NCBI GenBank assembly: GCA_040387195.1
Contig: JAZKEF010000002.1
Coordinates: forward strand, 64,607 to 128,606
Reading direction: 5' to 3'
Length of the DNA stretch: 64,000 nt
Origin: Bacteroidota bacterium
GTDB lineage: Bacteria; Bacteroidota; Bacteroidia; UKL13-3
In this document: piece by piece, positions 1-64,000 of the stretch
Layout: each line of letters opens with the position of its first letter
Numbering within the stretch: position 1 is the stretch's first letter
Position numbers and translations under genes: made by a program
The notes under the pieces: model-generated
What the model was told of the DNA's origin: nothing
Database searches by the model: none
What the model saw: the letters and a program-made list of their open reading frames with translations, nothing else

Positions 1-266
1 TAACCGGAAGTACCCGCATGAAAAGTGGCACCGCCCAAAAATTAGTATTGAATATGCTCAGTACTTCGGTGATGATCAAGTTGGGTAAAGTAAAAGGAAA
101 TAAAATGGTAGATATGATGCCTACCAATAACAAGCTGGTTGCCCGCGGTACACAAATGATCATGGACGAAGCCAAGGTAAGTGAGAAAAAAGCGGCTGAG
201 TTACTAAAAAAATACGGCAACGTTCGCAAGGCCGTTGATTCGTTGAAGAAGAAAAAGCAATCTTAA
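1..266 (+). CDS. murQ: N-acetylmuramic acid 6-phosphate etherase, C-terminal part (5' truncated by window)
   Basis: Frame open from window edge: [21 protein letters not shown]...[10 protein letters not shown] is the MurQ signature. Confidence 0.93.
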
Positions 267-275
267 TATTACAAC

Positions 276-947
276 ATGAAAATATTCAAATCCATGTTTC
301 GGATATTGGTTAAACTGCTCCAATCTAAAGATTTGTATTTAACCAAATCGCTTACATTTAGAGGTCGACAACAAGTGCTTCCACCCAATTTTGACTATGT
401 TAGGTTCGCTATGCTAGGATTGATTTCCGAAGAAATTGAGTTTAACAACATAAAGGGAAATGTTGCCGAACTGGGTGTATACAAAGGCGATTTCGCTTAC
501 CGTATCAATCAAACTTTCAGTAAACGCAAACTTTATTTGTTTGATACTTTTGAGGGCTTTGATGAACGTGATATCAGCACCGAACGTAAAATGGGTTATT
601 CAACAGGCGATCAGGATTTCTCTAATACAAGTGTTGAACTCGTTTTGCAAAAAATGCCTTTCCGCAATCAGTGTATCGTTAAAAAAGGGTTCTTTCCCGC
701 TACTGCAGAAGGAATGAATGATACCTTTTGTTTTGTGAGTATTGATACCGATCTCTTCGATTCCATTCTCGAAGGACTTCAATTTTTCTATCCCCGATTG
801 GAAAAAGGCGGATACATTTTTATACACGATTTCAACAACGACTTTTACAAAGGAGCCCGGGAAGCTGTTTTACAATTTTGCACATCACAAGGAATCGCTT
901 ACATCCCTATTCCAGATAGTGGAGGGACAGTGATTCTAAGTAAATAA
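276..947 (+). CDS. TylF/MycF-family (macrocin-type) O-methyltransferase
   Basis: GNVAELGVYKG, LYLFDTFEGF, KGFFP, FVSIDTDL, GGYIFIHDF motifs. Confidence 0.85.
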   Translation: MKIFKSMFRILVKLLQSKDLYLTKSLTFRGRQQVLPPNFDYVRFAMLGLISEEIEFNNIKGNVAELGVYKGDFAYRINQTFSKRKLYLFDTFEGFDERDISTERKMGYSTGDQDFSNTSVELVLQKMPFRNQCIVKKGFFPATAEGMNDTFCFVSIDTDLFDSILEGLQFFYPRLEKGGYIFIHDFNNDFYKGAREAVLQFCTSQGIAYIPIPDSGGTVILSK

Positions 948-1140
948 GAACAAGTTATTGTCGGCTCCCATGGTCGCGCAAAAAACTCTTTCCTATGGCG
1001 CGTGAACATTTGGAGTAATTGAGCTCCTAATATAATCTGCATCAGCGTGTCTGCTATGTAACATCCTGCATATTTATGTCGCTCTGAAAGGGCATTGTTC
1101 CCCCTCTCAAAATCCTACAGTGATTCTCATTCTTTCACCA

Positions 1141-1229
1141 ACTACGGACCATGGTCTGCGGACTATGGACCTTCCCTGCGACAACTCCAACCGGCAACTT
1201 CCCCAATTCAACCTCTCAAATCTCAAATT
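1141..1229. repeat. Short tandem heptamer repeats
   Basis: actacgg-accatgg-tctgcgg-actatgg at 1141-1168, then tcaa-containing units such as ctcaaat-ctcaaat before trmB. Confidence 0.6.
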
Positions 1230-1255
1230 GATTCCGTTATCTTCGCGGGCTGATT

Positions 1256-1900
1256 ATGGCAAAAAGAAAATTGCAGCAGTTTGCTGAGTTTAAAACATTC
1301 GATAAAACATTCGATTTTCCCTATGATTTAAAAGGGAAATGGAAGCAGGAGGTGTTTCAGAACGACCATCCGCTTGTACTTGAATTGGGGTGCGGTAAAG
1401 GTGAGTATACCGTTGCTCTGAGCAAACAGTATCCCGAAAAAAACTTTCTGGGCATTGATATCAAAAGTAACCGCATGTGGCGTGGTGCACTTACTGCCAA
1501 AGAGCAGGGAATTACCAATGCAGGGTTTATCCGGATGATCATTAACAATGTAGCTACCGTTTTTGATGAGCAGGAGGTGGATGAGATCTGGATTACCTTT
1601 CCGGACCCGTTTCCGAAAGACCGCCACGCCAAACATCGCCTCACCAGTCCCAATTTCATTAAGCTGTATAAAGAAATTCTAAAGCCGGGAGGTATTGTTA
1701 ATTTTAAAACAGATGATACTCCCTTGTTTGAATATTCGCTTGAGGTATTAACCGAACTCAACATTACTCCCGATGAAGTAAATTGGGATGTGCATGGCAA
1801 TACCGATTCGCATCCGCACCTTCGTGAGATCAGAACGTATTACGAAAATAAATTCTCGGCACAGGGTCGCACCATTAAGTATCTTCGTTATACCTTATAA
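1256..1900 (+). CDS. trmB: tRNA (guanine-N7)-methyltransferase
   Basis: LELGCGKG, GIDIK, ITFPDPFPK.RH, FKTDD, TYYE.KF motifs. Confidence 0.95.
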   Translation: MAKRKLQQFAEFKTFDKTFDFPYDLKGKWKQEVFQNDHPLVLELGCGKGEYTVALSKQYPEKNFLGIDIKSNRMWRGALTAKEQGITNAGFIRMIINNVATVFDEQEVDEIWITFPDPFPKDRHAKHRLTSPNFIKLYKEILKPGGIVNFKTDDTPLFEYSLEVLTELNITPDEVNWDVHGNTDSHPHLREIRTYYENKFSAQGRTIKYLRYTL

Positions 1901-2982
1901 TGTCAACACTTTTCCTCAATGGCCAATCCTATTCGTTTGAAAACATCAAACAAAAAGGAACTATGTTGTTGAGTGAGCCGGAGCACACGCACCAATCTTC
2001 GTTTCAATTGATCCGGGATTGGCTTACACATAAACAGTCTTTTCCCTTTACCACATCAGGCTCTACAGGCATTCCAAAATCAATTGAGCTTTCGCGAACC
2101 CAACTGGAGGCCAGCGCTCAGGCAACCATAGATGCTCTTTCACTTACAGCGAATGATCATGTTCTTGTTTGTTTGAATACCTCATTCATTGGAGGTGCCA
2201 TGCTTATCATACGAGCATTGATGGCAGGTGCTTCCATTACCTTGCAGGAACCCTCGGGCAATCCGTTACAATACCTCTCCACTAAACACCCCTATACGTT
2301 TGTTTCATTTGCTCCGATGCAATTGTTTCCGGTACTGCAAAACACTTATGCTGAAAAAGCAAAGCTGAGCCGTTTTAACACTGTTTTAATTGGTGGTGGG
2401 GGTATTGATGCATCATTGGAAAAAGAACTCATTACACTGAACACAAAGACCTATCATACGTATGGCATGACCGAAACAGTAAGCCATATTGCTTTGAAAG
2501 AATTGGGTAAACAGCAATTTTTTGAAGCGTTGCCCGGTGTACAACTCCGAACAGACCATCGCAGTTGTTTGGCTATTTGTTGTGCCGCAACCGATAATGA
2601 ATGGGTCCAAACCAATGACGTTGTAGAGTTGAATGATACACACTCTTTCCATATCTTGGGACGAGCAGATGATGTAATCAATTCGGGTGGAATTAAAATT
2701 TGGCCGGCAACAGTAGAACAGGCATTACGTGAAATACCTGGGTTCGTATTCACAAACATCTGTGTGTTTGGTATACCTGATGCAAAACTGGGTGAGCGAC
2801 TCATTGCTGTAATTGAAACACAAAAACCCGATGAACATTTATTGTCCTCACTCTCTCAGCAATTGGAGTCACGGCTCTCCAAATATGAAATTCCACGTCA
2901 GTATTTCACACTTCCAACTTTCAGTTATACACCAACGGGTAAAATCAATAAAGCTGAGACCTTGAAAATGATAGCGTTATAG
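1900..2982 (+). CDS. menE: AMP-binding enzyme, O-succinylbenzoate-CoA ligase-like
   Basis: TSGSTGIPK, YGMTET, GRADDVINSGGIK, TPTGKI; short Bacteroidota MenE-type length; TAATG coupling with trmB. Confidence 0.75.
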   Translation: MSTLFLNGQSYSFENIKQKGTMLLSEPEHTHQSSFQLIRDWLTHKQSFPFTTSGSTGIPKSIELSRTQLEASAQATIDALSLTANDHVLVCLNTSFIGGAMLIIRALMAGASITLQEPSGNPLQYLSTKHPYTFVSFAPMQLFPVLQNTYAEKAKLSRFNTVLIGGGGIDASLEKELITLNTKTYHTYGMTETVSHIALKELGKQQFFEALPGVQLRTDHRSCLAICCAATDNEWVQTNDVVELNDTHSFHILGRADDVINSGGIKIWPATVEQALREIPGFVFTNICVFGIPDAKLGERLIAVIETQKPDEHLLSSLSQQLESRLSKYEIPRQYFTLPTFSYTPTGKINKAETLKMIAL

Positions 2983-3073
2983 GTTTATTTTGCTTAACCT
3001 TTAATTATCAAAAAAATTACTTCCGCAATAGGTTCAAAATTTTATATTCGCATAAAATTAAACAGATAACACT

Positions 3074-3295
3074 ATGTACTGGACATTAGAATTAGCATCA
3101 CATTTAGATGACGCACCATGGCCCGCTAGTAAAGATGAGCTTATAGATTATGCCATCCGTTCAGGAGCTCCTTTGGAGGTAATTGAAAACTTACAAGAAT
3201 TGGAAGATGATGGTGAGCCATTCGAAAGCATCGAAGAGATCTGGCCGGATTACCCGACTAACGAAGATTATTTTTACAACGAAGACGAATTATAA
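3074..3295 (+). CDS. DUF2795 family small acidic protein
   Basis: MYWTLELASHLDDAPWPASKDELIDYAIRSGAP matches the conserved Bacteroidota DUF2795 pattern. Confidence 0.85.
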   Translation: MYWTLELASHLDDAPWPASKDELIDYAIRSGAPLEVIENLQELEDDGEPFESIEEIWPDYPTNEDYFYNEDEL

Positions 3296-3320
3296 AAAAA
3301 GGGGCTTAAGCCCCTTTTTT
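3295..3320. terminator. Bidirectional intrinsic terminator
   Basis: Perfect palindrome aaaaaa-ggggc-ttaa-gcccc-tttttt between convergent genes. Confidence 0.9.
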
Positions 3321-3332
3321 GTTTTATATCGT

Positions 3333-4490
3333 TTATTCTTCTTCCATTTCCACCGGATCATCAACAACCCATTCCGATTGGTATTTAGCCAATCCTTCGT
3401 GTTTGCGTTCCGTTAAATTCACCGCATAACGCAAGCCTGCTCCCTTGCCAATCACTTTCACCAGGTTCTGTTCTGTGAGTTCGGTAAAATCGCGCTGAAT
3501 GGTCTTGCGGTTGCATTCAAATTCGCTTACCAACTCTTTGGTTGAAATAAATCCACGGTTCTGAATAATATACATAATCAGCTTCTGGCGTTTGTTCAAC
3601 ACCGAATCATCTATCTCTTTTAACCTGTAACCCCGTTCAAATACGTAGTTCATGATATTTTTCTGCCGCGGGTTCAACTTTTCAAAATCAACCTGCTTGC
3701 GGAAATACGAACGCAATAACTGTTTTAACCGCTCCAGTTGCATGCCATACAACTCCATTCCGAAATCAAATTGTTGTTGCTGGTCGCTTATATAATCTGG
3801 TAACTGATCGTCTGTATAATTTTGGTATTCGTGTTTGTTGGCATACAACTCATGTTCTAAACTCAGCAACCCGAATACATCCATTCCCTTTTTCTTTAAC
3901 CAGAAATGCTGAAGTAATGATGCAATCTTGGTGGTGCACTCACTGAACAACCGGATATTGAGCAACCTGAAATGTAAAATCCACGATTGAATGATCGGGG
4001 GAAACTCATCATCGTGATTCATGAACGCGAATAACGACTCCAATTCCATTTCTGCTGTTGGACTTAGCCTTTCAGGAACCCGGGTAGAGTTGGTCGAAAA
4101 CAAATTGATGTCCTCGCGGTTATTGTACAAATCCAGGATCAGAATTTTTTGCAGCTGATACAACATCTGAATACTCAACGGTTCATGTATTACCGAGTTG
4201 AGATACTGCTCAGCTTTCACGTAATGCTCTACCGCCCGTTCATTGATTCCTTTCGGTTTAATATTACCCGTAACAATGTACTTTACGGTTTTAATATCAA
4301 CGATATTGTGAGAAAGTGCATTTGCGTAATAAGCGCGAAGGATGGTGCTGTTTTGCTGTTCAATTATTCTGATGTGATCAGGCAAATCAATGAACTCATA
4401 AATCTTTACCAGCTCATCCTGCAACCGGCAGCTTTGCCAGTGCAAATTCTCTATAAGTATAGCCGGTTCGTATTTACTGGTGAGTATCAT
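3333..4490 (-). CDS. Fic-fold protein with degenerate active site plus C-terminal DeoR-like winged HTH
   Basis: Aligns by eye to Fic scaffold (PPIIQSWILHFRLLNIRLFSECTTKIASLL vs HPxxxAAxAHxxFxxIHPFxDGNGRxxRLL); wHTH ISTKELVSEFECNRKTIQRDFTEL...GKGAGLRY. Confidence 0.7.
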   Translation of the reverse strand: MILTSKYEPAILIENLHWQSCRLQDELVKIYEFIDLPDHIRIIEQQNSTILRAYYANALSHNIVDIKTVKYIVTGNIKPKGINERAVEHYVKAEQYLNSVIHEPLSIQMLYQLQKILILDLYNNREDINLFSTNSTRVPERLSPTAEMELESLFAFMNHDDEFPPIIQSWILHFRLLNIRLFSECTTKIASLLQHFWLKKKGMDVFGLLSLEHELYANKHEYQNYTDDQLPDYISDQQQQFDFGMELYGMQLERLKQLLRSYFRKQVDFEKLNPRQKNIMNYVFERGYRLKEIDDSVLNKRQKLIMYIIQNRGFISTKELVSEFECNRKTIQRDFTELTEQNLVKVIGKGAGLRYAVNLTERKHEGLAKYQSEWVVDDPVEMEEE

Positions 4491-4622
4491 CTACACCAAA
4501 ACTATACTGAATACTTAAGCTAACGAAATAAGGGACTCAGCCAAAAGCGGTGGATATTGATGGTTACAGCATTGTTATCTGTTAACGATTTGGTAAGATG
4601 ACCGTAATACAAGGGCCTGCCC

Positions 4623-4700
4623 CTGTTGCACAAAATTAGACAGCCCTAAAAAACCGTGTGAATAATTGGTTTTAAAGGGGTTCCCGGTTTGGTGCAACAG
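4623..4700. repeat. 78-bp imperfect inverted repeat (MITE-like or IS-end relic)
   Basis: 33-bp arms, 24/33 complementary, outer 9 bp perfect (ctgttgcac...gtgcaacag), 12-nt spacer. Confidence 0.6.
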
Positions 4701-4745
4701 TTACGCCTCTGTAATGATGCTTTACCATCACTATATCTTGCTCTT

Positions 4746-5738
4746 TTATTCGGTGATGATAAACTTTATTACCTCACGATTTCCCTGGTAATCTTCGATA
4801 GCACAAAAATAAACCCCGGCATTTAAACCTGCTATTTCTGTAGCTCCGTCAAACTCGGTTTGTGTATGCACCAGTAATCCCTGAGCGTTAAATATGTTGA
4901 GCATACCTGCAAAATTATTGGCCGTTACATTCACTACTCCATTGGAGGGATTAGGATAAACGTTCAGCGAATGATTGACAGCACTTATGCTGGCAACCCC
5001 TGTTGCAACTTTTTCGGTGTTATACAATGTAATTACATCGGCATCGGTAAATGCATAATTGTAAATACGGATATCATCAAGAGTGCCTTTGAAATATTGA
5101 AAATTACCGGGTACACGTACTCCAATGTTTCCTTTACAAGGGATGGCATAACCTGCCTTCCATATTTTTAACGTATCCTCCCCGATCTTCACACCATCAA
5201 TAAACAAGCTCAATTTTCTTCTCACCGTATCGCGAACTGCCACTAGATGATACCATTGATTGGTTTGTGGCAAACTTCCCTTTTTCACTATGTTGGGAGG
5301 TAATGGAAATTGTGACGGGTTTGTATAGCTTCCTGCAGCAAACCCGGTGAGTACTGGTGTAGAATACTGATTTCCCAGAAAAATATGTTGGTCTCCTATT
5401 GCACTGCCATTGCCAATTGACAACAAAGCCATTCCAGCACCGCTTGCGGGTAGATTGGCAATTTTTGCCCAAACGGAATAGGTGTAATTATTGTTTTGCA
5501 AAGCAATTGTTGGAATATCAATCATTCCATTGCCATTAAAGCTGTAGGCCTTACCTGCCATACCAAACCTGTCGGTTGTGAGAACCACATTTGAATCCCT
5601 GCCATCATAACCATTTCCACTAGAATCGGCAGCATTGCCGCTAAATGGATAATACGCTACAAGGTTTTGTGCTTGCACCAATTGCATAGATAAAATTAAC
5701 AACAGCACAGTGGCTGATTTCGAGTAAATTGTTTTCAT
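4746..5738 (-). CDS. LamG/concanavalin-like domain protein with T9SS type A sorting domain
   Basis: Signal peptide from MKTIYSK (5738); LVAYYPFSGNAADSSGNG, WYHLVAV, FKGTLDDIRIYN; CTD VYPNPSNG...GVYF...KFII. Confidence 0.88.
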   Translation of the reverse strand: MKTIYSKSATVLLLILSMQLVQAQNLVAYYPFSGNAADSSGNGYDGRDSNVVLTTDRFGMAGKAYSFNGNGMIDIPTIALQNNNYTYSVWAKIANLPASGAGMALLSIGNGSAIGDQHIFLGNQYSTPVLTGFAAGSYTNPSQFPLPPNIVKKGSLPQTNQWYHLVAVRDTVRRKLSLFIDGVKIGEDTLKIWKAGYAIPCKGNIGVRVPGNFQYFKGTLDDIRIYNYAFTDADVITLYNTEKVATGVASISAVNHSLNVYPNPSNGVVNVTANNFAGMLNIFNAQGLLVHTQTEFDGATEIAGLNAGVYFCAIEDYQGNREVIKFIITE

Positions 5739-5944
5739 AGGTATTGTATTTAATAATGATACAATTATAGCCAAACTTATAGAATACTTTATAATGCCTT
5801 TCCTGCTTTTGTCATAAATTATACATTTTAAGAAAACATTAAACAATGGCGAAGAGTGTTGATAAAACTGATCGCTACAACCATTATGTTGGGTACGAAC
5901 CCATCTAAGCAGGATTAAGTTTTAAGAAAAACGGTTCATTATTC

Positions 5945-5952
5945 TACATTTG
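5945..5952 (+). promoter_or_regulatory. Bacteroidota primary-sigma -7 element for response regulator operon
   Basis: TACATTTG fits TAnnTTTG, 18 nt upstream of ATG. Confidence 0.55.
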
Positions 5953-5970
5953 TTAAAATAAGAAAAACGC

Positions 5971-6678
5971 ATGCAAAAGGAACAATTACCTCACTTGTTA
6001 TTGGTTGAAGACGAAAGCAGCCTGGGTTTTTTGCTGAAAGAAAATTTACGACTTGCCGGATTTAATATTAAACTCTGCAAGGATGGAGTCGAAGGTTTCG
6101 AGACCTTTAAGAAGGAAAAGTTTGACCTTTGCATCTTTGATGTAAACATGCCCAAAAAGAATGGTTTCGAACTCGCCACAGACGTGCGTGCCATGAATAA
6201 ATTTGTTCCTATCATATTTTTAACTGCCAACTCTTCGGAAGAAGATAAACTCAAGGGCTTTGATATTGGTGGCGATGAATACATCACTAAACCATTCAGC
6301 ACGCAGGAGTTGATTGCTCGCATCAAGGCTATTATTAAACGCAGCCAGTTTGCACAGCCCGAGTTAGCTGTTGAACAGGAATTGCTCACTGCTGGTATTA
6401 CTGAAGTGGATGTTACGCACCATTTATTGAAACAAAACGGGCAGGAAAAACGAATCAGTACCACAGAAGCCGAATTGTTAAAACTGTTCATCAACAATAA
6501 GAACAATTTACTTACGCGAAATGTAATTCTGCTGAACGTTTGGGGGCGCGATGATTTTTATACAGCCCGTAACCTGGATGTATATATTAACAAACTCCGG
6601 AAGCTGCTGAAAGAAGATCCTTCACTCGAAATTGTGAATATTCACGGATCAGGGTTTAAATTAGCAGAAAATGCCTGA
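5971..6678 (+). CDS. OmpR/PhoB-family response regulator
   Basis: LLVEDE, DVNMPKKNG, FLTA, YITKPF; wHTH VWG...RNLDVYINKLRK...GSGF. Confidence 0.95.
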   Translation: MQKEQLPHLLLVEDESSLGFLLKENLRLAGFNIKLCKDGVEGFETFKKEKFDLCIFDVNMPKKNGFELATDVRAMNKFVPIIFLTANSSEEDKLKGFDIGGDEYITKPFSTQELIARIKAIIKRSQFAQPELAVEQELLTAGITEVDVTHHLLKQNGQEKRISTTEAELLKLFINNKNNLLTRNVILLNVWGRDDFYTARNLDVYINKLRKLLKEDPSLEIVNIHGSGFKLAENA

Positions 6679-6680
6679 GC

Positions 6681-8732
6681 GTGATTTATAAAAAAGTCGT
6701 TTATTCAGTTCTGCTCCTTTTGTTATTCAGAGGGTATCCATCCTTTGCACAACAATACGATACCGACAGTTTACAACAAATTACCCTTAACGGATCCGAA
6801 AAAGATAAGCTGGCTGCTTTGCAGTTGCTGGCAAATTTATCACGCAACAACAATCCGCAGCAGGCATTGGGTTACCTGAGCCAGGCCATCGATAAAGCCA
6901 GAATATTAGGTGACAAGACATCCCTTGCAACCTGCCTTCAGCTTTCGGGCAGCATTGAAAACAGAAACGGCAATTTTCAGCACGCCAAAGAGTTATTTCT
7001 TGAATCGCTTAACCTGTTTGTGGATGCCAATAACAAAAAAGGACAGGCAGATGTGACTGTTGCGCTTTCTGGAATTTATTTCATGCTGGGTAACTTACCC
7101 CTTGCTGCCGATGGGTACCTTCGGGGATTACGTTATTATGAAGAAGTAAACAACAAGGCCGGAATGGTTACCACCCTAAGCGCTCTTGGAAATATTTATG
7201 CACGCCAGAATAATTTCTCCAAATCTATTGAATACAATCTACGCGCACTATCGTTGTACGAAGAATCCTCTGATAAGAATAGAGCTTTAGTCGGGTATGA
7301 TAATATCGGTAATATTTACCTGCGCCAAAACAATCCAAGTAAAGCACGCGAGTATTTTACCAAATCATTGTTGCTGTATACCGAAATGAAAAACGATGTC
7401 GGTATTGCTGCTACACTATTGCATTTAGGCGCTATCGAACAGGCCGGAGGTAAACATGAAGAAGCAGTTATCTTATTCAAACGTTCGCTTGCCATCAGCA
7501 CAAGACTGAAAGCGCAAACGCTCATTGTTTCTACGCTTAATGCTCAGGGGAAATCATATACCCAATTACGCCTGTACGACCAGGCCATTGATTGTTTCCG
7601 AAGGTCAATCAATATCGCTAAAAGCTCAAATATGAAGATTGAGCTGGAAGAATCGTATCAGGGATTAGCCGCAGTATACAAACTTACCAAAGAGCTTGAG
7701 AAGGCAACTACCTTCAGTAACCTGAGTGAGGAGTTGAAAGATTCAATATACAATGACAGCAGCCTCAAAAAACTTACCGACCAACTATTGGTATATGAGT
7801 CGGAAAAGAAACAACAACAAATAGAATTGCTTCACAAAGAGCAACAAATCAGGGAATCGGATCTGACCCGGGAACGGGAAATCCGGACACTTCTCACTAT
7901 TGCTGCCGTGATTCTTGGGGTTTTATTTATCGTACTCGTAATCTTCTCTGTACAAAACAGGCGCATTGCCAAAAGTCTGCGAAAACAGCAGGCCGAGTTG
8001 ATTGAAAAGAATTCCAATATCCTGGAACAAACTGAAAAACTTGATCAGCTCAATAAAGTGAAGGATCGTTTCTTCTCTATCATCTCCCACGATTTGAGAA
8101 ATAACCTTACCACCATGAAATTGTACTTTGATCTGATAAGCAATAAGGATTATGTGCCGCAGGATAATGGTGAGATTACCAAACAAATTTCGGGATCGGT
8201 CGAAAACACGATTGATTTGCTTGAAAATTTACTTGTATGGGCATCCACACAAATCAAAGGTGTTCCCATTCATATTCAAAAGCTCAACGTGCATTCGCTC
8301 TCCGAGGAAAATATTAACCTGCTTAGCGGAAACGCCCATCATAAAAACATTACGTTGCGTAATGAGGTTTCGGAAGATGCACTTGCCTATGGAGATATTG
8401 ATATGATTAACCTGGTGCTCCGCAATTTAATTACCAATGCCATTAAATTTACCCCTGAAAACGGCAGGGTTGTTATTTCCAGCAGTATCGAAAACAATAT
8501 GCGAATCATTTCCATTCAAGATAATGGAATTGGTATCAGCGCTGAGAATCTTGATAAGCTCTTTAACCAGCACCTGCACCCAACCACCAAAGGAACCGCC
8601 AATGAAAAAGGAACCGGATTGGGTTTGATATTATGTAAGGATTTTGTGAACAGGAACAGAGGTGATATATGGGCGGAAAGTCACAAAAATAATGGCACAA
8701 CGTTCTTCTTCTCACTCCCTTTGCAAGCGTAA
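6681..8732 (+). CDS. TPR-sensor membrane histidine kinase
   Basis: Signal/TM, multiple TPRs, TM, H-box IISHDLR, N-box NLITNAIKF, DNGIG, GTGLGL. Confidence 0.93.
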   Translation: MIYKKVVYSVLLLLLFRGYPSFAQQYDTDSLQQITLNGSEKDKLAALQLLANLSRNNNPQQALGYLSQAIDKARILGDKTSLATCLQLSGSIENRNGNFQHAKELFLESLNLFVDANNKKGQADVTVALSGIYFMLGNLPLAADGYLRGLRYYEEVNNKAGMVTTLSALGNIYARQNNFSKSIEYNLRALSLYEESSDKNRALVGYDNIGNIYLRQNNPSKAREYFTKSLLLYTEMKNDVGIAATLLHLGAIEQAGGKHEEAVILFKRSLAISTRLKAQTLIVSTLNAQGKSYTQLRLYDQAIDCFRRSINIAKSSNMKIELEESYQGLAAVYKLTKELEKATTFSNLSEELKDSIYNDSSLKKLTDQLLVYESEKKQQQIELLHKEQQIRESDLTREREIRTLLTIAAVILGVLFIVLVIFSVQNRRIAKSLRKQQAELIEKNSNILEQTEKLDQLNKVKDRFFSIISHDLRNNLTTMKLYFDLISNKDYVPQDNGEITKQISGSVENTIDLLENLLVWASTQIKGVPIHIQKLNVHSLSEENINLLSGNAHHKNITLRNEVSEDALAYGDIDMINLVLRNLITNAIKFTPENGRVVISSSIENNMRIISIQDNGIGISAENLDKLFNQHLHPTTKGTANEKGTGLGLILCKDFVNRNRGDIWAESHKNNGTTFFFSLPLQA

Positions 8733-8755
8733 CTGAAATTGTGTAGATTGGTAAC

Positions 8756-9670
8756 GTGAAATATGCATTTAGCCTTTTACTCCTGTTGCCGCTAACCCTA
8801 TGGGCACAACCCACGCGTTACCTGCTCCTTGCCGATTCACTTTTCAGATCCGGCAAATTTGAACCCTGTATTGAGGCCTGTGACGAGCAACTCAAAACAC
8901 ATTTTGAACAAACTAAAGCATACCTGCTGAAGGCCCGATCTTATATTGAAATGGGTCATTATATCCTTGCCATTGATGAACTGAATTCCTGTATAAAACG
9001 TGATAAGAAAAATGCAGCAGCCTACGCACTCAGAGCTTACTGTCAGTTTATGAACAAGGACTATAAACTTTCTCGGCTTGATTTAATCGAAGCTTGTTAC
9101 CTCGATACCGGAAACGCATTGTACCATTACAACCTGGGCAATATTGAGCAGCATATGAAAAAATACTCTGAGGCCTGTAAAAGTTATGCGCTTGCCATCA
9201 AGTACAAACCGGAATATGCTGAAGCATACAGCAACAGAGGTTTTATCAACCTCGAACGGTATGAATTCACAGAAGCTTTAATGGATATTGATTCCGCACT
9301 CAAGTATAATCGGAACGGAAGCAACGAGGAGTTGTTTTTATACCGGGGAATGACCTTATCGGCACTCAAGAAAAACAAGGAGGCCATTGAGATGTTTAAC
9401 CGCTGCATTTCCATGAAACCTAATCATGCGGCTGCATATTATAACAGGGGCCGGGCGTATTACCAGATTAAAAACTTTAAACCTGCAATTGCCAATTTCG
9501 ACACTGCAATTGCCCTTAAACCTAAATTTGATATTGCCTACTTCAACCGTGCATTGGCCAAAATGGAACTGGACAAACACAATAAGAAAACAGCATGCGA
9601 TGATCTTGGGAAAGCCATTCAACTGGGGTTTTTGGAAGCGCTTCCGTATTTAAAAAAATATTGCGAATAA
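8756..9670 (+). CDS. Exported tetratricopeptide repeat protein
   Basis: Signal peptide; repeated AYxNRG TPR units; ends ACDDLGKAIQLG...YCE. Confidence 0.85.
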   Translation: MKYAFSLLLLLPLTLWAQPTRYLLLADSLFRSGKFEPCIEACDEQLKTHFEQTKAYLLKARSYIEMGHYILAIDELNSCIKRDKKNAAAYALRAYCQFMNKDYKLSRLDLIEACYLDTGNALYHYNLGNIEQHMKKYSEACKSYALAIKYKPEYAEAYSNRGFINLERYEFTEALMDIDSALKYNRNGSNEELFLYRGMTLSALKKNKEAIEMFNRCISMKPNHAAAYYNRGRAYYQIKNFKPAIANFDTAIALKPKFDIAYFNRALAKMELDKHNKKTACDDLGKAIQLGFLEALPYLKKYCE

Positions 9671-9671
9671 A

Positions 9672-10184
9672 CTATAGCTCCAGTTTCATGATATAATCTT
9701 CGCAGATACGCGTACCTAAAGGAAAAAAACGGGTATCAAACTCTATGAACCCGGCCTTCCGATAAAAATGAACTGCCCTTTCATTCTCCTTCCACACACC
9801 CAAAAAAAGTGTTTCATATTGCTGCTGGCGCGAAAAATGAATAGCATAGTCCATTAATTGTTTCCCGGCACCGCTCCCCAACCATGATTGTTTTACGTAG
9901 ATCTTTTCAAGTTCGACTGTTCTTCCGGTTAGTTTGGGGTGAGGCGCATTCAATAATAATTTAATATAACCTATTGCTTCGTTGTGCTCTTCCGCAACCG
10001 CATAATGGATCTCTGTATGTTGCAGGTTTTGGGCAATAAGAGATTCGTTGTAAGACTTGCTGATATATGCCTGCATATCTTCTTCCGTATTAAATGGGCG
10101 GAAGGTTTCATAAAAAGTGGAGGCCCCGACCTGTGCTAATGTTGCTGCATCCGTTATGCCTGCGGCTCTAACCGTTACCATCAT
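9672..10184 (-). CDS. GNAT N-acetyltransferase (PaiA-like)
   Basis: TFYETF, ELEKIYV, GSGAGKQLM, LGVWKENERAVHFYRKAGF. Confidence 0.88.
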   Translation of the reverse strand: MMVTVRAAGITDAATLAQVGASTFYETFRPFNTEEDMQAYISKSYNESLIAQNLQHTEIHYAVAEEHNEAIGYIKLLLNAPHPKLTGRTVELEKIYVKQSWLGSGAGKQLMDYAIHFSRQQQYETLFLGVWKENERAVHFYRKAGFIEFDTRFFPLGTRICEDYIMKLEL

Positions 10185-10199
10185 ATCTTATAGTAGAAG

Positions 10200-10229
10200 C
10201 GGAGCTTCAGAATGGAAATTGAAGCTCCG
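10200..10229. other. Perfect 10-bp intergenic hairpin
   Basis: cggagcttca-N10-tgaagctccg between co-oriented genes, without a clear U tract. Confidence 0.55.
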
Positions 10230-10237
10230 TCAGGTGA

Positions 10238-10939
10238 TTAATACTTTCGTGCAAAAATTGCTTCAAGGTTGCGTTTTGGCATCACAAAATCAGGATAAAT
10301 TTCCAATGCTTTAAAGTACATCTCTTTCGCGTTGGTGATGTCCTTTTTCTGCATATACACATATCCTTTCATATTGTATGCCGCTGCCAATACAGGTACC
10401 TTTTGTTTGTTGGTTTCATCCAGAAAAATATCGAGACTATCTGTTTTGTTGTTCCTAAACTCGGAGATAATGAAATCAATTGTTTCAACCGCCTGTTTGG
10501 TTTGTCCGGCTGCCAGTTGCAACGATGCTATTTGCGCTATATACTGCGGCTTTTTGGTTGTCTTATACAAATCTTCCAGCAATAAAAACTGTCCGTCAAC
10601 ATCACCTACTTGTTGCAGGCAAAGCACTTTGATGTTTTTAAATTTTTCGTTATTCGGATGACGCTTCAACGTCTCCTCATTGGTTTGCATACATGCTTCG
10701 ATATTGTTTACCGCGCCATACAGTTCAGGTAACGAATCGCGTAAACTATTGGCTGAGTCGGTCATTAATACCATTTGAATTGCATAAATAGCTGTGTGGA
10801 TGTCTTTCAGCTTTATGCTCTTTTCATATAGCTTTTGGTATATCCCATTTTCGGCTGATTCCGGTTTTCCCTGGTTTCCGTTTTTACATGCGGCAAAAAG
10901 TAATGCCGAAGCAGAAAGAATGAATAAGAAACGTTTCAT
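10238..10939 (-). CDS. TPR-containing lipoprotein
   Basis: Lipobox LFAAC; C-terminal TPR AAYNMKGYVY...ALEIYPDF. Confidence 0.75.
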   Translation of the reverse strand: MKRFLFILSASALLFAACKNGNQGKPESAENGIYQKLYEKSIKLKDIHTAIYAIQMVLMTDSANSLRDSLPELYGAVNNIEACMQTNEETLKRHPNNEKFKNIKVLCLQQVGDVDGQFLLLEDLYKTTKKPQYIAQIASLQLAAGQTKQAVETIDFIISEFRNNKTDSLDIFLDETNKQKVPVLAAAYNMKGYVYMQKKDITNAKEMYFKALEIYPDFVMPKRNLEAIFARKY

Positions 10940-10962
10940 TGTATTGTTGTTTAGTTATTGAG

Positions 10963-11997
10963 TTAATTGTTTGGGGAATGTGTTTTTAAAAATTGTGTGC
11001 ATGCTTCCTGTATGGTTTGTTCCATTGGAGTGAAAGCAAAGTTAATGGTTTGTTCAATTTTGGCCGCACTGTAATAAAATTGGTTCATGGATGCACGTGC
11101 CGTTTCTTTGGTTAATGATGGTTTTTTGCCTGTGAACCTGCTTTTGATTCCATCGGCCATCCAAGCCAGTTGTGATAACAGCTTATTCACCTGTATGCTT
11201 GGCCTCTTCTTGCCCAGCAATGTGGCCACTGTATCCAAGAACCAATGCATGTTTACATTTTTACCTACCAATACAAACCGTTCTCCAAATACAGATTGTT
11301 CCGTTAGCAATACCATGGCTTTGGCTACATCCCGTACATCTACGTATCCGTTTATTCCTTCAGTATAAAACGGCATTCCTTTCCATACCAGCTGAAACAG
11401 TTTGCAGGAACCTTTGGTCCAGTCGCCCACACCGAGAATCACACCCGGATTTACAATCACCACATTCAGCCCTTCTTCGGCTGCACGCCATACTTCCATT
11501 TCCGCCTTATATTTGCTGATGGCATAATTGCTGTTGTGTTTGGAATTATTCCACCGGGTGGCCTCGGTAATAGAATCCCCCGATTTCACGCGACCCAGGG
11601 CTGCAATAGAACTTACATGGCAAAACTTTTTAACCCCCTTGAGCAGGGAAATATTTACCATATTGGCTGTACCCTCCACATTACACTCCATCATGGCATC
11701 CTGGTCTTTTTGCACAAACGAAACCATAGCGGCACAATGGTATACTTCATCCACTTCGGTTAAAGCCTCATCCAAACTTGGTAAATCATTGATATCGGCA
11801 ACTACCCAATGAAGGTGCTTACGCAACTGCTCACGCTGGAGATCAGAAAATTCCCTGAAATAGTACCGGAAGATTGCGTCAAACTCATCCATAGCCGATG
11901 TGTTGCGCCTGAAGGCACGAATAGTATTGCCTTTTTCGAGCAATGTACAAACTACGTATGAGCCAAGAAAACCACTTGCTCCACTTACTGCAATCAC
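10963..11997 (-). CDS. NAD-dependent epimerase/dehydratase
   Basis: GASGFLG, HCAA, HVSSIAALG, YAISK. Confidence 0.9.
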   Translation of the reverse strand: MIAVSGASGFLGSYVVCTLLEKGNTIRAFRRNTSAMDEFDAIFRYYFREFSDLQREQLRKHLHWVVADINDLPSLDEALTEVDEVYHCAAMVSFVQKDQDAMMECNVEGTANMVNISLLKGVKKFCHVSSIAALGRVKSGDSITEATRWNNSKHNSNYAISKYKAEMEVWRAAEEGLNVVIVNPGVILGVGDWTKGSCKLFQLVWKGMPFYTEGINGYVDVRDVAKAMVLLTEQSVFGERFVLVGKNVNMHWFLDTVATLLGKKRPSIQVNKLLSQLAWMADGIKSRFTGKKPSLTKETARASMNQFYYSAAKIEQTINFAFTPMEQTIQEACTQFLKTHSPNN

Positions 11998-12063
11998 GAT
12001 GTGGAAATGTTTATTTAATGCCGCGCTAAAATAGGCTATTTTGTAGTAAGTATAAACAAAACT

Positions 12064-13230
12064 ATGCAGCTAACCGATTTTTTAAGTCCCTTGCCCGAAC
12101 AGATATTTAATGGCATCAATGACAGCTCTCCGAAGACGCTGGTGAATGTTTCCGACATCTACATCAAACACTTACCCGATTTAACGGGTGTACAGATTGC
12201 CATTGTGGGAGTTAAGGAAGGCCGCATCAAACCAACTGACACGAGCAGTGCTGCCGCTCCGGATGAAGTGCGCAAACACTTTTACAAACTGGTTCAGCCC
12301 AAATATGAAGTACGCATTGCCGATCTTGGAAATATAGAACCGGGCGAATCGGTGAGTGATACGTTATTTGCGCTGAATGCGGTATTGCAATACCTCCATG
12401 AACGTAATATTGTAACAGTGGTTTTGGGAGGTACGCAGGAACTGGCCTATGCCCAATACACTTCTTACCAGGGTTTGAAACATGCAGTAAATGCCGTAGT
12501 GGTAGATGCGCGAATTGATTTAAAACAACATGAAACAGACCACGAGCAAACAGGATTTTTATACAAGATGATTGCCCATCAGCCGAATTACCTGTTTAAC
12601 ATCGTTCACCTGGGCAACCAGAATTATTTTATTGAGCAGGAAAGTCTTGACTCGTTTGAGAAGATGAACTTTGACCTGATGCGCCTGGGAAACATCCGCA
12701 GCAAAATGCAGGAAACGGAACCACTGATGCGCAATGCCGATATGGTGGTAATGAGTTTGAACAGTATCCGCGCCTCCGACTGCCCGGCATCGGCCGACAG
12801 CAATCCGAATGGTTTTTTTGGTGAAGAAGTTTGCCAGCTTTCACGGTATGCCGGAATGGGAAATGATTTGAGCACAATTGGATTTTATGATTTGATGACA
12901 GCTAAGGATATTGACGGACGCAGTGCCAAGCTTGTTTCGCAAATGATGTGGTATTTCATTGATGGGGTATACGCACGCAAAAATGATTATCCTTCTTCGG
13001 AGAGTAAAGATTATATGATTTACCGCACCACCTTCCAAAATGGAGACTATCAGATTGTATTCTACAAAAACACATCAACGGATCGCTGGTGGATGGAAGT
13101 GCCCTACCCGAAAGAAAGAAGCCAGCACAAAGGCATGTTTATGGTGCCATGCTCATACACCGATTACCAGGCTGCATTGAATGATGAGATCCCCGACAGG
13201 TGGATGAAAGCTTATCAAAAATTGTTGTAA
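12064..13230 (+). CDS. Arginase/formimidoylglutamase-fold protein (metal ligands degenerate)
   Basis: IADLGNI, VLGGTQE, VDARID, NPNGFFGEE; Bacteroidota C-terminal RWWMEVP extension. Confidence 0.8.
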   Translation: MQLTDFLSPLPEQIFNGINDSSPKTLVNVSDIYIKHLPDLTGVQIAIVGVKEGRIKPTDTSSAAAPDEVRKHFYKLVQPKYEVRIADLGNIEPGESVSDTLFALNAVLQYLHERNIVTVVLGGTQELAYAQYTSYQGLKHAVNAVVVDARIDLKQHETDHEQTGFLYKMIAHQPNYLFNIVHLGNQNYFIEQESLDSFEKMNFDLMRLGNIRSKMQETEPLMRNADMVVMSLNSIRASDCPASADSNPNGFFGEEVCQLSRYAGMGNDLSTIGFYDLMTAKDIDGRSAKLVSQMMWYFIDGVYARKNDYPSSESKDYMIYRTTFQNGDYQIVFYKNTSTDRWWMEVPYPKERSQHKGMFMVPCSYTDYQAALNDEIPDRWMKAYQKLL

Positions 13231-13232
13231 CC

Positions 13233-15467
13233 ATGAGCAGGACGTTGCGTTTTGTTGCACTCCTATTATTGTTTTTACTAGCTATTGTTTTTAGCTTTAA
13301 ACAATTAATAGAACCTGATTTATGGTGGCAGCTGCGCACCGGGGAGTGGATTTTTCAGACTAAGAGCATTCCCCATGCCGACCCGTTTTCGTTTACCTAT
13401 ACCAATACTCCCTGGCAAAATATTAAGTGGGGGTATGAAATTATTATTGCAGGGCTATCCAATACACTGGGAGTTGAAATGCTAATGTTGTTGCAGGTGG
13501 TGTGTAGTTGTTTATTGGTTTACCTTTTACTCAAATTCACCAAACTCCTCGCGCCCGAAACACCTCAATCAATTGTTTACTTCATTATCGGGTTGTCCTT
13601 CATCGCATTCGAGTACCGTATTACCGGGCGTTCGGAGTCCATCAGTCAGGTGTTGTTTCTGATTGTATGTTATCTGCTCCTTGCCTTTCGATACAACCCA
13701 ACAAGGCATATCTGGTGGGTACCTGCTATCATGATGTGCTGGGCAAACCTGCACGAAGCTTTTGCCATGGGGCTGGTTGCTCTTTTCCTGTTTACGGTTA
13801 CCGTGTGGGTTGAAGCTCTTTATACACATACACAAACCAAACAACAGGCATTCAAATATACTCAGGTATCAGGTTTAAGTCTGCTTGCTATTTGTGTCAA
13901 TCCCAACCATATTCACATCCTGCTCAAGCCGTTTGAATTTGCCGGGCAGGTGTATCAAAATAAATATACAAGCGAGCTTTCTACTTACGCACAACCTTTG
14001 TTCTGGACGAAAGAAGCATGGATCACCTTATCTCTTTTTGTAGGCATATGCATCATTACAGTCCTTCGTTTTGTTGTATCAAAATCCTCTTCCCGGAAAT
14101 GGGCCAGACTTAACGAAATACTCCCGCTTCCTTATGTCGCATTCCTAATTGTGTTGGTGTACATCGCATCAACCGGGCACCGTAATATTGTTTTTGCAAC
14201 CTTAGTATTTATTCCCCTGTTTGTAGCTCATACCGGATGGTTACTGTCGTTTCTCAAAGTAAAAATTAACGATTCGGTGATGTTTGCTGTTTCCATTTTA
14301 GTCTTTGCACTGTTATACATCACCATTGTTACAAACCGGTATTATGCTTATTGGAACAGCACGAATAAATATGGTCTCGAAATTCCAGCTCAGGCAACTC
14401 CCATTGGTGCAGCAAATTTTCTGGAAGCAAATCACCTCTTGCATAAACCAATTTTCAGCGACTACTTATCATCATCCTATTTAATGTGGCGATTGCAACC
14501 GGAATTCAAAACATTCATTGATTTAAGGGATCTTGATATTTTTCCGATGGAACATTTCGACCGGTTTACACAAATCCTTTCTAACCCAACAGCATTTGAA
14601 CAGACTGATAGTCAATATCATTTTCAATCGGTAGTATTATTGAACCTGCCTCAAATGCAACCCTTGCATGCCTACCTGTATAGCCATCCCAACTTCCACC
14701 TTGTATACCTGGATGCGCTTTGCTGTGTATATAGTAAGGATAGTATGCTCAAGCCCATTCAGACTTATAGCAACCTCTCGGTTACAACGCCATCCGCAGG
14801 TGCATATTGGCTAAGCAAATTGTTGAATCCCGGTTATGTTGTCAATAATCTTGGAGCGATGGACCAAGCATATCCTGCTGCCGAATATTTTTATTCGGTA
14901 TACGATTGGTCACTCACAAAACAATATGCACAATTATCCATAAAACAAGGAAATCAACCATACAAAGGTCTTGTAATGTTGGGGCAAGTTGCCTACCAGC
15001 AGGCACTTGCTGACACCACACAATACCGTGTCGCCAAAATAGACTCTGCCATATATTACATGCAACAGGCACTATCAGCCAACCCCGACTATGTGCCCGC
15101 ATTGATTGACTTAGGGACGCTTTCCTATCAAAACCAACAATACAAAAGTGCACTCAATTACCTTGAAAAAGCTTGCGACCTGGAGCCTCAGAATCTCGCG
15201 GCCCATAACGGTGCTGCCGAAGTATATAAAATAATGGCCGGCACAAATAATACACCTAAATACCTTGAAAAGGCGATTGAGCATTTTATAGAAGCGGATT
15301 ATATCAGTCCGCATAACCCCGAAATAATGCTGAACCTAGGATTCTTATATTACCGTTTGAAAGATTGCAATAAAGCCGTTCCTTACCTGGAACAAATTTT
15401 GAATTATCCGAAACTTACCGACACACAAAGGGCGCGCGCAAAAGAAGCCATTCAAAAGTGTAATTAG
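13233..15467 (+). CDS. Polytopic membrane protein, GT-C-like, with C-terminal TPRs
   Basis: EPDLWWQLRTGEWI, DPFSFT, WANLH, many TM segments, FIDLR loop, terminal TPRs; start taken at ATG 13233. Confidence 0.7.
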   Translation: MSRTLRFVALLLLFLLAIVFSFKQLIEPDLWWQLRTGEWIFQTKSIPHADPFSFTYTNTPWQNIKWGYEIIIAGLSNTLGVEMLMLLQVVCSCLLVYLLLKFTKLLAPETPQSIVYFIIGLSFIAFEYRITGRSESISQVLFLIVCYLLLAFRYNPTRHIWWVPAIMMCWANLHEAFAMGLVALFLFTVTVWVEALYTHTQTKQQAFKYTQVSGLSLLAICVNPNHIHILLKPFEFAGQVYQNKYTSELSTYAQPLFWTKEAWITLSLFVGICIITVLRFVVSKSSSRKWARLNEILPLPYVAFLIVLVYIASTGHRNIVFATLVFIPLFVAHTGWLLSFLKVKINDSVMFAVSILVFALLYITIVTNRYYAYWNSTNKYGLEIPAQATPIGAANFLEANHLLHKPIFSDYLSSSYLMWRLQPEFKTFIDLRDLDIFPMEHFDRFTQILSNPTAFEQTDSQYHFQSVVLLNLPQMQPLHAYLYSHPNFHLVYLDALCCVYSKDSMLKPIQTYSNLSVTTPSAGAYWLSKLLNPGYVVNNLGAMDQAYPAAEYFYSVYDWSLTKQYAQLSIKQGNQPYKGLVMLGQVAYQQALADTTQYRVAKIDSAIYYMQQALSANPDYVPALIDLGTLSYQNQQYKSALNYLEKACDLEPQNLAAHNGAAEVYKIMAGTNNTPKYLEKAIEHFIEADYISPHNPEIMLNLGFLYYRLKDCNKAVPYLEQILNYPKLTDTQRARAKEAIQKCN

Positions 15468-16924
15468 CGGCCAATCTTATTTTTTACATCCGTAACCTGC
15501 TGTTCTATCCATGAAGGTTTGCGTAATACCCAACCTTCCGGCTTTTGATAATATTTGGGGTTTAAGAATATGTTTACATACACTGCACCACGCTCGTATG
15601 ATTTTCCATACCAGTTTTTTTCCAGATACATCCGTTGTTCTGAAGCAAATTCTGCATTCACATTCGATTGCAAAATAACAGGATAGCTGTTCAACGAATC
15701 TGCAACAATTCGTGAGATGGGTAATCCACCTTCGGTTAACCACTTGGAGCGAGGAGGGTTCGCAATTGGAGCATAACTATACATTTCCATGTTACCATGT
15801 TCTTGTTCCAGTTGTTTCTCAATTGCAAAGTAGCTGCGATAAGCGAGGGTGGCATCACCCAATGTTTTGCCCGGGTAGGACAAAAAATTTCCCGCTACCA
15901 AACCGATAAGCACCAAACATATACTAATGATGAAAGATGCTGATTTTAGCTGTGCAAGGTAACTTACCGCAATGCCAATGGATAATAATTGAAACACCAA
16001 AAAGTACCGATGTCCGATGGTATGCTCCAATGTAAAGGCCATGATGACACTTGTTACCAATAATAGGATGCAAAAAACAGCTGCCAGTTTGTTGTTGACT
16101 TTTTTTCTAAACAACGCAATTGCGGTTATACAGTGAACAGGTAACATGCCATAATCCACAAGTCGCCATGCAATAAGCACGAGACTCTTCACAAAAGAAC
16201 CAACTCCTTTTACGGATGCCGAATCACTATAATTTGGTGAGTGTAATAACCAACCTGTATGCTGGTAATGCATCCATAGCCAAACCATAAAAACGGCAAA
16301 CGGCAGTGTATATTTCAACCAGATTATCTTTATCCAGTATCCAATCGTTTGTTTATCCTGCCTGATAGTAATCCAACAATCGGCAGCAGCCAATGCCAAT
16401 AAAAAATAGGCCGCCTGCAAATGGACCAACATCATTGCCGAGGCAACCACCATAAATAATCGTCTTTTTTCTGTTACCAACGCATAGATAACCATCAAAC
16501 AAAAAGCCATGAGCAGCGTAGTGTTGAGCATCATTGCGCTCATGCTGATGGTGGTAGCAAAACAACAGGAAAGCAACACAGCGATATTGGCAAAAGGTAG
16601 CGGAACAAACAACATACAACATTTGCGCAGGCTCCATAATAAAAAAAGCATACAGCAAACACTTACCAAATGGGAGACCCACAAATAGGGCCCGGCAATG
16701 CTCCAACACAATGCCATGAGTAGTGGATACAAGGTAGGGTGTCCGGGGTCGATAGCTTCGGGGTAAAACACGGTTTGAAATCCCGAATCGTAAATAGCCA
16801 AAGCGGCCTTGGATGTTGATGCGATGGAATCCCCGAAAAAGGGATCATACTTCACTACAACCCATAAACAAAGTTGCAGCAATACAACCGTCAGAAAAAA
16901 GTAAGATGATGAAAAGAGTTTCAT
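15464..16924 (-). CDS. Membrane protein, ArnT/PMT-like GT-C glycosyltransferase
   Basis: PFFGD and DPGHPTLY in first loop, about 10 TM segments, HRYFL motif. Confidence 0.6.
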   Translation of the reverse strand: MKLFSSSYFFLTVVLLQLCLWVVVKYDPFFGDSIASTSKAALAIYDSGFQTVFYPEAIDPGHPTLYPLLMALCWSIAGPYLWVSHLVSVCCMLFLLWSLRKCCMLFVPLPFANIAVLLSCCFATTISMSAMMLNTTLLMAFCLMVIYALVTEKRRLFMVVASAMMLVHLQAAYFLLALAAADCWITIRQDKQTIGYWIKIIWLKYTLPFAVFMVWLWMHYQHTGWLLHSPNYSDSASVKGVGSFVKSLVLIAWRLVDYGMLPVHCITAIALFRKKVNNKLAAVFCILLLVTSVIMAFTLEHTIGHRYFLVFQLLSIGIAVSYLAQLKSASFIISICLVLIGLVAGNFLSYPGKTLGDATLAYRSYFAIEKQLEQEHGNMEMYSYAPIANPPRSKWLTEGGLPISRIVADSLNSYPVILQSNVNAEFASEQRMYLEKNWYGKSYERGAVYVNIFLNPKYYQKPEGWVLRKPSWIEQQVTDVKNKIGR

Positions 16925-16954
16925 GTTTGTACCTGAACAAACATACTCAATAAT

Positions 16955-18094
16955 CTACACAGATGCGAGTGTACCGGCTATTACCTCTTGGTACATCTGC
17001 TCGTAAAGAGGAACAATCTTATCGATGTGAAACTCCAGCGCACGTTGGCGTGCGTTGTGCTTAAATGTTTTCAAACGTTCCTCATCGCTCAAAATGTACA
17101 ATGCCTTTTCGGCCATGGTATCCACATCACCTACGTTACACATAAACCCGGTTTTGCCATCAATATTCAGCTCGGGAATACCACCTGCATTGCTTGATAC
17201 AACAGGCACTTCGCAGGCCATTGCTTCTAAGGCCGCCAATCCAAAACTTTCGGTTTCCGATGGCATTATAAACAAATCACCTATCGATAATACTTCTTCA
17301 ACAGCATCCTGTTTTCCTAAAAAACTAATCCCTTCACACAGGTTTAAATCCCTGCAAAGCTGCTCAATATTTTGTCTTTCAGGACCGTCACCCACCAGCA
17401 GTAACTTCACATTCATTTTCTCGCGTACCTTACCAAACACTCGCACAACATCTTCCACACGTTTTACTTTACGGAAGTTGGAGGTATGCACAATGATTTT
17501 TTCACCATTGGGTGATACCGCCTTTTTAAAATGTTCTTTGGCTTGTTTGCTGAACCGGTCGAAATCGATAAAATTCGGAATCACTGCAATATCCCGGCTA
17601 ACCTTAAAATGCTCATACGTATCTTGTTTGAGGGATTCCGACACCGCAGTTACACCGTTGGATTGATTTAAGGAATAACTCACAACAGGTTCAAAGGATT
17701 TATCCTTCCCTACCAATGTGATATCTGTTCCGTGAAGGGTAGTTACAATTGGTATATGAATTCCTTCTGTTGCCAGAATGTGTTTAGCCATTACAGCAGC
17801 CGAAGCATGCGGAATCGCATAATGCACATGCAATACATCGAGTTTTTCAAATTTTACCACATCTACAAGGCGACTGGTTAATGCCGTTTCGTAAGGGGGA
17901 AAATCAAACAACGGGTAATGCGAAACATATACCTCGTGAAAAAAAATATTTCCGGTAAAAAAATCCAGCCTGGCCGGTTGTTTATATGAGATAAAATGAA
18001 CCTGATGACCGCGCATGGATAACGCTTTTCCAAGTTCGGTGGCTACAACACCACTTCCTCCATACGTGGGGTAACATACAATTCCTATTTTCAT
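16955..18094 (-). CDS. bshA: N-acetyl-alpha-D-glucosaminyl L-malate synthase
   Basis: MKIGIVCYPTYGGSGVVATELG, HVHYAIPHA, TTLHGTDITLVG, SNFRKVKR, ESFGLAALEAM. Confidence 0.95.
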   Translation of the reverse strand: MKIGIVCYPTYGGSGVVATELGKALSMRGHQVHFISYKQPARLDFFTGNIFFHEVYVSHYPLFDFPPYETALTSRLVDVVKFEKLDVLHVHYAIPHASAAVMAKHILATEGIHIPIVTTLHGTDITLVGKDKSFEPVVSYSLNQSNGVTAVSESLKQDTYEHFKVSRDIAVIPNFIDFDRFSKQAKEHFKKAVSPNGEKIIVHTSNFRKVKRVEDVVRVFGKVREKMNVKLLLVGDGPERQNIEQLCRDLNLCEGISFLGKQDAVEEVLSIGDLFIMPSETESFGLAALEAMACEVPVVSSNAGGIPELNIDGKTGFMCNVGDVDTMAEKALYILSDEERLKTFKHNARQRALEFHIDKIVPLYEQMYQEVIAGTLASV

Positions 18095-18228
18095 GCTAAT
18101 CTGTTCTATTGATAATACAATATCAATACGAATAAGTTTTAATTATTGGGTTGAACCCTGCTTTTCAGGGGATAACAATACACGAAGTTAGGGGAAATTA
18201 TGATACATTCCTGTTCAGGAAACATGAC

Positions 18229-21159
18229 TTATCTCCCCTTTATGGATTCATAAATAACATCCTGAATACGGGTGCGCACATTCATTTCCACCAGTTTTTT
18301 GTTATCGGCCGATGGATGCACCCGGTTACTCAAAAACACATACACCAGGTTGTATTTCGGATCAACCCAAGCGCAGGTTCCTGTGAAACCTGTATGTCCG
18401 AATGCCATTGGTGAAACAGGCTTACTTACCGGTGAGGCTTTTTTAGGGTCGGTTTCCGGCTTGTCAAAACCCAAACCCCTCCGGTTATTTTTGGTTTGTT
18501 TTTTGGTAAATAAATGAACCGTTGCTTCTTTGATGATCCGCTTACCGCCATATTCTCCTCCATTCGCCAGCATTTGCATGATAATGCCCACATCATTAGC
18601 GCTGGCAAATAATCCTGCATGGCCGCTCACACCTCCCAGCATGGCAGCCGTTTGATCGTGCACATATCCGTCCAGTCGCTGCCACCTGAAAAAAGTATCA
18701 TCTTCCGTTGGCACAATCCAATCGGGGTTAATGCCTTTTTCAATTGGATTAAACACGAGATTGGCCAGGTTAAGGGGGGTATAAATATTGGACTGCAGAT
18801 AACTCTCAAAAGGCATCCCGCTCTGGCGTTCGACAACTTTTCGCAGCAGCATAAATCCCAGGTCGGAATAGACATAATCACCTGCCGGCTTCAGTTCTGA
18901 TAACTTAATATGCTGCCATAACATGGCCTCATAATCTTTATGCATGAAAAGATTTGCCGCCACCTGAATACAATAATCCGAATCCTTCATTTCGGCATAA
19001 ATAAGGTTACTGGGTTTGCCACCTTCGAGTGTTCGTTTATAGATGGGCATAAACGGAACCAACCCTGCCTGGTGCAATAAAACATCATGGATGGTCAGTT
19101 TGGCTTTGCTATTCCCTTTCAGTTCGGGCAAATATTCACCCAGCGTTGCTTCCAATTTAATTTTATGATCATCATATAACCGCATCACGGCTATGGTTGT
19201 TGATAGTATTTTTGTTAAAGATGCCACATCATACAGGTGGTAGTTTTTAACCGCTATCGCACTATCGTATGTATGGTAACCGAATGCCTTTTGGTAAATC
19301 ACTTTTCCATCCTTGGCTACCAATACCTGCGCTCCGGGAGTTGCACCTTTGCTAATGGCATCCATCACAACGGTATCAATCCACTGCAACGGAAAATGAT
19401 CCAGGTCCATTTCTTCCGGATAAATATATTCGAAGCGGTGAAGCGGCTCAGTTGTTTTTCCCATCCCCAGCGGAAATGTAGCATTTACGGTAACGGGTAG
19501 TTTTCCTTTAGCCGGAATTGCCCCAAAAAGCACCTCGGCAGCCAATTGATTGTATTGCTCCAGGTCTTCATAAGACAAAATAATATTACGGGCATCTTTA
19601 AAATGATCAAGGATATACGGATTGCCATTACAAACCAAAATCACCTTTTTATCCAGTGCCAGCACCTTGTTTATAAAATCAATTTGCAGTTGTGTAAGAC
19701 CAAGTTTTTTTGCCACAAACCTGCTCGTGTTTTGAAGACTGATTACAATCAGGTTGTATTGTTTTAAGGTGGTTAACAAGGTATCCCATCCTGCCGGTAC
19801 ATCCATTTTATCAACGCTATAGTAATCGGCCTTGATGTAATTCATGCACATTTCCTGAAATGCTGTTAGTTGATTTGACCCTACTGAAACAACTGCTTTT
19901 TGGTACAACTCAGGGTTTTCTATCGGAATAATATTGTCCTCATTTTTGACAACAACAATGGCCTGTTTAATTACTTTTTTAATTGACAGGTACGTGTTGC
20001 AACAATTCAAGTCTTCTGTGAGATTATTCAGGTTGATAGGCTGGTACCGATGCAGGCCTGCCCAATATTTAGCCATCAGTATTTTTTTACAACTCTTTTC
20101 CAACTGTTCTCTTGGAATAATGCTATCGTTCAGATATTGTTTAATCATGGCAATGGATGATGCCACATCCTCCACAAATTCCATCAAATCGTTTCCTGCA
20201 GCAAATGCTTTTGCGGTTATTTCTCCGGGTTGGTAGAAGTCGGTTACACCTTTCATGTTTAGTGCATCCGTCACCACAATGCCTTCAAAACCCATCTCTT
20301 CCTTTAACAGTGAGGTTACAACATTTTTTGATAAAGATGACGGCAGGTTTAACGTTGTATCTAATGCGGGTACATTTAAATGTGCGGTCATCACACACAT
20401 CACATCATTTTCGATTAATTCTTTAAACGGATACAACTCCAGTGAATCAAGGCGTTTTCTATCACCTTTTACCACCGGCAAACTGAAATGCGAATCTGTT
20501 TCCGTATCACCATGTCCGGGAAAATGTTTGGCACAAGCCATCACATGCTGGTTTTGCATTCCCTTAGCATACTGCATTCCAAGCCTTGCCACCCAATACT
20601 TGTTTTCTCCAAAAGAACGGTCATTTATAACCGGATTTTTGGGGTTGTTGTTCACATCAACATCGGGTGCAAAATTTACATGAATTCCTATACGCCTGCA
20701 TTGATTACCCACTGCAATCCCCATCTGGTATGCAGCCTCTTCATTTTGGGCACCACCCAACACCATCTGTCGTGGAAATACCAATACACTGTCGAGTCGC
20801 ATACCCACACCCCATTCTCCATCAATTCCAATAAGCAAAGGCACCTTGGCCTGCGATTGAAAATGGTTTGTTAATGCTGCCTGTTTGTTTGGATTGCCTT
20901 TGAAAAAAATAAGTCCGCCCACTTTTTGTTCCCTTACCGCGCATTCCACTTCCTTGATATGTGCAGAGTCCCTGTTTGAAAATGCCGCGATCATGATTAA
21001 CTGCGCAATCCGCTCATCTTCGGATAAACTTTCGTAAACAGAATCTACCCAGTTGTTGGATTTTTTCCAGTTGATGGCGTCCGACTGTGCCATTGCAGTG
21101 TAATCCGCGCAGCAGAGCAGAACAAGGATACATATAATTGAAACGAACGAATTCTTCAT
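18229..21159 (-). CDS. GH3 beta-N-acetylglucosaminidase fused to beta-lactamase-like serine hydrolase
   Basis: KHFPGHGDTETDSH (NagZ-type), VTDAL; C-terminal ASLTK (SxxK), YSDLG, HTGFTG. Confidence 0.92.
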   Translation of the reverse strand: MKNSFVSIICILVLLCCADYTAMAQSDAINWKKSNNWVDSVYESLSEDERIAQLIMIAAFSNRDSAHIKEVECAVREQKVGGLIFFKGNPNKQAALTNHFQSQAKVPLLIGIDGEWGVGMRLDSVLVFPRQMVLGGAQNEEAAYQMGIAVGNQCRRIGIHVNFAPDVDVNNNPKNPVINDRSFGENKYWVARLGMQYAKGMQNQHVMACAKHFPGHGDTETDSHFSLPVVKGDRKRLDSLELYPFKELIENDVMCVMTAHLNVPALDTTLNLPSSLSKNVVTSLLKEEMGFEGIVVTDALNMKGVTDFYQPGEITAKAFAAGNDLMEFVEDVASSIAMIKQYLNDSIIPREQLEKSCKKILMAKYWAGLHRYQPINLNNLTEDLNCCNTYLSIKKVIKQAIVVVKNEDNIIPIENPELYQKAVVSVGSNQLTAFQEMCMNYIKADYYSVDKMDVPAGWDTLLTTLKQYNLIVISLQNTSRFVAKKLGLTQLQIDFINKVLALDKKVILVCNGNPYILDHFKDARNIILSYEDLEQYNQLAAEVLFGAIPAKGKLPVTVNATFPLGMGKTTEPLHRFEYIYPEEMDLDHFPLQWIDTVVMDAISKGATPGAQVLVAKDGKVIYQKAFGYHTYDSAIAVKNYHLYDVASLTKILSTTIAVMRLYDDHKIKLEATLGEYLPELKGNSKAKLTIHDVLLHQAGLVPFMPIYKRTLEGGKPSNLIYAEMKDSDYCIQVAANLFMHKDYEAMLWQHIKLSELKPAGDYVYSDLGFMLLRKVVERQSGMPFESYLQSNIYTPLNLANLVFNPIEKGINPDWIVPTEDDTFFRWQRLDGYVHDQTAAMLGGVSGHAGLFASANDVGIIMQMLANGGEYGGKRIIKEATVHLFTKKQTKNNRRGLGFDKPETDPKKASPVSKPVSPMAFGHTGFTGTCAWVDPKYNLVYVFLSNRVHPSADNKKLVEMNVRTRIQDVIYESIKGR

Positions 21160-21385
21160 GAGTATGCCTGCAAAAAACGCTCATTTCGGTTGGTTTTGTA
21201 TCATTGAGGGAAGGGTAAATATCAACATTGGCCTGCATCAGTTAACCATTCCCTACACGCTGTTTATCGAACACCAATGCCTCTTAAGAACCACGAGTCC
21301 GATGTATGTTGTAACCTGCCGGAGTTTATCAACACTATTTTACAGCCCTGCAATAATGATTACCTTGCAGGCTGCAAATGAAGTT

Positions 21386-23200
21386 ATGAGCGATATAATA
21401 AAACTGTTGCCCGAGCATGTAGCCAATCAGATAGCTGCCGGAGAGGTGATTCAGCGACCGGCTTCCGTGGTAAAAGAATTACTTGAAAATGCCATTGATG
21501 CCGGGAGTACTGATATAAAACTAGTAATCAAGGAGGGTGGTAAAACATTTATTCAGGTAATTGATAATGGCAAGGGAATGTCGCCCAGTGATGCACGCAT
21601 GTGCTGGGAGCGCCATGCAACTTCCAAAATTGCCGCTGCAGAAGATATTTATAATATAAAAACCATGGGCTTCAGAGGGGAGGCACTTGCTTCCATTGCT
21701 TCCGTTGCACAGGTTGAAATGAAAACCAAACGGACTGAAGATAGTGTGGGAACGCTGATCCTGATAGAGGGTTCGGAAGTAAAAAAACAGGAATCCTTTG
21801 CTGGCAATACAGGAACAAGTCTCACCATCAAAAACCTCTTTTATAATATCCCTGCCCGCAGAAATTTTTTGAAGTCCAATCCTGTGGAAACACGCCATAT
21901 TATGGATGAATTCCTGCGCGTGGCACTGGCCAATCCGGATATTGCATTAAGCATGTACAACAATGATGCGGATGTTTACCTGTTGCCTAAAGGAAATTTG
22001 CAAAAACGCATTCAGGATGTATTCAGCTATAAATCGCCCGAACAGATTCTTCCTGCTGATGAGGCTACAACCATTATCAATATTCACGGGTTCATTGGAA
22101 AACCTGAAAACGCAAGGAAAACAAGAGGTGAGCAGTATTTTTTTGTAAACAAACGGTTCATTAAGGATGCCTACCTCAACCATGCTGTTGCCAGTTGTTT
22201 TGAAAACCTGATGCCTAAAGACCAATATCCATTTTATGTATTGCATATTGATATTGACCCGGCACAAATTGATGTGAATGTGCATCCCACAAAAACTGAA
22301 ATCAAGTTCGAGGACGAACGTTCCGTTTATCAGATCGTAAGAGCCGTTGCTAAAAAAGCCATCGGTCAGCATTACCATGTTCCAACTTATGAACCTGCAA
22401 GTGAGGATACTTTTTTAAACCTATCACGCCCTGATCTTCCAACCTCATTTGCATCAACACCCGAACGCAAGGGATCTGATCCGTTTACCAAAAACACATT
22501 CTCAAAACCTGCCGAAAAACAAGACTGGCAGGAGCTTTTTAATGTGATGAACAAACAGGGAGATGTGGTTGGAAAGTCGTTTGCTCCCCAGCGAAATGAG
22601 GAACTCCGGCAGGCAGCACTCACACCCGAAATAATCACCCGGCAGGTGATGCAGGTACACCAAAGCCTGATTATCGCTCAAATAAAATCCGGCATTTTGC
22701 TCATTGATCAGCAAGCGGCACATGAACGAATTTTGTATGAAAAATACCTGATTGCCCTTGAAAAAAACCCGGTTGCAAGCCAACAAAAACTATTTCCCAA
22801 AACCATTTCCCTGCAGCCTGCCGATGAACAACTGCTCTTGGAAATGATGTCCGAAATCCGTGCATTGGGTTTTGACATCAACGAATTTGGCAGACATACT
22901 TTTGCGGTTAACGGAGTACCCGCAGAACTCAATAATTACAACGAGCAGGATTTGATTGTCCAATTGATTGAAGGATACAAAAACCAATCAGCAACATCGT
23001 TAAATAAAAAAGAAAAAATTGCTCGATCCCTTTCCAAACGGGCCTCCACAAAAACAGGAACAACGCTCAACAGTGAAGAAATGAATACCCTTATTGATGA
23101 ATTATTTGCATGCAAAGAACCCAACTATGCTCCCGATGGAAAGGTCTGTTTAACAACATTAAGTCTGCAGCAGTTGTTTGAATTGTTAGGTAAAAAATAA
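21386..23200 (+). CDS. mutL: DNA mismatch repair endonuclease MutL
   Basis: MSDIIKLLP...NQIAAGEVIQRPASVVKELLENAIDA, GFRGEAL, DVNVHPTK, DQQAAHERILYE; start at 21386. Confidence 0.97.
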   Translation: MSDIIKLLPEHVANQIAAGEVIQRPASVVKELLENAIDAGSTDIKLVIKEGGKTFIQVIDNGKGMSPSDARMCWERHATSKIAAAEDIYNIKTMGFRGEALASIASVAQVEMKTKRTEDSVGTLILIEGSEVKKQESFAGNTGTSLTIKNLFYNIPARRNFLKSNPVETRHIMDEFLRVALANPDIALSMYNNDADVYLLPKGNLQKRIQDVFSYKSPEQILPADEATTIINIHGFIGKPENARKTRGEQYFFVNKRFIKDAYLNHAVASCFENLMPKDQYPFYVLHIDIDPAQIDVNVHPTKTEIKFEDERSVYQIVRAVAKKAIGQHYHVPTYEPASEDTFLNLSRPDLPTSFASTPERKGSDPFTKNTFSKPAEKQDWQELFNVMNKQGDVVGKSFAPQRNEELRQAALTPEIITRQVMQVHQSLIIAQIKSGILLIDQQAAHERILYEKYLIALEKNPVASQQKLFPKTISLQPADEQLLLEMMSEIRALGFDINEFGRHTFAVNGVPAELNNYNEQDLIVQLIEGYKNQSATSLNKKEKIARSLSKRASTKTGTTLNSEEMNTLIDELFACKEPNYAPDGKVCLTTLSLQQLFELLGKK

Positions 23201-23207
23201 TTTGTTC

Positions 23208-23642
23208 TTAGTTCTTTTCTACCACCACGCTTCCTGCGGCCAAATCGTGCATGGCTCTTTTATGATTATTAAAATGAATAGTTAGGAAAGATATCCAGCC
23301 CAATAAAGATTTAACTATGACCCTGATGAACGAATTCAATAACGAAATCCTTTGAGTTTCATCACCGGCTCTTCTCACTCTTATTTTCATTACATAATTA
23401 CCCAATGTGCATCCATAAGCAACACAAAGAGGTTCGTATAACACCCAAAATCCATAAACCATTAAACCCTTAACCAAACCGGGAATTTCTTCATTATCCC
23501 CAAGCACTCCTGCAATTGTAAACATGACTAGTATGAGTAATAATACATCAACAAAAATGGATTGGACCCTTTTCAATAAAGAGGGATAATGAGCATCTTC
23601 CATAACCGGTGAAATATGCTCTTGCTGGATAACTCGTTTCAT
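23208..23642 (-). CDS. RDD family membrane protein
   Basis: KRVQSIFVD, GCTLGNYVMKIRV, RAMHDLAAGSVVV; start uncertain. Confidence 0.85.
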   Translation of the reverse strand: MKRVIQQEHISPVMEDAHYPSLLKRVQSIFVDVLLLILVMFTIAGVLGDNEEIPGLVKGLMVYGFWVLYEPLCVAYGCTLGNYVMKIRVRRAGDETQRISLLNSFIRVIVKSLLGWISFLTIHFNNHKRAMHDLAAGSVVVEKN

Positions 23643-23769
23643 AAACTCTGCGTTTATATGCAATAAAGTGAATTCCATGTACCTTAACAAGCAGATCTAG
23701 TTAAGTAGTACTGCACCGCATATTTGCGGACTCTATTATTGGGTACAGGATTCTGCACCATACGTCTTG

Positions 23770-25761
23770 TTACTCCGGTAATATTTCCGTTACCCTACCT
23801 TCTTCGTCAATGATGATAGAATCAGTTTGAAGGGTATCGGCACTGATTTTAATAAACCCCTTTGCAGGTCCGGTTATGGTAATGGGTTGCGACAAATACG
23901 CTGTATCTGCCGGTTCCAACACTGCCCTGCGCAACATGAGGTTGCTGAGAAAAGTAAACTGGCGGCTTGCAAATTCCTTCAGGTTTCCATCCTTGCCAAA
24001 GCGCCACATAAATCCTTTAGGACGGGGAATGATGGTGGCTAAAAACAAACATTCATTTAATGTAAGTTCAGAAGGTCGTTTCTGGAAATAGAATTGAGAT
24101 GCTTCACCGATACCATAAACATTAGGTCCCCATTCAATGATGTTAAAGTATACTTCCAGCATTCGTTCCTTTGAACTGATACGGTTGTTCTCCAAAATAT
24201 ATACGAGCAGAATTTCTTCCAGCTTACGCGATATCGTTTTTTCCCTGGTGAGAAATACATTTTTTACCAGCTGCATACTAATGGTACTTGCTCCTCTGGC
24301 AAATTTCCGTTGGCGTATATTTTTGATAATCGATTGGCGAAATGCTTCGTCAATAAATCCCCGGTGGTAAAAAAATGAAGGATCTTCGGTGGTAAGCACA
24401 CACTTGCGCAGATAAGGTGACAGCTGATCTAATCTTGTATAATTGGGATTAGCCGTACTCACTAAAATAGGTCGCTGCGGTCTTCCTCTTTCCATCGGTG
24501 TATACACAAAATCACCATTCAGTTTACTCAGATTGGCTTCTCCGTATTTCACAATCCGCAAACCAGTTTTGTTGAGTGTGCTTTCAAATACCAACTCCTG
24601 AGGTTTGTTTTCATTGTAAACAAAATCCAATTTATAATTAAAACTCCCCATCGTTTCCATCCCTTTAAAATGAGAGAACAATCCTTCGGGAAGAGAGGTG
24701 ATAAAATCCTGAGCCTGCATATCGGGTATCGTAACATGCATTTCATAAACAGTATCTTCCTGCGTGCGCAAAGCAATAAACGGAATAAAGGTCACTTTAT
24801 TAAACTTTACACTCGAAGTGCTGTCGAGCTGAATAAAATCAGCCCCAGCGATAAAATGATAATCAAACCTTGCATCCTCAATAACCACATCCTTCTTCGC
24901 AATTTTCGGGTGGTTGATGATAAAATTCCGGATGGATGCAAATCCTTCAATGTGCAATTCGTCTCCATCTAAATCCACATTTTTCAAATTCAGCTGAATG
25001 GAATCAAAGCCCGAAATAAGGTTGAGGCGTTCATCAACATACGGAATACGGATATGGCCTGTATCGAGGTTAAAAAAAGAAAGATCAGCCTTTTTATCTC
25101 TTGGGTCTGCGGTTCCCTGAATACCCCAGCGCTGCTTAAAAGTATTGGTGTTTACCAGAATGGTTGATTGCAATTGCTCATCAATGAGTGTGAGTTTTTG
25201 CAGGTGCATTTCTACCTTGCGCCCCATATCATCGGTACGCAGTGCAAGGTTCTCCAGACTCATATGGGTTGGTACCAAATTGAGCATTCTGGAAATAAGC
25301 CTGTACGCGAGTTTGGCATAATTGGTTTTGGTTCCCGATTCAATCTCAGACTCAACCGCAGCAGAATCATTTGTTTGGCTTAAAAACACATCGAAATTTC
25401 TACCGTTTTCATTTTTAACCAACTGCACAAATCCGTCTTTTACTTCCAGATCTTTTAAGCGTACATCACCAATCAGTGCATACCAAAAACTAATACTGGC
25501 GTTTAAATGTGCTATGCTGAACAGGGTATCTGCATTGTGAGGTACAAGAATCACATTTTCCAGCTCCACACCGGCAAGGCCACTAAAAGAAGCATCCTGT
25601 ACCAAAAACAAACTGTTGTAATCGGTCTTAACTTTTGCTGATACTTTCTCGAGAGCACGATGGAGCAATATGTTGCGGAAAGCAAAAAAGGCAATCACCA
25701 CAAGCACAAAAAAAACACCGATAACTTTTATTCCGGTTACCAGTGTTTTTTTCCAATTCAT
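23770..25761 (-). CDS. Peptidoglycan transglycosylase (GT51) with long N-terminal periplasmic region
   Basis: N-terminal TM; EDPSFFYHRG, GASTISMQLVKN, RKLEE, KERMLEVYFN; no transpeptidase domain. Confidence 0.88.
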   Translation of the reverse strand: MNWKKTLVTGIKVIGVFFVLVVIAFFAFRNILLHRALEKVSAKVKTDYNSLFLVQDASFSGLAGVELENVILVPHNADTLFSIAHLNASISFWYALIGDVRLKDLEVKDGFVQLVKNENGRNFDVFLSQTNDSAAVESEIESGTKTNYAKLAYRLISRMLNLVPTHMSLENLALRTDDMGRKVEMHLQKLTLIDEQLQSTILVNTNTFKQRWGIQGTADPRDKKADLSFFNLDTGHIRIPYVDERLNLISGFDSIQLNLKNVDLDGDELHIEGFASIRNFIINHPKIAKKDVVIEDARFDYHFIAGADFIQLDSTSSVKFNKVTFIPFIALRTQEDTVYEMHVTIPDMQAQDFITSLPEGLFSHFKGMETMGSFNYKLDFVYNENKPQELVFESTLNKTGLRIVKYGEANLSKLNGDFVYTPMERGRPQRPILVSTANPNYTRLDQLSPYLRKCVLTTEDPSFFYHRGFIDEAFRQSIIKNIRQRKFARGASTISMQLVKNVFLTREKTISRKLEEILLVYILENNRISSKERMLEVYFNIIEWGPNVYGIGEASQFYFQKRPSELTLNECLFLATIIPRPKGFMWRFGKDGNLKEFASRQFTFLSNLMLRRAVLEPADTAYLSQPITITGPAKGFIKISADTLQTDSIIIDEEGRVTEILPE

Positions 25762-25800
25762 CGTTGTATAATTTTTTGTTGTTGTAAAATAGTACCCTAA

Positions 25801-25850
25801 TGTCACATTGTCCCGATAGCTATCAGGGCTTCGATGAACTCAGCCTGACA
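25801..25850. repeat. Composite REP-like element
   Basis: tgtca...tgaca ends enclosing tcccgatagctatcaggg and cttcgatgaactcagcc. Confidence 0.55.
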
Positions 25851-25855
25851 TACTC

Positions 25856-25905
25856 CTCAAATCACAATTCTCGAAATCTCAAATCGTAATTCGCAATTTT
25901 CAAAT
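25856..25905. repeat. Tandem heptamer repeats
   Basis: ctcaaat cacaatt ctcgaaat ctcaaat cgtaatt cgcaatt ttcaaat. Confidence 0.65.
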
Positions 25906-25907
25906 AA

Positions 25908-26474
25908 TTATACGTGCATTACCTCTGCTTCTTTGGCAGCGGTTAAGTCATCAATTTTTTTGATGTATATATCTGTATTTTTTTGAACCTGTGTCTCTGC
26001 AACTTTCGCCTCGTCTTCAGGTAAACCATCTTTTTGCAGTCGTTTGATAGCCTCGTTCACATCCTTGCGGATATTGCGCACTGCAACCTTGGCATTTTCT
26101 GCCTCTGCCTTAACTTTCTTTACAATTTCCTTTCTGCGGTCTTCGGTAAGCATGGGTAATGTAATGCGGATGATGGTTCCGTCATTGCTTGGCGTGAACC
26201 CTAAATTAGCAATCACAATGCCCTTTTCGATAGCCTGCAATACTGTTTTTTCCCATGGTTGTACCGTAATGGTGCGTGCATCGGGCGTGGTGATATTACC
26301 TACCTGGCTCAATGGAACCATTTCTCCATAATATTCTACCTTCACCGCATCCAGCATGCTTGGGTGTGATTTCCCTGCACGGATTTTGGTAAACTCATTA
26401 GCTGCATGGTCAATCGCTTTGTCCATTGCAACTTTCATATCGTCAAATACGGTCTTTACTCTTGGGTCGCTCAT
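25908..26474 (-). CDS. frr: Ribosome recycling factor
   Basis: IRAGK.HPSMLD.VKVEYYG, QPWEK, LGFTPSNDG, LTEDRRKE, VAVRNIR. Confidence 0.97.
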   Translation of the reverse strand: MSDPRVKTVFDDMKVAMDKAIDHAANEFTKIRAGKSHPSMLDAVKVEYYGEMVPLSQVGNITTPDARTITVQPWEKTVLQAIEKGIVIANLGFTPSNDGTIIRITLPMLTEDRRKEIVKKVKAEAENAKVAVRNIRKDVNEAIKRLQKDGLPEDEAKVAETQVQKNTDIYIKKIDDLTAAKEAEVMHV

Positions 26475-26518
26475 ACTGATTGTTCTGATTTATAAGAATT
26501 CGAAAATACTGTTTTTTA

Positions 26519-26610
26519 GTTATTTGTTATTCGGTTAATATGTTATTGGGTTAATGTGCTATTCAGCTATATGCTTTTCAATAACCAATACCTCAATAAC
26601 CTAATAACTA
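26519..26610. repeat. Inverted arrays of about 8-mer repeats
   Basis: gttatttgttattcggttaatatgttattgggttaa facing caataaccaatacctcaataacctaataac. Confidence 0.6.
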
Positions 26611-27315
26611 ATGCACCAACGTACCCACCGCTTCACCCGAACATACACGCAGGAAATTACCTTCCTTGTTCATGTCGAATACCACAATCGGTAAATTGTT
26701 CTCCTGACAAAGGGTGATGGCTGTTAAATCCATCACGTTCAGGCCTTTTTCATATACTTCGCTAAAGGTGATGTTTTCGTAACGGGTTGCTGTTTTATCT
26801 TTCTCCGGATCGGCTGTGTAAATACCATCAACCCGCGTTCCTTTTAATACTAAGTCAGCTTGAATTTCTACGGCACGCAACGAAGCTGCCGAATCGGTTG
26901 TGAAATACGGATTACCGGTTCCGGCTCCAAAAATCACCACACGACCTTTTTCCAGGTGGCGCATGGCACGTCTGCGGATGAAGGGTTCACAGATCTGTTC
27001 CATTTTGATGGCCGATAACAAACGTGTTTTAATACCCACACGCTCCAATGCACCTTGTAATGCCATCGAATTGATAACGGTAGCCAGCATGCCCATATAA
27101 TCGCCTTGAGCCCTATCCACAATACCTCCGGCAACACCTTGTACACCCCTGAAAATATTTCCGCCTCCGATAACGATGGCTACTTCAACTCCTTTGTCGG
27201 TTACGGTTTTAATATCTTTAGCATATTGATCTAAAATTTTAGCATCAATGCCGTATTGTTGGTCGCCCATCAGCGATTCTCCGCTCAGTTTAAGCAGTAC
27301 GCGTTTGTATTTCAT
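26608..27315 (-). CDS. pyrH: Uridylate kinase
   Basis: [37 protein letters not shown]. Confidence 0.98.
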
Positions 27316-27426
27316 GAAATGGAATGGATTAAAATCAGCGCAAATTAGGGGAATTTAAATGGAAAAAAAATTTCATTCGCACATAGCTCCTATCCCGACT
27401 GACATTGCTCTGGAAATCATCGAAAC

Positions 27427-27461
27427 AAAAACGCCCCGTTCCAACTGGAACGAGGCGTTTT
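27427..27461 (-). terminator. Intrinsic terminator after tsf
   Basis: aaaaacgccccgttcca-ac-tggaacgaggcgtttt hairpin with T tract on minus strand. Confidence 0.85.
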
Positions 27462-27483
27462 ATTTTAAGTATCCTAATTCGGA

Positions 27484-28317
27484 TTAACCTAAAGCAACAC
27501 GTTTGAATGCTTTTACGGTTAAGCCTTTCTCAACACCATCCAACATTTGAGCGATGGTTTTTGAACTGTCCTTTACAAATTCCTGATTCAACAATGTAGA
27601 CTCTTTGTAGAATTTACCCAATTTACCTTCAGCAATTTTATCGATCATGTTTTCAGGTTTTCCTTCAGCACGTACTTGCTCTTTCGCTACTTCAATTTCG
27701 CGTGCAACTACTGATGCATCTACATCACCTTTATCCAATGCCAATGGGTTCAACGCAGCAATTTGCATCGCTACATCTTTACCGGCAACAAAGTTATTTT
27801 CGCTTGGAGCTGAAGTTAATGAAACCAATACACCTAAACGATTACCCGCATGGATGTAAGGAACAACGTTATCGCCTTCCAGCATTTCGTAGCGTGTTAC
27901 ATCTACTTTCTCGCCAATCTTACCAACTTGCTCCATTAAACGTTCAGCAAGTGGCATGCTTCCCATTGTCAATGCTTTTAAAGCATCCAGATCAGCAGGC
28001 TTGTTAGCCAAGGCCAAATCAGCTACTTCGTTAGCAAATGCTACGAAATCTTCGTTTTTAGCAACGAAATCTGTCTCGCAACTCAATAAGATAACCACAC
28101 CTGTTTTTTTATCGGCCGAAGTTTTAGCAATAACTGCACCTTCTTTAGCGTCACGATCTGCGCGGGCAGCCGAAATTTTTTGTCCTTTTTTACGTAGGTA
28201 ATCAACTGCAGCATCAAAGTCACCGTTGGTTTCGGTCAATGCTTTTTTGCAATCCATCATCCCTGCACCGGTCAATTGGCGCAATTTGTTTACGTCAGCA
28301 GCACTAATAGTACTCAT
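27484..28317 (-). CDS. tsf: Translation elongation factor Ts
   Basis: VNKLRQLTGAGMMDCKKAL, CETDFVAKN; start at MSTISAAD. Confidence 0.98.
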   Translation of the reverse strand: MSTISAADVNKLRQLTGAGMMDCKKALTETNGDFDAAVDYLRKKGQKISAARADRDAKEGAVIAKTSADKKTGVVILLSCETDFVAKNEDFVAFANEVADLALANKPADLDALKALTMGSMPLAERLMEQVGKIGEKVDVTRYEMLEGDNVVPYIHAGNRLGVLVSLTSAPSENNFVAGKDVAMQIAALNPLALDKGDVDASVVAREIEVAKEQVRAEGKPENMIDKIAEGKLGKFYKESTLLNQEFVKDSSKTIAQMLDGVEKGLTVKAFKRVALG

Positions 28318-28357
28318 AGTATGTTCTTTCTTTAAAGTTTTTGTTAAAAAATAATTC

Positions 28358-28384
28358 AAAAAAAATCGGCCTAAGCCGATTTTT
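28358..28384 (-). terminator. Terminator/attenuator between rpsB and tsf
   Basis: Minus strand aaaaatcggc-ttag-gccgatttttttt. Confidence 0.75.
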
Positions 28385-28389
28385 CAATG

Positions 28390-29136
28390 TTATGCTTCGG
28401 TTGTTTCGGCAGCGGGTGCTGCTTCTTTATCTTCCGCTTCTTTATCTTTTTTGCGTTCTGTTAATCCTTCTGCAATTGCATTGGTCATAACTTTAGCAAT
28501 CAAAGCGATTGATTTAGCCGCATCATCATTTGCAGGGATCGGGAAATCAACAACAGTTGGATCTGAGTTGGTATCAACAATAGCAAATGTAGGGATGTTT
28601 AATTTTTGTGCTTCAGCAATTGCAATGTGTTCGCGTTTGATATCAACAATGAACAAAGCTGCAGGAAGACGGTTCAAGTCGGCAATACCTCCAAATAATC
28701 TGGTCAATTTTGCTTTCTCACGCTCCAACATCAAACGCTCTTTTTTGTTGATATTTTGGTAAGTACCATCTACAGCCATTTTATCAATGGTTTGCATTTT
28801 TTTGATAGACTTACGTACGGTAGTAAAGTTGGTAAGCATACCACCCAACCAGCGCTCGGTAACAAAAGGCATGTTTACACGTGCTGCTTCTGTTTCGATG
28901 ATTTCTTTCGCTTGTTTTTTAGTAGCTACAAACAATACCTTACGGCCAGACTTTACGATGTTTTTCAACGCTTCAGCCGACTCTTCCAACTTTACAGCTG
29001 TTTTATTAAGGTCGATCAAGTGGATTCCGTTTTTCTCCATAAATATATACGGAGCCATTTTTGGATTCCATTTGCGGGTAAGATGTCCGAAATGAACACC
29101 AGCCTCTAACAATTCTTCTTGAGATATTTTTGACAT
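28390..29136 (-). CDS. rpsB: 30S ribosomal protein S2
   Basis: [41 protein letters not shown]. Confidence 0.99.
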
Positions 29137-29163
29137 GTTTTTGAATTTCTGTAATGTTAATGA

Positions 29164-29553
29164 TTAACGTTTTACGAATTGGAAACGTTTACGAGCTTTC
29201 TTCTGACCTGGTTTTTTACGCTCAACCATACGTGGATCACGTGTCATCATCGAAGCAGCTTTTAATGTCGGTTTCAATTCAGCGTTGTGAATAACCAATG
29301 CTCTTGCAATAGCTAGTTTAAGAGCGTCAGCTTGACCAGATACTCCACCACCATCAATATTTGCTTTCACGTCAAACTGACCAAGCATGTTGGTCAACTC
29401 GAACGGACGGTTAATTTCATTTTGTAACATCAATGTTGGGAAATACACTTTCATGTCTTTTCCGTTTACTGTAAAGTTACCCGATCCTCCTACTGATAGA
29501 TATACTCTGGCAACAGATGTTTTTCTTCTTCCTAATGCGTTGATAATTTCCAT
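29164..29553 (-). CDS. rpsI: 30S ribosomal protein S9
   Basis: GRRKTSVARV, GGGVSGQA, TRDPRMVERKKPG. Confidence 0.99.
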   Translation of the reverse strand: MEIINALGRRKTSVARVYLSVGGSGNFTVNGKDMKVYFPTLMLQNEINRPFELTNMLGQFDVKANIDGGGVSGQADALKLAIARALVIHNAELKPTLKAASMMTRDPRMVERKKPGQKKARKRFQFVKR

Positions 29554-29557
29554 TTCG

Positions 29558-30001
29558 TTAGAGTGTTAATGGTTTAGGTTGTTGAGCTACATGCGGATGT
29601 TCTGTTCCTGCATATACATAAAGGTTTCTGAAAATTTCAGCTCCCAATTTGTTGTTAGGCAACATACCTTCAATAGCATGCTCAACTGAATAGGTAGGCT
29701 TTTTAGCCATCATATCCTTTGCCGTAACAAAACGTTGTCCACCCGGGTGACCTGAGTAAAATACATACTCTTTGTCAGCCAGTTTGTTTCCTGTGAAACG
29801 AATCTTCTCAGCATTGATGATGATTACGTTGTCTCCACAGTCCACATTGGGAGTAAAACTCGGCTTGTGTTTACCTCTTAAAATGTTCGCTACCTTGGAA
29901 GCGAAACGGCCTAAGGTTTGACCCTCGGCATCCAATACAAACCACTGTTTATTTACAGTTGCTTTATTGGCAGATTTTGTTTTGTAACTTATATTGTCCA
30001 C
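29558..30001 (-). CDS. rplM: 50S ribosomal protein L13
   Basis: GTG start (VDNISYKT); [30 protein letters not shown]. Confidence 0.97.
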
Positions 30002-30037
30002 GATTGAATGGTTTAACCCTATTATGATAAGGGGTGG

Positions 30038-30045
30038 CAAAAATA
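30038..30045 (-). promoter_or_regulatory. -7 promoter element of rplM operon
   Basis: TATTTTTG (TAnnTTTG) on minus strand upstream of rplM. Confidence 0.65.
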
Positions 30046-30159
30046 GGGTATGATTTCATAATTCACAACAAAATGTGTGAAAAAAATCGGACAATACACG
30101 AACCTGTCGTAAGAGCCCCGATTTTATTGGATTTCTTTGGGTTGCGGGGCAAGAATAAA

Positions 30160-30633
30160 TTATTCAATCGAGCTTTTTACGAACTTTTTCCAGCGGTAAG
30201 TGCCTTTTGTATCATACACATATATAATGTAAGGCCCGGGAGTGAGGTACGTAATGTCTATTTGGAAGTATTCACGGGGCATGGCGCTGATATCCTTCTC
30301 CCACCAGAGTTTTCCGTAAAGGTCCACAATGGTCATCCGGCTGAAATTCGGAGTAACCTGAACCAGTGTAAAATAAATATAGTACGGATTATAGGTGGGG
30401 AAAATATCGAACTCGTATCCGGAACAGGACCCTTCGGTATAACTCAGTACCCCATTTCTGCGGATATCGCACAGATTCCGGTAAGTCTTACTGTCACACC
30501 CGCATTTGGGCTCGAACGGCTCAAGGCACCTGTCCATCGGACTCAAGGCGAGCGAATCAATACAGCTGCCTTGTTGTGCCAAAAGATTCAGAGAAAAAAT
30601 AAGACAAATAATAAATGTGACAAGATATTTCAC
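30160..30633 (-). CDS. Secreted Kazal-type domain protein with T9SS C-terminal domain
   Basis: Signal peptide; CLEPFEPKCGCDSKTYRNLC...EGSC; CTD-like IFP...IVDLYGK...LTPGPYII...KKFVK. Confidence 0.72.
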   Translation of the reverse strand: MKYLVTFIICLIFSLNLLAQQGSCIDSLALSPMDRCLEPFEPKCGCDSKTYRNLCDIRRNGVLSYTEGSCSGYEFDIFPTYNPYYIYFTLVQVTPNFSRMTIVDLYGKLWWEKDISAMPREYFQIDITYLTPGPYIIYVYDTKGTYRWKKFVKSSIE

Positions 30634-31055
30634 TTTTTAACGGAATTGAGCGGTTTGTGCCAGGCGAATTTACCAAACTTATAATAGGAAACCTCAATCA
30701 GCTTCCCTGTTGTGTCATATTTTAACCAGTCTCCTTCCCAGCGGTAAAACACAGTATCCTTTTGCGCCACAAGGTTGGCATAACCCTCCAGTTCCTTCCT
30801 TCCTGCTTTATCGTAATAGGTAGTCTTAATCCGGTCATCCTTAAGGTAAAGCTCATCAAGGTAAATCGTTCCTTTTGATGAATAGTACTTCCAATGGCCT
30901 ACCTGACGGTGATCTTTATACCGTCCCTTCCACATTACCTGCCTTTTCTGATCATCATAATACAACTTCCAACGGCCTTGCCTGTAGTGATGCTTATCCA
31001 CCTTATTGGGGTAGCAGGAAACAAAAAGCATACATATAAGTGTAAGTCGAAGCAT
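30630..31055 (-). CDS. MORN-variant repeat lipoprotein
   Basis: Lipobox FVSC; GRWKLYY, GHWKYY, GDWLKYD repeats. Confidence 0.7.
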   Translation of the reverse strand: MLRLTLICMLFVSCYPNKVDKHHYRQGRWKLYYDDQKRQVMWKGRYKDHRQVGHWKYYSSKGTIYLDELYLKDDRIKTTYYDKAGRKELEGYANLVAQKDTVFYRWEGDWLKYDTTGKLIEVSYYKFGKFAWHKPLNSVKK

Positions 31056-31228
31056 GGTTATGAAACGTTTGTCGTGCTCTGTTTGTTGTTGGCTCCTGCT
31101 TTTGGCGATTGCCGTTAGCTGCTGGTGTAGTCACTTCGAGTAAGCTTTGGGGTGGTCTTTGTAAAGAGCTGTTCGAGAAGTATTCTTAAGTCATAATGCA
31201 TAACTATCAATATGCCAAATCAACCAGT

Positions 31229-31292
31229 CACCTCCTATTCCCGAATTTCCTAACTCCTTAATCCCCTAATCACTTAATTCCTCAACCCTTTC
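31229..31292. repeat. Tandem about 8-mer repeats
   Basis: ctcctatt cccgaatt tcctaact ccttaatc ccctaatc acttaatt cctcaacc. Confidence 0.6.
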
Positions 31293-31850
31293 TCACAATT
31301 CTCCCTCCAGAAACATCATCTTTATTTTGAGTACCGCTGCAACAGTGAGGCTGTCGGTTATATAACCTTCTTTCACCAGCCTGTATAGCTCATCAAATGA
31401 TACCTTGCGGATTCGCAGCTGTTCGTTTTCTTCAGGTTGGGCTTTTGTAAATGTCAGCTTTCGGGCAATGAATAAATGTGCCACCTCATCGGTTGCCGAA
31501 TTGCTGAGCTGCAATTGCTGAATAGGTAAGTATTCTCCTGCAATGATTCCGCATTCCTCCAGCAATTCCCTTTTGGCCGATTCCACCGGATCTACATCCC
31601 GGTCTCCACCGCCTTCGGGAATTTCCCAGGTATAGGTGTGCAAAGGATACCTGTACTGCCCTACAATCCAGGTATTGTTATCCGCATCCAGTGGCACAAT
31701 ACCTATGGCCAGTTTCTTAAATCTTACCACCGAATAGGTACCCGGATTTCCGGACGGGTTCAACACTTCATGATGCTCCACACCAATCCAGGGCGACTCA
31801 TATACATGCTGCCTGTTTAAGGTTGTCCAGGGATTTTGTTCTTCTTGCAT
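31293..31850 (-). CDS. NUDIX hydrolase (ADP-ribose pyrophosphatase-like)
   Basis: QYRYP, WEIPEGG...AKRELLEECG Nudix box. Confidence 0.92.
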   Translation of the reverse strand: MQEEQNPWTTLNRQHVYESPWIGVEHHEVLNPSGNPGTYSVVRFKKLAIGIVPLDADNNTWIVGQYRYPLHTYTWEIPEGGGDRDVDPVESAKRELLEECGIIAGEYLPIQQLQLSNSATDEVAHLFIARKLTFTKAQPEENEQLRIRKVSFDELYRLVKEGYITDSLTVAAVLKIKMMFLEGEL

Positions 31851-31905
31851 AGATTATAATACAATATTAAACTCCGGTTAAAGAAATGTGTAATGTACCA
31901 TACAA

Positions 31906-33168
31906 TTATTTCAGATTATACTTCGCCTTAAACTTCCGGTGCAATTGCTTTTGCTGATTGTCGAGATCAATCTCTTTACCCTCCATAAATGCCCGCTCCA
32001 CCACACTGGTGCGCATATCCAATACGTCTCCGCTGCTGATGATAAACGTTGCATCTTTGGAAACTTCGAGTGACCCGATTGTTTTATCTACGCCAATAAT
32101 TTTGGCCGCATTGTATGTGATACATTGCAAAGCTTCTTCTTTGCTCAATCCATAAGCTACTGTGGTGCCTGCGTTAAACATTACATTACGCGCTTCCCAA
32201 TATCCATTATGACCAATGGCTACCGTTATGCCCGCTCTCACTAACTCAACGGCTGTTTTGTAGGGCTGGTCTACATCGCTGTGGCCATGTCTTGGTAATT
32301 GGTGAATATTATTTAACACTACCGGAATATTGTTCTCCTTTATTTGCTCTTTCACCAACCATGCATCATTGGCATCTACCAATACCACTTTCATATTGGG
32401 ATACTGTTTCTTAAACTGGATTACAGCCATAATGGATTTTGCACTTTCAACATGCACATACAGGTTTTTGGTGCCGTTCAATACACCTTTCATGGCATCC
32501 AAACGGGCATTGAACAATTCCTGTTTTGCCAATCGGTTATATTGATCTGCCTGCTCAAAAAACTCCAGGATGGTTTGGCGTTCTTTATCCTTTTTTTGTT
32601 GTTGTGCCGCCCCTTGCTCAGCCCACCATCCGCTGTAATGCAACTCTTCGGGCCAGTTCAGGTGTACACCGTCATCAACCTTGTATGCTGCGTCTTCCCA
32701 ATTCCAACCTGTGGTACGCATCAAACTCGACATCCCCGAAATGAATCCTCCCTGCGGTATCGGTTGGGTAAACAAAATTCCATTGCTTAAAGCGGTTGGG
32801 GTAACTTTAGAGTCGGTATTATAGGCAATAACTGCTCTAACATTTGGATTGATTTCACCCGTTTCCTTAAAATCAAGCGTTGCCCTTACGGCTTCAATTT
32901 CATTCAAACCCAGCATATTGCTCATACAAATAATACCGGGATAAATATGTTTGCCGCTCACATCTACACTTGACACACTTACATAGGCTGCATCAGGTTG
33001 TGCCGAACAAAACAGGATTTTTCCATTGGCAATTCCGAGGTACCCTTTTTCAATTACTTGTCCATTGCCTATATGTATGGTTGCTCCTTTATATACCACC
33101 GGATTTTGCTGGGCAAATCCGTGGCTTGCAACAAACAGTAACAATGTATGAATGATATATTTTTTCAT
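31906..33168 (-). CDS. Exported amidohydrolase-fold protein
   Basis: GKHIYPG, EEALQCITYNAAKIIG, GSLEVSKDA; HxH motif absent. Confidence 0.8.
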   Translation of the reverse strand: MKKYIIHTLLLFVASHGFAQQNPVVYKGATIHIGNGQVIEKGYLGIANGKILFCSAQPDAAYVSVSSVDVSGKHIYPGIICMSNMLGLNEIEAVRATLDFKETGEINPNVRAVIAYNTDSKVTPTALSNGILFTQPIPQGGFISGMSSLMRTTGWNWEDAAYKVDDGVHLNWPEELHYSGWWAEQGAAQQQKKDKERQTILEFFEQADQYNRLAKQELFNARLDAMKGVLNGTKNLYVHVESAKSIMAVIQFKKQYPNMKVVLVDANDAWLVKEQIKENNIPVVLNNIHQLPRHGHSDVDQPYKTAVELVRAGITVAIGHNGYWEARNVMFNAGTTVAYGLSKEEALQCITYNAAKIIGVDKTIGSLEVSKDATFIISSGDVLDMRTSVVERAFMEGKEIDLDNQQKQLHRKFKAKYNLK

Positions 33169-33198
33169 GATTAGATTTCTTAATTGATGAATGAATGA

Positions 33199-36165
33199 TT
33201 AATCGTTGCAGTGATATTCTTCCTGTGGTTTGGAAACTTTCTTTTCTGTTTTTTCACCACTGCGTTTGGCAACCATCATCTTCTGAATAATACGCTCTCG
33301 CTCACGTTTGAGCTCTTCTCTGAGTACGTTGTCCTTTTCAATTGAATACATACACATACCATCCACCAAGGTCATTTCCACTTTGGCATAAATGCTCAAA
33401 GGATGATTGTTCCACAAAACCAGATCGGCATCCTTACCCACTTTAATACTTCCCATTGTGGCATCCAAATGAAGCATTTTTGCCGGGTTAAGCGTAACCA
33501 TTTTCAGTGCTTCCTCTTCCGAAACCCCACCGTATTTTACCACCTTTGCCGCTTCCTGATTCAGCCTCCTGCCCATCTCTGCATCATCCGAATTGATACC
33601 GGTATTAACGCCCATTTGCGCAAGGATGGCGGCATTGTACGGAATGGCTTCCATCACCTCATATTTATAGGCCCACCAGTCGGCAAAGGTGCTTGCATTT
33701 ACTCCATGGGCTTTCATTTTATCGGCCACCTTATAGCCTTCCAGAATATGTGTAAATGTGTTCACTTTGAAACCCATCGAATCGGCAACGTGCATCAACA
33801 TATTGATTTCACTTTGCACATAACTGTGGCAGGTGATAAATCGTTTCTTACGCAAAATTTCCACCAATGCATCCAACTCCAGGTCCTTGCGCGTGGTCGC
33901 GTCTGCCTGCAGTTGTTGTTCGTACTCTTTAGCACGAATAAATGCATCATAAAATGTTTGCTCAACACCCATACGCGTTTGCGGATACCTGAACATAGCC
34001 CTCTCGCCCCAGTTGGCTTGTTTTACATTTTCGCCCAATGCAAATTTGATAAACCCATCAGCTCCGCTCATTTTCATTTTTTCGGGCGTAAAACCCCAGC
34101 GTAATTTGATCAATGCACTTTGTCCGCCTATTGGATTGGCCGAGCCATGCAGCAATTGCGAAGCCACCACACCACCAGCAAGTTGCCTGTAAATATTAAT
34201 GTCTTCACTGTTCACCACATCTCCCACGCGTACTTCGCTCGAACTGCTTTGTGTCCCTTCATTCACTCCGCTGCTGATGGCAATATGCGAATGCTCGTCA
34301 ATAATTCCGGATGTAATATGCTTATCGGTGGCGTCAACCACAATTGCTTCGGGTGCCGAAAGATTGCTGCCTACACTTGCAATTTTTCCTTGTTTAACCA
34401 ACACATCTCCCCGTTTAATGATGCCTTCCTTTTCGTTGGTCCATATGGTAGCGTTCTTAAATAAATACGTCTCCTGTTTAGGTAATGTTACATTCCCGAA
34501 ATCGGTAAACGGATACACAATGGATTGAACAAACAGGTTTATTTTAGCTGAGTCCTTGGCTGGTTTTTCGCTAATGGTATCGGTGAAAATGACTGTAAAC
34601 AGACCCATCTTACCATCGGCTGTGGTAAGGTTTCCGGACAATTTTTTAACTACTGCAGGATATACCGAACTATCTATTTGTTCGGGCCATGCAATCGCCC
34701 TTATTATTGAGTCGCCCTTATTATTCAGTGTTACCTGAAATTCGAATAGTCCCCTTTCATATGTTACCTGGACCTTTAAGGTATCGGTTGCAATTAGTTG
34801 TTGATTTCCCTTTTTGGCATGCAATGCATACCTCCCCAGTTGCGGATGCGTAATAGCATATTTTCCTGCTAATACAGGAGTTTTTCCCGGGGTAATAACA
34901 TACTGTTTTCCTTTTACCCATGTTTGCAACAGAATAGCATCTTTGGTAAAGACAGGGGCATCGGTTATCAAAAAATTAGCCATCATACCGGCTTTGAGTG
35001 ATCCAATCTGCTGTTCTTGCTTGAGTATTGCCGCAGGTGTGGCCGTAAGGGCTTTCAATGCATCAGCTTCCGGCAAGCCGCTTTCCACCGCCTTCTTCAC
35101 GTTTTGCAAAAACTGCTTCGCATTTTCACAGCCATCATATGTTAGCGTAAAACGAATTCCCTTCTCGTTCACAAGGCGGGCATTAAAAGGAGCCATTTCC
35201 CAGTGTTTTAAATCCGTTGTGCTCACATAGGCAGCATCAAACGGATCCTCAACATCGTATGGTTTAGGGAAATTAACCGGCACAACCAATGTTGCATTGG
35301 TCGCTTTTACTTCTTCCAATCGCTGGTATTCATCTCCTGCAGTTTTAATCACATACTGCACGCCAAACTCGTCTCCTACCTTATCGGCCCGCAGAATAGC
35401 CAGTTTATTATTAACCTCAAAAATGGCCGGTAATGTTTTCAGCTGGTTGAACGACTCAAGTGTAAGATTGGTTTCTTTGTTTTGTTTCTGATACCACTGT
35501 GCATCATAATATGTTTGGCGCAACAAGGCTATACTTCCCATTAAGGAAGAAGGATAAGACTGCCTGGAGCTTCCTTTGTTAAATGAAAATCCGGTTGCTG
35601 CTTTGGGTACCAATACCATCTCCTGCTCGGGACCGGCCGCTGTTAATACCAGCGCACTGCTCCCCCGGCAAATGCCATCCTGCAATCCGCTTAATACCAC
35701 ACCAAATCCGGCCTCCCGAAGTTGTGCAGCCTTTTTATCATCGGTTGCAAAATAATTGGCAGCATGTACTTCTGCCCTGATGGCCTCATTCCAGTTATAA
35801 GCTCCCTTTTTTGCCGATACAAACTGACGCGTTTCCTGATCTGTTTTTTTTGTTTCAGATGGTGGCTGAATTCCGTATGAAGCATATAGATCAATAAAAG
35901 CCGGGTAAATAAATTTGCCTTTAAGGTTTACTACACTAGCTCCCTGCGGAATGGTTTTGGCCACTCCCGCATAGAGTACTTTTCCATCCTTAATCAGGAG
36001 AAGTCCTTGTTCAATTTTAGTTTGATAATCCACAAACAAGGTGGCATTGGTAAAAGCATAAAAGCGGGGTGTGATATCCCGGGGTCCGTTTACAGGAAAT
36101 GTTTGCTGGGCATTGGCAACAAGGTTTAGCACCAGCAAGCCGAGTAGTAATAGTTTCTTCATCAA
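33199..36165 (-). CDS. Exported double-domain amidohydrolase
   Basis: Two amidohydrolase repeats; second has GIIDEHSH, IKFALGEN, CHSY, THILE, NSDD. Confidence 0.88.
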   Translation of the reverse strand: MMKKLLLLGLLVLNLVANAQQTFPVNGPRDITPRFYAFTNATLFVDYQTKIEQGLLLIKDGKVLYAGVAKTIPQGASVVNLKGKFIYPAFIDLYASYGIQPPSETKKTDQETRQFVSAKKGAYNWNEAIRAEVHAANYFATDDKKAAQLREAGFGVVLSGLQDGICRGSSALVLTAAGPEQEMVLVPKAATGFSFNKGSSRQSYPSSLMGSIALLRQTYYDAQWYQKQNKETNLTLESFNQLKTLPAIFEVNNKLAILRADKVGDEFGVQYVIKTAGDEYQRLEEVKATNATLVVPVNFPKPYDVEDPFDAAYVSTTDLKHWEMAPFNARLVNEKGIRFTLTYDGCENAKQFLQNVKKAVESGLPEADALKALTATPAAILKQEQQIGSLKAGMMANFLITDAPVFTKDAILLQTWVKGKQYVITPGKTPVLAGKYAITHPQLGRYALHAKKGNQQLIATDTLKVQVTYERGLFEFQVTLNNKGDSIIRAIAWPEQIDSSVYPAVVKKLSGNLTTADGKMGLFTVIFTDTISEKPAKDSAKINLFVQSIVYPFTDFGNVTLPKQETYLFKNATIWTNEKEGIIKRGDVLVKQGKIASVGSNLSAPEAIVVDATDKHITSGIIDEHSHIAISSGVNEGTQSSSSEVRVGDVVNSEDINIYRQLAGGVVASQLLHGSANPIGGQSALIKLRWGFTPEKMKMSGADGFIKFALGENVKQANWGERAMFRYPQTRMGVEQTFYDAFIRAKEYEQQLQADATTRKDLELDALVEILRKKRFITCHSYVQSEINMLMHVADSMGFKVNTFTHILEGYKVADKMKAHGVNASTFADWWAYKYEVMEAIPYNAAILAQMGVNTGINSDDAEMGRRLNQEAAKVVKYGGVSEEEALKMVTLNPAKMLHLDATMGSIKVGKDADLVLWNNHPLSIYAKVEMTLVDGMCMYSIEKDNVLREELKRERERIIQKMMVAKRSGEKTEKKVSKPQEEYHCND

Positions 36166-36367
36166 AAGGCAATATAAGAGAATTACCAGAGAGTGTATAA
36201 CCGCTAATCATTTTAGATTAAGTGGTCGAAGAAAAATCTTTATCAGAGAACCCGTAAAGGGGTTCAATATTTCTTAATCGGTACACCGCCACAAAAAGAC
36301 CCCAAAACCCAGACCCGACTATCCAAAACAATTACATCTCAAACCTCTCCAATCATTACGTGGTTGT

Positions 36368-36718
36368 TTAACAACCGCAACCTTTTCGAGTTTTCACCAC
36401 ACCTTTTTCATCAATGCTTTTGATTACCCGGCCTCGGTTATTATAAAACAGCTGCCACTTCAGCTTTCCTTCATTCCATTTTTCTTTATGATCGATAGAA
36501 CTGTTTGGATTGTAATACATCCATATTTTATGCTTTTGTCCGTTGAGGTAATATCCCCGTTCTTTTACCACACCATCTTCATACCGGGTAAGGTATTTTC
36601 CGTCAGGAATTGTCTGCGCAGCTGCCGTCATTGGGCTTAAAGCCATCCATATGCAGCACAATGAAACCAAAACAAGCTGACCCTCAACCCATTTGTATTT
36701 TGAAATGTTTTTTTTCAC
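36368..36718 (-). CDS. Small exported MORN-variant repeat protein
   Basis: Hydrophobic leader then GVVKERGYY...GQKHKIWMYYN; start uncertain (GTG 36718 chosen, ORF extends to 36772). Confidence 0.6.
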   Translation of the reverse strand: MKKNISKYKWVEGQLVLVSLCCIWMALSPMTAAAQTIPDGKYLTRYEDGVVKERGYYLNGQKHKIWMYYNPNSSIDHKEKWNEGKLKWQLFYNNRGRVIKSIDEKGVVKTRKGCGC

Positions 36719-36788
36719 TCTTTCAAAGTTAAAAACATTTGTTATTTTAGCAGCCTTATCGTTACTGCTCATTCATATAAAATAACTC

Positions 36789-37373
36789 GTGATAACTCAT
36801 ATTGACGGAAAATTGGTTCAAAAAACCCCAACCTATGTGGTGATTGATTGTGGCGGAGTTGGTTATGCAATCAATATCTCCCTTCATACATACGACAAAC
36901 TGGGCGACAGCGAACGACTAAAACTCTTTACCCATCAGGTGATTAAAGAGGACAGTCATACCCTGTACGGGTTTCATGACGATGATGAACGACAATTATT
37001 TGTACAGTTATTATCGGTAAGTGGGGTGGGACCCAACACGGCCCGCCTGATGTTATCCTCCTTAAAACCTTTTGATATCAAACAAGCAATAACCACCGGC
37101 AACTGGGCGTTAATTAAAACCGTTAAAGGAATTGGTGAAAAAACAGCGCAAAAAGTGGTAATTGACTTGAAAAACAAAGTAAAAGGAGATGAAACTGCAG
37201 AAGGACTCTCGTTTGCAGGTTCTAAAAATGTATCAATGGAAGAAGCATTGGCCGCCTTGGTTATGCTTGGATTTTCTAAGAATGAGGCCGAAAAGGGTCT
37301 TCAAAAAATTAGACAACAAAATCCCCTCTATACAGTTGAAGAGTTAGTCAAAAACACCTTAAAAATTCTTTGA
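36789..37373 (+). CDS. ruvA: Holliday junction branch migration protein RuvA
   Basis: GGVGY, KEDSHTLYGF, SVSGVGP, KGIGEKTAQ, EALAALVMLGF. Confidence 0.97.
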   Translation: MITHIDGKLVQKTPTYVVIDCGGVGYAINISLHTYDKLGDSERLKLFTHQVIKEDSHTLYGFHDDDERQLFVQLLSVSGVGPNTARLMLSSLKPFDIKQAITTGNWALIKTVKGIGEKTAQKVVIDLKNKVKGDETAEGLSFAGSKNVSMEEALAALVMLGFSKNEAEKGLQKIRQQNPLYTVEELVKNTLKIL

Positions 37374-37388
37374 TGGCGCATTTCTACT

Positions 37389-40300
37389 TTGTTAAGTAAC
37401 TCTCGAAACACATACATATCATTTTCAGCAGTTGTAGCTATCCTTTTATCGGTGGCCTGGGTGGCTAGTGCCGAAAAACCGGCAGAAAAGGGGACTGCCA
37501 GACTGCGTAGAAAAATGTGGGGATTCGCCCCACCCGACTCTGCTTTAGGCGATACTCCCCGTATTCAATTGCCTTACCCTATTAAGGATCGTAAACCTTA
37601 CGAACGCACTACTTCCAAAAATCCGTTCGACTTGGGAGAACCTTCCAATATTAAAAACCGGTACGACCTCGATCCGGAAACGAATACCTATAATTACTCA
37701 TCAAAAGTTGGCGGACAGGAATACCGTTTGCCGGCTTCGGTTTCTATTAAGGAACAATTGAAGGAGGAGAATAAGCAACAAAATAAAAACTATTTCAGAC
37801 AACGCTCACAGGCTAACAACTTTGTTAGTGGAAGCGGAATCATTCCTCCGTTAAGGGTTGGACCGAAAATTTTTGAAAAAATATTTGGTAGCGGAATCAT
37901 TGATATCAGGCCACGTGGTACTGCCGAACTTATTTTCTCGGGTAACTTTAATACGGTGCGGAATCCGGCATTTGCTCCGCAACAGCAAACCACCGGACAA
38001 TTCGACTTTAAACAAAAAATTCAGCTGAACGTGCAGGGTAGCATTGGCGACCGCATGAAGGTGAACATCAATTACGACACGGAAGCAACTTTCGACTTTG
38101 AAAACCAGGTGAAGTTAGATTATACCGGAAAGGAAGATGATATCATCAAAAAGATTGAGCTGGGAAATGTGAGTCTGCCGCTCAACTCTTCACTCATTCA
38201 GGGTAGCCAGAGTTTGTTCGGTGTTAAAACCGTACTTCAGTTCGGAAAACTAACGGTTACAACCATTATTACGCAGCAACGCGGTAAAACAACAGAAACA
38301 GAGATTTCGGGTGGTGCCCAAACCACCAAATTTGATATCCAGGCTGATGGATATGATATGAATCGTCACTATTTCTTATCGCAACACTTCCGCGATAATT
38401 ATGATGCATGGCTTGCCAACCTGCCTATTATCGGGTCACCGGTTATCATCAACCGTATTGAGGTTTGGGTAACCAACCGTACCGGTTCTTTTGACGGATC
38501 AAGGGATGTAGTGGGATTTGCCGATTTGGGAGAATCTGACAAACGAGCCAACACCAAATGGGTGGTTAGCAATCCGAATGATGTGGTACCAAACAATGCT
38601 ACCAATAGTTTGTATGCATACTTAAATGGAGAAACTCCAACCAACTCCAATAAAGCAGGTTTACGCTCCGCCCTGCAAATTCAAAATGAATTGCAAAAAG
38701 ATCAGCCGCAAACATCACTCGAACCTATTTCGCAATACCAGGCTATCAGTTATGCCCGATTGTTATCGCCAACCGAATATACCATTAATCCACGTTTAGG
38801 ATATATCTCCTTAAATCAGGCACTCAATAATGATGATGTATTATGTGTGGCCTACGAATATTCATACAACGGCCGACCGGTTAAAGTAGGAGAGCTCACC
38901 ACTGATGTTCCTCAAAATCCAACGGTACCTGCCATCCTGTTCACCAAAATGTTGAAAGGCCCTTCATTACGTCCCGACCTGCCGATATGGGATCTGATGA
39001 TGAAAAATATTTATTCGCTGGGAACTTTCCAACTGCAGCAAAAAGATTTTAAGTTAAACATTGTGTACGCAGATGATCCATCGGGTGCTGATTTGAATTA
39101 TTTGCCGGTACAAAACGAACCGCAATTCACCGGGCTTCCTTTGGTGCGTGTATTCAACCTTGATAACTTAAACACCCAGCAGGAAAAAGCTCCCGATGGA
39201 AACTTCGACTTTATTGAAGGTGTTACGGTAAACTCCCAGCAAGGCCGCATCATCTTCCCGATGATTGAACCATTCGGAACATACTTATCCAAAAAATTCA
39301 TAAACGACCCTTCGCGGGCACGGTATTATTCATTCTTTGAACTGTATGACTCCACGCGTTTTGCCGCAGTGCAATTACCGCAGTACAATAAATTTTTCCT
39401 GCGCGGAACCTACTCCGGAAATTCCAGCTCCGAAATTTCACTCGGACAAAGTAATATCCCGAAAGGCTCCGTAAGGGTTACAGCTAATGGCGCACCTCTT
39501 ACCGAGAACCAGGATTTTACCGTTGATTATCCATCTGGCCGTGTCAAAATCATCAATACCGGCTTGCTCAATTCGGGTGCTGTTATCAAGGTTTCATCGG
39601 AGAGCAATTCACTGTTTAGTGTGCAGCAAAAAACATTGCTGGGTTCGCGTTTTGATTATAAGGTGAGCAATGACCTCTTGTTTGGTGGTACCATTTTATA
39701 CCTGAATGAACGTCCGCTCACACCCAAAGTAAATATTGGGGAAGAGCCCATCAGCAATATGATGATTGGGTTTGACGGAACCTACCGAAGGGAGTCACGT
39801 TTCCTCACCAAGCTTGTTGACCGCCTTCCGTTTATTGAAACAAAAGAACCTTCGCAAGTAACATTCCAGGGTGAATATGCACAACTGATTCCGGGAGTGC
39901 AAAGCGCACTGGCCAATAACGGAACGGCTTATCTTGATGACTTTGAAGGCAGCGAAACTCCTTTTGACCTGCGTTTGGGTAATAACTGGTTCTTGGCTTC
40001 CACGCCACAAGCACAGCTGGATAAATTTCCCGAAACATCATTAACCAACAAACTGGATTACGGATTTAAACGCGCCAACCTTGCCTGGTATACCATTGCC
40101 ACTACATTCTATTTAAACAACGCACAAACACCAACCCATATCCAGAATGATGATGCACAATTGTCGGATCACAGGGTACGTCAGGTTGGTATCAATGAAA
40201 TTTATCCGAGTCGCCAGGTTCAAAGCGGTCAACCTACCAATTTGCCAACTTTCGACTTAGCTTTTTACCCTAAAGAACGCGGTCCGTATAATTATACCAT

Positions 40301-43300
40301 TACAGGACTTAATCCTGACGGAACCTTGCAAAATCCAACCCAAAACTGGGGTGGTATTATGCGCAAGATTGAACAAAACGATTTTGAAGCATCCAATATT
40401 GATTACATCGAAATATGGATGCAGGATCCATACCTCAGCAATCCGAATCCGGGAAATAAAGGAGAATTGTACATCAACTTAGGAAATATTTCCGAAGACA
40501 TTTTGCGCGATAACAGGCGTGCTGCCGAAAACGGTTTACCTCGTACCACCGATCCTGCAGTAGAACAATACACCGATACCACAGCCTGGGGAAGAGTACC
40601 CCGCCAGCCGGTGGTGAACTTTGCCTTTGATGCCGATGCTACCGCGCGCGAATTGCAGGATGTAGGACTCGATGGTTTTAATGATGATGCCGAGCGTGTA
40701 TTTTTCGACTCTGTGTACCTGCAAAAACTTTCCACTGCATTTGGTGTAAGTTCACCTGCATATCAAAATGCATTTGCCGATCCGTCTTTCGACAACTATC
40801 ACTATTACTTGGGAACTGCAGATTATGACCCCGCACAGTTGAGTATCCTGGATCGTTATAAAAAATACAATAAACACCAAGGCAACTCTCCCACCCAATC
40901 TCAAACCACCGAATCGTTTGCAACATCAGCAACCAATATTCCGGATAATGAAGATATCAACCGCGACTATACCTTAAATGATATGGAGGAATATTATCAG
41001 TACAAGATTGATATTGATAAATCGCGTTTGGTTGTGGGACAAAATTATGTGACAGATAGTATTGTGACGCCCGATGTTACCCTAAAAAATGGGAAGAAAG
41101 AAGCCGTAACCTGGTACCAGTTAAAAGTACCTGTACGCGAATTTGAAAAACGTGTTGGACAGATTCTCGATTTTAAATCCATTCGTTTTGTGCGTTTGTA
41201 CATGCGTGGGTTCGAAAACGAACAGGTACTTCGTTTTGGTGCATTCCAGCTGGTGCGTGCCGATTGGCGTAAGTACCTGGGCAACCTTGAAGCCGGAAAA
41301 GAAGCGAAACCGGGCGACCCTGAAGATGATACACGCTTTGTGGTATCAACTGTAAACATTGAAAAAAACAAGTTCCGTACCCCGCTTCCGTATGCAGTTC
41401 CACCGGGCATCCAACGTGAGATCGATTTCAGTTCACCACAAGCCGTGCAGCAAAACGAACAATCACTCTCTGTGTTAGTATGTAATTTAAAGGATGGTGA
41501 TGCACGCGGTGTATTTAAAAATATTAAAACAGACTTACGCCAATACGGAAAGTTGCGCATGTTTATTCATGCCGAAGGAGATCAGACAACCAACAATGGT
41601 GATGTTACGGCATTTATCCGTTTGGGAACCGACCTTACCAATAACTATTATGAGTTTGAAATTCCATTAACCATGACCCGCCCCGGGCAGGCTACTCCTG
41701 AGCAGATCTGGCCTTCGGAAAATGAAATGGTGATTGAGCTGGAAGAATTCATCAACACCAAAATTGCACGTACCAATGCCAACCATCCGTTTACTGCACC
41801 TTACTACCGCCAGTCGGGCAGGTTTAAATATACGGTAATTGGTTTGCCCGATCTGAGCAATGTGCGGGTAGCCATGTTGGGTATTCGCAACCCGAGAGCC
41901 ATTCCGGGAGCCATTGATGACGGATTGCCAAAATGTACCGAAGTATGGTTTAATGAATTGCGCATGACCGAGTTTAACCAGCGTGGCGGTTGGGCTGCCA
42001 ATGGTTTGATACAAGCCAAACTTGCCGACTTTGCCAATGTGCGTTTATCGGGTAGTGTATCCACTGTTGGATTTGGTGGCATCGATAAAAAACTGAGTGA
42101 ACGTAATTTTGACGACAATTACCAATACGATTTACAAAGCAGTTTTGAGTTGGGTAAATTCTTCCCGAAAAAAACCGGAATCTCCGTTCCAATGTTTGTT
42201 TCGTACGGTAATATTTTAATTCGCCCTTATTACAATCCGCTAAACCCCGATACAAAGTTGCAAAAAGAGATTGACGAAACAACAGACCCTGCACGCCAGG
42301 AGAAAATCAAACAATCATCGGATGATTACACCGCCAAACGAAGTCTGAATTTTACGAATGTGCGGAAGACCAAAATGGGCGCAAACCCCAAGAACCATTT
42401 TTATGATATAGAGAACTTTTCGTTTACCTACTCCTTTAACGAAACATACAGGCGCAACCAAACTATGGAGTATTACCTGCAGCAAAACTACAAAACCATG
42501 ACTGCGTACACGTATAATTTTAATCCGAAACCATGGGAACCTTTCGGCACAATCATTAAATCAAAACAACTGGCGCTCATCAAAGACTTTAACCTCTTTT
42601 TTAAACCACAGTCGTGGGGATTACGGTTGGAGACTGACAGAAGATATGGCAAGACCGTAAACCGGAGCAATGATAACTTTGCCATCAAGCAGGAAGATCT
42701 TTACGATAAAATGTATACCATGACCCGTTATTATGAGTTCAGGTACGATCTATCAAAAGGATTAAAGTTTGATTACAATGCTACGGCACTGGCACGTATT
42801 GATGAGCCTCTTGGAAATATTGACGAGAACACACCGGAGAAAAAAGATTCGATCTGGGATAATTTCTTAAAAGGTGGAAGGCTGATGCAATTTGATCAGA
42901 CCAGCCGGATGAACTACAATATTCCGATCAATAAAATTCAACCACTCAGCTGGATTACCCCAACCTATACCTACACCGCTACCTACCAGTGGAAACAAGC
43001 ACCTCCGGCTGCCGACAGTTTGGGTAACACTGTATCCAACTCACGTGCACAAGCCTGGAATGCAAGTTTCAACTTTACCATGTTGTACAACAAAATTCCT
43101 TTCCTGCGTAATATTATTAACCCGAATCAGACAGCAAGAAAACCTGCTCCTAAAAAAGAAGACCCTAAAAATGTTAAAAAGGGTAAAGATGGTAAGCCTT
43201 TGAAAAAAGAGGAAGAGGAAAAAGCTCCGGCAAAAACTCCACCTGTGTTGGCCTATACTATGAAGGTGCTGATGAGTTTGAAAAATGCATCCGTTTCTTA

Positions 43301-44600
43301 TACCCAAACAGAAGGAACATTATTACCGGGTTTCAAACCAACACCGCAGTACATTGGGCAGGATTTTGATTCGGACGGACCCGGAATCGACTTCATTCTT
43401 GGAGCGCAGGATCCCGACTTCCGTAACCGTGCCGCACGCAACGGATGGGTGAGTAGAGACACCCGCATTACCAATTTTTATACCACCAATTACCAGGAAA
43501 ACTTAACCGGCCGGGCAACCTTTGAACCCATCACAGATTTGCGGATTGATGTCAATATTGCCCGTACACAAACCATGAACTCATCTGTATTGTTCAGGTA
43601 TGATGATACAACCCAAACGTTTAAAGATATTAACCAACCTTCGGTAACCGGAACCTATTCGATAACGTATAATACCTGGTCGAGCACCTTCTCCAAAGAA
43701 GGAAGCAATGGCAATACCGAGGTGTTTGAAACCTTCATGCAAAACCGTGAAATAATCGCAGCACGATTGGCAGCCAATAGCAACCAACCCGGACAGGGCA
43801 CCGATAGTTTAGGTTTCCCGGTAGGGTACAGCCGCACCTCACAGGATGTATTGATACCGGCATTTTTAGCAGCATACGGAGGTACCGATCCTAACAGCAT
43901 CAGCCTGTCGGCATTCCCACGTATTCCGGATGCCAACTGGAAAATTACCTACAACGGATTGTCAAAACTGGAAGCCATTAAAGAATATGCCAGCAATATT
44001 ACTTTCAACCATCAGTATACATCAACTTATAACGTTGGGTCATTCCAAACCATCTTAACCGATACCGGTACCAATAAAGTAACAGGAGATTATACTCCGC
44101 AATACCAGATCCGGCAGATTTCCATCACCGAACGTTTTGGTCCGTTCCTGGGTATTGATATTACATTCGTCAATAATATTACTGCACGTGTGGAATACAA
44201 ACGCGACCGCACACTCAACTTTAACTTAACCAACGGACAGCTGAATGAACAAACCGGAGAAGAATGGGCTATAGCTGCAGGATACCGTACCACTAAGCTG
44301 ACCATCCCATTCATTCGCAGCAATGGCCGCCAACTGGTATTGGAAAGTGATATCAACTTTAAACTTGATTTTGGAATCAGAGATAACGTAACAAAAATCC
44401 GTAACCTCGACCGTACCTCCAATGATCCGGTACAAGGCCAGCGTGTATATACCCTGCGCCCTACAATTGATTACATGATCAGCCAGCAGTTGATGTTGCG
44501 CATTTTCTACGACTTCAGACGCACCGACCCGAAAACATCCAACTCATTCCCTACCATTATACAGAGTGGAGGATTCTCGTTAAGGTATACCATTCAGTAG
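37389..44600 (+). CDS. sprA: Type IX secretion system outer-membrane translocon SprA (Sov)
   Basis: 2403 aa; YDTEATFDFEN, GNVSLPL, INRIEVWVTN, WFNELR, GGWAA; ruvA-sprA adjacency. Confidence 0.96.
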   Translation: MLSNSRNTYISFSAVVAILLSVAWVASAEKPAEKGTARLRRKMWGFAPPDSALGDTPRIQLPYPIKDRKPYERTTSKNPFDLGEPSNIKNRYDLDPETNTYNYSSKVGGQEYRLPASVSIKEQLKEENKQQNKNYFRQRSQANNFVSGSGIIPPLRVGPKIFEKIFGSGIIDIRPRGTAELIFSGNFNTVRNPAFAPQQQTTGQFDFKQKIQLNVQGSIGDRMKVNINYDTEATFDFENQVKLDYTGKEDDIIKKIELGNVSLPLNSSLIQGSQSLFGVKTVLQFGKLTVTTIITQQRGKTTETEISGGAQTTKFDIQADGYDMNRHYFLSQHFRDNYDAWLANLPIIGSPVIINRIEVWVTNRTGSFDGSRDVVGFADLGESDKRANTKWVVSNPNDVVPNNATNSLYAYLNGETPTNSNKAGLRSALQIQNELQKDQPQTSLEPISQYQAISYARLLSPTEYTINPRLGYISLNQALNNDDVLCVAYEYSYNGRPVKVGELTTDVPQNPTVPAILFTKMLKGPSLRPDLPIWDLMMKNIYSLGTFQLQQKDFKLNIVYADDPSGADLNYLPVQNEPQFTGLPLVRVFNLDNLNTQQEKAPDGNFDFIEGVTVNSQQGRIIFPMIEPFGTYLSKKFINDPSRARYYSFFELYDSTRFAAVQLPQYNKFFLRGTYSGNSSSEISLGQSNIPKGSVRVTANGAPLTENQDFTVDYPSGRVKIINTGLLNSGAVIKVSSESNSLFSVQQKTLLGSRFDYKVSNDLLFGGTILYLNERPLTPKVNIGEEPISNMMIGFDGTYRRESRFLTKLVDRLPFIETKEPSQVTFQGEYAQLIPGVQSALANNGTAYLDDFEGSETPFDLRLGNNWFLASTPQAQLDKFPETSLTNKLDYGFKRANLAWYTIATTFYLNNAQTPTHIQNDDAQLSDHRVRQVGINEIYPSRQVQSGQPTNLPTFDLAFYPKERGPYNYTITGLNPDGTLQNPTQNWGGIMRKIEQNDFEASNIDYIEIWMQDPYLSNPNPGNKGELYINLGNISEDILRDNRRAAENGLPRTTDPAVEQYTDTTAWGRVPRQPVVNFAFDADATARELQDVGLDGFNDDAERVFFDSVYLQKLSTAFGVSSPAYQNAFADPSFDNYHYYLGTADYDPAQLSILDRYKKYNKHQGNSPTQSQTTESFATSATNIPDNEDINRDYTLNDMEEYYQYKIDIDKSRLVVGQNYVTDSIVTPDVTLKNGKKEAVTWYQLKVPVREFEKRVGQILDFKSIRFVRLYMRGFENEQVLRFGAFQLVRADWRKYLGNLEAGKEAKPGDPEDDTRFVVSTVNIEKNKFRTPLPYAVPPGIQREIDFSSPQAVQQNEQSLSVLVCNLKDGDARGVFKNIKTDLRQYGKLRMFIHAEGDQTTNNGDVTAFIRLGTDLTNNYYEFEIPLTMTRPGQATPEQIWPSENEMVIELEEFINTKIARTNANHPFTAPYYRQSGRFKYTVIGLPDLSNVRVAMLGIRNPRAIPGAIDDGLPKCTEVWFNELRMTEFNQRGGWAANGLIQAKLADFANVRLSGSVSTVGFGGIDKKLSERNFDDNYQYDLQSSFELGKFFPKKTGISVPMFVSYGNILIRPYYNPLNPDTKLQKEIDETTDPARQEKIKQSSDDYTAKRSLNFTNVRKTKMGANPKNHFYDIENFSFTYSFNETYRRNQTMEYYLQQNYKTMTAYTYNFNPKPWEPFGTIIKSKQLALIKDFNLFFKPQSWGLRLETDRRYGKTVNRSNDNFAIKQEDLYDKMYTMTRYYEFRYDLSKGLKFDYNATALARIDEPLGNIDENTPEKKDSIWDNFLKGGRLMQFDQTSRMNYNIPINKIQPLSWITPTYTYTATYQWKQAPPAADSLGNTVSNSRAQAWNASFNFTMLYNKIPFLRNIINPNQTARKPAPKKEDPKNVKKGKDGKPLKKEEEEKAPAKTPPVLAYTMKVLMSLKNASVSYTQTEGTLLPGFKPTPQYIGQDFDSDGPGIDFILGAQDPDFRNRAARNGWVSRDTRITNFYTTNYQENLTGRATFEPITDLRIDVNIARTQTMNSSVLFRYDDTTQTFKDINQPSVTGTYSITYNTWSSTFSKEGSNGNTEVFETFMQNREIIAARLAANSNQPGQGTDSLGFPVGYSRTSQDVLIPAFLAAYGGTDPNSISLSAFPRIPDANWKITYNGLSKLEAIKEYASNITFNHQYTSTYNVGSFQTILTDTGTNKVTGDYTPQYQIRQISITERFGPFLGIDITFVNNITARVEYKRDRTLNFNLTNGQLNEQTGEEWAIAAGYRTTKLTIPFIRSNGRQLVLESDINFKLDFGIRDNVTKIRNLDRTSNDPVQGQRVYTLRPTIDYMISQQLMLRIFYDFRRTDPKTSNSFPTIIQSGGFSLRYTIQ

Positions 44601-44659
44601 CTTCGGCCTTCCAGGACAAAGCTTTCGCACGCTCAGCTACCTGACCTAATACTAAAAAA

Positions 44660-45301
44660 TTAGTCGTGAAGTTTTTTCCAGGAAGAGATGATCTGTTTGA
44701 TATTGGAGAGCATTTCCTGATCCAGCGGATGCACTGCATGTAAGGTATGGATTCCTACCGATGCCGCTCCCCGCACATTGGCAAGGCTATCATCAATGAA
44801 CAAACATTCCTGGGGGTATTTTTGAATGTCTTTCAATACATACTCATATATATCTTTATTGGGTTTGCGCAACCCAATCTCATACGACAAATATTGCTTA
44901 TCAAACAGGTTGTCCCAACGCTCCAATCCGAATAATTTATCTATATATGCCCTCACAGCGTCAATATGGATACTGTTGGTATTGCTTAGCAAATAAATGC
45001 GGAACTGCTTGCGCAGGCCCTCCAGAATAGTAAAACGTGATTCATAGGTATCCAGCAACATCGCGTTCCATGCGTCATCTATTTCCGCATCGGTAATTTC
45101 TCCTTTAAATAGAGACTTAATGCCTTGCCGGAAATCGGCTGCCGAAATTTTTCCTGTTTCAAAATCATGAAATATAGGTGATGCCTCGTTCACATCATCC
45201 AAATCAAGCCCTTTCCTGCTAAATGCCCTAAGGGTTTTCCCCTGATCCAAATCCAGCAGCACACCACCAAGGTCAAAAATTATTGTCGAAATTTTATGCA
45301 T
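44660..45301 (-). CDS. HAD-family phosphatase (YihX-like)
   Basis: IIFDLGGVL, LLSNTN, LRKP, FIDDSLANV; start at MHKISTII. Confidence 0.9.
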   Translation of the reverse strand: MHKISTIIFDLGGVLLDLDQGKTLRAFSRKGLDLDDVNEASPIFHDFETGKISAADFRQGIKSLFKGEITDAEIDDAWNAMLLDTYESRFTILEGLRKQFRIYLLSNTNSIHIDAVRAYIDKLFGLERWDNLFDKQYLSYEIGLRKPNKDIYEYVLKDIQKYPQECLFIDDSLANVRGAASVGIHTLHAVHPLDQEMLSNIKQIISSWKKLHD

Positions 45302-45306
45302 GTATG

Positions 45307-45338
45307 TTTGTATAACAAGCCGCAAAAATATATGTTTG
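45307..45338 (+). promoter_or_regulatory. tRNA promoter overlapping divergent HAD promoter
   Basis: TTTG(45307)-N20-TATGTTTG(45331); TATTTTTG on minus strand at 45330-45323. Confidence 0.65.
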
Positions 45339-45400
45339 CCACCCTAATAAGGTAAAGCAATTGCATTGTTTTACGTTGGAAAACTTTGGAGCAATCCAAG

Positions 45401-45474
45401 GGGCCTATAGCTCAGTCGGTTAGAGCATCTGACTCATAATCAGGGGGTGCTTGGTTCGATCCCAAGTGGGCCCA
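45401..45474 (+). tRNA. tRNA with CAT anticodon, most likely tRNA-Ile2 (lysidine)
   Basis: Acceptor GGGCCTA/TGGGCCC-A, D arm GCTCAGTCGGTTAGAGC, loop CTCATAA, T arm CTTGG-TTCGATC-CCAAG; no encoded CCA. Confidence 0.92.
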
Positions 45475-45482
45475 CAAATAGA

Positions 45483-45517
45483 AAAGCCATTCATCAGTTG
45501 ACGAATGGCTTTCTTTT
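45483..45517 (+). terminator. Terminator-like hairpin after tRNA
   Basis: aaagccattc-N10-gaatggcttt followed by ctttt. Confidence 0.7.
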
Positions 45518-45522
45518 AACCT

Positions 45523-45818
45523 ATGAATATCTGTTATATACTTTATAGCCCCAAACTCAATCGTTATTATACCGGTGCCTCTCATGAGGGAATCGAACAA
45601 CGATCAGTTAAACACAATGCTCAGTTTTACGGTAATACTCATTTTTCAGCAATTACTAATGACTGGAAAGTATTTCTCATCATTGAGTGTGCCGATTATC
45701 TCATGCTATCAGAGTTGAGAGGCATATTAAAAAAATGAAGAGTTCAACCTATATCCGAAATTTGAAAAAGTATCCGGAGTTAATTCAAAAAACCCTTGAC
45801 AATACGAAAAACACCTGA
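45523..45818 (+). pseudogene. GIY-YIG nuclease with a 1-nt frameshift near 45699
   Basis: CYILYS...YYTGAS...R..KHN; -1 frame continues SHAIRVERHIKKMKSSTYIRNLKKYPEL to TGA 45816-45818. Confidence 0.85.
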
Positions 45819-45876
45819 CTCTCCCGATAACCATCGGGACAGGGGGTGCTTGGTTCGATCCCAAGTGGGCCCACAA
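45815..45876 (+). repeat. Duplicated tRNA 3' half with palindrome in place of the anticodon loop
   Basis: 45840-45876 identical (37 bp) to 45441-45477; ctgactc also shared; ataat replaced by tcccgataaccatcggga. Confidence 0.92.
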
Positions 45877-45880
45877 GCAA

Positions 45881-45915
45881 AGAGGCTGCCTCCAAAAGGC
45901 GGTTTCTTCTTTTTT
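45881..45915 (+). terminator. Terminator-like hairpin after tRNA fragment
   Basis: gaggctgcct-ccaaa-aggcggtttc then ttcttttttt. Confidence 0.55.
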
Positions 45916-46025
45916 ACCTATAAATACAACCCCAAAATCGACGCTTTTATACAGGTGCTTCCCATGAAGAAATGGAACAACGGTTGGCAAAACACAATTC
46001 TTATCATTACAAGAAACTAGGGTAG
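45916..46025 (+). pseudogene. Second GIY-YIG nuclease relic
   Basis: YNPKID/(1-nt deletion)/FYTGASHEEMEQRLAKHNSYHY aligns with copy 1 YSPKLNRYYTGASHEGIEQRSVKHNAQFY; no start, early stop. Confidence 0.8.
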
Positions 46026-46102
46026 GATATATTTCCGCGAGCGAATCCTTTTCTTTGGTAATGAGGCTCATTATCATAAATTTGCCCTATTATCACTACT
46101 CT

Positions 46103-49100
46103 ATGAAACAACTCACCCGCTTGTATAACAGGCATTTTATTATCCTGTTACTTACACTATTTTCTTTCCCTACAGTTAAAGCATCACACATTGTGGGGAG
46201 TGATATTACCTATAAATGTACTACTACACCCGGTATATATGAAGTAACCATGATCCTTTTCAGAAATTGCGATGGAGGGGCTTCTTTATGTGCTAATACG
46301 TGCGGGGCTGCCTGCACGCAAACAATGAATATAAAAGGGGCTGATGCAAGTTGTGCTACACAGAGCTTTGGTTCTTTCACGCTGAGCTTGGTTAATGTTC
46401 GGGATATTAATATCAACCTTGATTGTCCATTATCAAAAAACACCTGTACCAATATGAACTGTGTAACTCCGGGATCCTACACCCCGGGTGTTGAGCGTTA
46501 TGAATTCCGTGGATTTGCGAATATAGGATCCACTTCAGGTATTCCGGCTTCTTGTTGCAATGTTCGGTTCTCTTGGGAGCTTTGTTGCCGGAATGGGCAA
46601 ATTGCAACAGGTGCTGCAAATCAAAATTTTTATATAGATGCTGTTATCAACCGTTGTTTATCCATATCACCATGTAACAGTTCTCCTACCATAGAAAATG
46701 ACCCATATATGGTAATTTGTAATGGTGAAAACGCTATATTTAACAATGGTGTTACTGATCCGGATTTTGATTCGTTAACCTTTGCATTTACTCCTGCCTT
46801 ACAAGGTTTCAACAGCTCAGTAACCTACTTGCCTCCATTTTCATTTGCCACTCCAATGCCTTGGTCAGGCGCTCCTACTGCCCCATTTCCGGGTGGCATT
46901 CGTTGCGATACGCTCACCGGGGATATTTCTTTTACTCCTGGTGCTGGAATTGGCCAGAATTTTTATGGAGTAATGGCCATTGAAATCAAACAATGGAAAT
47001 ATATTGGTGGTATCCCAACTGTTATTGGAACTACCCGAAGGGATATACAAATGGTGATTCTGGCAAACTGCCCACCTAATAACCCTCCCAAATTGACGAC
47101 AGTTCCGATCAATACTATTAATCCAACATTACCCAAAACTTCCTGGGAGGTATGTGCAGGCAATCAGCTTTGCTTTACTGTTACAGCTAAGGATACCGAT
47201 TTTATTTTACCGTTGGTTTCGGATACAACCTATCTGAGTTGGAACCAAACCCTCACCAACTTAGGGGCAACATTTTTACCTACCTATATAGCTGCCGATC
47301 GTAAAAAACCAGCTCCTTTAGGTGGACCTCGTGAAGATCAATATCAGTTTTGCTGGACACCCACCATTGGTATGGCAAGAAACAATCCTTATTATTTTAC
47401 AATATCTGCTAAGGATAGTCGCTGTCCGAAGCCCGGTAAAGTAACGCGAAGCTTTTCCGTTAAGGTTTTAGGTGCTGCGGGTACCACCATTACAAAAACC
47501 GGCAAACAATGTGGGCAATGGCAAATAGGTTACGCTTCAGCTCAATCATTTACCACAACACAATTGCAGGTAGCCCAGCAACCTTTTGATTACACTTTTG
47601 CGGGTGGTTCCTCTACCTATTCGAACGTGCAAAACACACCAGATATTTCCTTTACTAAAGCGGGCAAATATTTACTGAAGCTAACCGTTCAGCAAAATGG
47701 ATGTACAACCAGTTTTTACGATACCCTATCGGTTGATACCCCGTTGTCGCTAATAGTTAGAGATACATTTACCTGTTCGGGAAACCCTGTTGTGATTAGT
47801 GCTCTTGCTTTAAAGGGCTCTTCGCCATATCAATATCGCTGGTACAATAGCATCCGCGATACGGCATTAACCCCTTTAAATCATCCCAACTTTTCAAGTC
47901 CCAATTTGAGTGTGGTGCCAACCATAACAAAAAGGTATACAATTCAATTACGTGACAGTTCAGGTTGCCGGAAATATGACTCCCTTTTGGTTAGCATTGC
48001 AGGTAATATCAACAATGTTATTGTTACTCCCGTTAACTGTTTCGGACAACCTTCCGGTTCTCTTAAAATAGAACTAAAGGATACAACCCTTAACTCATTG
48101 TTTCAACTCAACACTGCACCGTTTCAATCAGGCAATATCTTTTCAGGATTAAATGCCGGCACTTATTTAGTAACTGTTAAAGACTCCAATAACTGTACTA
48201 GTATCCTAAACAATGTGACAATACTTCAACCCCCATTATTAAGAGATACATTATCGGCTGTTTCGCCACAAACATGTCTCAATTTTAATAATGGAGTCAT
48301 CAATACACAGGCTGTTGGTGGAACTCCTCCTTATCGTTTTAGCCTTGACAGCACTACCTTTTTCGGAATCGGTTACTTTAACAATCTTATACCCAAAATA
48401 TATACTGTTTACATAAGAGACACCAATAATTGCACAGTAGGTTTTTCAAAAACCGTTGCTTCTGCTGATAGCCTCTATACATTGGTTACTACTAAAAACC
48501 AGACCTGTTATGCAACAGCAAATGGAGAAATAAAATTGAGCCCGAAAGGAGGAAAAACCCCATACACCTATAAACTCGATACCGGATCATATGGCGGTGA
48601 TAGTGTATTTAAAAATCTCAGTGCTAACCTTTATACCCTCTCAGTGAAAGATGCTAACTTATGTGTGATCTCAATCAATGATTCCATTCGTAAGCCCGCT
48701 CTGTTGCAACAAACTGTTCAACTGCATCCTGTAACCTGTTTTGGAGGAGCGGATGGAAAAATGCTCATCAATGTATCAGGTGGTGTAAAACCCTATAGAT
48801 TTAGTTTCGACTCTTTGAATTATGACACAGCAAGCCAACGAATGAACCTGACTGCAAAAAACTATAACCTTAGGATTAAAGACAGCATGGGTTGCATCAA
48901 CAGCGTTCTTCAGGTTATAACTCAACCAACGCAATTTCTAAATATCACTTCTGTTAAAAATGTAAGCTGTTATAATGGTGCGGATGCAAAAATAACAATA
49001 ACCACAATGGGTAACAATCCTCCATACTTTTATCAGGTTGATAGTGGAGCTATATATTCCACTGGGATCATAGATAGCTTGAAAGCCGGTGGACATACGA

Positions 49101-49888
49101 TTAAGATTATGGATACAAAAGGATGTATGCTAGCCTTCCAACAAACCATTTTTCAACCCACTCAACTTATTGGTTCTGTTCTCATCGTTCCTGCATCTTG
49201 TGCAGGAAGGAATAACGCGTCTCTTGAAATTACAGCGGCAAATGCCACTCCTCCGTATACTTATAATCTCGATAGTGGTAGTTTTGGCCTTCAACGCCTT
49301 TTTACAAACCTTGCTGCAAAAAGCTATGTAATTGGAATTAAAGACAGCAATAATTGTAAAACATATATCAACAGCATCATTACAAATCCTGCACCGATAG
49401 TGACGGGTCCGGTTAGCGGATTAAACTCAGTAACAAAAAACTCCATTCATACGTATAGTGTATTAAATCAAGCCGGACTTAATTATCAATGGACTCTTTC
49501 AAAAGGAACTGTAACATCCGGAATCAATACTGCTTCAGCAACCATTCATTGGGATTCAGTTGGAATTGATACGCTGTGGATTTCTGTAAATCGGGATTCT
49601 ACTTGTGGTGATACTGCTTTTCTTTCTGTACAAATAGGAAATGTGAGTTTAGCAGAAATTGCAGCACAAATCGGTTTAACAATCTACCCCAATCCCACCA
49701 AAAATTTCCTCCATATATCTGTTACTACAATACCTGATAAGAAATATATAAACCTCTATGATTTGCAGGGAAAACTGAAACTGCAGCAAGATATAACCTA
49801 CAACCAACAGTTGAACTTACAGGAATTTCCTGCAGGTATGTATTTTCTTGAAATCGGAGACTGGAAGGGTAAAATTATAAAAGAGTAG
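46103..49888 (+). CDS. Large Cys-rich T9SS cargo protein with SprB-like repeats
   Basis: Signal peptide, SHIVGSDITYKC N-terminus, repeated C.G..G.I...GG..PY.Y...L.AG.Y..VKD.N.C units, CTD IYPNPT...GMYFL...KIIKE. Confidence 0.88.
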   Translation: MKQLTRLYNRHFIILLLTLFSFPTVKASHIVGSDITYKCTTTPGIYEVTMILFRNCDGGASLCANTCGAACTQTMNIKGADASCATQSFGSFTLSLVNVRDININLDCPLSKNTCTNMNCVTPGSYTPGVERYEFRGFANIGSTSGIPASCCNVRFSWELCCRNGQIATGAANQNFYIDAVINRCLSISPCNSSPTIENDPYMVICNGENAIFNNGVTDPDFDSLTFAFTPALQGFNSSVTYLPPFSFATPMPWSGAPTAPFPGGIRCDTLTGDISFTPGAGIGQNFYGVMAIEIKQWKYIGGIPTVIGTTRRDIQMVILANCPPNNPPKLTTVPINTINPTLPKTSWEVCAGNQLCFTVTAKDTDFILPLVSDTTYLSWNQTLTNLGATFLPTYIAADRKKPAPLGGPREDQYQFCWTPTIGMARNNPYYFTISAKDSRCPKPGKVTRSFSVKVLGAAGTTITKTGKQCGQWQIGYASAQSFTTTQLQVAQQPFDYTFAGGSSTYSNVQNTPDISFTKAGKYLLKLTVQQNGCTTSFYDTLSVDTPLSLIVRDTFTCSGNPVVISALALKGSSPYQYRWYNSIRDTALTPLNHPNFSSPNLSVVPTITKRYTIQLRDSSGCRKYDSLLVSIAGNINNVIVTPVNCFGQPSGSLKIELKDTTLNSLFQLNTAPFQSGNIFSGLNAGTYLVTVKDSNNCTSILNNVTILQPPLLRDTLSAVSPQTCLNFNNGVINTQAVGGTPPYRFSLDSTTFFGIGYFNNLIPKIYTVYIRDTNNCTVGFSKTVASADSLYTLVTTKNQTCYATANGEIKLSPKGGKTPYTYKLDTGSYGGDSVFKNLSANLYTLSVKDANLCVISINDSIRKPALLQQTVQLHPVTCFGGADGKMLINVSGGVKPYRFSFDSLNYDTASQRMNLTAKNYNLRIKDSMGCINSVLQVITQPTQFLNITSVKNVSCYNGADAKITITTMGNNPPYFYQVDSGAIYSTGIIDSLKAGGHTIKIMDTKGCMLAFQQTIFQPTQLIGSVLIVPASCAGRNNASLEITAANATPPYTYNLDSGSFGLQRLFTNLAAKSYVIGIKDSNNCKTYINSIITNPAPIVTGPVSGLNSVTKNSIHTYSVLNQAGLNYQWTLSKGTVTSGINTASATIHWDSVGIDTLWISVNRDSTCGDTAFLSVQIGNVSLAEIAAQIGLTIYPNPTKNFLHISVTTIPDKKYINLYDLQGKLKLQQDITYNQQLNLQEFPAGMYFLEIGDWKGKIIKE

Positions 49889-49942
49889 TAACTGAATAAA
49901 ATAAACAACAATCAGTGATACTGAATCATAACACTGCTAAAC

Positions 49943-50509
49943 ATGAATAAATCTTTTCTGTTAATCGTAACTCTTCTTATTATACTTGCCGTTTCCTTTG
50001 TATCGTGCAAAAAAAACACGCCTGAAAAACCTGTAGAAGAATTTAAACGATATATTGTTGTGAAGCTGGGAACACATGTTGATACAGCTTTTTTCCATGA
50101 CATTAACAGATATACAAAGCCTCACTGTATGAAGAATTTTGTCGATACATTTAATCATGAGTTTTCATACTCTTTAGCCATACGAGATACCGGTAGATTA
50201 AGTATCATATTTAAAAAACCAATTGCAACTGGAACCTATTCCATCAGTTATTTAAGTATGAAACCGGATAACTACCACTTCTATTATTCCATTACAGACT
50301 CCTCAAGGATTAAAACTCTTTTTGTCTACCTGGTTGCCTCCGGCATATTAACTATTAGCAATATTGAACCATGTGAAATCAACCTAGTTAATTATCAAAG
50401 TCACTATGCGATAACAGGGGTCTGGCAAGGCAATCTGCAGGATAATTCTACCTTAAAGATTGTAAGCGGCTCAATCATCTTTCATAATTACCCGTTAGAT
50501 AATTTGTAA
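49943..50509 (+). CDS. Hypothetical lipoprotein
   Basis: Lipobox FVSC followed by KKNT; AT-rich. Confidence 0.65.
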   Translation: MNKSFLLIVTLLIILAVSFVSCKKNTPEKPVEEFKRYIVVKLGTHVDTAFFHDINRYTKPHCMKNFVDTFNHEFSYSLAIRDTGRLSIIFKKPIATGTYSISYLSMKPDNYHFYYSITDSSRIKTLFVYLVASGILTISNIEPCEINLVNYQSHYAITGVWQGNLQDNSTLKIVSGSIIFHNYPLDNL

Positions 50510-50521
50510 CATCAAGAGCAT

Positions 50522-50555
50522 AAAAAAACCCGGCATCACCGGGTCTTCTGTTTTT
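50522..50555. terminator. Terminator between convergent genes
   Basis: aaaaaa-acccgg-catca-ccgggt-cttctgttttt. Confidence 0.75.
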
Positions 50556-50571
50556 AATATCTTATGTCATC

Positions 50572-51444
50572 TTATTGCCCTTCAACTTTCGGTTTCGGCA
50601 TATCAGCCAGCAACCTCAACAGTTGACTCAATTTACTTTTCAGTTCGGTACGTGGTGTAATGAAATCCACAAATCCATGCTCGAGCAAAAATTCAGAACT
50701 CTGGAATCCTTTCGGCAAATCTTTACCGATTGTTTCGCGGATAACACGTGGTCCGGCAAAACCAATTAAGGCTTCAGGCTCGGCAATATTAAAATCACCC
50801 AGCATTGCGAAAGATGCCGTAACACCACCTGTTGTAGGATCGGTTAATAGTGAAATGTAGGGAACACCCTCCTTGGCCAGCAATGCAAGTTTAGCAGATG
50901 TTTTAGCCATTTGCATCAATGAGAATGCAGCTTCCATCATCCGCGCCCCACCCGATTTGGAAACAACCATAACCGGAATCCTGTTCACGCGACCATAATC
51001 AATGGCACGTGCAATTTTTTCTCCCATCACAGAACCCATGGATCCTCCGATGAAGTTAAAATCCATACATGCCACAACCAGTGGCATACTATCTACTTTA
51101 CCTGTAGCTACACGCATGGCATCCGTTAATCCGGATTTCTTCTGCGACTCTGCCAACCTCGATTTATAATCTTTGGTATCGGTAAAGGTAAGCGGATCGG
51201 TAGGTCTGATATTGGCAAACAACTCTTCGAATTGCCTGTCGTCAAACAGAATATTAAAATACTCTATCGACCCTACCTTATCATGGTAATTGCAACTCGG
51301 ACACACAAAACTGTTCGCCTCGTGATCGCTTGCCAGCAATGCTTTTTTGCAACGCGGACATTTATGCCACAACCCGTCAGGTACCGATTTTTTATCTTCG
51401 GTACTGGTAGTAATACCTTCTTTTACACGTTTAAACCAACTCAT
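50572..51444 (-). CDS. accD: Acetyl-CoA carboxylase carboxyltransferase beta subunit
   Basis: GLWHKCPRC...CPSC zinc finger, [27 protein letters not shown]. Confidence 0.98.
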
Positions 51445-51450
51445 TTTTTT

Positions 51451-51517
51451 AGCTATTAGCTGTTGGCTTTTAGCTCTTGGGCATCAGCAAAACGCCAACA
51501 GCCAACAGCCAAAGGCT
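51451..51517. repeat. Inverted heptamer repeat arrays
   Basis: gctatta gctgttg gctttta gctcttg facing cgccaac agccaac agccaaa. Confidence 0.7.
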
Positions 51518-51525
51518 TACTTTCT

Positions 51526-52578
51526 TTATGCAATCGTTACTGAATTGTCGAGGTATACATCCTGAATAGCGTTCAATAATGCTACTCCCTCAGTCATTGG
51601 TTTCTGGAATGCTTTACGGCCCGAGATCAATCCTTGTCCACCGGCACGTTTGTTAATTACCGCTGTAGTTACTGCTTCAGCCATATCCGTAGCACCTTTA
51701 GACTCTCCGCCTGAGTTAATCAACCCCTGACGACCCATATAGCAGTTAGCGATTTGGTAGCGGGTTAAGTCAATCGGGTGATTGGATGAAAGCTCAGTGT
51801 ATACTTTATTATGTGTTTTACCGAAGTTCAACGCAGTGTATCCACCGTTATTGGTAGGTAATTTTTGTTTGATGATATCCGCCTGGATGGTAACACCCAA
51901 ATGGTTTGCCTGACCGGTTAAGTCGGCTGAAGTATGGTAATCAACACCATCTTTTTTGAAGGCATTGTTACGGGTGTAGCACCATAGAATAGTAGCCATA
52001 CCCAATTCGTGTGCTCTTTCAAAAGCAGCAGCAACTTCCTGGATCTGGCGTCCGCTTTCTTCCGAACCGAAGTATATGGTAGCACCTACCGCTGTAGCGC
52101 CCATATTCCATGCTTCTTCAACCGAACCGAACATGATCTGGTCAAATTTATTAGGGTAACTCAAAAACTCGTTGTGGTTCAACTTTACGATAAACGGAAT
52201 TTTGTGGGCATATTTACGGGCAACCGAAGCTAATACTCCATAAGTTGAAGCAACAGCGTTACATCCGCCTTCCATGGCCAGTTTAACGATATTTTCAGGA
52301 TCGAAGTAAATAGGATTTGGAGCGAAAGACGCACCTGCACTATGCTCAATACCTTGATCTACAGGCAAAATAGAAACATATCCCGTTCCGCCCAAACGTC
52401 CGTGGCTGTATAAGTCGGTAAGACTGCGCAACACTTGTGGATTACGGTTGGTGGGTAAGAAAATATCATTTACAAAATTTGGACCCGGAAGGTGTAAATT
52501 AGATTTGCTAATTGTTTTACTTTCGTGGTTAAGTAAATAATCGGCCTGATCGCCTAATAGTTCAGCTATTTTAGTCAT
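51526..52578 (-). CDS. fbaB: Class I fructose-bisphosphate aldolase
   Basis: [40 protein letters not shown]; start at MTKIAELLG. Confidence 0.95.
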
Positions 52579-52671
52579 GTAGATTGAGTATTTAAAGACT
52601 GCAAACTTAACCATTTTTTTGAAAGTTGAAACGTGGATTTTAAACCTGTAAACCAATAGATTAACAATAAG

Positions 52672-53085
52672 ATGATAACCGTAGAACGCATACAATCAGG
52701 TGATTTGCTCGCAAAAGCCCACCACATCAGAAAAGTTGTTTTTGTTGTTGAACAAAACTGCCCTGAGGATATTGAATGGGAATTTGAGGACGAATCGACC
52801 CATTATATTGCCCTTGAAAATGGAGAGGCCGTGGGCACTGCTCGCTGGCGTAAAACCGCAAATGGGATTAAATTTGAACGTTTTGCCGTTTTGAAAGAAC
52901 ACCGTAACAAAGAAGTTGGCAAAGCATTATTGCTACGATTAATAGCAGATACAAATGATTTCGGGCAAAAAAGATACCTGCATGCGCAATTGACTGCCAA
53001 GAACTTTTACCTCCGCAATGGCTTCCAACCTGAAGGTGAACATTTTTGGGAAGCCGACATTGAACATGTGAAAATGAGCATATAA
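52672..53085 (+). CDS. GNAT acetyltransferase (YjcF/ElaA-like)
   Basis: [27 protein letters not shown]...FY...[10 protein letters not shown]. Confidence 0.88.
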
Positions 53086-53214
53086 AAGTTGCGGGTTGAT
53101 GATTGGAATATTAATTTTTTATTGGATTGCCGCATTTTTGCTTCGATGACCTTACTTTGTTGTAATGAAACCCGCAATCCCCGTTTCCAAATCAGCGCAC
53201 AATTACCTCCACTC

Positions 53215-53730
53215 ATGAAACAACCGGAATATGTAGTATTGGTAGATGCCGACAATAACGAAATAGGCATCATGGAAAAACAGGAGGCACATGAAAAGGC
53301 CGTGTTGCACAGGGCGTTTTCCCTTTTTATTTTTAATACAAAAGGAGAATTGATACTGCAACAAAGAGCACACAACAAATACCACAGTGGTGGGCTTTGG
53401 ACCAATACCTGTTGCAGTCATCCGCGTGCCAGAGAAACTACACTTGCCGCAGCCCATAGAAGATTAAGTGAAGAAATGGGATTTGATTGTGAACTCTCCG
53501 AACGTTTCAGTTTTGTGTACCAAACACCTTTTGATAATGGGTTGAGTGAACATGAACTCGATTTTGTATATACGGGAACCTTTGATTCCATTCCACAAAT
53601 CAATTCCTTAGAAGTTGCCGCGTATCGCTGGATTACACTTGATAACCTGATTAAAGAAGTGCAGGAACATCCTGGACATTTCACTTCTTGGTTTCAGATT
53701 ATTTTGAAAGAGTACCTGGAGCACCTATAG
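53215..53730 (+). CDS. idi: Isopentenyl-diphosphate delta-isomerase type 1
   Basis: LHRAFSLFIF, WTNTCCSHP, EHE, FTSWF; start at MKQPEYVVLVD. Confidence 0.95.
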   Translation: MKQPEYVVLVDADNNEIGIMEKQEAHEKAVLHRAFSLFIFNTKGELILQQRAHNKYHSGGLWTNTCCSHPRARETTLAAAHRRLSEEMGFDCELSERFSFVYQTPFDNGLSEHELDFVYTGTFDSIPQINSLEVAAYRWITLDNLIKEVQEHPGHFTSWFQIILKEYLEHL

Positions 53731-53740
53731 TTTAAGGTAT

Positions 53741-54793
53741 TTATTTACCTAAAATTTGGATATACCGCTCCAGTGCCTGCAACTCATACACTGCAACCAA
53801 TTCAATAAAATCTGATTTGTTTCCTGTTGTTTGTGCTTTTTCCAATGCGTTGTAATAACTCATTCTGCTTTTTGCATCACCCTTAATATTTGCAATCACA
53901 TATCCGTGCTTGAGTAAAATTAAATTCATTACCAACCGAGACGTACGCCCGTTACCATCAATAAACGGGTGAATCGTTACCAACCTCTCGTGCATTTCAG
54001 CAGCAAGCATAACGGGGTGCAAATTTTTCTTTCCCATATTATACCAATAGTAATAATCCTCCATTTGCGGAGCCACCAAATAGGGTGAAGGTGGAGTGAA
54101 GGTGCTTCCTTTAATCATCACCTGAACATTTCTGTATTTACCCGCGTTCGGTTGGTCAATGCCTCTTAATATTAGATTATGAATGGCTAATACTTCACGC
54201 TCGTTAATCTCTGTGCTTTTATCAATTAAATGTTTCACATATGCAATAGCCTCCTTATGATTGATTGCTTCCAGGTGCTCGCGCATACTTTTTCCACTGA
54301 TGGTTAACCCTTCATTCACCACCAAATCAGTTTCCTTCAGTGTAAGCGTATTGCCCTCAATCCGATTGCTCTCAAAGGTATATTCTAACTCCAAAGCCTG
54401 AGCAATCCGATAACTATCAAATTGACGCATTTTGTCAAGCTTCTTCTTCAATTTGTCAATATCAGTAAGTATCGATTTCAGCGCTTTCGACAGCACAATT
54501 TTTGTCGGTTTTGCGTTATACTTTATTTCTTCTTCGGCCAGCATCATCGCTCTTAATGCCAACTCGCTTTCTTCTCTCACCTCAAACAAAATTCTCTCCT
54601 TGAGCCATAATACCGTTAGTTCTGCTAAATCAATATCCAATACCATGGCCAATTTTGCCAATTGTTCCCTGGTTGGTTTTCGATTTCCACTCTCAAACTT
54701 ACTAATCAAAGCTTGATCAATACCCGACTGCTGTGCTACTTCGCGTAACATGAGTCCTCTTTTTTCCCTTGTTGATTTAAGCAGTGTTTTCAC
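53741..54793 (-). CDS. XRE-HTH / Fic fusion protein
   Basis: HTH LREVAQQSGIDQALISKFESGNRKP; inhibitory motif SNRIEGN; catalytic HPFIDGNGRTSR; GTG start 54793. Confidence 0.93.
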   Translation of the reverse strand: MKTLLKSTREKRGLMLREVAQQSGIDQALISKFESGNRKPTREQLAKLAMVLDIDLAELTVLWLKERILFEVREESELALRAMMLAEEEIKYNAKPTKIVLSKALKSILTDIDKLKKKLDKMRQFDSYRIAQALELEYTFESNRIEGNTLTLKETDLVVNEGLTISGKSMREHLEAINHKEAIAYVKHLIDKSTEINEREVLAIHNLILRGIDQPNAGKYRNVQVMIKGSTFTPPSPYLVAPQMEDYYYWYNMGKKNLHPVMLAAEMHERLVTIHPFIDGNGRTSRLVMNLILLKHGYVIANIKGDAKSRMSYYNALEKAQTTGNKSDFIELVAVYELQALERYIQILGK

Positions 54794-54810
54794 GATTGAA
54801 CAATAATGAC

Positions 54811-54845
54811 ATGACAAATTTAGTCATTTTTTTTAGATTCACAAA
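54811..54845 (-). promoter_or_regulatory. Promoter with overlapping palindromic operator for XRE-Fic
   Basis: TTTG-N19-TAAATTTG; the -7 box lies inside ATGAC-N7-GTCAT. Confidence 0.7.
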
Positions 54846-54874
54846 TCCTTCCGTCCAAACCGGACTTTCCTTTT

Positions 54875-57751
54875 TTATACTAATCCCAGTTCTTTTTTTA
54901 GGAATCTTCCCGTATGACTTTTTTTCTCCTTACAAATTTCTTCAGGAGTTCCTTCGCATAATACTTCGCCACCGTATTTACCGCCTTCGGGGCCGATATC
55001 AATAACATGATCGGCAACTTTCACCATGTCTAAATTGTGTTCGATGACCAACACTGTATTCCCCTTGTCGACTAGTTTTTGCAGCACATCCAACAATACG
55101 CGTACATCTTCAAAATGCAATCCTGTGGTGGGTTCATCCAAAATATAAAATGTATTTCCTGTGTCGCGCTTGCTGAGTTCGGTTGCCAGTTTCACACGCT
55201 GCGCTTCTCCACCGCTTAGGGTAGTGCTTTGTTGGCCAAGTGTAATATATCCAAGACCCACATCATTCAATGCTTCAATTTTGCGAAGAATCTGAGGTGT
55301 GTGTTCAAAAAACTTCACGGCCTCTTCAATGCTCATATCAAGTACATCATTAATAGATTTTCCCTTGAACCGTACTTCCAGTGTTTCACGGTTGTATCGT
55401 TTACCATTGCAGGTTTCACATTTTACATATACATCAGGCAAAAAATTCATTTCAATGGTGCGCATACCTGCTCCCTGACAAGTTTCGCAACGACCACCTT
55501 TAACGTTGAAAGAAAAACGTCCTGGTTTATACCCGCGAATTTTAGCCTCCGGTAAGTTGGCATACAAGTCGCGGATATTACCGAATACTTCCACATAAGT
55601 GGCAGGATTACTACGTGGCGTGCGGCCTATCGGACTTTGATCAATATCAATTACTTTATCAACATGCTCCAATCCTTCCACCTTTTTGTACGCTAAAGGT
55701 TTTTGATGGGAACCATAAAAATGTTGTCTTAGTATTGGATATAGTGTTTCATTGATAAGTGATGATTTTCCACTGCCACTCACTCCTGTAACTGCAATTA
55801 ATTTTCCCAGTGGAAATTCTATGTTCAGGTTTTTGAGGTTATTGCCGGTTGCGCCTTTTAAAACCAACTTCTTTCCATTTCCTTTTCTGCGCTTTTTCGG
55901 AAGGCTAATTTCTTTGGTGCCGTTTAAATATTGTGCAGTGGTTGAGTTTGATTTCATAATATCCGCCAGTGTACCCTGCGCGGCTATGTGTCCGCCATGC
56001 ACACCCGCACCATAACCGATGTCTAAAATAAAATCGCTTTCCGCCATCATGTCCTTGTCGTGTTCCACTACAATCACACTATTGCCTACATCGCGCAATT
56101 CTTTTAGTGAATTAATCAGACGGTTATTATCACGCTGGTGCAGCCCGATACTCGGTTCATCCAAAATATACAATACCCCCACCAGTTGCGAACCGATTTG
56201 TGTTGCCAAGCGAATACGTTGTGCTTCGCCTCCGCTTAAGGTGCGTGCGGGTGAGTTCAATGTGAGATAATCAATTCCAACTCCTATCAGAAACTTTATC
56301 CGGCTTCTTATTTCCTTTAAAATTTCGTTTGCAATAATCGTTTGCTTCGAGTCGAGATGCTTGTCAATTTCCTTCTCAAACCAGTTACCCAAAGCTGTAA
56401 TTTCCAAAGCAGCTAGGTCGGCAATATTTTTGTCTCCGATTTTATAATGCAGTGATTCTTTTTTCAATCTTGCACCACCGCAATCAGGACAGGCATCAAT
56501 GGTCATAAACTCTTCCGCCCACCGCACAACAGAATCTGAACTTTTTTCATGGTAATGGCGGGTAATAAACGGAATGAGGCCTTCCCAAGTAGAGTTGAAG
56601 TTTTGCGTGTAGCCGCTGTTATACTGGTATGGAATGACCAATGGTTCATCACTTCCGTGCAAAATAACATCTAGTCCTTCCCGGCTGATTTTTTCCATTG
56701 GGTCGGCAAAACTGAACTTATGTCGTTTGGCAATTTCTCTTAGTTGCAGGAATGTCCAGTTCTCGCGCGGTTCACCTAGCGGAGCAATTGCACCTTTGTT
56801 AATACTTAGTTTTTTATTGGGAATAATATTGGCTTCATCCAACATGCTCACTACTCCCAATCCATCGCATTTAGGGCAGGCACCATAGGGTGAATTGAAC
56901 GAGAATGTATTGGGTTGCGGTTCATCATAACTGATCCCGCTTTTGGGATCCATTAAAAATTTGCTGAAATGAAATGCTTTCTCGTGCTTCCCTTCTCCTT
57001 CAATTAGTACAAGAGTGCCTTTACCCATCTTTAAAGCACTCTTCACACTTTCGCCAATCCTGAAACGGGCATCCTTTTTGGGTTCTATCCGGTCAATCAA
57101 CACTTCGATATCATGCACCTTGTAACGATCTGCTTGCATTTTGGGAGCAATGTCCTTAATCTCTCCATCCAGCCTAACCTTGGTATAACCTTGCTTTCGG
57201 ATATGTTCAAACAACTCCCTGTAATGACCTTTCCGGCCTTTTACCAAAGGAGCCAAAATTGCTATTTTTTTGTTTTCAAATTGCTGAATAATGGTGCCCA
57301 CAATCTGTTCCTCGGTCATCTTCACCATCTTTTCACCACTTTCATAACTGTATGCATCGGCAGCGCGGGCATATAACAAACGCATGAAGTCATAAATTTC
57401 GGTAATGGTTCCAACAGTGGAGCGCGGATTTTTATTTACCGTTTTTTGTTCGATGGAAATTACCGGTGAAAGGCCATTGATTTTATCTACATCCGGCCGT
57501 TCCATATTACCTATAAACTGGCGGGCATAAGCAGAAAAACTCTCCATATACCTGCGCTGTCCTTCTGCAAAAATGGTATCGAAAGCCAGCGATGATTTTC
57601 CGCTACCACTCAGTCCGGTAATAGTAACAAGCTTATTGCGCGGAATACGGACATCTATATTTTTGAGGTTGTGCTCACGTGCACCCAAAATTTCTATATA
57701 CTCTTCGTCTTGTACAGACGTTGCCTTCTTTTTGATAACTGTTTTAGCCAT
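54875..57751 (-). CDS. uvrA: Excinuclease ABC subunit A
   Basis: [18 protein letters not shown], zinc fingers, two [17 protein letters not shown]. Confidence 0.99.
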
Positions 57752-57851
57752 TGCTTAATGCTGCCGGGACCATTTCCGGGCAATTCTTTTCTTATTGGTA
57801 ACTTGTAATTTAGAACGGTAAATATAGGTGTATTGTTTTGCTAAATGCTGT

Positions 57852-58418
57852 TTATCCCAGCCTCCGTTCCAATATCTGCTGTACCTGATTAAACACCTGC
57901 ATGGGACTATGCTTCCGCCAAACCATATTATCCAGATCGCCTCCGAAATTGATGTAATAATCAAGATTACCGTCCCTGAACTCCTGCAATACGTGCTCCT
58001 GAAAATTCAAGGCAGCAATCCACCCATCTTCAACATCCTGAAACCACTCTTCATAATAACTGTCATCACTGGTGTGGAAGTTCAGTACATTCTCTCCAAT
58101 AAGGATAAACTTATTGATTCCATTCTCCTCGAGCACTTCAATCACGTCACGTTTTAAATACATGATATCATTGGTTACGGCATCATTCCACTCGCCAATC
58201 ATCTCAATAATTGCATACCCGTCAGTATAATCGGCAAATAGTATTTTTATGTACAGGGTTGGCGATCCAAATTCATCCCATTGCGGATGCAGCAGGTAAT
58301 TGTAAACCTGATTGGTATATTCAAACTCGCTGTACTCCCGCTCATAGAAAGGTGAAAGGTGATCATCCTCTGAACGGTAAAGGTCCCTCCATCTGAAATG
58401 TGGCTCCAAATCTTGCAT
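57852..58418 (-). CDS. Conserved hypothetical acidic protein, possible STAS-like domain
   Basis: EPHFRWR, HPQWDEFGSPTLY, IIEMIGEWND, KFILIGENVLNFH. Confidence 0.75.
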   Translation of the reverse strand: MQDLEPHFRWRDLYRSEDDHLSPFYEREYSEFEYTNQVYNYLLHPQWDEFGSPTLYIKILFADYTDGYAIIEMIGEWNDAVTNDIMYLKRDVIEVLEENGINKFILIGENVLNFHTSDDSYYEEWFQDVEDGWIAALNFQEHVLQEFRDGNLDYYINFGGDLDNMVWRKHSPMQVFNQVQQILERRLG

Positions 58419-58557
58419 GTGGCTCAAAATTATGAGTATTTACAGGCATTCCCTTACGATTTAAGATTAATTTTTTTGGACTTTGCAACTTGCCGTAAAA
58501 GTGTATTTTTGCCCTGCTTTTAACGATTGACTAACAATTTAATAATTATAACACGAC

Positions 58558-59811
58558 ATGTCGTATTTGTTCACATCAGAGTCCGTAAGCGAAGGACACC
58601 CAGACAAAGTAGCCGATCAGATTTCGGATGCTCTTATTGACAATTTTTTAGCATTTGATCCTGAATCAAAAGTTGCTTGCGAAACCCTTGTTACCACAGG
58701 ACAGGTAATATTGGCCGGAGAGGTAAAATCAAAAGCGTACCTTGATGTACAAACCATTGCACGTGATGTAATCAAAAAAATTGGTTACACTAAAAGTGAA
58801 TACATGTTCGAGGCAAACTCATGCGGTGTGCTTTCTGCAATTCACGAACAATCGGCTGATATTAACCAAGGTGTTGACCGTAAGAAAAAACAAGATCAAG
58901 GTGCCGGTGACCAAGGAATGATGTTTGGTTACGCAACCAACGAAACAGATAACCATATGCCTTTGGCTTTGGATCTGGCTCATGGTATTTTGCTTGAACT
59001 TGCTGCATTACGTAGAGAAAATAAAGCCATTAAGTATTTACGTCCGGATGCAAAGTCGCAGGTTACATTGGAATACAATGACAAAAACCAACCGGTTCGT
59101 ATTGATTCAATCGTAGTTTCTACGCAACATGACGACTTTGATACCGAAGCGAAAATGTTGGCCAAAATCAAAAAGGATATTATTGAGATTTTGATTCCGC
59201 GTGTTAAAGTTAAGTATAAAAAATATGCGAAGTTATTCAACAACGATATCTACTACCACATTAACCCAACAGGGAAGTTTGTAATTGGTGGTCCGCATGG
59301 TGATACCGGTTTAACAGGTCGTAAAATCATTGTTGATACATACGGAGGAAAAGGTGCACACGGAGGAGGAGCTTTCTCAGGAAAAGATCCGAGTAAAGTA
59401 GACAGAAGCGCTGCTTATGCTACCCGTCACATTGCGAAAAATCTTGTTGCTGCAGGTTTGTGTTCTGAAGTGTTGGTGCAGGTTTCCTATGCAATTGGTG
59501 TGAAAGAGCCAATGGGTATTTACATTAACACTTATGGTACTGCCAAGGTGAAAATGACAGATGGTGAAATCGCTAAGAAAGTAGAGAAAATTTTTGACAT
59601 GACTCCTTACGGTATCGAAACACGTTTGAAACTGCGTAACCCGATCTATAGCGAAACAGCTGCATATGGTCATATGGGCCGCAAAAACGAAATCGTAACC
59701 AAAGTGTTTACTTCACCTGATGGTAAAAAATTGACCAAAAAAGTTGAGTTGTTTACCTGGGAAAAATTAGACTATACAGATAAAGTGAAAAAAGCATTCG
59801 GATTGAAATAA
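58558..59811 (+). CDS. metK: S-adenosylmethionine synthetase
   Basis: [28 protein letters not shown]. Confidence 0.99.
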
Positions 59812-59830
59812 TCGTTGCTTTGTTATCCAA

Positions 59831-59870
59831 CAAAAAGCCCCGGATGAAAAGAATCATCCGGGGCTTTTTG
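59831..59870. terminator. Bidirectional intrinsic terminator
   Basis: caaaaagccccggatga-N6-tcatccggggctttttg perfect stem. Confidence 0.92.
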
Positions 59871-59892
59871 TATTATTTAATTCTAAGAAGAC

Positions 59893-61260
59893 TTACTTCT
59901 TTATAAACGATTTTACAGTATAATCTCCAGTTACAAGTTCAACCTTCACATAATAAATCCCTTCGGCCAATGTCTCAACATTTAACTCGTTTGTATTTGC
60001 TGTGAGCACTTGCTTACCGATACTGTTGTATACCGATAGTTTAGTAATATCTATTTCGGAAGATACTTTGATGATACCGCCATTTGCTGGATTAGGATAT
60101 ACTACAACGTTCTCCAGTAATGCATTCAACTCCGATACTCCTGCAACAAATTCCGATTTTCCCTGAACATAAACTGATAACGGAAAATTGCCATCTGCGC
60201 CCTGAAATAAGGCACTTGGTACTTCAATTTTAAATGTATGTGCACCGGCATCTAACGTTCCCAAATAAATAATGCGTGTTGGAATGTAAGCACCCGGACA
60301 CCAGTTGCTGAATGATTGCCACTGCTCATCGGTTCTGGGTGATGGGCCATAGATCCCGTTTGCCTGCGTATTATATTTACGATAAGGCTCACAGGTTTCA
60401 AAACCAGGCAGGTAATCCAACACGGAAACACCATCGGCATACACAGAATGAACCCGTCTGTTATATTCTTCCCCGTTAGTACCTGCTCCGTGATTGGAGG
60501 TAATCAGGTATACTTTGGTGTGGTATGTTTTTACAGGCAATGTATACGAAATCGTTTTAACCGTTTCCCCAAGAACATCCGTTGCTTTAGCCTGATAGTT
60601 GTTAAAGTCCAATTGATTTCCCAGTGCCACCAACACATTATTGCTTTGAACAGCGGCTGAAGTTGTTGATGTAAAATCAACGGACCCAAAAAACACATCT
60701 GCTCTCCCTGCACAACCTGTAATTTGTGTATGCGCAGCGTAAGGCACACCAAACACATCCAACTCACACCAAACATCAAAGCTATCGGTTACCTTTTTTT
60801 CGTTGAGTATGGCTGCAATATTGTTAATCTCATATACATATGGAACTGTATCCGGTTTTTTATTCTTGTTCATAAAAGGCGTAATGAAACGGGCAATTTC
60901 TATGCGTCTTGTACTATCCGGATTGTATGTGGTTTGTCCTTTGGGAACAAATGCCAGGCTCACATGTCCGCCTCTGTCGTAATTATCACACGATGCTTTT
61001 ATCAATACTTTCATTGCTAAATCGGTACCCACGGATGCAAGCTGGGCGGGAGTAAATTTTTTGGTAACCAACGAGGTTCTTAATCTTACTACACCTGCAC
61101 TGGGAGGCAATGAATCATTGTATTTTGCCAATTGCCCGTTTGCATAACCATCAATAAACAATTCGTTATCGAAAACCTTGAAGGTGGTTTGTGCCGTAAG
61201 CTGAAAGCCAACCATTAAACAGGCAAGGCTTACTAAAAATGTTCTGTTACGTTTCATCAA
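59893..61260 (-). CDS. Peptide-N-glycosidase F-related protein with T9SS type A sorting domain
   Basis: CDNYDR, EIARFITPF, SNHG...GEEY, NWCPG; CTD VYPNPANG...GIYYV...SFIKK. Confidence 0.85.
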   Translation of the reverse strand: MMKRNRTFLVSLACLMVGFQLTAQTTFKVFDNELFIDGYANGQLAKYNDSLPPSAGVVRLRTSLVTKKFTPAQLASVGTDLAMKVLIKASCDNYDRGGHVSLAFVPKGQTTYNPDSTRRIEIARFITPFMNKNKKPDTVPYVYEINNIAAILNEKKVTDSFDVWCELDVFGVPYAAHTQITGCAGRADVFFGSVDFTSTTSAAVQSNNVLVALGNQLDFNNYQAKATDVLGETVKTISYTLPVKTYHTKVYLITSNHGAGTNGEEYNRRVHSVYADGVSVLDYLPGFETCEPYRKYNTQANGIYGPSPRTDEQWQSFSNWCPGAYIPTRIIYLGTLDAGAHTFKIEVPSALFQGADGNFPLSVYVQGKSEFVAGVSELNALLENVVVYPNPANGGIIKVSSEIDITKLSVYNSIGKQVLTANTNELNVETLAEGIYYVKVELVTGDYTVKSFIKK

Positions 61261-61343
61261 ATTTTGAATTTATGGGTCGAAGATATTCAAAATACGATGG
61301 CAGAAAATGACACAAAGATGTAGGTTATCCAAATGGTGGTAAT

Positions 61344-61369
61344 AAAAAACCATCCCTGAAGGACGGCTT
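61344..61369 (-). terminator. Intrinsic terminator
   Basis: Minus strand aagccgtcc-ttcag-ggatggtt then T tract. Confidence 0.7.
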
Positions 61370-61404
61370 CTTATTTATTTTTTATTGTCTTTTATCAGAA
61401 TGTC

Positions 61405-62898
61405 TTAAAATCCAATAAGCGTTATTCCTGCCGAAAACAATCTTACATCAGGTGATTTTGAAGAGTTGAAGTAGGGGGTAAGAGAATAATTGGCAAAGAA
61501 CTTAATTCTGTCGTAACCCATTCTCACAGTACCGTCAACCCTGAATGCGTTGATATTAAAGTCATCATCCATTTCAACCCTGTTATCATACCCACCGGAA
61601 GAGGTTTCGGTAACCACAGTTGAGGTAACTACATAATGAATGATTGCACCGGCTGCGATATGAAACCCTCCTTTTGCTTTTTTATGTGATCCCGGAGCAA
61701 ATTTTATAAGTAGGGGAGCAGTGATGTCAAATGTATAAAGCTTGTTGAGGCTCAGGTTTGTTCCGGCTGCAGGAGAAGTTGCCGTTAAGCTATCAGCATT
61801 CGGAGTCAAATAATCATTTCCGTCCAAATGAATATTGTTCCACACAATTCCTAAACCGGTTGTAAGCGCCAGTTTATTCTTAATAATATGTGCATCCAAA
61901 TCGGGAGTATTGAGTGCAAAAAACCACGATTTCCCAATACTGGATTCCAAAAACTTATGAGAAACTGGCATATTGAAATTTATGGATGGTGTTGCAAACC
62001 CTTGAACTCCAAGCTCAAACCCTCCCCATACCGATTTCATTTTGCGCTGGCGATCTTTCTTCCCTTCTTCTCCATGTGCCTTCTCTTTGTGCTTATCTTC
62101 AATAATCATCAGCTTACGTTTACCAATTTTCACACGAGTTGTATCTCCGTCATTGTGCAGTTCTTTCTCAATTTCTTCCGTAATCTCTTCCCTAATTCCT
62201 CCTGCAATACCATTATAATCCTCACCCTCTTTTGCTCCTTTGATGCTCGCTAAACCATCTATTGAAAAGTTCCTGTTTTGAGGGTCGCCTTTAAATCGAA
62301 TAGAACTTGCACCGTCTGCCTTGGCATTTAAAGTTTGTAGTGCCTGAACCCTAGCCTTGGCTGCCCCGTCAGCCTCAATGGTGAGTTGCTGACAAACAAG
62401 TTCCTCTCCTTTAATATTGGCCGCACCATCTATTCTCATTGATGCGGTTGCTGTGGTTCCGGATATATACAATACTGAGGCACCATCTGCATCAAGTATT
62501 AAATTTGTTGCATTCACTACCAGCTTTGCTTTTCCCCTGCCATCCACTTTAACGGTTAAATTAGACGTTTTTATCGTATCCAGTGATTCCAATGCTGCAG
62601 CGTCATTCACCCTGATTGATTCTATGTTTTTGGCAAACAATTTTATCTTCCGTCCCATTGAATGATCATGACTCAAAATGATGGTTTGATTGTTTACCTT
62701 AACCGGGAACTCGGCTGATGGACCATCTTCGATATATATCGAGTAACGGTCGGCTATCACCAGCTCAACCTGTACATCATCATTCACCATAATTTTATTA
62801 AACTCAGGTAAAGGCTGACTGTTTTGGCCTGAAGCCGATTTGATAATAACAATCGGAGCTCCTAACAACACAATTAATTTTACAACTATTGATTTCAT
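61405..62898 (-). CDS. DUF2807 (GIN) beta-helix domain fused to outer-membrane beta-barrel
   Basis: FNKIMV..., about 19-aa repeats (ADGAS/IDGAA/ADGAA), FKGDP; C-terminal beta-strands ending GITLIGF. Confidence 0.72.
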   Translation of the reverse strand: MKSIVVKLIVLLGAPIVIIKSASGQNSQPLPEFNKIMVNDDVQVELVIADRYSIYIEDGPSAEFPVKVNNQTIILSHDHSMGRKIKLFAKNIESIRVNDAAALESLDTIKTSNLTVKVDGRGKAKLVVNATNLILDADGASVLYISGTTATASMRIDGAANIKGEELVCQQLTIEADGAAKARVQALQTLNAKADGASSIRFKGDPQNRNFSIDGLASIKGAKEGEDYNGIAGGIREEITEEIEKELHNDGDTTRVKIGKRKLMIIEDKHKEKAHGEEGKKDRQRKMKSVWGGFELGVQGFATPSINFNMPVSHKFLESSIGKSWFFALNTPDLDAHIIKNKLALTTGLGIVWNNIHLDGNDYLTPNADSLTATSPAAGTNLSLNKLYTFDITAPLLIKFAPGSHKKAKGGFHIAAGAIIHYVVTSTVVTETSSGGYDNRVEMDDDFNINAFRVDGTVRMGYDRIKFFANYSLTPYFNSSKSPDVRLFSAGITLIGF

Positions 62899-62919
62899 AA
62901 TTTATGTATTTTAAACTTA

Positions 62920-62946
62920 GTACGAACAAGCAAATGAAAAGTTACA
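62920..62946 (-). promoter_or_regulatory. ECF-sigma-type promoter
   Basis: TGTAAC-N16-CGTAC upstream of the DUF2807 gene, downstream of an ECF/anti-sigma pair. Confidence 0.65.
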
Positions 62947-62961
62947 TGTACTTGTTCCTTT

Positions 62962-63963
62962 TTATTTTGATTTAGACCATTCAAATTTCAATCCTCTTAT
63001 CTTAAACCGGTTGATTTTCCCGCTGGTCGAGTCTTTCTCAAGGCTCACTCCTGCGGCCCTGTTAACGGCTTCAAATAGGGTATATGTTTTTATTCCAAGT
63101 TGCTGGGCTCCACTATTAATACCCATTGCTGCCAGCGTTCTGAGATTGGTGAAGCCATCTTCTGTCTTATTGGCTAACTGTGGTTGAGCATATGATAACA
63201 ATGCTGACACATCGTTGAGCTCTTCCTCAATCATCGGTTGTTGAGCTGTTACCTGAAGTAACCTCCTTTCCTGTATTGGTACAAACTCCGTATGATTCAG
63301 TTCTATGCTGTTTGGAGTAAATCCTTCCACTTCCAAAACATTCGGTATATGTTTTACGATATCACTGGATGATTGTTTTGTTTGAAGGTTTTCACCGACT
63401 CCTGTTTTTGAGGGTTGTGGTTTTTGAGACAATGAAACTGTTGGTTGTTCATGGTTGTTTATGGCAATTTTTGTACCCAAAAGATACCATCCGACAGTAA
63501 GGGTGAGCAGCAAAACGGCGGCAACCCGCATAACTGTATTTCTATGCACAATCCAAATACTTCCCCTTTTCAGTGATTGTTTATCCTTGCATACGATGGA
63601 ATAGTCAGGTTGTAAAATGGTTTGCGCAAACAATTCCTGTTCTTTTATCAACTCAGGATACAACTGCATTCCTCTTGCGAGTGTTGCTGCTCCTTCTTTA
63701 TGTAAAGATCCTTCAAGCTTGTCAATTAACAACGGTTCGTATTCTGTTTTGATCTGTTCAAACTCCTTTTGTTTAAGATGTGTAAACAACTGAGGGGCTT
63801 CCGGCAAACCCGAAATACTGATTGCCGCAACACCTTCAAATTCGGTTTTGATATCCGGATGTTGTTCCAGAAACAATAATACCTCCGACACCTGTATAGC
63901 ATCCAGTTTGCCATCCAGGTAATCCATCAGGAATAATTCATAATTGTTTCTGTCAATGTTCAT
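62962..63963 (-). CDS. Membrane-anchored anti-sigma factor-like protein
   Basis: NYELFLMDYLDGKL...HPD N-terminus, TM RVAAVLLLTLTVGWYLL; ATGA overlap with upstream ORF. Confidence 0.7.
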   Translation of the reverse strand: MNIDRNNYELFLMDYLDGKLDAIQVSEVLLFLEQHPDIKTEFEGVAAISISGLPEAPQLFTHLKQKEFEQIKTEYEPLLIDKLEGSLHKEGAATLARGMQLYPELIKEQELFAQTILQPDYSIVCKDKQSLKRGSIWIVHRNTVMRVAAVLLLTLTVGWYLLGTKIAINNHEQPTVSLSQKPQPSKTGVGENLQTKQSSSDIVKHIPNVLEVEGFTPNSIELNHTEFVPIQERRLLQVTAQQPMIEEELNDVSALLSYAQPQLANKTEDGFTNLRTLAAMGINSGAQQLGIKTYTLFEAVNRAAGVSLEKDSTSGKINRFKIRGLKFEWSKSK

Positions 63964-64000
63964 ATTACGCTATCTAAACTTCCGATATACTCTTTTAAAA
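63960..64000 (-). CDS. C-terminal end of probable ECF RNA polymerase sigma factor (truncated by window)
   Basis: LKEYIGSLDSVI* coupled by ATGA to anti-sigma-like gene; identity inferred from context. Confidence 0.45.
   Translation of the reverse strand, partial: LKEYIGSLDSVI

Follow-up and report, generated by a model that had tools for sequence, protein, structure and literature searches.

The 64,000-nt stretch of Bacteroidota DNA analysed here (the window) contains, between 45401 and 46022, a compact series of tRNA- and nuclease-derived sequences, all on the forward strand apart from a palindrome to which no strand is assigned. A single tRNA is called by ARAGORN within the window, tRNA-Met(cat) at 45401-45475, which is also recovered by Rfam (tRNA, 65.3 bits, E 2.3e-13) and is the functional copy that anchors the array. 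Compared by eye, the sequence of this tRNA(CAU) is the same as that of the tRNA in a congener, G002. The 3' part of the tRNA (45441-45477) recurs at 45840-45876 as an exact copy (37/37 nt by repeat search), with a start-to-start distance of 399 nt; a 22-nt piece of this repeat, found twice in the window, was absent from all 100 shuffles. Both copies are followed by terminator-like hairpins, the first (45482-45513) with 14-nt arms and a T-rich tail, detected as an inverted repeat, by terminator scan and by DNA folding (z -5.1), and the second (45880-45908) with 12 pairs followed by CTTTTTT, detected by terminator scan. The 1-kb region has five terminator-like sites, whereas shuffles predict 0.8. 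A GIY-YIG nuclease pseudogene (gene 1; 45523-45818) lies behind the first hairpin and a further GIY-YIG relic (relic 2; 45912-46022) behind the second. An earlier sequence-only reading had proposed this order of tRNA, hairpin, GIY-YIG gene, tRNA copy, hairpin and relic, and its coordinates hold to within 1 nt.

The displaced tRNA copy exceeds 37 nt, with homology resuming 10 nt earlier, at 45812-45821. This short arm (CAYCTGACTC), which aligns to tRNA positions ~25-35, stands between the end of gene 1 and an 18-nt palindrome, TCCCGATAACCATCGGGA (PAL; 45822-45839; pattern CCCGAT-N4-ATCGGG), for which the anticodon-loop bases ATAAT have been swapped. In the DNA fold, PAL stacks on the residual anticodon stem (z -2.9), and the displaced copy is recognised as a tRNA by neither ARAGORN nor Rfam. 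An Rfam search of 44500-47000 with E values up to 1 returned only the tRNA itself and, on the antisense strand of the tRNA, a sub-threshold match to a plastid RNA family. A group I intron, or an intron-borne endonuclease, within the tRNA was also considered and rejected, as there was no Rfam intron match.

Gene 1 is split by a frameshift into two open reading frames, 45523-45738 (71 aa) and 45687-45818 (43 aa). The break is consistent with loss of one nucleotide near 45700, the N-terminal frame spanning 45523-45699 and the C-terminal frame ~45702-45815. Its TGA stop (45816-45818) falls inside the tRNA copy, in the 5' strand of the anticodon stem, as had been claimed. The N-terminal piece matches the Pfam GIY-YIG family PF01541 at 25.3 bits (cut-off 22.6) and, with an X placed at the break, gene 1 is 55% identical to a Met-linked homologue from another genus (L029); it retains the family residues Y5, S9, G18, R, H and E, as read from the printed sequences. 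Relic 2, identified by tblastn (contig positions 110518-110619, E 2.3e-6, one stop) and nucleotide alignment, corresponds to approximately the first third of the gene, lacks a start codon, carries one frameshift and ends abruptly ahead of a SprB-repeat gene; it scores below the Pfam cut-off (15.3 bits, E 0.026). Neither window piece has an NCBIfam family. Both window copies of the nuclease are thus dead, one frameshifted and the other a truncated relic, so activity at this locus is not required. In contrast to the perfectly conserved tRNA part, relic 2 and gene 1 share only 74% identity across 69 nt. Over 23 codons they differ by 8.0 synonymous and 10.0 non-synonymous changes (pN/pS 0.32), which leans weakly towards the earlier proposal that the copies diverged while functional.

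Between the tRNA repeats there is only a hairpin and a nuclease gene, without a recombinase. The reported lack of an integrase extends to the whole of the contig that carries the window, C2, from which tyrosine (PF00589) and serine (PF00239) recombinases are both absent; the three genome matches to the former are on contigs C16, C11 and C12, and the single match to the latter is on C25. Four sequencing runs were mapped as contigs; one, X1, holds the locus, and the others cover the tRNA alone. The X1 contigs comprise three pieces broken at the 37-nt repeat, with depths of 9.8, 9.0 and 10.3, and show no alternative joints at the unit, though contigs cannot reveal rare excision products.

PAL is widespread in the source genome (G000), which contains 33 sites of the CCCGAT-N4-ATCGGG pattern and none of the reversed control pattern. 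Eleven of these are no more than 350 nt from a tRNA gene or fragment (~0.2 expected), and the other 22 lie away from tRNAs. Direct repeats flank nine of 32 PAL sites, compared with 1.1% of 1000 random positions, and the remaining 23 are without flanking duplication. A second nuclease-bearing locus is divided between the end of contig C20 and the start of C7. It consists of tRNA-Asn, a terminator, an intact 94-aa GIY-YIG gene and a tRNA copy that runs from the anticodon loop onward and has PAL in its T loop, together with two upstream partial tRNA copies with PAL in the D loop. PAL thus follows the nuclease ORF at both loci of this genome. Retention of the native D-loop AGCT as the PAL centre was considered and discarded as a general explanation, as it fits AGCT-loop tRNAs only and the Leu and Met cases are replacements. 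Partial tRNA copies tagged by PAL and devoid of a nuclease gene also occur, upstream and downstream, at six or more further tRNA genes, and at least seven tRNA genes in all carry PAL-tagged scars. The unit is therefore not merely a nuclease plus a tRNA half, as first described. Nor is the palindrome the incidental interruption that it had been taken for: it recurs throughout the genome and is found together with the nuclease, as in Ssn/hairpin systems. The sole intact nuclease copy found in the genome is that adjoining tRNA-Asn (on C7), and may work in trans on PAL units at other tRNAs that have no nuclease gene. A further three small GIY-YIG paralogues have their nearest PAL 23 kb away or none on the contig, and no called tRNA within tens of kilobases.

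The intact copy (L002 138-419, 94 aa) matches PF01541 at 39.9 bits (cut-off 22.6), and intact homologues are 81-99 aa in length with GIY-YIG as their sole domain. Residues Y5, G18, R26, H30 and E64, which presumably have catalytic roles, are invariant in an alignment of 21 sequences. An AlphaFold2 model of the nuclease (pLDDT 93.8) agrees with the beta-beta-alpha-alpha-beta-alpha fold of the GIY-YIG superfamily and has Slx1, UPF0213, HIGLE, I-TevI and the N-terminal domain of UvrC as its top Foldseek matches. The nuclease tree is poorly resolved, with 14 of its 24 inner branches open. Its lineages group by tRNA type, with eight label changes compared with a mean of 14.2 after shuffling (0 of 200 shuffles). 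Among the 88 matches listed, 16 contain internal stops, the copy in congener G005 also carries a stop, and close relatives carry anywhere from 0 to 9 copies.

The association recurs well beyond this genome, in a module of constant order: tRNA, terminator, ~95-aa nuclease gene, short tRNA arm, PAL within a tRNA loop and tRNA remainder. The nuclease was found in 30 of 41 genomes, and PAL is present in three or more copies in 20 of the 30 nuclease-positive genomes but in none of the 11 nuclease-negative ones, a count that overstates independence because the genomes are related. In the best loci of relatives, a tRNA stands beside the nuclease in 24 of 26 cases (22 upstream and co-oriented, two downstream; the remaining two have none), and most have a split copy of the same tRNA behind the nuclease ORF. 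A search of named Bacteroidota, seeded by an eight-sequence alignment, yielded 80 loci, of which 49 have a co-oriented tRNA within 250 nt upstream, seven more have one at 301-867 nt, 14 have none and 10 are interrupted by a contig end. In 43 of these 49 tRNA-linked loci a palindrome follows the ORF, behind a short arm of 8-19 nt. The start of tRNA homology 8-19 nt to the 5' side of PAL in the 43 loci is compatible with, and no proof of, the predicted cut nearby. Genes for ~95-aa GIY-YIG proteins are hence strongly enriched directly 3' of tRNAs and beside fragments of the same tRNA, which was the enrichment that the sequence-only reading had anticipated. Its placement of the insertion in the anticodon region also extends to other orders: nine of 12 Met-linked loci have their junction within the anticodon loop, and the short arm (tRNA 20/25-35) is likewise present in Met-linked cassettes of those orders. 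The junction between the nuclease 3' end, tRNA position ~25 or ~31 and PAL is conserved between orders for both the Met and Asn types.

Comparison of congeners provides evidence for array growth and turnover. Congener G007 bears eight tandem units of 410 bp downstream, in agreement with the suggestion that the unit builds arrays. Identity to unit 1 is 99.5-100% for units 1-6, 98.3% for unit 7 and 94.6% for unit 8, whose PAL is degenerate. In the upstream array, units 4-11 do not differ from one another, and the three most distant units agree at 73-75 of 80 positions. Both G007 arrays are therefore youngest beside the intact tRNA, as is predicted by repeated addition at the tRNA and as the proposed repeated insertion had implied; the window follows the same order, with its distal relic more decayed. 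Arrays end in a tRNA fragment and terminator rather than a nuclease gene, and one intact tRNA is kept in every case. The tRNA-Met site is filled in G000, G005 and G001 and empty in G002, G006 and G007. Among six congeners, a 60-nt PAL unit at tRNA-Asp occurs in G000 only, and the tRNA-Leu(TAG) unit is present once in G000 and about six times in G007, with none in G002, G001 or G006. In neither the G000-specific tRNA-Asp unit nor the tRNA-Leu(TAG) unit is the spacer a copy of the native leader. Such patterns of presence and absence fit loss as well as gain, since deletion between direct tRNA repeats restores the empty site exactly. Relative to its closest relative, G002, G000 has an extra ~5 kb after the tRNA-Met gene (45476-50517), consisting of the units, the SprB-repeat gene and a small ORF, without mobile genes.

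The reading favoured here, at slightly better than even odds (a probability of roughly 0.55), is that the locus represents a decaying two-unit array of the tRNA(CAU) type, belonging to a Bacteroidota cassette family that is recombinase-free, nuclease-linked and tRNA-dwelling. Such a cassette would comprise the tRNA 3' part with its terminator, the ~95-aa GIY-YIG gene, an 8-19-nt tRNA arm and the 18-nt PAL, with the displaced tRNA remainder coming after it. The nuclease gene is probably expressed by read-through from the tRNA promoter, given that merely 9 nt separate hairpin 1 from the nuclease ATG. A mechanism can be proposed by analogy with the Ssn family, in which a 94-aa single-domain GIY-YIG protein binds hairpin repeats as single-stranded DNA and cleaves on their upstream side (Chenal et al. 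2025, Nat Commun, PMC11893778). The nuclease would recognise PAL as a single-stranded DNA hairpin and cut a few bases to its 5' side, and the nick or break beside tRNA-derived sequence may then provoke recombination or repair with an adjacent or incoming tRNA gene. Repair would add a new unit at the working tRNA and push older units outward, and PAL would cap and disable the displaced tRNA fragment. Conserved tRNA sequence could act as portable homology, which would make a recombinase unnecessary.

Several other explanations account for parts of these data. An unlikely one is local tandem duplication of the tRNA 3' half with a resident nuclease, followed by decay, in which PAL would be an independent REP-like sequence and the nuclease a passenger or host gene. 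Palindromes promote slippage during replication, and the direct repeats flanking nine of 32 PAL sites would fit this origin. Selection alone could explain the absence of PAL from the working tRNA, deletion between repeats could generate the presence/absence patterns, and the window unit has flank-like depth and no variant joints. Against this, the identity of the tRNA part (37/37) stands apart from the 74% of the rest, and the conserved nuclease/tRNA/PAL junction should differ between orders had random duplications arisen independently. The tRNA-Asp and tRNA-Leu(TAG) spacers do not duplicate the native leader, the number of PAL sites follows the nuclease from genome to genome, and arrays that end in a tRNA fragment and terminator are better explained by insertion into the tRNA. 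The arrays also show polarity on one side only, whereas divergence at both edges is the usual outcome of unequal crossing-over. The domesticated host module, in which the nuclease and the hairpins would control incoming single-stranded DNA, a role proposed for Neisseria SsnA, or tRNA-locus expression and the tRNA linkage would be regulatory, is improbable. The family is old and widespread in the phylum, the window copies diverged under some constraint (pN/pS 0.32 over 23 codons), and SsnA modulates natural transformation in N. meningitidis, according to the main text of its report (PMC11893778). Nevertheless, pseudogenes are frequent (both window copies, G005 and 16 of the 88 matches listed), copy number varies from 0 to 9 among close relatives, identical tandem copies exist, and no PADLOC defence family was matched by three intact homologues.

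Nuclease-driven homing on duplex tRNA DNA, as the sequence-only reading had suggested, is not the best analogy. In a SegB-type version, a free-standing homing endonuclease would cut the tRNA gene as duplex and be copied by double-strand break repair, with PAL merely destroying the leftover site. SegB is larger than the present nuclease and has a DNA-binding domain. This Seg-family trait is missing here, where the protein is a bare catalytic domain of 94 aa with no DNA-binding domain joined to it, and characterised homing GIY-YIG enzymes carry such a domain according to the Ssn report (PMC11893778, main text). The genes do sit beside tRNAs in lineages that cluster by tRNA type, and SegB itself resides in the tRNA clusters of T-even phages and drives tandem tRNA+segB repeats, as described in the accessible text of Chihara et al. 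(2026, Nat Commun, PMC13096335). However, the putative target is still complete in the intact tRNA adjoining the gene, PAL units without a gene are found at tRNAs that lack a cognate nuclease, and no relative of the 94-aa protein was found by these queries in IMG/VR viral contigs (pattern scan and tblastn), phage GenBank records or PLSDB plasmids, making this explanation distinctly doubtful. That the locus is the decayed terminus of an ordinary integrase-borne island next to a tRNA, or reflects REP sequences mobilised by a RAYT/IS200-type Y1 transposase, is largely refuted and has only a very slight chance of being correct. Duplication of a tRNA 3' end is classically the mark of an att site, the ~5 kb at 45476-50517 is missing in G002, and the source genome has five PF01797 (Y1_Tnp) matches. 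Yet PF00589 and PF00239 were not found on contig C2, the extra 5 kb is free of mobile genes, encoding a secretion substrate with SprB repeats and a small ORF, and the 400-bp period recurs in tandem; the comparison with G002 speaks against the integrase island that had been named as the refuting case. Y1_Tnp does not track PAL either, being present, among 41 genomes, in 10 without PAL sites and undetected in G011 and G023, which are rich in PAL (30 and 18 sites), and in the source genome the PAL nearest to any Y1_Tnp match is ~8 kb away.

A broader form of the favoured cassette reading can be advanced only tentatively: that these sequences constitute an undescribed class of Bacteroidota mobile element, recombinase-free, in which a hairpin-specific GIY-YIG nuclease would cut 8-19 nt from PAL and repair against a tRNA would follow, making it a general remodeller of tRNA loci. 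The element would measure ~400 bp when the gene is included and 60-100 bp when it is not, would use conserved tRNA sequence as a universal landing pad, adding one unit per event, and its PAL would replace the D, anticodon, variable or T loop of the displaced fragment. If this is correct, a tiny nuclease and an 18-base hairpin suffice to build and spread cassettes on tRNA genes without an integrase or transposase, which would add a new way for genomes to change in a major phylum of bacteria. Ssn-type single-strand nucleases would gain a concrete biological context outside Neisseria, and nuclease/hairpin pairs of defined geometry would become available for single-stranded DNA work. It would also explain the poor assembly of tRNA regions in Bacteroidota, as with the tRNA-Asn locus split between C20 and C7. 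For annotation, palindrome-plugged partial tRNAs and ~95-aa 'hypothetical' genes beside tRNAs should be regarded as one set.

The tRNA-nuclease-PAL arrangement is not described in the titles and abstracts that literature searches returned from a collection with few subscription journals. Integrative elements that target tRNAs duplicate the tRNA 3' end as attL/attR through their integrase. The likeness lies in a tRNA 3' direct repeat that flanks the inserted DNA and in the restoration of the tRNA by the element's own copy; the cassettes differ in having no tyrosine or serine recombinase, a unit of only ~400 bp, a palindrome in the displaced copy and mirror-image gene-less units 5' of tRNAs. UPF0213 proteins (1ZG2, 1YWL) and Slx1 are the nearest solved relatives of the nuclease both by profile (E 2.4e-10, 5.7e-8 and 1.7e-6) and by fold (Foldseek probability 1.0, TM 0.53-0.63). 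Slx1 needs Slx4 and has a RING domain, and the entry titles of 1ZG2 and 1YWL state only 'hypothetical UPF0213 protein'; the three UPF0213-like paralogues of the source genome, in contrast to the cassette nuclease, are unlinked to tRNA or PAL. RAYTs are Y1 HUH transposases of the IS200/IS605 kind. REP/REPIN-RAYT systems resemble the cassettes in that a dispersed short palindrome is tied to one small nuclease-type gene and recognised as a single-stranded DNA hairpin (in part from PMC11893778), but the linked gene here is GIY-YIG rather than HUH, and Y1_Tnp does not follow PAL.

The closest known systems are SegB-driven tRNA amplification and the Ssn hairpin-directed single-stranded DNA nucleases, and the arrangement is in the accessible text of neither paper. 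In phage T6, SegB mediates tandem amplification of a tRNA+segB unit (Chihara et al. 2026, PMC13096335). Both cases involve a GIY-YIG gene beside tRNA genes, tandem tRNA+nuclease units (718 bp for SegB compared with ~400-410 bp here) and a junction that joins tRNA sequence to the nuclease gene at its 3' end. However, the SegB system as reported in that text is phage-borne, amplifies a full-length tRNA under defence-system selection and involves no palindrome, whereas the present units are chromosomal and their extra tRNA copies are partial and disabled. The likeness to Ssn is closer in the protein, a single-domain GIY-YIG of ~94 aa in both, and in the repeat. Each gene adjoins a short hairpin repeat that is multi-copy, mostly intergenic and co-occurs with the gene, the repeat cores are similar (TCCCG...CGGGA), and the NTS-ssnA-NTS layout resembles an insertion sequence (Chenal et al. 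2025, PMC11893778). The words tRNA, Bacteroid-, tandem and duplication are absent from the main text of that paper, and PAL does not match its SRM search motif (5' flank HGTCWY). The published SRM motif has one match in the source genome, not at PAL, compared with 3-12 in block-shuffled genomes, and is not enriched in the Bacteroidota species checked (0.79-0.94 fold; PMC11893778 Supplementary Data 4). Of five cassette-bearing species in the same Supplementary Data 4, three are flagged as positive for cd10448, the Ssn clade, and two as psiblast-only, though the flagged gene may be one of the other small GIY-YIG paralogues (PMC11893778). The present system also differs from Ssn in location: the hairpin stands in for loops in partial tRNA copies, and its gene is anchored on the 3' side of a tRNA.

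The locus in the window is genuine but decayed, and belongs to a system found across the phylum in which a nuclease cassette is anchored at a tRNA and a palindrome replaces a tRNA loop. The genomes directly show how the system is built and distributed, the co-occurrence of its parts, its turnover and its polarity. It begins with tRNA-Met(cat) at 45401-45475, the sole tRNA called in the window by ARAGORN (Rfam 65.3 bits), directly followed by a terminator-like hairpin (45482-45513). A first GIY-YIG gene starts 9 nt past this hairpin; a frameshift near 45700 leaves it as two ORFs, 45523-45738 and 45687-45818 (first piece: Pfam 25.3 bits, cut-off 22.6). The TGA stop of this gene comes from 10 nt (45812-45821) that repeat tRNA positions ~25-35. 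The place of the anticodon loop is then taken by an 18-nt palindrome (PAL; TCCCGATAACCATCGGGA; 45822-45839), after which 37 nt of the tRNA 3' part are repeated without mismatch (45840-45876) at a distance of 399 nt. A second terminator-like hairpin (45880-45908) leads into the first third only of another GIY-YIG gene (45912-46022), with a frameshift and without a start codon. The sequence-only reading had described the tRNA, hairpins, GIY-YIG gene, 37-nt copy 399 nt away and relic correctly; it recognized the 37-nt repeat but overlooked that tRNA sequence is already present on the 5' side of PAL, and that the palindrome is the informative part of the locus. Elsewhere in the window, a Fic/DOC-domain protein with an N-terminal HTH (53741-54817) lies between NUDIX and UvrA housekeeping genes and is unrelated to the cassette.

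Throughout the genome of the window, the pattern CCCGAT-N4-ATCGGG occurs at 33 sites and the reversed control pattern at none; most sites are intergenic and have unrelated flanks. Eleven of the 33 lie ≤350 nt from a tRNA gene or tRNA fragment, with ~0.2 expected by chance (29 called tRNAs), and direct repeats flank 9 of 32 sites compared with 1.1% of 1000 random positions. Partial 5' tRNA copies, in which PAL substitutes for 4-5 D-arm bases, stand upstream of tRNA-Asn, Arg(TCT), Asp, Leu(CAG), Leu(TAA) and Leu(TAG), and downstream of tRNA-Leu(TAA) are three units that lack the gene and have a T-loop PAL. The array of PAL units before tRNA-Arg(TCT) contains a run of N (contig C11:47690-47790; locus L146), and one PAL lies within a 600-codon open frame (C1:176863). 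Similar longer flanks ('...gcctactgcct PAL a[ct]tcttccttgcctact...', either orientation) are common to five sites (C1:322795, C6:147069, C8:197, C14:29775 and C17:160026), which appear from these flanks to be parts of a larger dispersed PAL-carrying repeat.

The sole intact member of the nuclease subfamily found in this genome is at tRNA-Asn. Contig C20 ends and contig C7 begins within this tRNA, where they overlap, so the assembly broke on the duplicated tRNA part; the locus, split over these contigs, holds at least one nuclease unit. When joined, it has two partial copies with a D-loop PAL upstream of the intact tRNA. Past the tRNA and its terminator come the intact gene for the 94-aa GIY-YIG protein, a further tRNA copy that begins at the anticodon loop and has PAL in the T loop, and the tRNA 3' end with a second terminator. 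Three further small GIY-YIG genes of UPF0213-like type (100-108 aa; C20:16111-16434, C13:234619-234918 and C27:103730-104038) serve as an internal control. They share 44-51% mutual identity and 29-50% identity with the tRNA-linked copy in partial alignments of 30-70 residues; no PAL was found near them, and no tRNA is called within tens of kb in the genome's tRNA list.

The 94-aa protein is matched in 30 of 41 related genomes. Among the best loci, one per genome (n=26), the tRNA is co-oriented and directly upstream in 22, while an intact tRNA is downstream in two and none is present in two. In most loci of relatives the ORF is followed by a second, split copy of its tRNA, the split holding either this palindrome or a compensated variant of it, and partial 5' copies often lie upstream. 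At least three copies of PAL occur in 20 of 30 nuclease-positive and 0 of 11 nuclease-negative genomes, though these genomes are related and the counts therefore not independent; PAL and Y1 transposases do not co-vary in related genomes. The association extends to a named Bacteroidota set of 80 loci (Chitinophagales, Flavobacteriales, Cytophagales, Sphingobacteriales and Bacteroidales), where a co-oriented tRNA lies ≤250 nt upstream in 49 (Asn 28, Met 12, Leu(TAA) 5; Phe, Arg, Leu(CAA) and Val one each) and at 301-867 nt in seven; ten loci are cut by a contig end, and 14 of the 80 have no tRNA within 1200 nt. A palindrome is present 3' of the ORF in 43 of the 49 tRNA-linked loci, separated from the gene end by 8-19 nt of tRNA homology. 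It takes the place of the anticodon loop in 9 of 12 Met-linked loci, exactly as in the window, and occupies the variable loop in flavobacterial Asn-linked cassettes. On a Chitinophaga MAG contig (tRNA-Val locus L139), one PAL, beside a fragment of a D arm, is nested in the centre of another; apparently PAL can insert into its own hairpin loop, and the nesting would agree with hairpin-loop targeting.

Residues Y5, S9, G18, R26, H30, A60, E64 and K68 are invariant in 21 homologues. The AlphaFold2 model of the nuclease is confident (pLDDT 93.8), its nearest solved relatives being UPF0213 proteins and Slx1. In a weakly resolved 27-sequence tree, 8 changes account for the tRNA label, compared with a mean of 14.2 after shuffling (0/200 shuffles as low), and the window copy is nearest to a Met-linked gene of another genus (55% identity).

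Turnover is evident among congeners. Synteny with the closest relative, G002, spans SprA, a HAD hydrolase, tRNA(CAU) and accD, with an extra ~5 kb in the window genome between the last two (45476-50517). This stretch contains the two units, a gene (46055-49888) whose 1277-aa product has SprB repeats and a T9SS sorting domain, and an ORF of 188 aa (49943-50509) without Pfam match; immediately before the SprB-repeat gene, the second nuclease relic breaks off. Three congeners, G002, G006 and G007, have an empty tRNA(CAU) site. In G001 the site is filled and the palindrome is a variant one; in G005 it is filled, with the palindrome positioned as in the window and a stop in the nuclease gene. In G005, the displaced tRNA(CAU) copy (locus L057, about 2190-2215) combines the anticodon-loop palindrome with a ~16-nt T-loop insertion; this decay, which includes the in-frame stop, is independent of that in the window. 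A 60-nt PAL unit before tRNA-Asp, its spacer not copied from the native leader, is found only in the window genome among six congeners, and the tRNA-Leu(TAG) unit is present once there, about six times in G007 and not in G002, G001 or G006. G007 also carries eight 410-bp tandem units behind tRNA-Asn (98% matches, an intact 94-aa ORF in each) and, before the same tRNA, eleven 80-bp units that have a D-loop PAL. In both arrays there is little or no difference among the units adjoining the intact tRNA, and divergence is greatest in the farthest units.

The window shows the same polarity. Its two nuclease remnants share 74% identity across 69 nt, with 8.0 synonymous and 10.0 non-synonymous differences that are mostly synonymous per site (pN/pS 0.32, from only 23 codons), whereas the tRNA part is identical at 37/37 positions. 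This contrast is compatible with a later unit entering at the tRNA, though gene conversion could also have produced it. We infer, at slightly better than even odds (roughly 0.55), that units are added when a hairpin-directed cut is repaired against the tRNA.

No description of the tRNA-anchored arrangement of nuclease and palindrome was found in the literature searched; two known systems resemble parts of it. SegB of phage T6, a GIY-YIG enzyme beside tRNA genes, can drive tandem repeats of tRNA and nuclease, but it is a phage enzyme, and whole tRNAs are amplified without a palindrome (PMC13096335). Ssn nucleases are 94-aa single-domain GIY-YIG enzymes adjoining hairpin repeats, which they bind as single-stranded DNA and cut just upstream (PMC11893778). 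The words tRNA, Bacteroid-, tandem and duplication are absent from the main text of that paper, and PAL does not fit its SRM motif. The Bacteroidota cd10448 homologues counted in its table, at most an indirect hint that the tRNA-linked nuclease may belong to the Ssn clade, may be the three UPF0213-like paralogues (PMC11893778). Within these limits, Ssn nucleases offer the best functional analogy for the tRNA-linked nuclease.
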